Shown here: positions 1 through 9,828 of the stretch, one piece after another
Layout of the letters: each line of letters opens with the position of its first letter
How positions within the stretch are numbered: the stretch's first letter is position 1
Notes under the pieces: generated by a model
What the model was told of the DNA's origin: nothing
Databases searched by the model: none
Seen by the model: the letters and a program-made list of their open reading frames with translations, nothing else
Virus record (IMG/VR): IMGVR_UViG_2537562191_000038
Coordinates: 1 to 9,828 of that record
Direction: 5' to 3' (one strand)
Origin: a virus
Taxonomy: Duplodnaviria; Heunggongvirae; Uroviricota; Caudoviricetes
Length of the DNA: 9,828 nt
Program-made: the position numbers and the translations under genes

Positions 1-25
1 ATTCGTTAAATAATGGAGTGAGAGG

Positions 26-262
26 ATGCAGAACAATCCGAACAAATGTCGAACGCTATGGGTGCGGTTATATATTTATGCCGTCCTCTGTTTGATTGTG
101 TCACTGGTTCTGTATGTTTGGCTTTTGCCAAATATGATCTCATCTAACAGCACAATACTTGTATTGTTGGGAGTCCTTCTCGCGCTCATTTACCCGGCTT
201 TCGCAGTAGTCTTTTTTCGTGAAAAAACCAGGAAATTAATTAATGAAAAAAACGTTGATTAG
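26..262 (+). CDS. Small hydrophobic membrane protein (78 aa), probable partner of the downstream SPFH lipoprotein
   Basis: ORF with an upstream GGAG-type ribosome-binding site (taatGGAGtgagagg then ATG at 26). Two long hydrophobic segments suggest two transmembrane helices. The 3' end overlaps the next gene by 20 nt, suggesting co-translation. Confidence 0.5.
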   Translation: MQNNPNKCRTLWVRLYIYAVLCLIVSLVLYVWLLPNMISSNSTILVLLGVLLALIYPAFAVVFFREKTRKLINEKNVD

Positions 263-1070
263 TGCAGCGATTATTTTGGGTTCTTTATGTCTGACCGGAT
301 GCGATCGGGTAGAGCCAGGTAACGTAGGGATCAAAGTAAATAAGCTGGGGGATGATAAAGGTATCGGTGAAGTAGTTGGCGTTGGTCGCTACTGGACAGG
401 CTTGAATACTGAAGTTTATATCTTCCCGACCTTTAAGCAAATGAAGACATACGATGAGCCGTTCAGCTTCCAGATGAGCGACGGAACAACCATTGGTTAC
501 CACATCGGCGTAGCCTACAAGGTTGATCCAGCAAAAGTCACAACGGTATTTCAGACCTATCGCAAAGGTGTAGATGATATTACTGATACCGATCTACGCC
601 AGAAGGTTGCAGATGCTCTGAACCGATTAGCCAGCAAAATGACCACCGACAAATTTATCGACGGTGGCAAATCTGAATTGCTTGATGCAGCCCTTAAAGA
701 CATTCAGGAAGAAATGACGCCAATCGGCATTCAGGTGATGAGCCTCTCTTATGTAGGTAAGCCAGAATACCCGCCAACAGTTATTGACAGTATTAACGCC
801 AAAGTCACGGCAAACCAAAAAACCCTGCAACGCGAGCAAGAGGTCAAACAACGTGAAGCAGAGGCCAACATGCTGCGCGCGGAAGCTGCCGGACAGGCTG
901 ATGCTATTCGCACAAAAGCCCAGGCCGAAGCTGATGCCATTCGTTTACGTGGTGAAGCTCTGCGCCAGAACCCCGGTGTTATGGACTTGGAAGCGATCAA
1001 CAAATGGAACGGTACATTACCGCAGTATATGACCAGTAATACCGCTGTTCCGTTTGTTCCGGTGAAATAA
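243..1070 (+). CDS. SPFH/band-7 (stomatin/prohibitin-like) domain lipoprotein, 275 aa
   Basis: N-terminus MKKTLISAAIILGSLCLTGC is a signal peptide with a lipobox (LTGC). The central region has the SPFH-like pattern and the C-terminal part is Ala/Glu/Arg/Gln-rich and probably coiled-coil (QREQEVKQREAEANMLRAEAAGQADAIRTKAQAEADAIRLRGEA). AGGAA sits 8 nt upstream of the ATG. Family assignment is from recalled signatures, not a search. Confidence 0.7.
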   Translation: MKKTLISAAIILGSLCLTGCDRVEPGNVGIKVNKLGDDKGIGEVVGVGRYWTGLNTEVYIFPTFKQMKTYDEPFSFQMSDGTTIGYHIGVAYKVDPAKVTTVFQTYRKGVDDITDTDLRQKVADALNRLASKMTTDKFIDGGKSELLDAALKDIQEEMTPIGIQVMSLSYVGKPEYPPTVIDSINAKVTANQKTLQREQEVKQREAEANMLRAEAAGQADAIRTKAQAEADAIRLRGEALRQNPGVMDLEAINKWNGTLPQYMTSNTAVPFVPVK

Positions 1071-1097
1071 AAGCGTAAGCAAAATTGGCAGTAATCC

Positions 1098-1173
1098 GGC
1101 CCTTTAGCTCAGTGGTTAGAGCTGGCGACTCATAATCGCACGGTCACCGGTTCAAGTCCGGTAGGGGCCACCA
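1098..1173 (+). tRNA. tRNA with CAU anticodon, 76 nt with encoded CCA; most similar by memory to the enterobacterial tRNA-Ile2 (lysidine, ileX/ileY type) rather than elongator tRNA-Met
   Basis: Cloverleaf folded by hand: acceptor stem GGCCCTT/AGGGGCC (7 bp, one G-U), D-stem GCTC/GAGC, anticodon stem GGCGA/TCGCA with loop CTCATAA (anticodon CAT), T-stem ACCGG/CCGGT with loop TTCAAGT, discriminator A, CCA at 1171-1173. Ile2 versus Met identity is from recalled similarity to ileX and is not proven. Confidence 0.85.
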
Positions 1174-2714
1174 TATTTGGTTGTAACACGGCGTCTGGCA
1201 CATGCGTCGTTAGCGGTCTGGTGACGTTAAAGGGGTAACCTTTCCCCTAGCTCAGGCAACAAACCAGGTAGCCGGAATGTGCAAGCCCCGTTCATAGCGT
1301 CGGACTGCGGATTCACCATCCTGGCGATTCGGTGTGACAGCCGGGAAGAGTCCGGCGCATTAATCCTGATTTTCTGGTGATGACTCATATCGTTAGGAGT
1401 GATTTGAGTATGCCGATTATATCTGACATTCAGCACGCCTGGGTGGAGTGCTAATGTCTGCATCCCCTCTTGAATCCATGCCAAATTCCCTTAGTGCAGA
1501 ACAAGCTGTACTTGGTGGCTTAATGCTTGATAACTGCCGCTGGGATGAAGTTGCAGATCGTATAGTTGCTGATGATTTTTATACCAGTGCTCATCGTGAA
1601 ATTTTCAGTGAGATGGAGAGGTTATTAAGTCATGGCAAACCGATTGATTTGATAACACTTGCTGAAGCACTTGAACAGAACGGTAAATTAGAACGCGCCG
1701 GTGGTTTTGCGTACCTTGCGGAGATGTCAAAGAACACGCCCAGCGCGGCAAATATTTGTGCTTATGCGGATATCGTTCGTGAACGCGCGGTTGTTCGTGA
1801 AATGATTTCCGTCGCAAATGAAATAGCTGAAGCTGGATATGCGCAGGATGGCAGGGGCAGCAATGAATTGCTGGATATGGCCGAGCGCCGCGTTTTTGAA
1901 ATAGCTGAAAAACGACAAAAGAGCGGTAGTGGTCCAAAAGATATCGCCAGCATTCTCGATGCAACGGTATCTCGCATAGAAGAGTTGTTTCAGCGACCGC
2001 ATGATGGTGTAACGGGGCTTGATACCGGATTTACCGATCTCAATAAGAAGACGGCAGGACTTCAGGCGTCCGATCTCATTATTGTCGCCGCCCGCCCATC
2101 GATGGGGAAGACTACGTTTGCGATGAATCTCGTCGAAAATGCCGCAGTCCGTAACGATAAGCCCGTATTGGTTTTTAGCCTTGAGATGCCGAGCCACCAA
2201 CTGATGATGCGCTCACTGGCTTCTCTTGCACGCGTTGATCAGACTCGTATTCGAACAGGGCAACTTAACGACGAGGATTGGGCGCGGGTTTCTGGCGCAA
2301 TGGGGATTCTGTTGGACAAGCAGAATATTTTTATTGATGACTCAAGCGCCCTGACACCTACAGAGCTTCGTTCCCGCGCTCGTCGTGTTTATAAAGAAAA
2401 TGGTGGTTTGAGCATGATTATGATCGACTACCTGCAACTTATGCGCGTCCCCGAGCTGCAAGATAACCGAACGCTGGAAATTGCCGAGATTTCTCGCTCA
2501 CTGAAGGCTTTGGCGAAGGAATTACAAGTACCGGTGGTGGCATTGTCACAACTTAATCGATCGCTTGAACAGCGTGCGGACAAACGACCGGTAAATTCAG
2601 ATTTACGTGAATCAGGAGCAATTGAGCAGGACGCAGACCTGATCATGTTTCTGTATCGCGACGAAGTTTATCACCCGGATAGCGAAATGAAGGGCATTGC
2701 CGAGGTAATTATCG

Positions 2715-2717
2715 GAA
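2715..2717. repeat. 3-bp target-site duplication (GAA), left copy, flanking IS629 copy 1
   Basis: GAA lies directly outside both IS termini (2715-2717 and 4028-4030). Removing the IS and one GAA restores an uninterrupted DnaB reading frame. Confidence 0.75.
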
Positions 2718-2759
2718 TGAACCGCCCCGGGTTTCCTGGAGAGTGTTTTATCTGTGAAC

Positions 2760-3650
2760 TCAGGCTGCCAGATCATCGTTTCCGATGGAAGCATAATAAG
2801 CTTTTTCTGCTTCTGCCGGAGGAGTATGGCCCAGCCTTCCCAGCAATCGTCGATTGTTATACCAGTCCACCCACGTTAGTGTGGCCAGTTCCACTTCTGC
2901 ACGGTTTTTCCAGCTCTTACGGTGTATTACCTCCGCTTTGTAAAGACCATTGATGCTCTCAGCCATCGCGTTGTCATACGAGTCTCCTGTACTCCCTGTT
3001 GATGCCAGTAATCCGGCTTCTTTTAGTCGCTCCGTATAGGCCAGTGACACATACTGAGAGCCTTTATCGCTGTGATGGATGGTGCCAGACGGACGACGGG
3101 CCCACAACGCCTGCTCCAGCGCATCCAGCACGAATGTCGTTTCCATAGACGATGAGACCCGCCACCCCACGATGTATCCGGCAAACACATCAATGATAAA
3201 CGCCACATAGACGAAGCCCTGCCATGTGCTGACGTAAGTAAAATCAGCCACCCACAGCTGGTCAGGTCGTTCTGCCACGAACTGACGGTTTACGCGGTCG
3301 CCTGCGGCAACGGCTTTCCGGCTGATGGTCGTACGGACCTTTTTACCCCGGAGAACACCGGCAAGTCCCATAACCGCCATGAGACGTGCCACTGTACATC
3401 TGGCCACCCTGATTCCTTCCCGTAACAACTGACGCCAGACTTTACGCACACCGTACACCTGATGATTTTCATCGTATACGCGCTGTATCTCTCTCTTCAG
3501 CCAGTCGTCGTGCTGCGCACGGGCACTGCGTTTATCCGGATGATGTCGCTGTTGCTGACAATGGTAATACGTTGACGGGGCAATATGCAGTTCGCTGCAT
3601 ACCGGTCCGACCCCGTACTGCTCACGCAGCTTATCCAGCAGTGGCATCAT
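2760..3650 (-). CDS. IS629 OrfB (DDE integrase-core transposase), 296 aa from the MMPLLDKL start; the same frame is open upstream to an ATG at 3731 in this copy
   Basis: Translation contains a retroviral-integrase-like DDE core (WVADFTYV..., HHSDKGSQY..., ...[14 protein letters not shown]) and is identical to the partial OrfB of copy 2 over the shared portion. The 323-aa ORF in the track (2760-3731) includes a 27-codon upstream extension created by the two homopolymer differences. Confidence 0.85.
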   Translation of the reverse strand: MMPLLDKLREQYGVGPVCSELHIAPSTYYHCQQQRHHPDKRSARAQHDDWLKREIQRVYDENHQVYGVRKVWRQLLREGIRVARCTVARLMAVMGLAGVLRGKKVRTTISRKAVAAGDRVNRQFVAERPDQLWVADFTYVSTWQGFVYVAFIIDVFAGYIVGWRVSSSMETTFVLDALEQALWARRPSGTIHHSDKGSQYVSLAYTERLKEAGLLASTGSTGDSYDNAMAESINGLYKAEVIHRKSWKNRAEVELATLTWVDWYNNRRLLGRLGHTPPAEAEKAYYASIGNDDLAA

Positions 3651-3727
3651 TTTTCCAGAGGCGGTCGAACTCCGCCTTCGCAAAATAAGCGGAAGCCTGG
3701 CGAAGGATATCGTTACTGCGGCGCAGT

Positions 3728-3973
3728 TCACGATTTTTCACGTTCCAGCTCTTTCAGACGCTGACGTTCAGCGCTGGTGAGCCCACCATCACCGCCCCCG
3801 GTATCCCGCTCATGCTGGCGAACCCAGACACGCAGAGTCTCCGGCGTACAGCCAATCTTTGGGGCAATGGAACAAATTGCCGCCCACTGTGAGTCATATT
3901 CATCCTGACTTTCCAGAACCATACGAATCGCCCGCTGACGGACTTCGGGGGAAAAACGAGTATTTTTAGTCAT
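3728..3973 (-). CDS. IS629 OrfA (helix-turn-helix transposase subunit), shortened variant (81 aa instead of 108 aa in copy 2)
   Basis: Identical to copy-2 OrfA up to ...KELERE, then KS-stop. The plus-strand T-run at 3734-3738 has 5 T where copy 2 has 4 A (8995-8998), shifting the frame. Confidence 0.8.
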
Positions 3974-4000
3974 CCTGTTTACCTCTTTCTCAGGGAGTTT

Positions 4001-4027
4001 AGTCTCCAGGATTTCCGGGGCGGTTCA
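4001..4027. repeat. IS629 left terminal inverted repeat (copy 1)
   Basis: Reverse complement reads TGAACCGCCCCGGAAATCCTGGAGACT, matching the right end at 2718-2744 (TGAACCGCCCCGGGTTTCCTGGAGAGT) at about 22 of 27 positions. Confidence 0.8.
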
Positions 4028-4030
4028 GAA
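4028..4030. repeat. 3-bp target-site duplication (GAA), right copy, flanking IS629 copy 1
   Basis: See left copy at 2715-2717. Confidence 0.75.
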
Positions 4031-4130
4031 AGCAACGAAATGGCCCAATTGGCACGGTGAGATTGGCTTTTAACGGCCAATACTCACGGTTTGATAACTA
4101 TGCTGGTGCTGACTGGCAAGAGGATTATTA

Positions 4131-5129
4131 ATGCAATGGAATGAGGAAAAGCCGATGAACATCCTGATCATTGGGCGAAAATTTGAAGCTATCAGTGATG
4201 TGAAAACATATACGGAAATGTGGGCTTACAACCTGGCCTGCGCCTTTAGTGAGGCAGGGGTAACATTGCAATTCCATCGTCCATATTCCCCCGGCGTCGA
4301 AAGCCCGGAGGATTATGTTGAAGCTGTGTTGACCGCTGCGACCTCGTGTTCTGCGAAAGCCATTTTAGCGCCAGGATTGCGGTATTTTACTACGGTGCCC
4401 AGGGAAATAGGCGTGCAACTGCGTCGTCGATTCACTGGATGGGTAGCCCAGGTATACGACGGTTCTATGCTGGATTCGGCACCAGTCGATATTACTTTTA
4501 CTGTCCGCGATGATACCTGGCGGTACCTGGATAATCCCGGCAGGTTAGAGCGTCATAATCGCTTTAACAAACATGTTGGATGGGCAGCGAATCAGGATCT
4601 GTTCCATCTGGAAACCAAAACAGACGATGTTCTGCGTATTTTTGTAGACCACGCTGCATTTGATGTTAGTGGGTTTGATCACTCCTTAAGTATCCTTATG
4701 AACCTTCAGCGTCTGACCGTTCCGTATGAGGCCAGAACGTTGACCGATGACGGATTGATTACCATTGATCCGGGGAATATATCGGTAACCCCATACAGAC
4801 GGACGCCGGTACCAGCAACCGAATTTGCAGCTGAATTGCGTAAGAGTGACGTGTTTATCGTTACGCATCCCGAAAGCCTTGGATTAACTGTACTTGAGGC
4901 GGCAATGTGCGGGGCGTTGGTATTAACGCCTCCCGATTGTCTTCCGCCAGATCGCCTGGCTTTGGTGAACCATATGGTTATCAAGTCGCGGATTGATTGG
5001 GATGAGGTTATTGCTCGCGTTGATCGCGTGAAAAATGCTGAAAAGGTCCAGTGTCACACCTGGTCGGCAATTGCGGAAAAGATGCTTGAGACGTTTGTCA
5101 CGCAGAAACCGTCGCGCGGTAACGGATAA
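4131..5129 (+). CDS. Glycosyltransferase-like protein, GT-B fold with an EX7E motif (GT4-like), 332 aa, no confident substrate assignment
   Basis: C-terminal segment SDVFIVTHPESLGLTVLEAAMCGALVLTPP matches the retaining GT-B EX7E signature (E-SLGLTVL-E followed by A-x-G). The N-terminus MNILIIGRKF looks like the start of a Rossmann-type domain. ATG at 4131 overlaps the helicase stop (TAATG); an alternative start at ATG 4155 has a GAGGA site 7 nt upstream. No signal peptide or transmembrane segment is evident. Family call is from motif recognition only. Confidence 0.5.
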   Translation: MQWNEEKPMNILIIGRKFEAISDVKTYTEMWAYNLACAFSEAGVTLQFHRPYSPGVESPEDYVEAVLTAATSCSAKAILAPGLRYFTTVPREIGVQLRRRFTGWVAQVYDGSMLDSAPVDITFTVRDDTWRYLDNPGRLERHNRFNKHVGWAANQDLFHLETKTDDVLRIFVDHAAFDVSGFDHSLSILMNLQRLTVPYEARTLTDDGLITIDPGNISVTPYRRTPVPATEFAAELRKSDVFIVTHPESLGLTVLEAAMCGALVLTPPDCLPPDRLALVNHMVIKSRIDWDEVIARVDRVKNAEKVQCHTWSAIAEKMLETFVTQKPSRGNG

Positions 5130-5151
5130 AAAATTGAACCCGTCATAACAG

Positions 5152-5174
5152 AAAAGCCCGAACGCCGGGCTTTT
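5152..5174. terminator. Bidirectional rho-independent terminator between convergent genes
   Basis: AAAA-GCCCG-aacgc-CGGGC-TTTT: a 5-bp GC-rich stem with 5-nt loop, flanked by an A-run upstream and a T-run downstream. It lies between the stop of the plus-strand gene (5129) and the stop of the minus-strand gene (5176). Confidence 0.6.
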
Positions 5175-5175
5175 C

Positions 5176-8322
<3,147 letters not shown>

Positions 8323-8705
8323 TTATCCTTTCCGTTTACGGGCTTCGTTAATTTGTGTCTCAAGAATGCTTCGCGCCTGCGCAGTGGCAGCGGCCTTGTC
8401 CATTCCCTGACTCATGAAAAACTTTATGAGGTTGTTCGCCTGCGTTTGCAGGGCTTTTTTGAGAGCGTCGGCTTCAGCGCGAGCCTGGGCTTCCCTCACC
8501 CGCGATGCTTTTAGTTCGGCATTCTTCCTGTTTGCCGTGGTGCGAGCTTTTTTTAACAACCGGCGAACGTTGTCCGTGGCGCTATCTTTTGCGCGTAGTT
8601 TTTTGCCTAATGCATCCTGAGATTTCAGATACAGCTCATACTCACGCGCAGCTTTAGCCTGATCCGTCGTTGTTGTCCGGTTGCGCGCGAGCGATTTAGC
8701 CAGTT
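8323..8705 (-). pseudogene. 5'-truncated gene for a Lys/Ala/Arg-rich, probably coiled-coil protein (at least 126 C-terminal codons retained); N-terminal part separated or lost by the IS629 copy 2 insertion
   Basis: The reading frame is open on the minus strand from the IS boundary (8705) to the stop at 8323-8325, with no ATG in the first 48 codons (KLAKSLARNRTTTDQAKAAREYELYLKSQDALGKKLRAKDSATDNVRRLLKKARTTANRKNAELKASRVREAQARAEADALKKALQTQANNLIKFFMSQGMDKAAATAQARSILETQINEARKRKG). The 78-aa ORF in the track starts only at an internal TTG. Confidence 0.55.
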
Positions 8706-8759
8706 TGAACCGCCCCGGAAATCCTGGAGACTAAACTCCCTGAGAAAGAGGTAAACAGG

Positions 8760-9086
8760 ATGACTAAAAATACTCGTTTTTCCCCCGAAGTCCGTCAGCG
8801 GGCGATTCGTATGGTTCTGGAAAGTCAGGATGAATATGACTCACAGTGGGCGGCAATTTGTTCCATTGCCCCAAAGATTGGCTGTACGCCGGAGACTCTG
8901 CGTGTCTGGGTTCGCCAGCATGAGCGGGATACCGGGGGCGGTGATGGTGGGCTCACCAGCGCTGAACGTCAGCGTCTGAAAGAGCTGGAACGTGAAAATC
9001 GTGAACTGCGCCGCAGTAACGATATCCTTCGCCAGGCTTCCGCTTATTTTGCGAAGGCGGAGTTCGACCGCCTCTGGAAAAAATGA
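8760..9086 (+). CDS. IS629 OrfA, full length (108 aa)
   Basis: [22 protein letters not shown]...[34 protein letters not shown], with stop TGA at 9084-9086 inside the A6 run and ATGATG region typical of an IS3-family frameshift window. Confidence 0.9.
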
Positions 9087-9828
9087 TGCCACTGCTGGAT
9101 AAGCTGCGTGAGCAGTACGGGGTCGGACCGGTATGCAGCGAACTGCATATTGCCCCGTCAACGTATTACCATTGTCAGCAACAGCGACATCATCCGGATA
9201 AACGCAGTGCCCGTGCGCAGCACGACGACTGGCTGAAGAGAGAGATACAGCGCGTATACGATGAAAATCATCAGGTGTACGGTGTGCGTAAAGTCTGGCG
9301 TCAGTTGTTACGGGAAGGAATCAGGGTGGCCAGATGTACAGTGGCACGTCTCATGGCGGTTATGGGACTTGCCGGTGTTCTCCGGGGTAAAAAGGTCCGT
9401 ACGACCATCAGCCGGAAAGCCGTTGCCGCAGGCGACCGCGTAAACCGTCAGTTCGTGGCAGAACGACCTGACCAGCTGTGGGTGGCTGATTTTACTTACG
9501 TCAGCACATGGCAGGGCTTCGTCTATGTGGCGTTTATCATTGATGTGTTTGCCGGATACATCGTGGGGTGGCGGGTCTCATCGTCTATGGAAACGACATT
9601 CGTGCTGGATGCGCTGGAGCAGGCGTTGTGGGCCCGTCGTCCGTCTGGCACCATCCATCACAGCGATAAAGGCTCTCAGTATGTGTCACTGGCCTATACG
9701 GAGCGACTAAAAGAAGCCGGATTACTGGCATCAACAGGGAGTACAGGCGACTCGTATGACAACGCGATGGCTGAGAGCATCAATGGTCTTTACAAAGCGG
9801 AGGTAATACACCGTAAGAGCTGGAAAAA
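9083..9828 (+). CDS. IS629 OrfB transposase (DDE), 3'-partial at window end
   Basis: Starts ATGATG at 9083 in the -1 frame relative to OrfA. Translation [22 protein letters not shown]... is identical to copy-1 OrfB and is cut by the window edge within ...HRKSWKN. Confidence 0.85.

Follow-up and report, generated by a model that had tools for sequence, protein, structure and literature searches.

The stretch of DNA described here (9,828 nucleotides at its full length, and referred to below as the window) contains, near its 5' end, a tRNA gene that separates an SPFH-family reading frame from a gene for a replicative helicase. In an original prediction made for this stretch, a tRNA(CAU) gene was placed 27 nt after the SPFH gene and was followed by a 280-nt spacer and then by a DnaB-type helicase, and those coordinates were confirmed: positions 1071-1097 separate the SPFH reading frame from the tRNA, and the spacer (1174-1453) ends at the ATG of the DnaB-type reading frame, at 1454. 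The features of the region are the following.

1-1088, plus strand: exchangeable cargo cassette, made up of a 78-aa reading frame (26-262) and an SPFH/Band_7 gene (243-1070)
1089-1097, plus strand: right-hand mosaic joint, CAGTAATCC, the first bases common to P1, 9 nt before the tRNA
1098-1173, plus strand: trnI, tRNA-Ile2 with anticodon CAU (ARAGORN, Rfam and P1 annotation)
1185-1359, plus strand: module A, a conserved structured RNA domain of approximately 175 nt (covariation)
1360-1453, plus strand: ban-specific 5' leader, with the Shine-Dalgarno sequence GGAG at 1444-1447
1454-2717, plus strand: ban (the P1 DnaB analogue), first ~421 of 454 codons (Pfam DnaB and DnaB_C; P1 and pUTAK annotation)

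An IS element interrupts the ban gene, the final ~100 nt of which are found beyond position 4030.

Judged from nucleotide identity and gene order, the entire window derives from a plasmid prophage of the P1 type (Punavirus) and lies inside the ban operon. Its identity to P1, P7, RCS47 and E. coli plasmids of ~95-110 kb is 98.4-100%, and plasmids of E. coli O111/O26 are found among its close relatives (98-100% identical); when compared with P1 itself, the window is 98.4% identical over positions 1089-8705, the IS excepted, and is syntenic with P1 across trnI-ban-dbn-5-6-24-7-25, in agreement with both the P1 and the RefSeq feature tables. The P1 record (GenBank AF234172) annotates Oban/Pban, trnI and ban in the same order as is found in the window, and the RefSeq annotation of a matching plasmid likewise gives a tRNA-Ile and then dnaB. 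The best matches are plasmids of 93-110 kb, most of them predicted to be non-mobilizable, together with phages of the P1 family. One chromosomal record (H7) is also among the matches.

The order of the operon as a whole is Pban, a dicF-like region, genes for tRNA-Asn/(Tyr)/Thr, a cargo slot, trnI, the spacer, ban and dbn. Its C1-controlled promoter and operator (Pban/Oban) lie approximately 2.9 kb upstream, beyond the window, and trnI and ban are both contained within this long, C1-repressed P1 operon. The corresponding operon of P1 (Oban/Pban, dicF-like region, tRNA-Asn, tRNA-Thr, tciABC, trnI, ban and dbn) shares with the window a tRNA that is identical at 76 of 76 positions, a trnI-ban spacer that is ~90% identical and differs by 6 nt in length, and an unchanged order of ban, dbn and the tail genes. 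The two differ, however, in the cargo slot (tciABC in P1, orf78 and the SPFH gene in the window), in an additional tRNA-Tyr gene that is found upstream in plasmids of the window's type, and in the splitting of the window's ban and gene 25 by copies of IS1203.

The exchange of cargo was visible as a mosaic joint immediately 5' of the tRNA. The SPFH reading frame displays a Pfam Band_7 match (E 9.7e-31); homology to P1, P7 and SJ46 starts only at position 1089, whereas with phages and plasmids of the RCS47 type it extends back to position 1. In a pairwise BLAST between a plasmid of the window's type and P1, the left joint fell between upl and tciA, in the intergenic region, and the right one at 1089; the sequence on the 5' side, beyond the cassette, continues into P1 upl/plp. 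In other P1-like plasmids the breaks fall at 1069, or exactly at the start of the tRNA (1098). On these sequence comparisons, the SPFH cassette (1-1088) is exchangeable cargo, standing where P1 has tciA-tciB-tciC, and the tRNA and ban are parts of the conserved backbone. Eight variable regions of P1-like phage-plasmids have been published (PMC9603915), and tciABC is one of them.

The trnI gene and its reading as an island boundary

A single tRNA was called by ARAGORN (1098-1173, plus strand, anticodon CAT), and the Rfam tRNA model matched the same interval with 64.7 bits (E 1.4e-12). The label 'Met' that ARAGORN attached to the gene reflects the CAT anticodon only and was rejected: the CAU anticodon sits in an ileX-like body, rather than in that of a Met or fMet tRNA, and the gene is of the minor tRNA-Ile2 type. 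The PGAP label is tRNA-Ile in every record, and the annotation of P1 trnI reads 'tRNA-ile2 (CAT) gene; 89 pct identical to ileX'. The window's gene is identical to E. coli K-12 ileX at 68 of 76 positions (89.5%), with an identical anticodon stem-loop; four of the eight differences make up two compensatory pair changes in the T stem. In its acceptor stem, GGCCCUU (5' strand) is paired with AGGGGCC (3' strand); the stem includes C4-G69 and C5-G68, and has a U-G pair at position 6. Ikeuchi et al. 2005 reportedly identified the former two pairs as determinants for TilS. The trnI product is presumed to be lysidine-modified at position 34 and to read AUA, a codon that accounts for 22% of the isoleucine codons in the window's eight phage reading frames (12.9 per 1000 codons). 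By supplying AUA decoding, trnI would serve phage genes in which that codon is frequent.

In the original prediction the tRNA was taken as the boundary between a chromosomal core and an accessory island, the island opening with the helicase gene, and either the integrase lay at the far end or the junction had been remodelled. This reading, in which an element has targeted a chromosomal tRNA, does have an observed basis: the tRNA stands beside a mosaic break and is accompanied by phage and replication genes, with IS elements nearby, and in having a tRNA next to a change of ancestry the locus resembles tRNA-linked islands and prophages, in which the integrase lies by the 3' end of the tRNA and attL/attR repeats occur. 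We nonetheless regard it as highly improbable. P1-type phage-plasmid DNA lies on both sides of the tRNA, and the genes found on its 5' side are phage-plasmid cargo rather than core chromosomal genes; the tRNA differs from the chromosomal ileX/ileY at 8 of 76 positions, while being identical to P1 trnI; and the mosaic break falls 5' of the tRNA, the 3' end being the site at which integrative elements insert. There is a real mosaic joint at the 5' edge of the gene, with a polarity opposite to the one first proposed, in that it is the SPFH side that represents cargo.

With up to 3 mismatches allowed, the 23 nt at the 3' end of the tRNA have a single occurrence in the window, and a search of the window yielded no relevant direct repeat, so that the proposed attR copy of the tRNA 3' end was not found there. 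As had been noted at the outset, no integrase ORF adjoins the tRNA, and no tyrosine integrase was encountered among the reading frames of the window or in the flanks annotated for matching plasmids. P1 persists as a plasmid and does not integrate, and therefore neither an attachment site (or attR) at trnI nor an integrase is to be expected. The tRNA-spacer-ban order is the annotated arrangement of P1, and at least 434 plasmids in PLSDB, together with 18 phage records, cover this stretch to 80% or more; the junction is a textbook trnI-ban junction, and the 'missing' integrase is explained by the lifestyle of P1. The locus differs from tRNA-linked islands in lacking an integrase and att repeat, in the 5' position of its joint, in a tRNA that is the property of the element, and in an element that is a plasmid. 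The suggestion, also made originally, that the tRNA might itself be element-borne proved to be the correct one.

Covariation and structure in the trnI-ban spacer

The spacer had been described as non-coding, and it is so; it is not, however, an empty stretch or a remodelled junction, and instead carries a conserved structured RNA. Comparison of related sequences indicates that it is composed of two parts: the structured RNA (module A, ~1185-1359) and a 94-nt leader that is specific to ban. Homology with contexts that lack ban (lambdoid phages and D6-like plasmids) stops at ~1356-1359, and the sequence held in common with SfV-type lambdoid phages starts already at ~1175. Within the leader, a possible upstream reading frame of 14 codons (1410-1454), with a stop that overlaps the ban ATG, is without comparative support. 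A scan of positions 900-1700 for promoters and terminators returned nothing on the plus strand; because a promoter before the tRNA was undetectable, trnI is probably excised from a polycistronic transcript by host tRNA-processing enzymes, which would leave module A at the newly created 5' end of the message for ban and dbn.

The elements of module A, all on the plus strand, are the following.

1189-1193 with 1205-1209, plus strand: helix P1
1213-1214 and 1217-1221 with 1264-1268 and 1271-1272, plus strand: helix P2
1231-1248, plus strand: GGGG/CCCC hairpin (AGGGG...CCCCU), the variable apical tip of P2
1308-1311 with 1319-1322, plus strand: helix P3
1340-1344 with 1352-1356, plus strand: helix P4
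1198-1203 with 1277-1282, plus strand: candidate pseudoknot PK1
1314-1317 with 1331-1334, plus strand: candidate pseudoknot PK2

These pairings were examined in an alignment of 30 sequences (A3), in which 96.8% of the cells pair, as compared with 29-42% when the partners are slid; changes on both sides were found in 12 pairs, and the observed values were reached by none of 500 shuffles. G-U pairs occur on the plus strand only. In P1-like elements, one lineage has GGA/UCC in P3 where another has GGG/CCC, and between PK1 and P3 the hairpin has been swapped for other sequences that still pair. A covariance model (R1) recovered the window's copy with 150 bits (E 1e-48). Folding of the single sequence was no better than that of shuffled sequences (z = -1.18 for the spacer and z = -0.94 for the P2 arm), and the case for the structure therefore comes from covariation only. 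A long-range pairing that RNAalifold offered for the first stem displayed one-sided changes only, and was set aside in favor of the local P1 hairpin, where the changes are compensatory. A protein-coding reading of module A was also rejected, given the stops in all six frames of the window's copy and lengths (153-181 nt) that do not keep register.

The small GGGG/CCCC hairpin of the original prediction is present (GGGG at 1232-1235 and CCCC at 1244-1247, paired in the local fold). No U-tract follows it, and it was not called by the terminator scan as a terminator. In relatives, hairpins of other sequence and length occupy the same P2 tip (alignment columns 67-110), and it is from the comparative data alone that this hairpin takes on a meaning.

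Module A is unannotated and has no counterpart in Rfam, and it appears to be undescribed. Rfam 15 contains no family that covers module A or its 3' modules (E<=1 for the window, E<=0.1 for seven related loci), the matches in these sequences being to tRNA, ALIL, C4, isrK and, weakly, STnc100; the trnI-ban spacer of the P1 record is devoid of annotation; and the literature on P1 ban and its tRNA, put-like RNAs, Pas sRNAs and P1 transcriptomes offered no description of it.

In one reading of its function, module A would be a riboswitch-like sensor, with a pseudoknotted aptamer that steers a following hairpin (P5) or terminator in lambdoid phages, and the ban leader or its ribosome-binding site in P1. 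Its multi-helix core with two pseudoknots, the invariance of 59 of 163 model positions across ~20 genera, its constant position in 5' leaders ahead of varied genes, and the persistence of an intact domain while the sequence after P4 is exchanged are all consistent with such a sensor. The heterogeneity of the downstream genes, however, suggests no ligand, no alternative pairing with a terminator or with the Shine-Dalgarno sequence was identified, and no known riboswitch class was matched, such that we consider a sensor quite unlikely.

A passive role in P1 was likewise considered, either as the relic of a longer lambdoid-type leader that was cut when ban was joined to it, or as a 5' structure that shields the ban message from 5'-end-dependent decay once the tRNA has been excised. 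Both ends of module A coincide with mosaic joints, and the P1-type copy lacks P5 and everything beyond it, while D6-like plasmids retain the tRNA, module A and P5 ahead of other genes. Against this, the helices have been maintained through sequence changes within P1-like elements (in P3, and in the hairpin between PK1 and P3), and two pseudoknots with long invariant loops far exceed the needs of a protective hairpin; a mere passenger is accordingly an unlikely description.

When the locus is considered as a whole, the most satisfactory account, and in our estimation a probable one, is that of a P1-like prophage that carries its own trnI, a slot for swappable cargo, and a ban gene preceded by an RNA domain and a leader, with excision of trnI from the transcript as a probable further step and an effect of the domain on elongation as a conjecture.

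Distribution and candidate functions of module A

Module A is not confined to P1 and its relatives. Without the tRNA, it was found in 82 phage records, in more than 120 IMG/VR contigs and in ~20 enterobacterial genera; there is one copy per phage. It is also found in 2137 of 5426 complete E. coli genomes (39%), which places an unannotated, covariation-supported RNA in more than a third of them. Its carriers include plasmids of the P1 family, which spread resistance genes, as well as phages that encode Shiga toxin (Stx2c/Stx2a). The element was not found in the K-12 prophage CPS-53 (yfdP/yfdQ). The distance from trnI to module A, which follows it in P1- and D6-like elements, is 2-12 nt.

In lambdoid phages that lack N, module A lies within the first ~30-60 nt after a PL-type promoter, and early genes of the same orientation follow it. 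In Stx2c, PhiR55_1, mEp460 and WGPS2 phages, in particular, the cI terminator is followed by a TTGACA-16-CATAAT promoter with a palindromic operator and then by module A, which precedes yfdP...xis-int, and the N gene is absent. More generally, a promoter-like site was found no more than 110 nt upstream of module A in 29 of 88 contexts (as compared with 4 of 88 controls), and the longest downstream reading frame was co-oriented with it in 72 of 81. In these lambdoid phages, module A occupies the place of lambda nutL-N and of HK022 putL.

Because the lambdoid copies sit just after a PL-type promoter and before the early genes, an action in cis on RNA polymerase is suggested, and our best guess, a tentative one, is that module A is a cis-acting leader that modifies transcription elongation and is put-like in its action. 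It would sustain elongation by RNA polymerase through an untranslated leader that is prone to Rho and to terminators. The dicF-like region of P1 ends in a strong terminator that precedes module A, and the domain cannot help RNA polymerase past that terminator; the window's copy, like that of P1 and unlike those of the lambdoid phages, follows a tRNA and not a promoter. A broader and more speculative proposal, which we hold to be possible though doubtful, is that module A is the founding example of a class of leader RNAs that load on or reprogram RNA polymerase, or sense a signal, at early operons; that it represents the missing antitermination device of lambdoid phages without N (the SfV, Stx2c and WGPS2 types); and that P1 recruited it behind trnI to drive ban. 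If module A does control early-left transcription, including that of xis and int, its action would bear on prophage induction and on the biology of toxin phages, and together with the P5-type hairpins that follow it, it offers a concrete candidate that can be mutated.

The comparison with put RNAs extends to some details of sequence and fails in others. The putL and putR RNAs of HK022, and a putL-like RNA of HK639, are cis-acting antiterminators that bind the zinc-binding domain of the RNA polymerase beta' subunit, and their functional residues include U28, in a CAUG bulge, and an essential G35 at the junction of stems I and II (PMC9378689). Lambdoid phages without N place module A as HK022 places putL (past a PL-type promoter, downstream of cI and ahead of the early-left genes), and the first hairpin of module A has CGGCG...CAUGCGUCG in common, as judged by eye, with the base of stem I in the put RNAs of HK022 and HK639. 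In module A the sequence CAUG-CGUCG is nearly invariant; the base that follows CGUCG, however, is U, C or A, and is never the conserved G that would be equivalent to G35. The put RNAs are ~70 nt in length with two stems, whereas module A is 165-180 nt in length with four helices and two candidate pseudoknots, and model R1 gave no match (E<=10, filters off) to HK022 putL and putR or to the annotated HK639 putL-like RNA. On that result and the difference in architecture, module A is not detectably a member of the put family.

A further set of observations concerns the sequences that follow module A, where elsewhere the long hairpin P5 is found, together with a tRNA (or a domain resembling one) and a hairpin of terminator type; the window's copy lacks P5 and all later 3' modules. 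In SPN1S, and in an IMG/VR contig (L071), a tRNA-Arg(UCU) begins inside the GUUGUGG that closes P5, and other leaders carry a domain closed by a GUUGUGGUG...CACCACAAC helix. Among 19 representative leaders, 9 have, as judged by eye, a terminator-like hairpin with a U-tract at the end of the non-coding stretch; a rule-based count of terminators downstream of module A was uninformative, the loops of the conserved hairpins exceeding the limit of the rule. These features raise the possibility of a stable RNA that acts in trans, or of a part of one, with ends set by tRNA-processing enzymes and with a role as a decoy, as an anti-defence factor or as an early regulator after induction. Adjacency to tRNA genes in independent contexts (P1- and D6-like elements; SPN1S and the contig), the terminator-like hairpins just described and a very high conservation of sequence would all suit such an RNA. 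The window, however, offers no downstream tRNA or terminator that could set a 3' end, and co-orientation with downstream genes suits a role in cis at least equally well, so that an RNA acting in trans seems to us improbable.

The 3' modules also bear on the preferred reading of module A as a cis-acting leader. ST64B contains P5-like 3' modules, but where module A would stand it has another 5' domain, and an antitermination signal could therefore sit in the 3' modules instead. The ST64B result weakened the idea that module A is itself the antiterminator. In their position at the start of early operons, these leaders resemble the signals of lambda nut/N and of rrn boxA (Nus-factor) antitermination, and in some members the 3' strand of P5, outside the window, reads UGCUCUUU or UGCUCUUA and is boxA-like. 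The phages concerned differ from lambda in lacking an N gene, and the window's copy differs in lacking P5. The boxA-like words themselves covary within the P5 helix, rather than being conserved as sequence.

Origin of the window and its variable slot

Comparison of the window by megablast with complete E. coli genomes, PLSDB and a phage collection gave 98-100% identity to plasmids of approximately 93-110 kb from O111, O26 and O145 strains, and 98-99% identity to phages RCS47, P1, P7 and SJ46. The curated P1 record (AF234172) annotates the same arrangement: dmt, the C1 operator Oban with promoters P1ban/P2ban, a dicF-like region, tRNA-Asn and tRNA-Thr; then plp and upl (on the other strand), tciA-tciB-tciC, trnI (tRNA-Ile2), ban (the DnaB analogue gene) and dbn; and finally the convergent tail genes 5, 6, 24, 7 and 25. 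By this near-identity and shared annotation, the window is an internal segment of a P1-type plasmid prophage.

Features of the window
243-1070, + strand: SPFH/Band_7 ORF (Pfam E 9.7e-31)
1098-1173, + strand: trnI tRNA (ARAGORN anticodon CAT; Rfam tRNA model 64.7 bits, E 1.4e-12)
1185-1359, + strand: module A, a structured RNA domain
1360-1453, + strand: ban-specific leader, the remainder of the spacer after module A
From ATG 1454, + strand: ban ORF, with DnaB N- and C-terminal domains (Pfam; start from identical plasmids)
2718-4027, - strand: complete IS1203/IS629-type IS3 element, 1310 bp (GAA target duplication 2715-2717 / 4028-4030)
8706-9828, running past the window end, + strand: second IS1203 copy

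The original prediction had regarded the tRNA as the boundary between a core genome and an accessory island, and every coordinate that it gave was correct, including a 27-nt gap between the upstream ORF (ending at 1070) and the tRNA, and a spacer of 280 nt before the DnaB-type ORF (ATG 1454, as annotated in identical plasmids). A joint at the tRNA is indeed real. Homology of P1, P7 and SJ46 to the window starts only at 1089, whereas RCS47-type elements are homologous from position 1; alignment of a window-type plasmid with P1 placed positions 1-1088 (a 78-aa ORF and the SPFH gene) where P1 carries the 716-bp tciABC, with the left joint in the upl-tciA intergenic region. The right joint is CAGTAATCC, 9 nt 5' of the tRNA, and other P1-like plasmids break at 1069 or precisely at 1098. 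The tciABC genes constitute one of eight hypervariable regions of P1-like phage-plasmids, and are absent from nearly half of them (PMC9603915). In 434 PLSDB plasmids and 18 phage records, matches span at least 80% of the stretch from the tRNA through the spacer to ban. The joint therefore lies within a phage genome, with the SPFH gene as cargo and the tRNA and ban as backbone, which reverses the predicted polarity of core and island.

In lysogens, P1 is kept as a low-copy plasmid (PMC9603915; PMC8546580), so that neither an attachment site nor an integrase is expected beside trnI. A second copy of the tRNA 3' end was not found in the window, even allowing three mismatches, nor was any relevant direct repeat. 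The absence of an integration apparatus was shown, and a genomic island inserted at the tRNA is essentially excluded. Nothing in the tRNA-ban junction, the missing integrase or the variable slot goes beyond established P1 biology, and in this respect the finding is ordinary.

The cargo pair (26-1070) comprises the 78-aa ORF, without a Pfam match, and the SPFH/Band_7 protein, overlapping by 20 nt; it is co-oriented with the ban operon and replaces the TerB-like tciABC of P1. Its role may be membrane- or defence-related.

The isoleucine tRNA and the ban operon

The tRNA, the only one found by ARAGORN, is identical to trnI of P1, which the P1 record describes as "tRNA-ile2 (CAT) gene; 89 pct identical to ileX". 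It differs from ileX of E. coli K-12 at 8 of 76 positions. Four of these make up two compensated base pairs of the T stem, and no difference falls in the anticodon arm. The acceptor stem retains C4-G69 and C5-G68, reportedly determinants for the lysidine synthetase TilS (Ikeuchi et al. 2005). PGAP annotates the gene as tRNA-Ile in every genome, and the "Met" label from ARAGORN simply takes CAT at face value. A + strand scan around the tRNA found no promoter-like site ahead of it, and cleavage presumably frees the tRNA from the operon transcript. Across the window's eight phage ORFs, AUA accounts for 22% of Ile codons (12.9 per 1000 codons), a share well above the usual E. coli level, which fits the standard codon-supply rationale for trnI.

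Upstream, a strong intrinsic terminator (an 8-bp GC-rich stem and T6; locus L001 1931-1953, approximately 160 nt after Pban) closes the dicF-like region of P1. All three tRNAs and ban lie 3' of it, so that expression of the remainder of the 'ban operon' must depend on read-through or on internal promoters. After that region, three tRNAs (Asn, Tyr, Thr) are found in window-type plasmids (locus L002 1906-2152, pUTAK-13-1, upstream of the window) and two (Asn, Thr) in P1; the tRNA set of the operon is itself variable. Within the ban leader, a possible ORF of 14 codons (1410-1454, MPIISDIQHAWVEC) is preceded at 10 nt by AGGAG and ends in a TAA that shares bases with the ban ATG (TAATG). One of its codons is AUA, directly following the gene of the tRNA presumed to read AUA. 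Sequence in this part is near-identical among all P1 relatives of the ban type.

The first IS1203 copy, which contains an ALIL frameshift pseudoknot (3576-3691), interrupts ban after approximately codon 421 of 454; the ORF continues into the element up to 2953, and Ban therefore lacks its native C-terminus. The second copy (99.7% identical, in opposite orientation) occupies the place where P1 tail gene 25 continues, and the prophage is for that reason probably defective. The inverted pair could permit inversion of the intervening 4.7-kb dbn-tail segment.

A conserved RNA fold between trnI and ban

A sensitive search with positions 1060-1500 demonstrated that the spacer stretch 1175-1353 recurs in lambdoid phages without the tRNA and without ban, and that some P1- and D6-like plasmids retain the tRNA and this stretch and diverge at approximately 1356-1359. 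The structure of the resulting domain, module A, was tested on an alignment of 30 sequences (A3) spanning the groups that carry it.

Pairings in module A (+ strand; helices from alignment A3)
1189-1193/1205-1209: helix P1
1213-1221/1264-1272: helix P2
1308-1311/1319-1322: helix P3
1340-1344/1352-1356: helix P4
1198-1203/1277-1282: candidate pseudoknot PK1, invariant
1314-1317/1331-1334: candidate pseudoknot PK2, one compensatory pair

In that alignment 96.8% of cells in paired positions can pair, a share that falls to 29-42% once one side is shifted 1-3 columns against the other. Changes on both sides were seen in twelve pairs, and the observed values were reached in none of 500 shuffles. Each of the four helices contains two or three compensatory pairs. 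Five sequences, which come from at least three unrelated contexts, have AACC/GGUU in PK2 instead of CACC/GGUG; the invariant PK1 is a candidate pairing. The many G-U pairs are found on the + strand only, and the folded strand is therefore that transcribed with the tRNA and ban. That module A exists and folds in this way, on this strand, was shown. Every one of the six reading frames of the window's copy is broken by stop codons, and lengths in the family range from 153 to 181 nt.

The GGGG/CCCC hairpin of the original prediction (1232-1235 and 1244-1247) is present, as the apical part of helix P2 in this larger RNA; both the sequence and the length of this part change from relative to relative. 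The hairpin lacks a U-tract and was not called as a terminator in a scan. Single-sequence folding energies of the spacer and of the P2 arm were unremarkable. Rfam 15 gave no match to module A at E<=1 for the window or at E<=0.1 for seven related loci; the structured RNA of the spacer has neither an annotation in the P1 record nor an Rfam family. No description was found in the searchable literature, although an earlier one is possible.

Module A was found, at one copy per phage, in 82 phage records (the P1 family; SfV-, Stx2c-, cdtI-, mEp460- and mEp390-type lambdoid phages; epsilon15-like Uetakeviruses; Klebsiella and Enterobacter phages) and in more than 120 IMG/VR contigs. Its 19-nt invariant core matched 24 species-representative genomes, 22 of which carry the module, all Enterobacterales except probable mis-binned MAGs; an Oscillospiraceae match was dismissed as chance. 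Among 5426 complete E. coli genomes, 2137 contain it (2346 chromosomal and 554 plasmid places), never beneath an annotated feature. In the K-12 prophage CPS-53 the region is lost. Positions 1204-1236 (33 nt) are 100% identical to a CRISPR-annotated sequence of E. coli 2012C-4502 (NZ_CP027440.1, 1868887-1868919), presumably a spacer taken up from a phage or plasmid carrying the module.

Early leaders and possible roles of module A

Elsewhere, module A was shown to sit at the front of early transcripts. Stx2c phage PV98-693 has an intrinsic terminator at the end of its cI-type repressor gene and, behind it, a near-consensus promoter (TTGACA-16-CATAAT, 11/12) on which a perfect palindrome, GATACATAATGTATC, is superimposed; module A starts about 30-55 nt after that promoter. 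The layout in PhiR55_1 is the same, with TTGC-N7-GCAA operators. In Uetakeviruses it lies between a promoter with a TTACCTTTTAGGTAA operator and small co-oriented ORFs, and in mEp460 and Stx2a_WGPS2, which have no N gene, it heads an untranslated leader of 0.7-0.8 kb before yfdP, yfdQ, a 5'-nucleotidase gene and ea22, with xis and int last. Of 88 unique non-tRNA contexts, 29 have a strict promoter match no more than 110 nt upstream (control windows, 4 of 88); in 72 of 81 contexts, the longest ORF of the following 2.5 kb runs in the same direction as module A.

Of a longer leader built from modules, the window carries just the 5' domain. Except in the ban-linked P1 type, a long hairpin, P5 (...CAACGAUGAGAGCA... 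paired with ...UGCUCUCAGCGUUGUGG), comes after helix P4, with covarying versions GAGAGUA/UACUCUC, GAGAGCGCAC/GUGCGCUC, GAUGGCU/AGUCAUC and AGGAAAAGGCG/CGCCGUUUCC. P5 gives way either to a real tRNA-Arg(UCU), as in SPN1S and IMG/VR contig L071, or to a domain that GUUGUGGUG...CACCACAAC closes. A small hairpin comes afterwards, and 9 of 19 representatives, judged by eye, also have a terminator-like hairpin with a U-tract. The closing GUUGUGG of P5 runs into that tRNA gene or large domain. In some members the P5 3' strand resembles boxA (UGCUCUUU, UGCUCUUA), but its variation is that of one side of a helix. The 3' modules are present in ST64B with a different 5' domain in place of module A, and in it two P5-like hairpins flank a terminator-like hairpin. 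Early leaders are mosaics of RNA modules (loci L126 3096-3302; L071 7701-7850; L160 9230-9660, - strand).

If the tRNA is processed from the ban-operon transcript, as we infer, its excision would leave module A as the 5' region of the ban-dbn message, an untranslated stretch that would be exposed to Rho and terminators. That exposure of untranslated leaders, together with the position of module A in N-less phages where HK022 has putL (put RNAs being cis-acting antiterminators of HK022 and HK639), favours, tentatively, a cis-acting role on elongating polymerase. The first hairpin, CGGCG...CAUGCGUCG, agrees with the base of put stem I down to the CAUG bulge, which in put contacts the beta' zinc-binding domain (PMC9378689); however, a covariance model of module A does not link the two families, and the equivalent of put G35 is not conserved. 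An antitermination signal could instead reside in the conserved 3' modules, since ST64B has these without module A. tRNA processing might create the ends of a stable trans-acting RNA, which appears unlikely, and it is comparably doubtful that module A in P1, where the downstream modules are missing, is a relic or mere 5' stabiliser; a riboswitch-like sensor at the head of these leaders seems less probable still. Additional RNA matches in related elements comprise a weak STnc100-like match upstream of trnI in a D6-like plasmid, and C4 antisense RNA and isrK matches near Rha/antirepressor genes in phage PhiR55_1 (loci L005 702-822 and L003 720-908).

Follow-up and report, generated by a model that had tools for sequence, protein, structure and literature searches.

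In all likelihood, the 9,828-nucleotide stretch of DNA analyzed here (hereafter, the window), a single 9.8-kb contig of an E. coli draft genome, belongs to a P1-type plasmid prophage (Punavirus) whose helicase gene ban has been broken by an insertion sequence (IS); the gene product would be inactive and its loss tolerated and neutral. The features of the window are listed in Table 1.

Table 1. Features of the 9,828-nucleotide window
Feature	Positions	Strand	Description and evidence
Small membrane-protein ORF	26-262		Part of a variable accessory module with the SPFH gene
SPFH/Band_7 lipoprotein gene	243-1070	+	Pfam PF01145, E = 9.7e-31; pO111_2 annotation, SPFH domain-containing protein
trnI, P1 tRNA-Ile2, anticodon CAT	1098-1173	+	ARAGORN; Rfam RF00005, 64.7 bits; P1 annotation
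ban, 5' part	1454-2717	+	Codons 1-421 and base 1 of codon 422; DnaB N-terminal domain, Walker A, Walker B-like motif
Chimeric ORF, as encoded	1454-2953	+	Ban residues 1-421 and 78 IS-derived residues; 499 aa
Target-site duplication, left copy	2715-2717	.	GAA, 3 bp
IS copy 1, IS3 family, IS1203/IS629 type	2718-4027	-	1310 bp; terminal inverted repeats; HTH_21 and rve domains
Target-site duplication, right copy	4028-4030	.	GAA, 3 bp
ban, 3' remnant	4030-4131	+	Codons 422-454 and stop; KQRNG arginine-finger motif, R424
dbn ("downstream of ban"), possible glycosyltransferase	4131-5129	+	P1 annotation; weak PF00534 match; colinear alignment
P1 tail/baseplate gene 5	5176-5808	-	Intact; gap-free alignment, annotations
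P1 tail/baseplate gene 6	5801-6817	-	Intact; gap-free alignment, annotations
P1 tail/baseplate gene 24	6819-7604	-	Intact; gap-free alignment, annotations
P1 tail/baseplate gene 7	7591-8319	-	Intact; gap-free alignment, annotations
Tail gene 25, 3' fragment	8323-8705	-	383/1218 nt; cut by IS copy 2
IS copy 2, same IS	8706-9828	+	Inverted relative to copy 1; cut off by contig end; inverted repeats, alignment of the two copies

Identity of the disrupted helicase gene

The DnaB-family helicase ORF starts at ATG 1454 on the plus strand, with GTG 1448 listed as an alternative, and its Pfam domains are the DnaB N-terminal domain (PF00772, E = 3.5e-35) and DnaB_C (PF03796, E = 1.4e-97). The Walker A motif ARPSMGKT is found at Ban residues 213 to 220 and the Walker B-like motif MIMIDYLQ at residues 321 to 328. 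In silico excision of the IS resulted in a Ban protein of 454 aa, with a TAA stop codon at 4129-4131. This restored protein matches Ban of plasmid pO111_2 at every residue (100% identity) and shares 99.56% identity with P1 Ban, with 454/454 residues aligned and 2 substitutions; the genes of the window and of P1 differ at 19 of 1365 nucleotides. Judging from these sequence comparisons, the helicase gene is ban, the already known "DnaB analog" of phage P1, in accordance with the first-pass annotation, which had seen in it a second replicative helicase of phage origin on a mobile element. The same annotation had described a full DnaB homolog, about 80% identical to E. coli DnaB and shorter at the N-terminus, and the alignment with E. 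coli K-12 DnaB (78.3% identity over 448 residues without gaps; 454 versus 471 aa) agrees with this description. The gene is a member of the DnaB family by descent, and the present allele is a pseudogene. Since host dnaB is essential and this copy is broken, it is unlikely that ban is the only dnaB gene of the genome.

Insertion in ban and IS copies

The observation that an IS interrupts the helicase gene was confirmed. The element of 1310 bp at 2718-4027 is flanked by a GAA duplication, and the removal of the IS together with one GAA restored the 454-aa ORF exactly; a variant in which 4 bp were excised in place of the GAA did not restore it. The break in the ORF follows base 1 of codon 422. 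The IS does separate the end of the gene from the remainder, as had been noted, but the separated part consists of 33 codons and the stop codon rather than of 34 codons. These junctions directly record the transposition of an IS1203/IS629-type element into codon 422 of ban, leaving a 3-bp duplication.

The terminal inverted repeats of IS copy 1 are 25 bp long and complementary at 22/25 positions (88%). Its transposase genes are on the minus strand, with orfA at 3973-3728, where a truncation leaves 81 aa, and orfB at 3731-2760; the Pfam matches of the transposase are PF01527, PF13276, and PF00665, with HTH_Tnp_1 in orfA and rve in orfB. The ALIL frameshift pseudoknot (RF01497; 115.7 and 121.5 bits) was detected in both copies, at 3576-3691 in copy 1 and at 9041-9157 in copy 2. 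Matching IS copies are labeled in RefSeq as "IS3-like element IS1203 family transposase"; we take IS1203 and IS629 to be isoforms. In copy 1, one A was gained and one A was lost in two A-runs that are 84 nt apart, by which OrfA is cut to 81 aa and the slippery run is shortened, and no exact match to these A-run differences was found among finished genomes. The possibility that the DNA between the two oppositely oriented IS copies had been inverted was rejected for the assembled configuration, because copy 1 still has its GAA duplication and the ban reading frame continues beyond it.

A 240-bp query spanning the junction between ban and the IS had no match in 5,426 complete E. coli genomes or in 72,556 PLSDB plasmids, nor did a 30-mer query in GTDB representative genomes and IMG/VR. 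When the chimeric protein was searched for as an exact sequence, the only record was that of the source contig. The insertion in ban was found in this one draft contig only.

Predicted consequences for Ban

In E. coli DnaB, residue R442 acts as the arginine finger (PMC4705694). Ban R424 aligns with this residue and falls downstream of the IS, so that the encoded chimera of 499 aa has no arginine finger and ends in IS-derived sequence. The product retains the DnaB N-terminal domain along with both Walker motifs, whereas the arginine-finger beta-hairpin and the C-terminal strands are lost. Within the DnaB hexamer, each subunit provides its arginine finger to the ATP site of its neighbor, and going by the structure and function of DnaB, the chimera should not support ATP hydrolysis or unwinding. 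Since the insertion removes the arginine finger and everything that follows it, the product of the disrupted gene is very probably inactive, which supports the earlier suggestion that the helicase of the element is probably non-functional.

In a CRISPRi map (PMC10695390), where D'Ari et al. 1975 is cited for this gene, ban was classified as non-essential, with an efficiency of plating (EOP) of 1.2. P1 does not need ban in a host with DnaB, and the gene would be repressed in lysogens. Because ban is non-essential for P1, its loss should be tolerated. Published essentiality data and population frequency suggest that the loss of ban is neutral and tolerated and that the prophage is gaining IS copies; the second IS, in tail gene 25, is consistent with a decaying prophage.

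To consider the loss as neutral may, however, be too strong, since ban is under strong purifying selection, as estimated from a dN/dS of 0.034 with respect to P1 ban, and its loss may carry a small cost. The gene was essentially full length in 453/461 records, and of 40 rows drawn from all parts of the ranking, 39 showed it uninterrupted. The first-pass annotation had proposed that the loss was either tolerated or selected; the former agrees with the non-essential nature of ban, whereas selection for the loss is not supported, given the 453/461 full-length genes and the low dN/dS.

A P1-like genomic context

Outside the IS copies, the window follows P1 without gaps, in the P1 gene order trnI-ban-dbn-5-6-24-7-25. 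The segment from 1089 to 2717 shares 97.8% DNA identity with P1 and 98.4% with P7, in which the gene carries the annotation "ban: Ban," and the segment from 4025 to 8705 aligns gap-free with P1 and pO111_2 at 98.5 to 98.8%. The 5' part of ban is 100% identical at the nucleotide level to pO111_2 and many EHEC plasmids and 97.8% identical to P1. The best matches to the window are records of about 90 to 100 kb. We detected ban in 459 of the 5,426 complete E. coli genomes; 455 of its 465 places were on plasmids and 10 on chromosomes. The assumption that the gene is island-borne did not hold, in view of the plasmid location of most ban genes and of the neighboring tRNA, which is P1 trnI and not an integration site.

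Homology to the reference P1 and P7 genomes starts only at window position 1089. To the left of it, the SPFH gene and the ORF at 26-262 form a variable accessory module at the place occupied by tciA-tciB-tciC in reference P1; copies with 100% identity are found on the ~97-kb plasmids that match the window and in the P1-like phages RCS47 and Ro157c2YLVW. The boundary at 1089 corresponds to a mosaic cassette swap among P1-like genomes, in which the SPFH module replaces tciABC, and not to an island edge. A tRNA gene directly upstream of the helicase gene had been reported at the edge of accessory DNA. The tRNA was confirmed, 280 nt upstream of ban, but not the edge, since phage-plasmid DNA is found on both sides. 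Its sequence is identical, base for base, in the window, P1, and pO111_2. With its CAT anticodon, trnI is called tRNA-Met by tRNA finders. The sole repeat near the tRNA is a 15-nt match of its 5' flank, of which the other copy is inside the IS.

P1 replicates as a plasmid by means of repA/oriR and in lytic growth by means of repL/oriL. The helicase gene had been proposed to represent the replication module of the element, which is at odds with the P1 record, where the annotated oriR precedes ban by ~8 kb; as an accessory gene that is not essential, ban does not represent the replication module of the element. Neither a helicase loader gene nor iterons or origin repeats were found upstream of ban. 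No tandem repeats and no Rfam family other than tRNA were found there, no promoter-like sites were found in window positions 1-1600, and the fold of the 280-nt spacer between the tRNA and ban could not be told apart from that of shuffled sequence (z = -0.16).

According to the P1 annotation, trnI and ban are part of the C1-controlled ban operon. In pO111_2, the divalent C1 operator Op72a/b, with a perfect 17-mer and an overlapping partner, precedes the point that corresponds to the window start by about 1.8 kb. No C1 operator was found within the 9,828 nt of the window; the operator would lie before the start of the contig. As a consequence of the insertion, dbn is now cut off from the promoters of the ban operon by the IS.

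Alternative explanations

We considered whether the window might represent a chromosomal island, satellite, or integrative element that lies beside a host tRNA and carries its own replication helicase. The tRNA 280 nt upstream of ban, the end of P1 homology just to its left at position 1089, which resembles an island edge, and the 10 of 465 ban places that are chromosomal are in line with this idea. The tRNA is, however, identical to P1 trnI, for which the P1 record gives only 89% identity to host ileX, and the left-hand SPFH module is shared with ~97-kb plasmids and with P1-like phages, namely, RCS47 and Ro157c2YLVW. Furthermore, the window lacks an integrase ORF, and the 3' end of the tRNA is not repeated in it. 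This explanation is already largely refuted, and we consider it very improbable. There is equally little probability that the disrupted gene is an assembly artefact, generated by a collapsed multi-copy IS that was threaded between the two halves of ban. In favor of an artefact, the window comprises all of draft contig AEZU02000009.1, whose end falls within the second copy of the IS, and the two compensating 1-nt differences in the A-runs of copy 1 hint at homopolymer errors or a multi-copy consensus. An artefact is nevertheless unlikely because the target-site duplication is clean: both junctions are present with the 3-bp direct duplication expected of IS3-family transposition, the ORF is restored exactly, and a mis-join would yield no such duplication. 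Even with an imperfect consensus within the IS, the junctions require a real insertion.

A P1-type plasmid prophage with a ban gene lost by insertion remains our preferred interpretation. A third alternative is that the loss was adaptive, either because the helicase interferes with the host and its loss was selected, or because the chimera acts as a dominant-negative protein that poisons DnaB or Ban hexamers. An interaction between Ban and DnaB is named in the title of Lemonnier et al. 2003, and the product keeps the parts for oligomerization and ATP binding without the arginine finger that acts in trans, a combination typical of poison subunits. The conservation of ban in length (453/461; 39/40 sampled rows uninterrupted) and its dN/dS of 0.034 argue against this scenario, as do the occurrence of the insertion in only one assembly and the repression of the ban operon by C1 in lysogens; the second IS, which interrupts a tail gene, speaks for general decay rather than targeted selection. 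An adaptive origin of the insertion therefore appears most improbable. The same low likelihood applies to the more specific case of a derepressed prophage, in which the Ban(1-421)-IS chimera could conceivably poison mixed hexamers with DnaB or with Ban of an incoming P1-like phage. If true, this would turn a decaying prophage gene into a replication-blocking, abortive-infection-like or superinfection-exclusion function.

Implications

An IS-broken ban gene is an ordinary feature with little import beyond annotation: where an E. coli draft contig shows a "second dnaB" gene beside a tRNA, the most likely identity of this gene is ban of a P1-like phage-plasmid. Such phage-plasmids are present in ~8% of complete E. 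coli genomes, and annotation pipelines routinely name ban "dnaB: replicative DNA helicase" and trnI tRNA-Met or tRNA-Ile. The disrupted allele is a further example of the IS629/IS1203 expansion that erodes the prophages of EHEC-type strains. A mildly useful by-product of the analysis is that ban is nearly always intact and has a dN/dS of 0.034 although it is dispensable in the laboratory, which implies that the gene confers a genuine benefit in nature.

Comparison with known systems

The inserted element resembles IS1203/IS629 of the IS3 family in its length of 1310 bp, its imperfect 25-bp inverted repeats, and the 3-bp duplication, as well as in the arrangement of orfA and orfB, which are joined by programmed -1 frameshifting with an ALIL pseudoknot. 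It differs in that copy 1 has one extra and one missing A and an OrfA of 81 aa.

The closest relatives of the surrounding DNA are the EHEC P1-like plasmid pO111_2 (NC_013370) and P1 itself. The Ban protein of pO111_2 (WP_001276599.1, annotated as "dnaB") is 100% identical to the restored protein, and the DNA identity is 100% over window positions 1-2717 and 98.8% over 4025-8705, but pO111_2 has no IS in ban or gene 25. P1 Ban (P1_gp077, YP_006543.1; D'Ari et al. 1975; Lemonnier et al. 2003) also has 454 aa and the same domains, and its gene has the same operon position, trnI-ban-dbn, and is the same gene. The two proteins differ by A98S and A205P in P1; furthermore, the copy in the window is interrupted by the IS at codon 422 and has the SPFH module, not tciABC, upstream of trnI.

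The chromosomal DnaB of E. coli (b4052) shares both Walker motifs and the KQRNG arginine-finger motif with Ban, which is 17 residues shorter at its N-terminus. Judging from the title of Lemonnier et al. 2003, Ban can replace DnaB and interacts with the E. coli protein. Unlike chromosomal dnaB, ban is controlled by a phage repressor and is non-essential. The DNA of the two genes is 71.5% identical, with a GC content of 48.1% in ban and 53.8% in dnaB. An origin of ban as a recent duplicate of host dnaB was rejected, considering that the identity at third codon positions is 38.6% and that the synonymous divergence is saturated; ban represents instead an old phage lineage.

Identification of the second helicase gene

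A Pfam domain search assigned the ORF that starts at position 1454 to the DnaB proteins, with matches to the N-terminal domain (PF00772, E 3.5e-35) and to DnaB_C (PF03796, E 1.4e-97). After in silico removal of the IS element, the restored protein comprised 454 amino acids and ended at a TAA stop (4129-4131). The first-pass annotation had described a DnaB homolog at 1454-4131, about 80% identical to the E. coli enzyme and shorter at the N-terminus. Both the extent and the description held: identity to K-12 DnaB was 78.3% over 448 ungapped residues, and the N-terminus was 17 amino acids shorter. The proposed phage origin was equally borne out, as the restored protein differed from P1 Ban at two positions; it was 100% identical to the protein of pO111_2, a P1-like plasmid.

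Positions 1-2717 were 100% identical to plasmids of ~95-100 kb from enterohemorrhagic E. coli serogroups O26, O111, O103, and O157, and from position 1089 on the identity was 97.8% to reference P1 and 98.4% to P7. The matching P1/P7 records annotate the gene as "ban: Ban" and the tRNA as "trnI", and the window tRNA is base-for-base equal to P1 trnI, which, according to the P1 record, is a tRNA-Ile2 gene (CAT) sharing 89% identity with ileX of the host. Apart from the IS copies, the gene order trnI-ban-dbn-5-6-24-7-25 aligned gap-free with P1 and pO111_2. Taken together with the plasmid distribution described below, the near-identity to P1 and pO111_2, the gene order, and the trnI match identify the second helicase, as judged from sequence, as the well-known "DnaB analog" of phage P1, ban.

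A recent copy of host dnaB was considered as the source of ban and ruled out by a DNA identity of 71.5%, a third-codon-position identity of 38.6%, and a GC content of 48.1% versus 53.8%.

Features of the window
Feature	Position	Strand or orientation	Remarks
78-aa membrane-protein ORF	26-262		Overlaps the SPFH/Band_7 gene
SPFH/Band_7 lipoprotein gene	243-1070		
trnI tRNA	1098-1173	+	tRNA search and Rfam
ban ORF start	ATG 1454 (alternative GTG 1448)	+	
IS copy 1	2718-4027 (1310 bp)	Transposase genes on minus strand	HTH_21 and rve domains
dbn	4131-5129		Weak PF00534 (glycosyltransferase group 1) match, E 1.5e-05, just below gathering score
IS copy 2	8706 to window end (9828)	Inverted relative to copy 1	

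Genomic context of ban

The first-pass annotation had called the gene island-borne, next to a tRNA that marks the edge of accessory DNA. Homology to reference P1 does stop at position 1089, but this is because an SPFH/Band_7 module (26-1070) stands in for the P1 tciABC cassette, and the boundary most probably reflects cassette mosaicism within the phage rather than an attachment site. ban was present in 459 of 5,426 complete E. coli genomes, and 455 of its 465 places were plasmid-borne, which, along with the trnI match, argues against the island and identifies the carrier, in all probability, as a P1-type plasmid prophage. Neither an integrase nor a loader gene was present in the window, which also lacked iterons and any repeat of the tRNA 3' end, and the suggested search for a loader or origin repeats upstream of ban was thus negative.

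The SPFH/Band_7 gene and the 78-aa ORF occupy the tciA-tciB-tciC position directly upstream of trnI. The module is also found on the same ~95-100 kb plasmids and in the P1-like phages RCS47 and Ro157c2YLVW, and Stx2-converting phages and phage P88 carry relatives of the SPFH gene (~86-87% identical). The module is apparently an accessory cassette, exchangeable and common to unrelated temperate phages.

The trnI-ban spacer (1174-1453, 280 nt) is conserved with P1 except for a variable patch (~1232-1310) that holds all six indels, close to which lies a GGGG(T/G)AACCTT(T/G)CCCC hairpin. An Rfam search of the spacer gave no match, and its folding energy was no better than that of shuffled sequence (z = -0.16).

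IS insertion into ban

IS copy 1 has 25-bp imperfect terminal inverted repeats, and an Rfam search located in it the ALIL frameshift pseudoknot characteristic of the IS3 family. The switch from helicase to element sequence comes at 2717/2718, one base into codon 422, and GAA is present on each flank. In silico deletion of the element plus one GAA restored the 454-aa ORF, whereas removal of 4 bp did not. The separation of the gene's 3' end was thus confirmed, although 33 codons plus the stop, rather than 34 codons, are cut off. The window is one complete draft contig (AEZU02000009.1, 9,828 bp; assembly GCA_000194335.2). Since both junctions are present, with a 3-bp duplication and exact ORF restoration as in real transposition, a genuine insertion rather than an assembly artefact is credible. 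The junction was not found in complete E. coli genomes, PLSDB plasmids, GTDB representative genomes, or IMG/VR, and an exact protein look-up returned the chimeric protein solely for the source contig; the insertion is sporadic and strain-private.

Relative to copy 2, copy 1 is one A longer in a GAAAA(A)T run and one A shorter in the A6 slippery run. These differences (3650-3740 versus 8995-9082) are 84 nt apart and accompanied by one substitution; they truncate OrfA to 81 aa and fuse an upstream extension onto orfB. A 151-nt stretch of copy 1 had no exact match in finished E. coli genomes (best, 99.3%), so the internal sequence may include errors in homopolymer runs or merge several copies into a consensus. 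The A-run combination represents either a homopolymer error of the draft or a private variant with inactivating effect.

Consequences for Ban and dbn

In E. coli DnaB, R442 serves as the arginine finger (PMC4705694); it is carried on a beta-hairpin that one C-terminal domain adds to the neighbouring subunit's ATP site (PMC12661323). Ban residue n aligns with DnaB n+18, and the R442 counterpart, R424 in a KQRNG motif, lies two codons past the insertion point. The encoded product is a 499-aa chimera of Ban 1-421 and 78 IS-derived residues, which keeps Walker A (213-220) and a Walker B-like motif (321-328) but is without the arginine finger and C-terminal strands. ATPase-coupled helicase activity is, by strong inference, lost, in agreement with the inactivation predicted earlier. 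The least ordinary reading, a dominant-negative effect of the finger-less chimera in hexamers of DnaB or Ban, is highly improbable.

dbn follows directly, its ATG overlapping the ban stop within TAATG. IS copy 1 intervenes between dbn and the operon promoters, and likewise parts it from the dbn promoters that the P1 record predicts within ban. The dbn domain match agrees with "possible glycosyltransferase" in the P1 record and "glycosyltransferase family protein" in some RefSeq plasmids.

Tolerance of ban loss

The loss had been proposed to be either tolerated or selected, the latter because a second helicase interferes with the host. In a genome-wide P1 CRISPRi map, ban (EOP 1.2), trnI, and dbn were non-essential, matching earlier genetics (PMC10695390). 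The P1 record places the ban operon under C1 repressor control at Op72a/b, and pO111_2 has the same divalent operator ~1.8 kb upstream of the point matching the window start. Because ban is non-essential and its operon C1-repressed in P1, the prophage should tolerate losing it. That the loss was selected is unsupported: ban is essentially full length in 453 of 461 records, uninterrupted matches of 1363-1365 bp were found in 39 of 40 rows sampled over the whole ranking, and 17 synonymous and 2 non-synonymous changes separate the window and P1 genes (dN/dS 0.034).

IS copy 2 interrupts P1 tail gene 25, leaving 383 of 1218 nt (from 8323); the window ends within this copy, a typical repeat-induced break. 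Knock-down of gene 25 lowers P1 plating ~ten-fold (PMC10695390). This effect and the two insertions point to an IS-ridden, decaying prophage. Between the two oppositely oriented copies lie 4.7 kb, comprising the 3' ends of ban and gene 25 together with dbn and genes 5, 6, 24, and 7; recombination between the copies could invert this segment.

Comparison with P1 and P1-like plasmids

Upstream in the ban operon, pO111_2 has three tRNAs (Asn, Tyr, Thr; 7906-8152) versus two in P1 (Asn, Thr; 6425-6578), and its dmt gene is 3042 nt versus 2265 nt long; these differences are further cassette variation among P1-like plasmids. Annotation pipelines call ban "dnaB: replicative DNA helicase", and trnI appears as tRNA-Met in several phage records; both labels invite the misreading made in the first-pass annotation. 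Lemonnier et al. reportedly also dealt with P1 Ban, the "DnaB analog", in 2003. An earlier reference for the gene is D'Ari et al. 1975, as cited in PMC10695390. ban is thus an already known gene, present here with a strain-private IS1203/IS629 insertion.

Follow-up and report, generated by a model that had tools for sequence, protein, structure and literature searches.

Two records describe the closest relative of the elements studied here, an insertion sequence of the IS3 family known from Escherichia coli O157:H7: IS629 in phage VT2-Sakai (AP000422.1) and IS1203v in Stx2 phage II (AP005154.1). These two references have the same sequence. For IS1203v/IS629, the review preprint 10.1101/2023.06.07.543989 places orfB in the -1 phase, names the fusion product OrfAB as the transposase and assigns the shift to the final heptad of the leucine zipper. 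The element and its frameshift-controlled transposase are well described, and copies with a broken reading frame are routinely annotated as pseudogenes. The 'frameshifted' IS1203/IS3-family pseudogenes in RefSeq (for example the kwaA-kwaB copy, SS17 and UMNK88) have a single gain or loss of one base at one of two A runs, and never carry both changes, whereas the copy that we call copy 1 carries both. In-frame orfAB fusions of IS3-family elements, engineered or natural, have a length change (+1 A) in the same slippery run. In one such element, IMG/VR locus L116, seven A residues join orfA and orfB into a 404-aa ORF; the A5 of copy 1 shifts the frame in the opposite direction and joins nothing.

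The window, meaning the whole 9828-base stretch analysed here, is the complete contig AEZU02000009.1 of the contig-level draft genome GCA_000194335.2 of Escherichia coli 4.0522. It encodes an SPFH gene, a tRNA, a P1-type dnaB/ban-like helicase, a glycosyltransferase-like gene and a minus-strand block of structural genes. The window is a piece of a P1-like phage-plasmid. Without its two IS629 insertions, it is collinear with the P1-like plasmid pO111_2 (NC_013370.1) of E. coli O111:H- 11128. Identity to this plasmid is 100% over positions 1-2717 and 98.85%, with zero gaps, over positions 4028-8705. The approximately 53 substitutions all fall between about 6000 and 8700, with the highest density at 6750-7500, and this clustering suggests a mosaic or recombined block of structural genes. 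The 2.7 kb preceding copy 1 in the window and about 2 kb on its right side are free of differences from pO111_2. The coordinates of the features are given in Table 1.

Table 1. Features of the two IS629 copies and of the split helicase gene in the window. Run lengths are given in the orientation of the element, with the letters of the presented strand in brackets where these differ.
Feature	Position	Strand	Basis
Plasmid-borne tRNA, anticodon CAU	1098-1170	+	Rfam tRNA, 64.7 bits
5' part of P1-type dnaB/ban-like helicase gene, split by copy 1	1454..2717	+	100% identical to pO111_2 dnaB
Left target-site duplication GAA (3 bp)	2715..2717		single GAA at the pO111_2 empty site
IS629 copy 1, full length 1310 bp, within the dnaB/ban-like helicase gene	2718..4027	-	near-identity to annotated IS629 AP000422.1
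orfB frame of copy 1: normal 296-aa OrfB from ATG 3650 plus 27-codon upstream extension to GTG 3731	2760..3731	-	rve/DDE domains intact
Private synonymous substitution GGC to GGA (Gly, OrfB)	2984 (vs 9749 in copy 2)	-	copy alignment
ALIL pseudoknot (frameshift stimulator) of copy 1, shorter by one A	3576..3691	-	Rfam RF01497, 115.7 bits
Run 2 of copy 1: A5 (T5; canonical A6), slippery run for programmed -1 frameshifting; the orfB ATG starts with its last A	3650..3654	-	copy alignment
Truncated orfA' of copy 1 (81 aa, ...ELEREKS*), HTH kept, zipper heptads L83/L90/F97 gone	3728..3973	-	ORF and Pfam HTH_Tnp_1
Run 1 of copy 1: A5 (T5; canonical A4), shifts orfA at codon 80	3734..3738	-	copy alignment
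Right target-site duplication GAA (3 bp)	4028..4030		single GAA at the pO111_2 empty site
3' remainder of the split helicase gene, stop TAA 4129-4131	4028..4131	+	collinear with pO111_2
IS629 copy 2, first 1123 of 1310 bp, contig end inside the element	8706..9828	+	1123/1123 identical to IS629 and IS1203v
Canonical orfA of copy 2, 108 aa	8760..9086	+	
Canonical run 1 of copy 2, A4	8995..8998	+	
ALIL pseudoknot of copy 2	9041..9157	+	Rfam RF01497, 121.5 bits
Canonical slippery run A6 of copy 2, then orfA stop TGA; overlaps orfB ATG (9083)	9078..9083	+	

Copy 2 has the textbook arrangement of the IS3 family. All 1123 nucleotides present in the contig are identical to both O157:H7 references. In brief, orfA encodes a 108-aa OrfA and ends in CTC TGG AAA AAA TGA, and the last A of the run is also the A of the orfB start codon, which places orfB in the -1 frame and overlapping the slippery run. 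The conceptual OrfAB protein of this copy matches the NCBIfam IS3 transposase equivalog NF033516 end to end with 366.3 bits. An ALIL pseudoknot follows the slippery run, and those of both copies score above the Rfam gathering score of RF01497, which is 50.

Copy 1 resembles IS629/IS1203v in its length of 1310 bp, its ends, its 3-bp target duplication, its orfA/orfB layout and its ALIL pseudoknot. The alignment blocks with pO111_2, 1-2717 and 4025-8705, meet at the empty site. Copy 1 has intact, imperfect terminal inverted repeats with 5'-TG...CA-3' ends; its left and right repeats match in 13 of 13 terminal bases and in 22 of the first 25. Compared with the annotated IS629 of AP000422.1 there are four differences in 1310 positions, an extra A in run 1, a missing A in run 2, C1043A and A1297C. 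The last of these is in the right inverted repeat (window 4027 / IS position 1297), which reads ...GGGTTTCC... in copy 1 and ...GGTTTTCC... in the Sakai reference. Copy 1 shares A1297C with the most frequent IS629 type in the IMG/VR sample, so this difference is a standing polymorphism rather than a private change. The remaining three separate copy 1 from the reference: A5/A5 instead of A4/A6, and C1043A. No second assembly with the insertion into dnaB was found among complete E. coli genomes, PLSDB plasmids, INPHARED phages and IMG/VR, and none with the junction of copy 2. Copy 1 is thus a strain-specific insertion and probably a recent one.

The two copies were compared directly by aligning the reverse complement of 2718-4027 to 8706-9828. 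This alignment confirmed the lengths of both runs as an earlier note on this DNA had given them, five against four at run 1 and five against six at run 2. That note listed only the two homopolymer runs and missed a third difference, the GGA for GGC at position 2984, where all of the other sampled copies have C (53/53). Set against the IS629/IS1203 reference, as the earlier note had proposed, copy 2 agrees with the reference and copy 1 deviates from it. The 79 nt separating the two runs are identical in both copies, and the net length is therefore unaltered. Since these 79 nt and the remaining element are canonical, gene conversion from a related IS with another frame layout could be rejected. 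Among IS629 copies in the databases, runs 1 and 2 are the two sites at which length varies most often, so the location of the differences is unsurprising.

As written, copy 1 has lost the normal reading of orfA. The 81-aa product predicted in the earlier note stands, compared with 108 aa in copy 2: the orfA frame meets TGA 3730-3728 two codons past run 1 and 26 codons upstream of run 2. The Pfam HTH_Tnp_1 profile of 75 positions is covered from 1 to 66 by this OrfA' and from 1 to 74 by OrfA of copy 2, and the zipper heptad series L76-L83-L90-F97 is cut after L76. If run 2 were reached in the orfA frame, translation would pass from its five A residues into the +1 frame, reading ...LWKNDATAG*, and not into orfB. 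With orfA stopping before the slippery run, and with an A5 run that leads to the +1 frame, OrfAB cannot be made by the normal route. Copy 1 as written is, judged from its reading frames, a non-autonomous element, in which the orfA frame does not extend to the slippery run, and its intact ends could respond only to transposase made elsewhere.

The orfB frame is indeed open 27 codons further upstream, as had been noted, though codon 3731 is GTG and not ATG. Beyond this extension there are 2 more codons and then TGA 3740-3738, directly before run 1. The extension is zipper-coding DNA of orfA read out of frame. When the extended OrfB was searched with the IS3 transposase model NF033516, the extension gave no match and the match began at residue 27. 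A consensus scan of the element for an internal promoter of extended orfB gave no promoter-like site. We also considered a hypothetical -1 fusion at run 1, where the extra A creates the sequence GAA-AAA-T. This fusion scores 340.6 bits with NF033516, 25.7 bits below the 366.3 of the normal OrfAB, and it is without the three zipper heptads L83, L90 and F97. The ALIL pseudoknot of copy 1 lies about 45 nt downstream of run 1, well past the spacing of a few nucleotides required of a frameshift stimulator. In terms of reading frames the two indels do not compensate each other in any of them.

How rare the state of copy 1 is was examined with a 271-nt query holding both runs as they are in copy 1. 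Exact matches were absent from 23,579 places in complete E. coli genomes (6,056 records, 5,426 genomes), from 7,089 places in PLSDB plasmids and from 244 places in phage records. The best matches in complete genomes had one of the two changes each and were annotated as 'frameshifted'. The corresponding query in the state of copy 2 gave exact matches in many records. Among approximately 125 IS629 copies in IMG/VR, a tally that leaves out three RefSeq loci fetched earlier, the states of run 1 and run 2 were A4/A6 in 99 copies, A4/AAAAAG in 22, A4/A5 in 3, and A5/A6 (the UMNK88 genome again), A4/A7 and A4/AAGAAA in one copy each; A5/A5 was found in none. For the single runs we used 95-nt queries centred on each run. 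Among complete E. coli genomes a full match to A5 at run 1 came from one record only, UMNK88, and A5 at run 2 was found in 47 of 5,641 records. An index of 153 billion genes has the 81-aa OrfA' from just two sources, UMNK88 and a draft contig that breaks off 25 nt further on; the extended OrfB, with a V, M or TTG start, is absent. The combination of +A and -A within one IS629 copy is unique. What is observed, then, is that the differences are present in the record, that copy 2 is canonical and that A5/A5 occurs nowhere else.

We lean towards an assembly or base-calling artefact as the cause of the two run-length differences, at somewhat better than an even chance. Under this explanation copy 1 would be an ordinary IS629 that inserted into the helicase gene on a P1-like plasmid in E. 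coli 4.0522. Both run-length differences, and probably the single substitution, would be consensus errors that arose as the draft assembly rebuilt a repeat of 1.3 kb. The true copy 1 would then be a normal IS629 like copy 2, expressing OrfA and, by -1 slippage on the A6 run before UGA, aided by ALIL, also OrfAB. Several observations are consistent with this. Both run changes are of one base in A runs, and the contig terminates within copy 2, where the assembly failed to traverse the IS. The 7.4 kb of unique sequence has 98 homopolymers of at least 4 bases (30 of at least 5) and no indel relative to pO111_2, and all private changes are therefore confined to the 1.3-kb repeat. At the mutation rates of E. 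coli, three mutations in 1.3 kb after the insertion, with none in the adjacent flank, are very unlikely. A defective donor lineage was not found in complete genomes, plasmids or phages. The absence of A5/A5 from every collection searched points the same way, as does the scarcity of A5 at run 1. Length variants of run 2 look several-fold more common in IMG/VR, where 4 of about 125 copies have one, than in complete genomes, where the figure is 47 of 5,641 records; this comparison is only rough because the first is counted per copy and the second per record. The IMG/VR sample is probably rich in draft genomes. A search of the literature for the sequencing method of AEZU02 or E. coli 4.0522 gave nothing usable; the method was presumably 454/Illumina at JCVI.

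The evidence is not all on the side of an artefact. Copy 2, on the same contig and from the same read pool, is free of errors over 1123 nt, which disfavours a generally poor consensus in repeats. Of the three private changes, one is a substitution; this is atypical of homopolymer errors and fits real divergence better. An inherited change from A6 to A5 in the identical run also exists, at the copy beside kwaA-kwaB that is found in unrelated isolates from Switzerland, China and Cambodia and in strain S30.

These three points favour the second explanation, in which copy 1 truly carries the differences and has decayed into a non-autonomous IS629. We regard it as a serious possibility that nevertheless falls short of an even chance. 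Copy 1 would then make an OrfA' of 81 aa with the HTH and with most of the leucine zipper gone, and possibly free OrfB, and no OrfAB. Its ends being intact, the element could be mobile only with OrfAB supplied by other copies, for example copy 2. Homopolymer slippage is the commonest natural indel too, and such IS629 copies routinely carry the annotation 'frameshifted'. Action in trans has a precedent in the excision assay described in 10.1101/2023.06.07.543989, in which OrfAB acts on transposase-less IS1203v/IS629 derivatives. The insertion is however strain-specific with flanks as in pO111_2, which would require either three very fast mutations or a defective donor lineage that existed beforehand. 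No such lineage was seen in complete genomes, plasmids and phages, and A5 at run 1 is known in full elsewhere only from UMNK88 and from the contig end of another draft. Transposases of the IS3 family, such as that of IS911, prefer to act in cis, and mobilisation of a dead donor is therefore less likely. A mutator background was considered as a source of real mutations and dismissed, as the 7.4 kb of flanks have no homopolymer change and the single substitution is a transversion.

The artefact and the decayed copy, both of which had been raised in the earlier note and both of which survive, together take almost all of the probability. The third proposal of that note, that two compensating indels create an alternative way of expressing the transposase, is not supported. 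It would work by one of two routes. The first is -1 slippage on the newly formed GAA-AAA-T run, with OrfA(1-80), a 27-aa linker and OrfB as the product; the second is translation starting at GTG 3731 or TTG 3683, which would yield an OrfB extended at its N terminus. In IS911 the zipper heptads L83, L90 and F97 are needed for multimerisation and for binding of the ends; the role of the leucine zipper is described in 10.1101/2023.06.07.543989. We consider this proposal highly improbable: the orfB frame opens just past run 1 and A-AAA would in principle permit re-pairing of tRNA-Lys in the -1 frame, but no frame is compensated, the linker or extension is out-of-frame orfA that the IS3 transposase model does not match, the fusion has the lower score and lacks the heptads just named, the stimulator is too distant, the element has no promoter-like site, and the zero recurrence of A5/A5 in more than 30,000 copies means that there is no sign of selection. 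That the A5/A5 state is real and yields a zipper-less transposase variant by GAA-AAA-U slippage or from GTG 3731, and so represents a relocated slippery site of the IS3 family, is more improbable still.

Whether the differences in copy 1 stem from an artefact or from decay, the situation is ordinary, with one canonical IS629 and another copy that is frame-broken in the record. The lesson is one of data quality: where repeat copies within a draft contig differ by one base in run length, the reads are needed before the difference is taken as biology. If the differences are real, copy 1 would be one more dead, trans-dependent IS copy, and its relevance would be limited to IS629-based strain typing or to estimates of the number of active copies in E. 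coli 4.0522.

Some further observations concern the variation of the slippery run in other IS629 copies. The 22 IMG/VR copies with AAAAAG in place of AAAAAA (loci L004-L122) make up about 1/6 of those sampled. The change is synonymous in OrfA (Lys-Lys), and AAAAAG is a natural polymorphism of the frameshift site. The copy with the A7 run, locus L116 (minus strand from about 1789), is an IS629 relative approximately 50 substitutions away from the common type, and it is a natural in-frame OrfAB provided that its run length is not erroneous. Loci L003, L130, L131 and L132 are on E. coli chromosomes at about 4.22 Mb and have a fixed IS1203/IS629 copy with an A5 slippery run. The Kiwa defence genes kwaA-kwaB lie immediately upstream of this copy, a further IS3-family fragment adjoins it, and its annotation is that of a frameshifted pseudogene.

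Other observations concern the plasmid. The two IS629 copies are mutually inverted and enclose 4.68 kb of plasmid structural genes, an arrangement that resembles a composite transposon. Inversion between the two copies was ruled out, since the contig is collinear with pO111_2. Copy 2 splits a homologue of the pO111_2 gene WP_001141913.1, and its far end and target duplication are outside the contig. The interrupted helicase gene reads through into copy 1 as an ORF of 499 aa (1454-2953, plus strand) that ends within the IS. It has been deposited as EIH81142.1, 'replicative DNA helicase', and its final 78 residues are encoded by IS629 copy 1. In the index of 153 billion genes, this helicase fusion and a 64-aa call are on record from contig AEZU02000009.1 only. 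The tRNA gene at 1098-1170 has a counterpart in pO111_2 that is annotated as tRNA-Ile and is one among several tRNAs on that P1-like plasmid.

Follow-up and report, generated by a model that had tools for sequence, protein, structure and literature searches.

The open reading frame at positions 4131–5129 (+) of the window, by which we mean the whole 9,828-nucleotide stretch of DNA analysed here, is by its sequence the bacteriophage P1 gene dbn, carried on a P1-like phage-plasmid of Escherichia coli. Its product, Dbn, is a soluble cytoplasmic GT-B glycosyltransferase-like protein of a divergent GT4-like family, with a presumed catalytic activity, and to judge from gene content it belongs to a portable four-gene set together with PmgO, PmgP and PmgQ. 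We propose, as a reading that we favour without being confident of it, that Dbn is an accessory enzyme, outside the replication machinery, in a set acting on a Kdo-containing lipid-linked glycan.

Identity of dbn and organization of the window

Counted from the ATG at 4131, the gene encodes 332 amino acids according to the ORF list of the window, and it shares 96.5% nucleotide identity with P1 dbn and 99.9–100% with its counterparts in STEC P1-like plasmids. Dbn matched PHROG 2518 over residues 1–332 (E 7e-239) and an exhaustive search gathered 255 cluster representatives, indicating that the ORF reported at this position by the original prediction is a genuine conserved gene. P1 Dbn (P1_gp078, YP_006544.1), P7 Glt, the RCS47 "putative glycosyltransferase, Dbn" and PHROG 2518 all correspond to it; the P1 and window genes are of equal length, with ban upstream and tail gene 5 convergent downstream, and the window protein differs from the main cluster by few substitutions (96% identity). 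The gene is already annotated as "possible glycosyltransferase" in P1, and we do not claim a new one. No NCBIfam family matched Dbn, PmgO, PmgP or PmgQ.

Two ATG codons are candidates for the start of dbn. The one at 4131 lies 6 nt after a Shine-Dalgarno-like AAGAGGA (4118..4124, +) and the in-frame alternative at 4155 (M9) lies 7 nt after a GAGGA (4143..4147, +), both elements being read from the sequence; M9 aligns with the start of nearly all Dbn homologs and is also the start used where a 101-aa ORF lies between ban and dbn, as in approximately 14% of P1-like contigs. Either codon may serve as the start. A consensus promoter scan of positions 3900–5300 found no promoter.

The ATG at 4131–4133 shares one base with the TAA stop (4129–4131) of a DnaB-like reading frame ending in ...FDNYAGADWQEDY*. 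This overlap had been taken to imply co-expression with the helicase; the overlap itself is present, but the helicase gene is no longer whole. The 5' part of ban (1454..2717, +), which retains the Pfam DnaB and DnaB_C domains and is 100% identical to pO111_2 dnaB up to 2717, is truncated by an IS1203/IS629 element of the IS3 family (2718..4027, −) with an rve/HTH_21 transposase, delimited by blastn and sequence boundaries, with 99.8% identity to the pO111_2 copies of IS1203 and flanked by a 3-bp GAA target duplication at 2715–2717 and 4028–4030. The 3' remnant of this P1 DnaB analog, recognized by its translation (4028..4131, +, up to the TAA overlapping the dbn ATG), is collinear with pO111_2 and P1 from 4025–4028 onwards and leaves 103 bp of helicase (4028–4130) directly upstream of dbn. 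Since the insertion leaves a mere fragment of ban overlapping dbn, co-expression with a helicase cannot be inferred from the window, and the native promoter region is displaced 1.3 kb farther from dbn than in P1. The dbn gene itself is intact, and the window is collinear with P1 and pO111_2 except at the IS insertions.

Downstream, a GC-rich hairpin between the convergent dbn and gene 5 (5150..5176, RNA fold −17.6 kcal/mol, z −3.4) is likely a bidirectional intrinsic terminator, and it was not reported by a consensus terminator scan. It is followed by the convergent P1 tail/baseplate operon (5176..8559, −), delineated from the ORFs and the P1 annotation, with a Phage_base_V match for gene 5; it comprises genes 5, 6, 24 and 7 together with a remnant of the 3' end of gene 25, and is context that lies outside the enzyme system. 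A second IS1203 copy (8706..9828, +), inverted relative to the first (99.7% identity over 1124 bp by self-blastn), sits in tail gene 25 and continues past the end of the window.

Fold, motifs and localization of Dbn

The AF2 model of Dbn has the GT-B fold, with two Rossmann-like domains and a helix at the C-terminus that returns across to the N-terminal domain. The GT4-like character put forward from the EX7E motif is supported by the predicted structure and by its structural neighbours. The motif (E248/E256) lies in HPESLGLTVLEAAMCG, residues 246–261 (H246–G261, codons at 4866..4913, +), where H246, E248, E256 and G261 are invariant in an alignment of 66 divergent family members at 25–40% identity, and this is the sole region matched by both Pfam Glycos_transf_1 and a solved glycosyltransferase sequence. 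The Pfam profile (PF00534) scored 25.0 bits against a gathering cut-off of 26.4 and covered residues 229–315 only; a precomputed match to PF00534 exists for some close homologs, so this score is best considered borderline. A second, family-specific motif, D173-H174 (4647..4652, +), is invariant in both alignments and directly follows the strand that opens the C-terminal domain (168–172 in the AF2 model). Judging by the order of secondary structure elements, it seems to occupy the loop where GT4 enzymes usually carry the diphosphate-binding Arg/Lys, suggesting that the sugar donor may be atypical.

Dbn has no transmembrane segment, its highest Kyte-Doolittle 19-residue window (1.53) being the buried EX7E helix, and its N-terminus is not signal-like, in agreement with the cytoplasmic location first proposed. 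With a pI of 5.6 the protein is acidic, and no basic surface suited to membrane binding is obvious. In structural comparisons, metabolic and envelope GT4 enzymes outscored DNA glycosyltransferases as matches to Dbn. WaaS of E. coli K-12, encoded near waaZ and of similar size, was considered as a homolog and ruled out (hhalign probability 0.6%), and a close relationship with K-12 WaaG or WaaB was rejected as well; profile comparison of these three proteins with Dbn detected no similarity beyond weak local matches.

A four-gene glycosyltransferase set in phages and its cellular relatives

The set consists of the GT4-like Dbn, two WaaZ/GT73-like proteins (P1 PmgO and PmgP) and one GT8-like DxD enzyme (P1 PmgQ). 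The PmgO/P family aligned with K-12 WaaZ (hhalign probability 96.6%, E 6e-10) and with GT42 CMP-sialyltransferases (E 8e-6), and its donor is predicted to be a CMP-activated ulosonic acid such as CMP-Kdo. The PmgQ family matched a GT8 enzyme (E 1e-5), with DxD and HGxPRP motifs that align with WaaJ. All three Pmg proteins match soluble-enzyme families. The four genes occur together in P1, pO111_2, the isolated coliphage EP_H11 and the phage contigs L003/L161, L004, L005 and L162; they are contiguous in L004, L162, L005 and EP_H11 and split in P1, and the window itself has dbn alone. In lambda-like contigs the block immediately precedes the genes for the small terminase and the structural proteins.

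A search with back-translated patterns from a narrowed alignment returned almost exclusively P1-like contigs from IMG/VR and three matches among genomes (GTDB), and a profile word-index search with the 66-sequence alignment returned 16 proteins; the divergent phage and cellular contexts were obtained through exact-protein look-ups. Two additional 328-aa genes of L171, considered as tandem paralogs that would have made three Dbn copies, failed to match the Dbn HMM. No PADLOC defence model matched Dbn, PmgO, PmgP or PmgQ at E ≤ 0.01.

The original prediction had presented Dbn as a glycosyltransferase wired to a replication module and had called for a look at dnaB-like neighbours in other mobile elements. 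That link does not hold beyond P1-like elements, and not all of these have it: the TAATG overlap of ban and dbn occurs in approximately 86% of P1-like contigs, with another ORF intervening in approximately 14%, and in the distant phages (L003/L161, EP_H11, L004, L162, L005 and L172) the dbn homolog has no dnaB neighbour. Instead, the neighbours of dbn homologs in every examined non-P1-like phage lineage are further glycosyltransferase-like genes. Stop/start overlaps are also frequent in the operons of these phages; the transferase genes, for one, overlap each other in this way. The ban-dbn arrangement is, on this comparison of gene orders, an operon layout peculiar to P1-like elements; in P1 the ban-dbn and pmgN-O-P-ppp-Q operons both have C1 operators.

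Five cellular loci with Dbn homologs were examined, one of them on a metagenomic contig devoid of phage genes. Polysaccharide-synthesis genes are neighbours in all five, and four also contain export (ABC-2/Poly_export) or KpsC/S-type genes. In Francisella the gene order is kdsA/kdsC/kdsD-like, WaaZ-like, Dbn homolog and then KpsC/S-type; the Colwellia locus is kps-like and includes a WaaZ_KDO_III match; and in Brucella an MptE-like gene adjoins the Dbn homolog in a Wzm/Wzt-type ABC locus. Homologs in polysaccharide loci unrelated to replication genes had been named at the outset as evidence against a replication link, and this is essentially where the cellular ones lie. The phages seem to have borrowed the four-gene set from bacterial surface-polysaccharide pathways, and of the targets first envisaged a cell-envelope precursor is the one favoured by genomic context.

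Proposed role in the editing of host LPS

In the mechanism that we propose, lifting of the C1 repressor would lead to expression of the four enzymes, which would act one after another, on the cytoplasmic side of the inner membrane, to modify a lipid-linked glycan that contains Kdo, the acceptor in E. coli being most plausibly the LPS inner core. The cell would then make an altered LPS glycoform. Since the outer core of LPS is the receptor of P1, the payoff of such a change could be less superinfection, or fewer progeny lost on cell debris. The biology of WaaZ is in line with this, as a third Kdo accompanies truncation of the outer core, and the site for O-antigen attachment is lost (PMC4651636). 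A more specific version, in which a cassette from bacterial Kdo-polysaccharide loci, carried by P1 and unrelated temperate phages (lambda-like, EP_H11-like and one 133-kb phage), rewrites the LPS inner/outer core in the lytic phase and thereby lets the phage alter its own receptor from the cytoplasmic side, is conceivable and rather doubtful.

Some observations weigh against an action on LPS. Dbn is acidic and lacks an obvious basic membrane-binding surface, and C1 control, under which the genes would be largely off in lysogens and on for less than 1 h in the lytic cycle, implies that replacement of pre-existing LPS would be limited. The searchable literature documents no alteration of LPS upon P1 infection or lysogeny and no biochemistry or phenotype for Dbn, and we found nothing in it linking WaaZ with a prophage or P1 with LPS modification. 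The genes of the set are dispensable: CRISPRi scores class them as non-essential, and in-frame deletions of dbn and the pmg genes were made in a knockout study that reports a plaquing defect in none but five other knockouts, and anti-restriction unchanged in 24 knockouts, i.e. all except pmgA, B, C, G and R (PMC9024508).

PmgQ-like genes accompany Dbn in phages only and are absent from all examined cellular loci, so the phage set may have its own acceptor, for instance a phage protein. Dbn, PmgO, PmgP and PmgQ might accordingly assemble a short glycan on a host protein or a structural protein of the phage, altering the virion surface or immune recognition, on the model of some mycobacteriophage glycosyltransferases that modify capsid and tail proteins. 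The location of the block just before the structural genes in lambda-like contigs is consistent with this, as are the P1 dbn and pmg genes flanking the tail operon, the resemblance of the WaaZ-like family to Maf-type flagellin glycosyltransferases (5mu5, E 2.7e-4), and the GT4-fold protein O-glycosyltransferases GtfA, GtfC and SdgB among the structural neighbours of Dbn. We consider protein glycosylation unlikely, because the examined cellular homologs are all in polysaccharide-synthesis loci, which mostly include export genes, and none belongs to a locus for protein glycosylation, and because the P1 genes are under C1-controlled promoters of early and not late type. Moreover, a text search of a P1 virion mass-spectrometry paper returned no word starting with "glycos", and the knockout study reports no plaquing defect for these deletions (PMC9024508).

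An acidic, soluble protein could also act on another soluble acceptor, a small molecule or nucleotide-linked metabolite (a host metabolite, a defence signal or a tRNA base) that the other three transferases would extend. The top structural matches of Dbn include BshA, which uses malate, sucrose-phosphate synthase, GlgM and a tetrahydrobiopterin glucosyltransferase, and the genes are dispensable in the laboratory host, as counter-defence genes often are. Such an acceptor appears improbable to us, given that no defence model was matched, that the recurring genomic partners are polysaccharide-assembly and export genes, and that four transferases suggest an oligosaccharide product and not a single modification.

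The position of dbn beside a replication gene, with the stop/start overlap found in most P1-like elements, would be accounted for if Dbn added a sugar to a modified phage base, for hypermodification or anti-restriction, as do the T4 alpha/beta-glucosyltransferases and the 5-hydroxycytosine arabinosyltransferases. However, restriction enzymes cut P1 DNA in the normal way, and it is not known to carry sugars. In the loci examined, homologs outside P1-like elements never adjoin replication genes, and DNA glycosyltransferases score below metabolic/envelope GT4 enzymes in structural comparison. Known DNA glycosylation requires a hydroxylated pyrimidine (5hmC, 5hmU, 5hoC) made by a phage thymidylate-synthase homolog (PMC13326640); none is annotated in pO111_2 (searched whole) or the pieces of P1, and none was found there by tblastn or phmmer with a single E. 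coli ThyA query, which limits sensitivity. Anti-restriction, as reported in the knockout study, was unchanged for all but five other knockouts, the dbn deletion being among those made (PMC9024508). This target, included in the original prediction, is accordingly very improbable. Finally, that Dbn modifies Ban or another part of the replisome, or must be co-translated with Ban in stoichiometric amounts, as their TAATG overlap and shared C1-controlled operon might suggest, is hardly credible when an ORF separates the two genes in some P1-like contigs, homologs in the distant phages have no dnaB neighbour, stop/start overlaps are commonplace in these operons, and dbn stays intact in the window where ban is destroyed.

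Significance

P1 is among the phages most heavily used in genetics, yet a role has been assigned to only about half of its genes. We suggest that dbn, pmgO, pmgP and pmgQ are best treated as a single accessory set of glycosyltransferases, in which Dbn has WaaZ-like partners, and that dbn is no curiosity tied to replication. This view offers a candidate explanation for four "dispensable" genes that P1-like plasmids from pathogenic E. coli and Salmonella have kept in their hundreds. An effect of the set on the LPS core, if there is one, would have consequences for P1 transduction efficiency, for the host range of phage-plasmids and for the surface antigenicity of STEC strains. Should the receptor-editing cassette be real, it would differ from periplasmic Gtr seroconversion, and the "putative morphogenetic" genes pmgO, pmgP and pmgQ would need new names.

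Comparison with known systems

Retaining GT4 enzymes of the GT-B type (BshA, sucrose-phosphate synthase, GlgM, PimA/PimB' and WaaG) share with Dbn the fold and the crossover helix, and their EX7E motif lies on the corresponding helix in the C-terminal domain. They differ from it in sequence (10–15% identity) and in length (approximately 350–400 aa versus 332 aa), and the Dbn family has its own invariant motifs (GWAAD and DH) in what seems to be the place of the usual phosphate-binding Arg/Lys region. Phage DNA glycosyltransferases (T4 AGT/BGT and the 5hoC arabinosyltransferases of RB69, DLP3 and HY126) likewise have a GT-B fold, a phage origin and solubility in common with Dbn, whereas neither the base-hydroxylating ThyA homolog, sought with the single ThyA query, nor sugar-activation genes like those of such systems were found in P1.

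Loci for ABC-transporter-dependent capsule or O-antigen (kps-type and Wzm/Wzt-type) host cellular Dbn-family members beside a WaaZ-like gene. In contrast to them, the phages have no transporter, Kdo-synthesis genes or KpsC/S and would therefore need a host acceptor and host export. The waa pathway for the LPS core resembles the phage set in combining GT73-, GT8- and GT4-type enzymes, and K-12 WaaZ (Kdo III transferase, GT73) is homologous to the constant partners of Dbn, PmgO and PmgP, and to their bacterial counterparts. The phage set, however, contains two WaaZ-like genes, and Dbn is no homolog of any tested waa-operon protein.

Prophage seroconversion by GtrABC, which glucosylates the O-antigen, is similar in being borne by temperate phages and in the proposed change to a receptor glycan. 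No membrane-embedded GtrA, GtrB or GtrC is encoded next to dbn, whose neighbours are ban and tail genes and whose product has no transmembrane segment. The Gtr system works in the periplasm, by means of membrane proteins and a bactoprenol carrier, and is expressed in lysogens, whereas the Dbn set is soluble and cytoplasmic, under C1-repressed control of lytic type.

Genomic setting and start of dbn

The window belongs to a P1-like E. coli phage-plasmid. Around dbn, it shares 99.9–100% identity with ~97-kb plasmids of STEC O111/O26 strains, pO111_2 among them, and 96.5% with bacteriophage P1. The ORF at 4131–5129, which encodes a 332-amino-acid protein, is not new and corresponds to P1 dbn, already annotated as a "possible glycosyltransferase". 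Following the P1 nomenclature, it is preceded by ban, encoding the DnaB analog, and the opposite strand carries tail and baseplate genes 5, 6, 24 and 7, together with what remains of gene 25. The ban remnant, dbn, tail genes 5, 6, 24 and 7 and part of 25 lie between two IS1203/IS629 copies in inverted orientation, 99.7% identical to each other. The first (2718–4027) interrupts ban and is flanked by a GAA target duplication of 3 bp; the second (8706–9828) is inserted in tail gene 25. As both genes are broken, the prophage-plasmid is probably defective; the inverted pair could also allow the 4.7-kb segment between the copies to be inverted or mobilised. Ahead of the tRNA and ban, where P1 carries tciA/tciB/tciC (TerB-like), the window has a 78-amino-acid hydrophobic ORF (26–262) overlapping the 5' end of an SPFH/Band-7 lipoprotein-like gene (243–1070). 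The tRNA (1098–1173, anticodon CAT) is a tRNA-Met according to ARAGORN, and its P1 equivalent is annotated as trnI (tRNA-Ile2, which would require lysidine modification).

The original prediction took the overlap between the dbn ATG and the helicase stop codon as a sign of co-expression with a replication gene. The overlap is present, the ATG having one base in common with the TAA of the ban frame, whose translation terminates in ...FDNYAGADWQEDY*, but the coupling is a lineage-specific operon arrangement, broken in the window by the IS, with just 103 bp of ban left ahead of dbn. The 1.3-kb IS now stands between dbn and both the C1-controlled ban promoter and two internal promoters predicted in the P1 annotation, and a consensus scan of 3900–5300 returned no promoter. 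An alternative in-frame ATG (M9, position 4155) is preceded by a good Shine-Dalgarno sequence and aligns with the start of almost all homologs. In ~14% of P1-like contigs, a 101-amino-acid ORF lies between ban and dbn, its stop overlapping the M9 ATG; a stop/start overlap with whichever gene is upstream is therefore typical of dbn, and ban is not an obligate neighbour. An ORF of this type is found at 5693–5998 of L086, a P1-like IMG/VR contig. In such contigs the Dbn C-terminus differs, and a 387-amino-acid multi-pass membrane gene (L086 7042–8205) takes the place that gene 5 has downstream of dbn in the window. Between the convergent dbn and gene 5, a strong hairpin (5150–5176, -17.6 kcal/mol) with A-run/T-run flanks, not called by the consensus terminator scan, is probably a bidirectional terminator.

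Dbn is a predicted GT-B glycosyltransferase

The predicted EX7E motif was recovered as HPESLGLTVLEAAMCG at residues 246–261. Among 66 family members sharing 25–40% identity, D173-H174, H246, E248, E256, G261 and W311 are invariant, E248 and E256 forming the EX7E pair, and a GWAAD motif is nearly so. The AlphaFold2 model, obtained from a 19-sequence alignment, is confident (pLDDT 88.2, pTM 0.85) and agrees with the expected fold. Given these conserved residues and this model, the reading of Dbn as a GT-B/EX7E glycosyltransferase-like protein is correct at the level of prediction. The absence of membrane or secretion signals also held, as no hydrophobic segment reached a transmembrane score and the N-terminus is not signal-like. 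The family is a divergent branch: an exhaustive HMMER search gathered 255 cluster representatives, mostly of 300–340 amino acids, Pfam Glycos_transf_1 matched Dbn below threshold (25.0 bits for a cut-off of 26.4) over residues 229–315 only, the NCBIfam search gave nothing useful, and PHROGs family 2518, to which Dbn belongs, is labelled "unknown function". Where GT4 enzymes usually have a diphosphate-binding Arg/Lys loop, the equivalent loop of Dbn appears, from the order of secondary structures only, to hold the invariant Asp-His.

Dbn belongs to a predicted four-transferase set

Contexts outside P1 were obtained by exact-protein look-ups of divergent homologs. Three phage contigs, two of them lambda-like (GpA terminase, portal, S49 protease) and one of high GC content, encode the Dbn homolog within a cluster of small overlapping genes immediately 5' of the terminase; further homologs are carried by a 95-kb Citrobacter phage-plasmid and one close relative, a 133-kb phage contig and the isolated coliphage EP_H11. 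The bacterial homologs lie in polysaccharide-synthesis loci: following an ABC-2 permease, an ABC ATPase, two GT4 genes and an MptE-like gene in Brucella pseudogrignonensis; in a kps-like locus (ABC-2, ABC ATPase, Poly_export) in Colwellia; between kdsC-like, kdsA, kdsD/kpsF-like and WaaZ-like genes and a KpsC/S-type Capsule_synth gene in Francisella; and in an ABC-2/Poly_export locus in Sphingomonas. A 57-kb metagenomic contig without phage genes has glycosyltransferase genes and a WaaZ-like gene near its homolog. None of the non-P1 phage and bacterial loci examined has a dnaB neighbour, and the replication reading fails.

By BLAST and profile HMM, the small genes around the phage homologs fall into three families, all present in P1-like genomes. 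The first two (A and B) are PmgO and PmgP, which have in common a GPS...N...D...GxD motif set and are homologous to WaaZ, the Kdo III transferase of E. coli K-12 (hhalign probability 96.6%, E 6e-10, 195 columns); at the profile level they also match the GT42 CMP-sialyltransferases Cst-II and Cst-I, as well as Maf. The Colwellia WaaZ-family member matches NCBIfam WaaZ_KDO_III with E 1e-14, below the model cut-off. The third (C) is PmgQ, with invariant YxDxDT and HGxPRP motifs, which matches a GT8 alpha-galactosyltransferase (E 1e-5) and, more weakly, glycogenin, and was aligned to WaaJ. In P1, pmgO, pmgP and pmgQ (79592–82150; 193–855, 753–1379 and 2050–2751 of the extracted locus) are named "putative morphogenetic"; their sequences instead indicate two WaaZ/GT73-like (GT42-related) genes and one GT8-like glycosyltransferase gene.

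Gene order is A-B-Dbn-C in EP_H11 and in phage locus L162, A-B-x-Dbn-C in L004 and B-Dbn-C-A in L005. P1 has the convergent tail operon and pmgL-N between dbn and pmgO-pmgP-ppp-pmgQ; ppp, a lambda-PP-like phosphatase gene, occurs among the transferase genes only in P1-likes. In nine of the 11 non-P1 loci, the Dbn homolog has a WaaZ-like gene no more than 7 kb away. A PmgQ-like gene is found with Dbn in all phage-type loci and is absent from the five cellular ones. The EP_H11 block is complete and contiguous once a WaaZ-like ORF absent from the GenBank annotation is counted (L176 7394–8032; OP688485 about 42807–43445), which overlaps the 5' end of the dbn homolog. The block of L004, a lambda-like contig, includes a fifth, unrelated 189-amino-acid DxD-type gene (7435–8004) with a weak Nucleotid_trans match and no homolog in the other loci. 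As both P1 operons have C1 operators (Op72 for ban-dbn, Op83 for pmgN-Q), joint derepression of the four genes is expected. In STEC P1-like plasmids, members of the set are undergoing inactivation, since an IS1203 copy splits pmgQ in pO111_2 (L168 25685–27705; NC_013370 74685–76705).

Our literature search found no paper giving Dbn a function or describing the set. In a genome-wide CRISPRi study, dbn, pmgO, pmgP, ppp and pmgQ were non-essential for P1 lytic growth (PMC10695390). Gonzales et al. (PMC9024508) report 29 single-gene P1 knockouts, with in-frame deletions of the same five genes in the strain list; five essential genes are named (pmgA, B, C, G, R), the remaining 24 knockouts reportedly showing normal plaquing and unaltered anti-restriction activity. 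Dbn is unmentioned in the main text of that paper, which gives 27 proteins detected in the virion proteome.

Possible role of the set

In the best-supported reading, Dbn is one of four accessory transferases that would modify a Kdo-containing, lipid-linked envelope glycan. This is suggested by the position of the cellular relatives in loci for polysaccharide synthesis, which mostly include export genes, by the nearly constant WaaZ-like partner, and by CMP-Kdo, the WaaZ donor, being produced by Gram-negative hosts in general. The P1 receptor is an outer-core glucose, so receptor editing is a plausible payoff. The acidic character of Dbn, the short expression time window and the phage-only PmgQ count against this model, and the idea that temperate phages carry a portable cytoplasmic cassette that edits the LPS core is proposed only tentatively. 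Glycosylation of virion or other proteins would fit the phage-only PmgQ and the location near structural genes but is at odds with the cellular contexts, and we consider it unlikely. A soluble small-molecule acceptor, compatible with some structural neighbours of Dbn, is similarly doubtful, as genomic context gives it no support and PADLOC returned no match. DNA, one of the targets originally offered, is very improbable: its glycosylation requires a thymidylate-synthase homolog making the hydroxylated base (PMC13326640), which tblastn and phmmer searches with E. coli ThyA did not find in pO111_2 and P1 segments, and the published anti-restriction result speaks against it (PMC9024508). A functional tie to Ban, contradicted by the variable dbn neighbourhood, can hardly be entertained.

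The analysis ties dbn to pmgO, pmgP and pmgQ and proposes for the set a Kdo-polysaccharide ancestry, testable but unproven. The envelope-glycan reading is further favoured by the enzyme types themselves, as the phage set has the same combination, GT73, GT8 and GT4, that builds the E. coli LPS core.

Follow-up and report, generated by a model that had tools for sequence, protein, structure and literature searches.

Interruption of tail gene 25 of a P1-like plasmid prophage by an IS629/IS1203-type element at the edge of a draft contig

We report that the late tail operon of a P1-like plasmid prophage of E. coli is cut by an insertion sequence. In the stretch of DNA analyzed here (the window, 9,828 bp), gene 25, annotated as encoding a tail stability or virion-associated protein, is interrupted after codon 279 by a 1.3-kb IS629/IS1203-type (IS3-family) element and, as read from the sequence, knocked out. 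We consider it most likely that the late tail operon has undergone a recent, polar knock-out, in a prophage that is itself decaying. The event is of an ordinary and already known kind, in which an IS inactivates a known phage gene, here seen where a draft contig ends. A preliminary description, which proposed for the same locus that the operon may now depend on the IS for its transcription, is for the most part not borne out by our analyses.

Results

Comparison with sequenced relatives shows the window to be part of a P1/P7-like plasmid prophage (phage-plasmid) of E. coli. Positions 7900-8705 are 100% identical in nucleotide sequence to many E. coli P1-like plasmids and 99.3-99.9% identical to phages P1, P7, RCS47 and JL22, and the gene layout of the window matches that of P1, with ban and dbn on the plus strand and genes 5, 6, 24 and 7 on the minus strand. 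The ban gene, which encodes the P1 DnaB-type helicase, spans 1454..4133 (+) and is split by a first copy of the IS into the parts 1454-2717 and 4028-4133, and dbn follows at 4131-5129 (+). In the annotation of the P1 genome (AF234172), the promoter LP26 is followed on one strand by genes 26, 25, 7, 24, 6 and 5, with dbn and ban adjoining on the other strand, and no internal promoter is shown within this series. The 4,678-bp segment that lies between the two IS copies of the window is collinear with uninterrupted plasmids and 99.6% identical to them. The window is the entire draft contig AEZU02000009.1 (assembly GCA_000194335.2), which stops inside the second IS copy, at IS position 1,123; both window limits (1 and 9828) are assembly breaks and not biological ends. 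Upstream of ban, a tRNA with the anticodon CAT (1098-1173, +) occupies the position of P1 trnI, which is annotated as tRNA-Ile2 in P1. Ahead of this tRNA lie an SPFH/Band_7 protein and a small membrane protein (26-262 and 243-1070, +), where P1 has tciABC. This end of the window is P7-like in its SPFH protein and resembles variable-region variants of other P1-like plasmids.

The minus-strand fragment at 8323..8705 is the 3' part of P1 gene 25, and comprises codons 280-405, the stop codon and 2 nt of codon 279. All 126 of its residues are identical to residues 280-405 of P1 gp25 (405 aa; AAQ14053.1), its nucleotide identity to P1, P7 and hundreds of P1-like plasmids is 99.3-100%, and it matches positions 281-410 of the 410 positions in the profile phrog_1722 'tail protein' (E=2.4e-42). 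The frame that ends at the stop codon 8323-8325 is open to 8705 and then for 9 more codons into the IS. Its first ATG, GTG or TTG is the TTG at 8559, with no start codon between 8559 and the IS, and a complete gene 25 ORF of ~405 aa with its own start codon is absent from the window. The preliminary description was therefore correct in reporting an ORF without a start that abuts the IS end at 8706. What has been called as an ORF of 78 aa at 8323-8559 represents a piece of a pseudogene, and the practical use of the present analysis is an annotation note to this effect. The N-terminal part of P1 gp25 (P1 locus 7427-8641), which falls outside the window, carries at residues ~190-238 a C-x-C...C-x-H pattern (FDCDCGRHQYW...GVACKHVLH) that we take to resemble a SWIM-type zinc finger, a pattern that is unusual for a protein annotated 'tail stability'. 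Gene 25 belongs to the 21 genes that are best conserved in P1-like phage-plasmids (PMC9603915), and its product is weakly detected in P1 virions (PMC9024508).

The element next to the fragment (copy 2; 8706..9828, +) is an IS629/IS1203-type member of the IS3 family; the contig ends within it, so that, counted from its left end, 1,123 of its 1,310 bp are present. Its terminal inverted repeat, TGAACCGCCCCGGAAATCCTGGAGA, begins exactly at 8706, and its visible parts are the left inverted repeat (IRL) at 8706-8730, orfA at 8760-9086, a frameshift pseudoknot at 9041-9157, and orfB from 9083 onwards. The IRL abuts the gene 25 fragment, with the transposase genes pointing away from it. A complete copy of 1,310 bp (copy 1; 2718..4027, -) lies in ban, and copy 2 matches copy 1 over its whole visible length, at 100% in three arms that are offset by two 1-nt homopolymer indels. 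The IRL and the right inverted repeat (IRR) are each 25 nt long, are 88% complementary and both start with TGAACCGCCCCGG, and the element has the ends 5'-TG...CA-3'. The slippery run A6G is found at 9074-9080, and the ALIL pseudoknot (RF01497) is present in both copies, with 121.5 bits in copy 2 and 115.7 bits in copy 1. The Pfam domains HTH_Tnp_1, HTH_21 and rve (PF00665; DDE transposase) are recorded on the called IS genes, and the closest copies in E. coli genomes bear the annotation 'IS3-like element IS1203 family transposase', with 97.6% nucleotide identity over the 379 bp compared, of which ~345 bp are IS.

On either side of copy 1 stands one GAA of a 3-bp target duplication (2715-2717 and 4028-4030), and in-silico removal of the element together with one GAA restores a Ban of 454 aa, in which 453 of 455 alignment positions (stop included) are identical to P1 Ban. 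As it stands, the truncated Ban reads 78 extra codons into the antisense strand of the IS (ORF 1454-2953). For copy 2, the right end lies outside the contig, and the 3-bp GAA duplication of copy 1 is the one that can be seen in the window. An inversion between the two inverted IS copies was considered and rejected, because copy 1 has matching flanks and a target duplication that restores ban. The homopolymer differences between the copies amount to two compensating 1-nt changes, at ~3650-3654 and ~3735-3737 in copy 1 and at 9074-9080 and 8995-8998 in copy 2, respectively. Copy 1 has A5 for A4 in orfA and A5 for A6 at the slippery run, and this shortens its orfA to 81 aa and abolishes the A6G signal; the changes may represent a defective copy, or they may be sequencing errors of the draft assembly.

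The four genes that follow gene 25 in the P1 late operon are all present in the window and collinear with that operon, with order, overlaps and sizes as in P1, while gene 26 and LP26 fall past the end of the contig. On the minus strand, these are gene 7, encoding a tail protein (7591..8319; 242 aa, 240/242 identical to P1 gp7; phrog_1906, E=3.7e-136), gene 24, encoding a tail terminator or baseplate protein (6819..7604; 261 aa, 260/261 identical to P1 gp24; phrog_1767), gene 6, for the baseplate hub (5801..6817; 338 aa, 335/338 identical to P1 gp6; phrog_1390), and, at the end of the operon, gene 5, for a baseplate spike that is T4 gp5-like without the lysozyme (5176..5808; 210 aa, 207/210 identical to P1 gp5; phrog_430). 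The product of gene 24 has been described as the tail terminator and that of gene 6 as the baseplate hub, in a study that also covers gene 5 (PMC9024508). The four proteins are full length, with 98.6-99.6% protein identity to P1. The ATG of gene 7 is at 8319, 3 nt past the gene 25 stop, with its Shine-Dalgarno sequence GGAAAGGA within the 3' end of gene 25; similar purine-rich stretches precede gene 6 (GGAGGA) and gene 5 (AGGAG), and gene 24 starts at an overlapping GTG after GAAGGG. Hence the earlier observation that the four downstream genes are intact and have ribosome-binding sites holds. All four are phage late genes with no need of expression in the lysogen, and their expression without gene 25 would not rescue tail assembly.

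The preliminary description took the gene 25 fragment for the first gene of the operon, but in P1 both gene 26 and LP26 precede it. It further proposed that the operon may now depend on transcription derived from the IS, and for this we find no support in the sequence. A consensus scan for sigma-70-like sites came back empty for the outward (minus) strand of 8706-9828 and for the corresponding strand of copy 1, and a relaxed scan along the whole 1.7-kb read-through path gave 2 weak sites against 6.5 ± 3.2 in shuffled sequences, with the proviso that consensus scans of this kind may miss weak or non-canonical promoters. The motif of the P1 late (Lpa-dependent) promoters, taken from LP26 as AAATGACTA-N4-TAGAAT (a -22 element plus a -10), occurs nowhere in the window (0 matches), even when as many as 3 mismatches are tolerated. 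The antisense strand of the IS left end (8706-8760), where an outward -35/-10 pair had been suspected, was scanned and contains nothing promoter-like. In the IS3 family, an outward -35 located in the IRR pairs with an inward -10 in the IRL upon circle formation (PMC9330008), and the outward element thus belongs to the other end of the IS. We conclude that the IS probably supplies no promoter for genes 7, 24, 6 and 5.

It is in keeping with these scans that we consider it very unlikely that an outward (antisense) promoter at the left end of the IS, or a cryptic one within what is left of gene 25, now drives genes 7, 24, 6 and 5. IS elements in general are able to switch on genes next to them (PMC9330008), and the remnant does contain one weak sigma-70-like match (TTAACG-18-GATAAT, 8351-8322, minus strand), the only one to reach 9/12. 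However, the match is no better than chance, with 1 found against 2.4 ± 1.7 in shuffles, and its -10 hexamer ends only 2 nt upstream of the gene 7 ATG, with nothing but G8320 and C8321 between them, so that a transcript started from it would be missing the start codon or the Shine-Dalgarno sequence and would give no translatable gene 7 message. Nor is there a selective reason for a lysogen to express these four tail and baseplate genes when gp25 is lacking. We regard as hardly credible the further suggestion that genes 7-24-6-5 stay active in the lysogen, through antisense transcripts that leave the IS629 at its left end or through a cryptic start within the remnant, and that the orphan contractile-tail parts are of some use to the host.

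Discussion

In our assessment, the IS in gene 25 is probably the result of a simple and recent insertion. A simple event is favored because copy 1 went cleanly into ban, with duplication of 3 bp, and because comparable elements in pCUPF12A and CP027223 are simple insertions too, and a recent one because the segment between the IS copies has remained nearly identical to, and collinear with, that of uninterrupted plasmids, because the junction is absent from the collections that we searched, and because the two IS copies differ by only two homopolymer indels. The preliminary description held that the native promoter and the N-terminus are displaced or deleted. They are at least displaced, but the window gives no ground for inferring that the 5' end of gene 25 is lost, because the contig breaks off inside the IS and the region beyond is outside the view. 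After a simple insertion, the first 835 nt of gene 25 would sit just beyond the IS on another contig, along with gene 26 and the Lpa-dependent late promoter LP26, some 2.6 kb ahead of gene 7, and the IS right end would be followed by GTTCGCCTTTGAAATAGG..., the missing part of gene 25, with GTT or AGTT duplicated. Seen from the upstream side, the predicted gene 25 junction would read ...CCCGGGGCGGTTCA followed by GTT(C)GCCTTTGAAATAGG.

Searches for either junction gave no match to this particular insertion. None of 5,426 complete E. coli genomes and 72,556 plasmids (PLSDB) contains the gene 25/IS junction, and the only two full-coverage matches among them are different insertion sites; the observed left junction had 0 matches in genome representatives, and the predicted right junction had 0 in genome representatives and metagenomes. 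At the protein level, a homology search with the predicted chimera of gp25(1-279) and the IS antisense tail gave no match that covers the chimera, and an exact look-up of 10 chimera variants (with 3-bp or 4-bp target duplications and known N-terminal polymorphisms) found none in the protein collection.

As an alternative, which we judge unlikely, position 8706 may mark the breakpoint of an IS-associated deletion or rearrangement, which took away or relocated LP26, gene 26 and the 5' part of gene 25 and left genes 7-24-6-5 as a silent, decaying, promoterless orphan remnant. Such an outcome could arise through adjacent deletion, through recombination between IS copies, or through IEE-type excision, and IS629 does promote adjacent deletions with IEE (PMC9330008). 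A precedent is found in CP061756 (NZ_CP061756.1), whose gene 25 carries an IS629-like element that is oriented as in the window and lacks a target duplication; the 5' part of gene 25 and gene 26 are replaced there by IS66 and hsdR. The partner junction of the window was not found in the searched collections, but the limits of what is searchable explain this failure as well. Furthermore, copy 1 is a clean insertion with its target duplication, so that the two visible copies have undergone no inversion or recombination with each other, and three of the four comparable IS629-like insertions in the P1-like plasmid family are simple. In CP027223, for its part, an IS629-like insertion in gene 6 is simple, with the target duplication AAG. 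We find it scarcely conceivable that the gene 25/IS junction is an artefact of assembly, produced by the mis-joining of a repeat at the contig end, with gene 25 intact in the real plasmid. The draft contig does end in a multicopy repeat, and the two homopolymer-length differences of copy 1 look like sequencing errors; the junction, however, coincides to the base with the beginning of the IS terminal repeat (TGAACC...), just as real transposition would have it, whereas a mis-join would fall in shared sequence, and gene 25 and the IS share no sequence able to seed one.

If the insertion is indeed simple, any transcript of genes 7, 24, 6 and 5 would have to be initiated at LP26 when the lytic cycle is induced, pass through gene 26 and the first 835 nt of gene 25, and then cross the IS antisense. 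Translation would run into the IS from the IRR, and the frame set by a 3-bp target duplication would continue for 78 codons, in the same antisense frame of the IS that extends the truncated Ban in the window. This would leave ~1.07 kb of IS antisense RNA together with the 383-nt remnant (~1.4 kb) untranslated ahead of the gene 7 start, and Rho-dependent polarity would be expected to reduce downstream expression strongly. The composition of the antisense IS RNA, with 28.8% C versus 24.6% G, is compatible with Rho loading. There is no convincing intrinsic terminator on the read-through path, where a marginal 5-bp stem at the IRR tip (2727-2739) was the only candidate, and any polarity would therefore be Rho-dependent.

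A young insertion can also account for the state of the downstream genes, which presumably look perfect because the insertion is recent and not because they are kept in use. With ban hit by the same type of IS, we infer that the prophage is in early decay and survives as a plasmid. With one IS629/IS1203 copy in tail gene 25 and another in ban, the phage-plasmid of the window is probably unable to make stable tailed particles. The more general lesson is that an ORF that seems 'truncated' at a contig-terminal repeat should not be taken for a deletion.

Tail-gene decay in plasmid prophages is commonplace, and gene 25 itself has been damaged in several ways. The gene 25 of CP027223 has a frameshift, and five other contigs encode the same 78-aa remnant ORF, with lesions that consist of a Mu-like prophage, another IS, a 1-nt insertion, a 1-nt deletion and a nonsense mutation; the gene 25/IS junction of the window is in none of these five. 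In NWRM01000028.1 (about 4500-6000 of the locus examined), the Mu-like prophage has its MuA, MuB and Gam genes next to the gene 25 remnant. Three independent IS629-like insertions in gene 25 were observed, in NZ_CP182160.1 (4323-5632 of the locus), in NZ_CP061756.1 (4305-5614 of the locus) and in the window (from 8706), with the transposase antiparallel to gene 25 in 3/3. It is a remote possibility that gene 25 is a preferred and orientation-biased target of IS629-type elements in P1-like plasmids, a bias that at n=3 is not significant.

Comparison with known systems

The element in the window shares with IS629, IS1203 and IS1203v of E. coli O157 and Shigella the length of 1,310 bp, the TGAACCGCCCCGG... 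repeats, the arrangement of orfA and orfB around A6G and ALIL, a DDE (rve) transposase and the 3-bp duplication, although it is not identical to the O157 copies of IS629/IS1203. IS911, IS2 and IS3, in which hybrid or junction promoters are known, belong to the same IS family, and theirs is the mechanism that the preliminary description had invoked. The window differs from these cases in that the IRL and not the IRR faces the genes, there is no outward -35/-10, and the nearest start codon is 387 nt from the IS end. The closest parallel is the plasmid pCUPF12A (NZ_CP182160.1), in which the IS type, the target gene 25 and the orientation, with the transposase antiparallel to gene 25, are all as in the window. 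There, the insertion in gene 25 is simple, with the target duplication CCC, and both gene halves are present and annotated as pseudogene parts. The two insertions differ in their site, with a gene 25 3' fragment of 855 nt in pCUPF12A versus 383 nt in the window.
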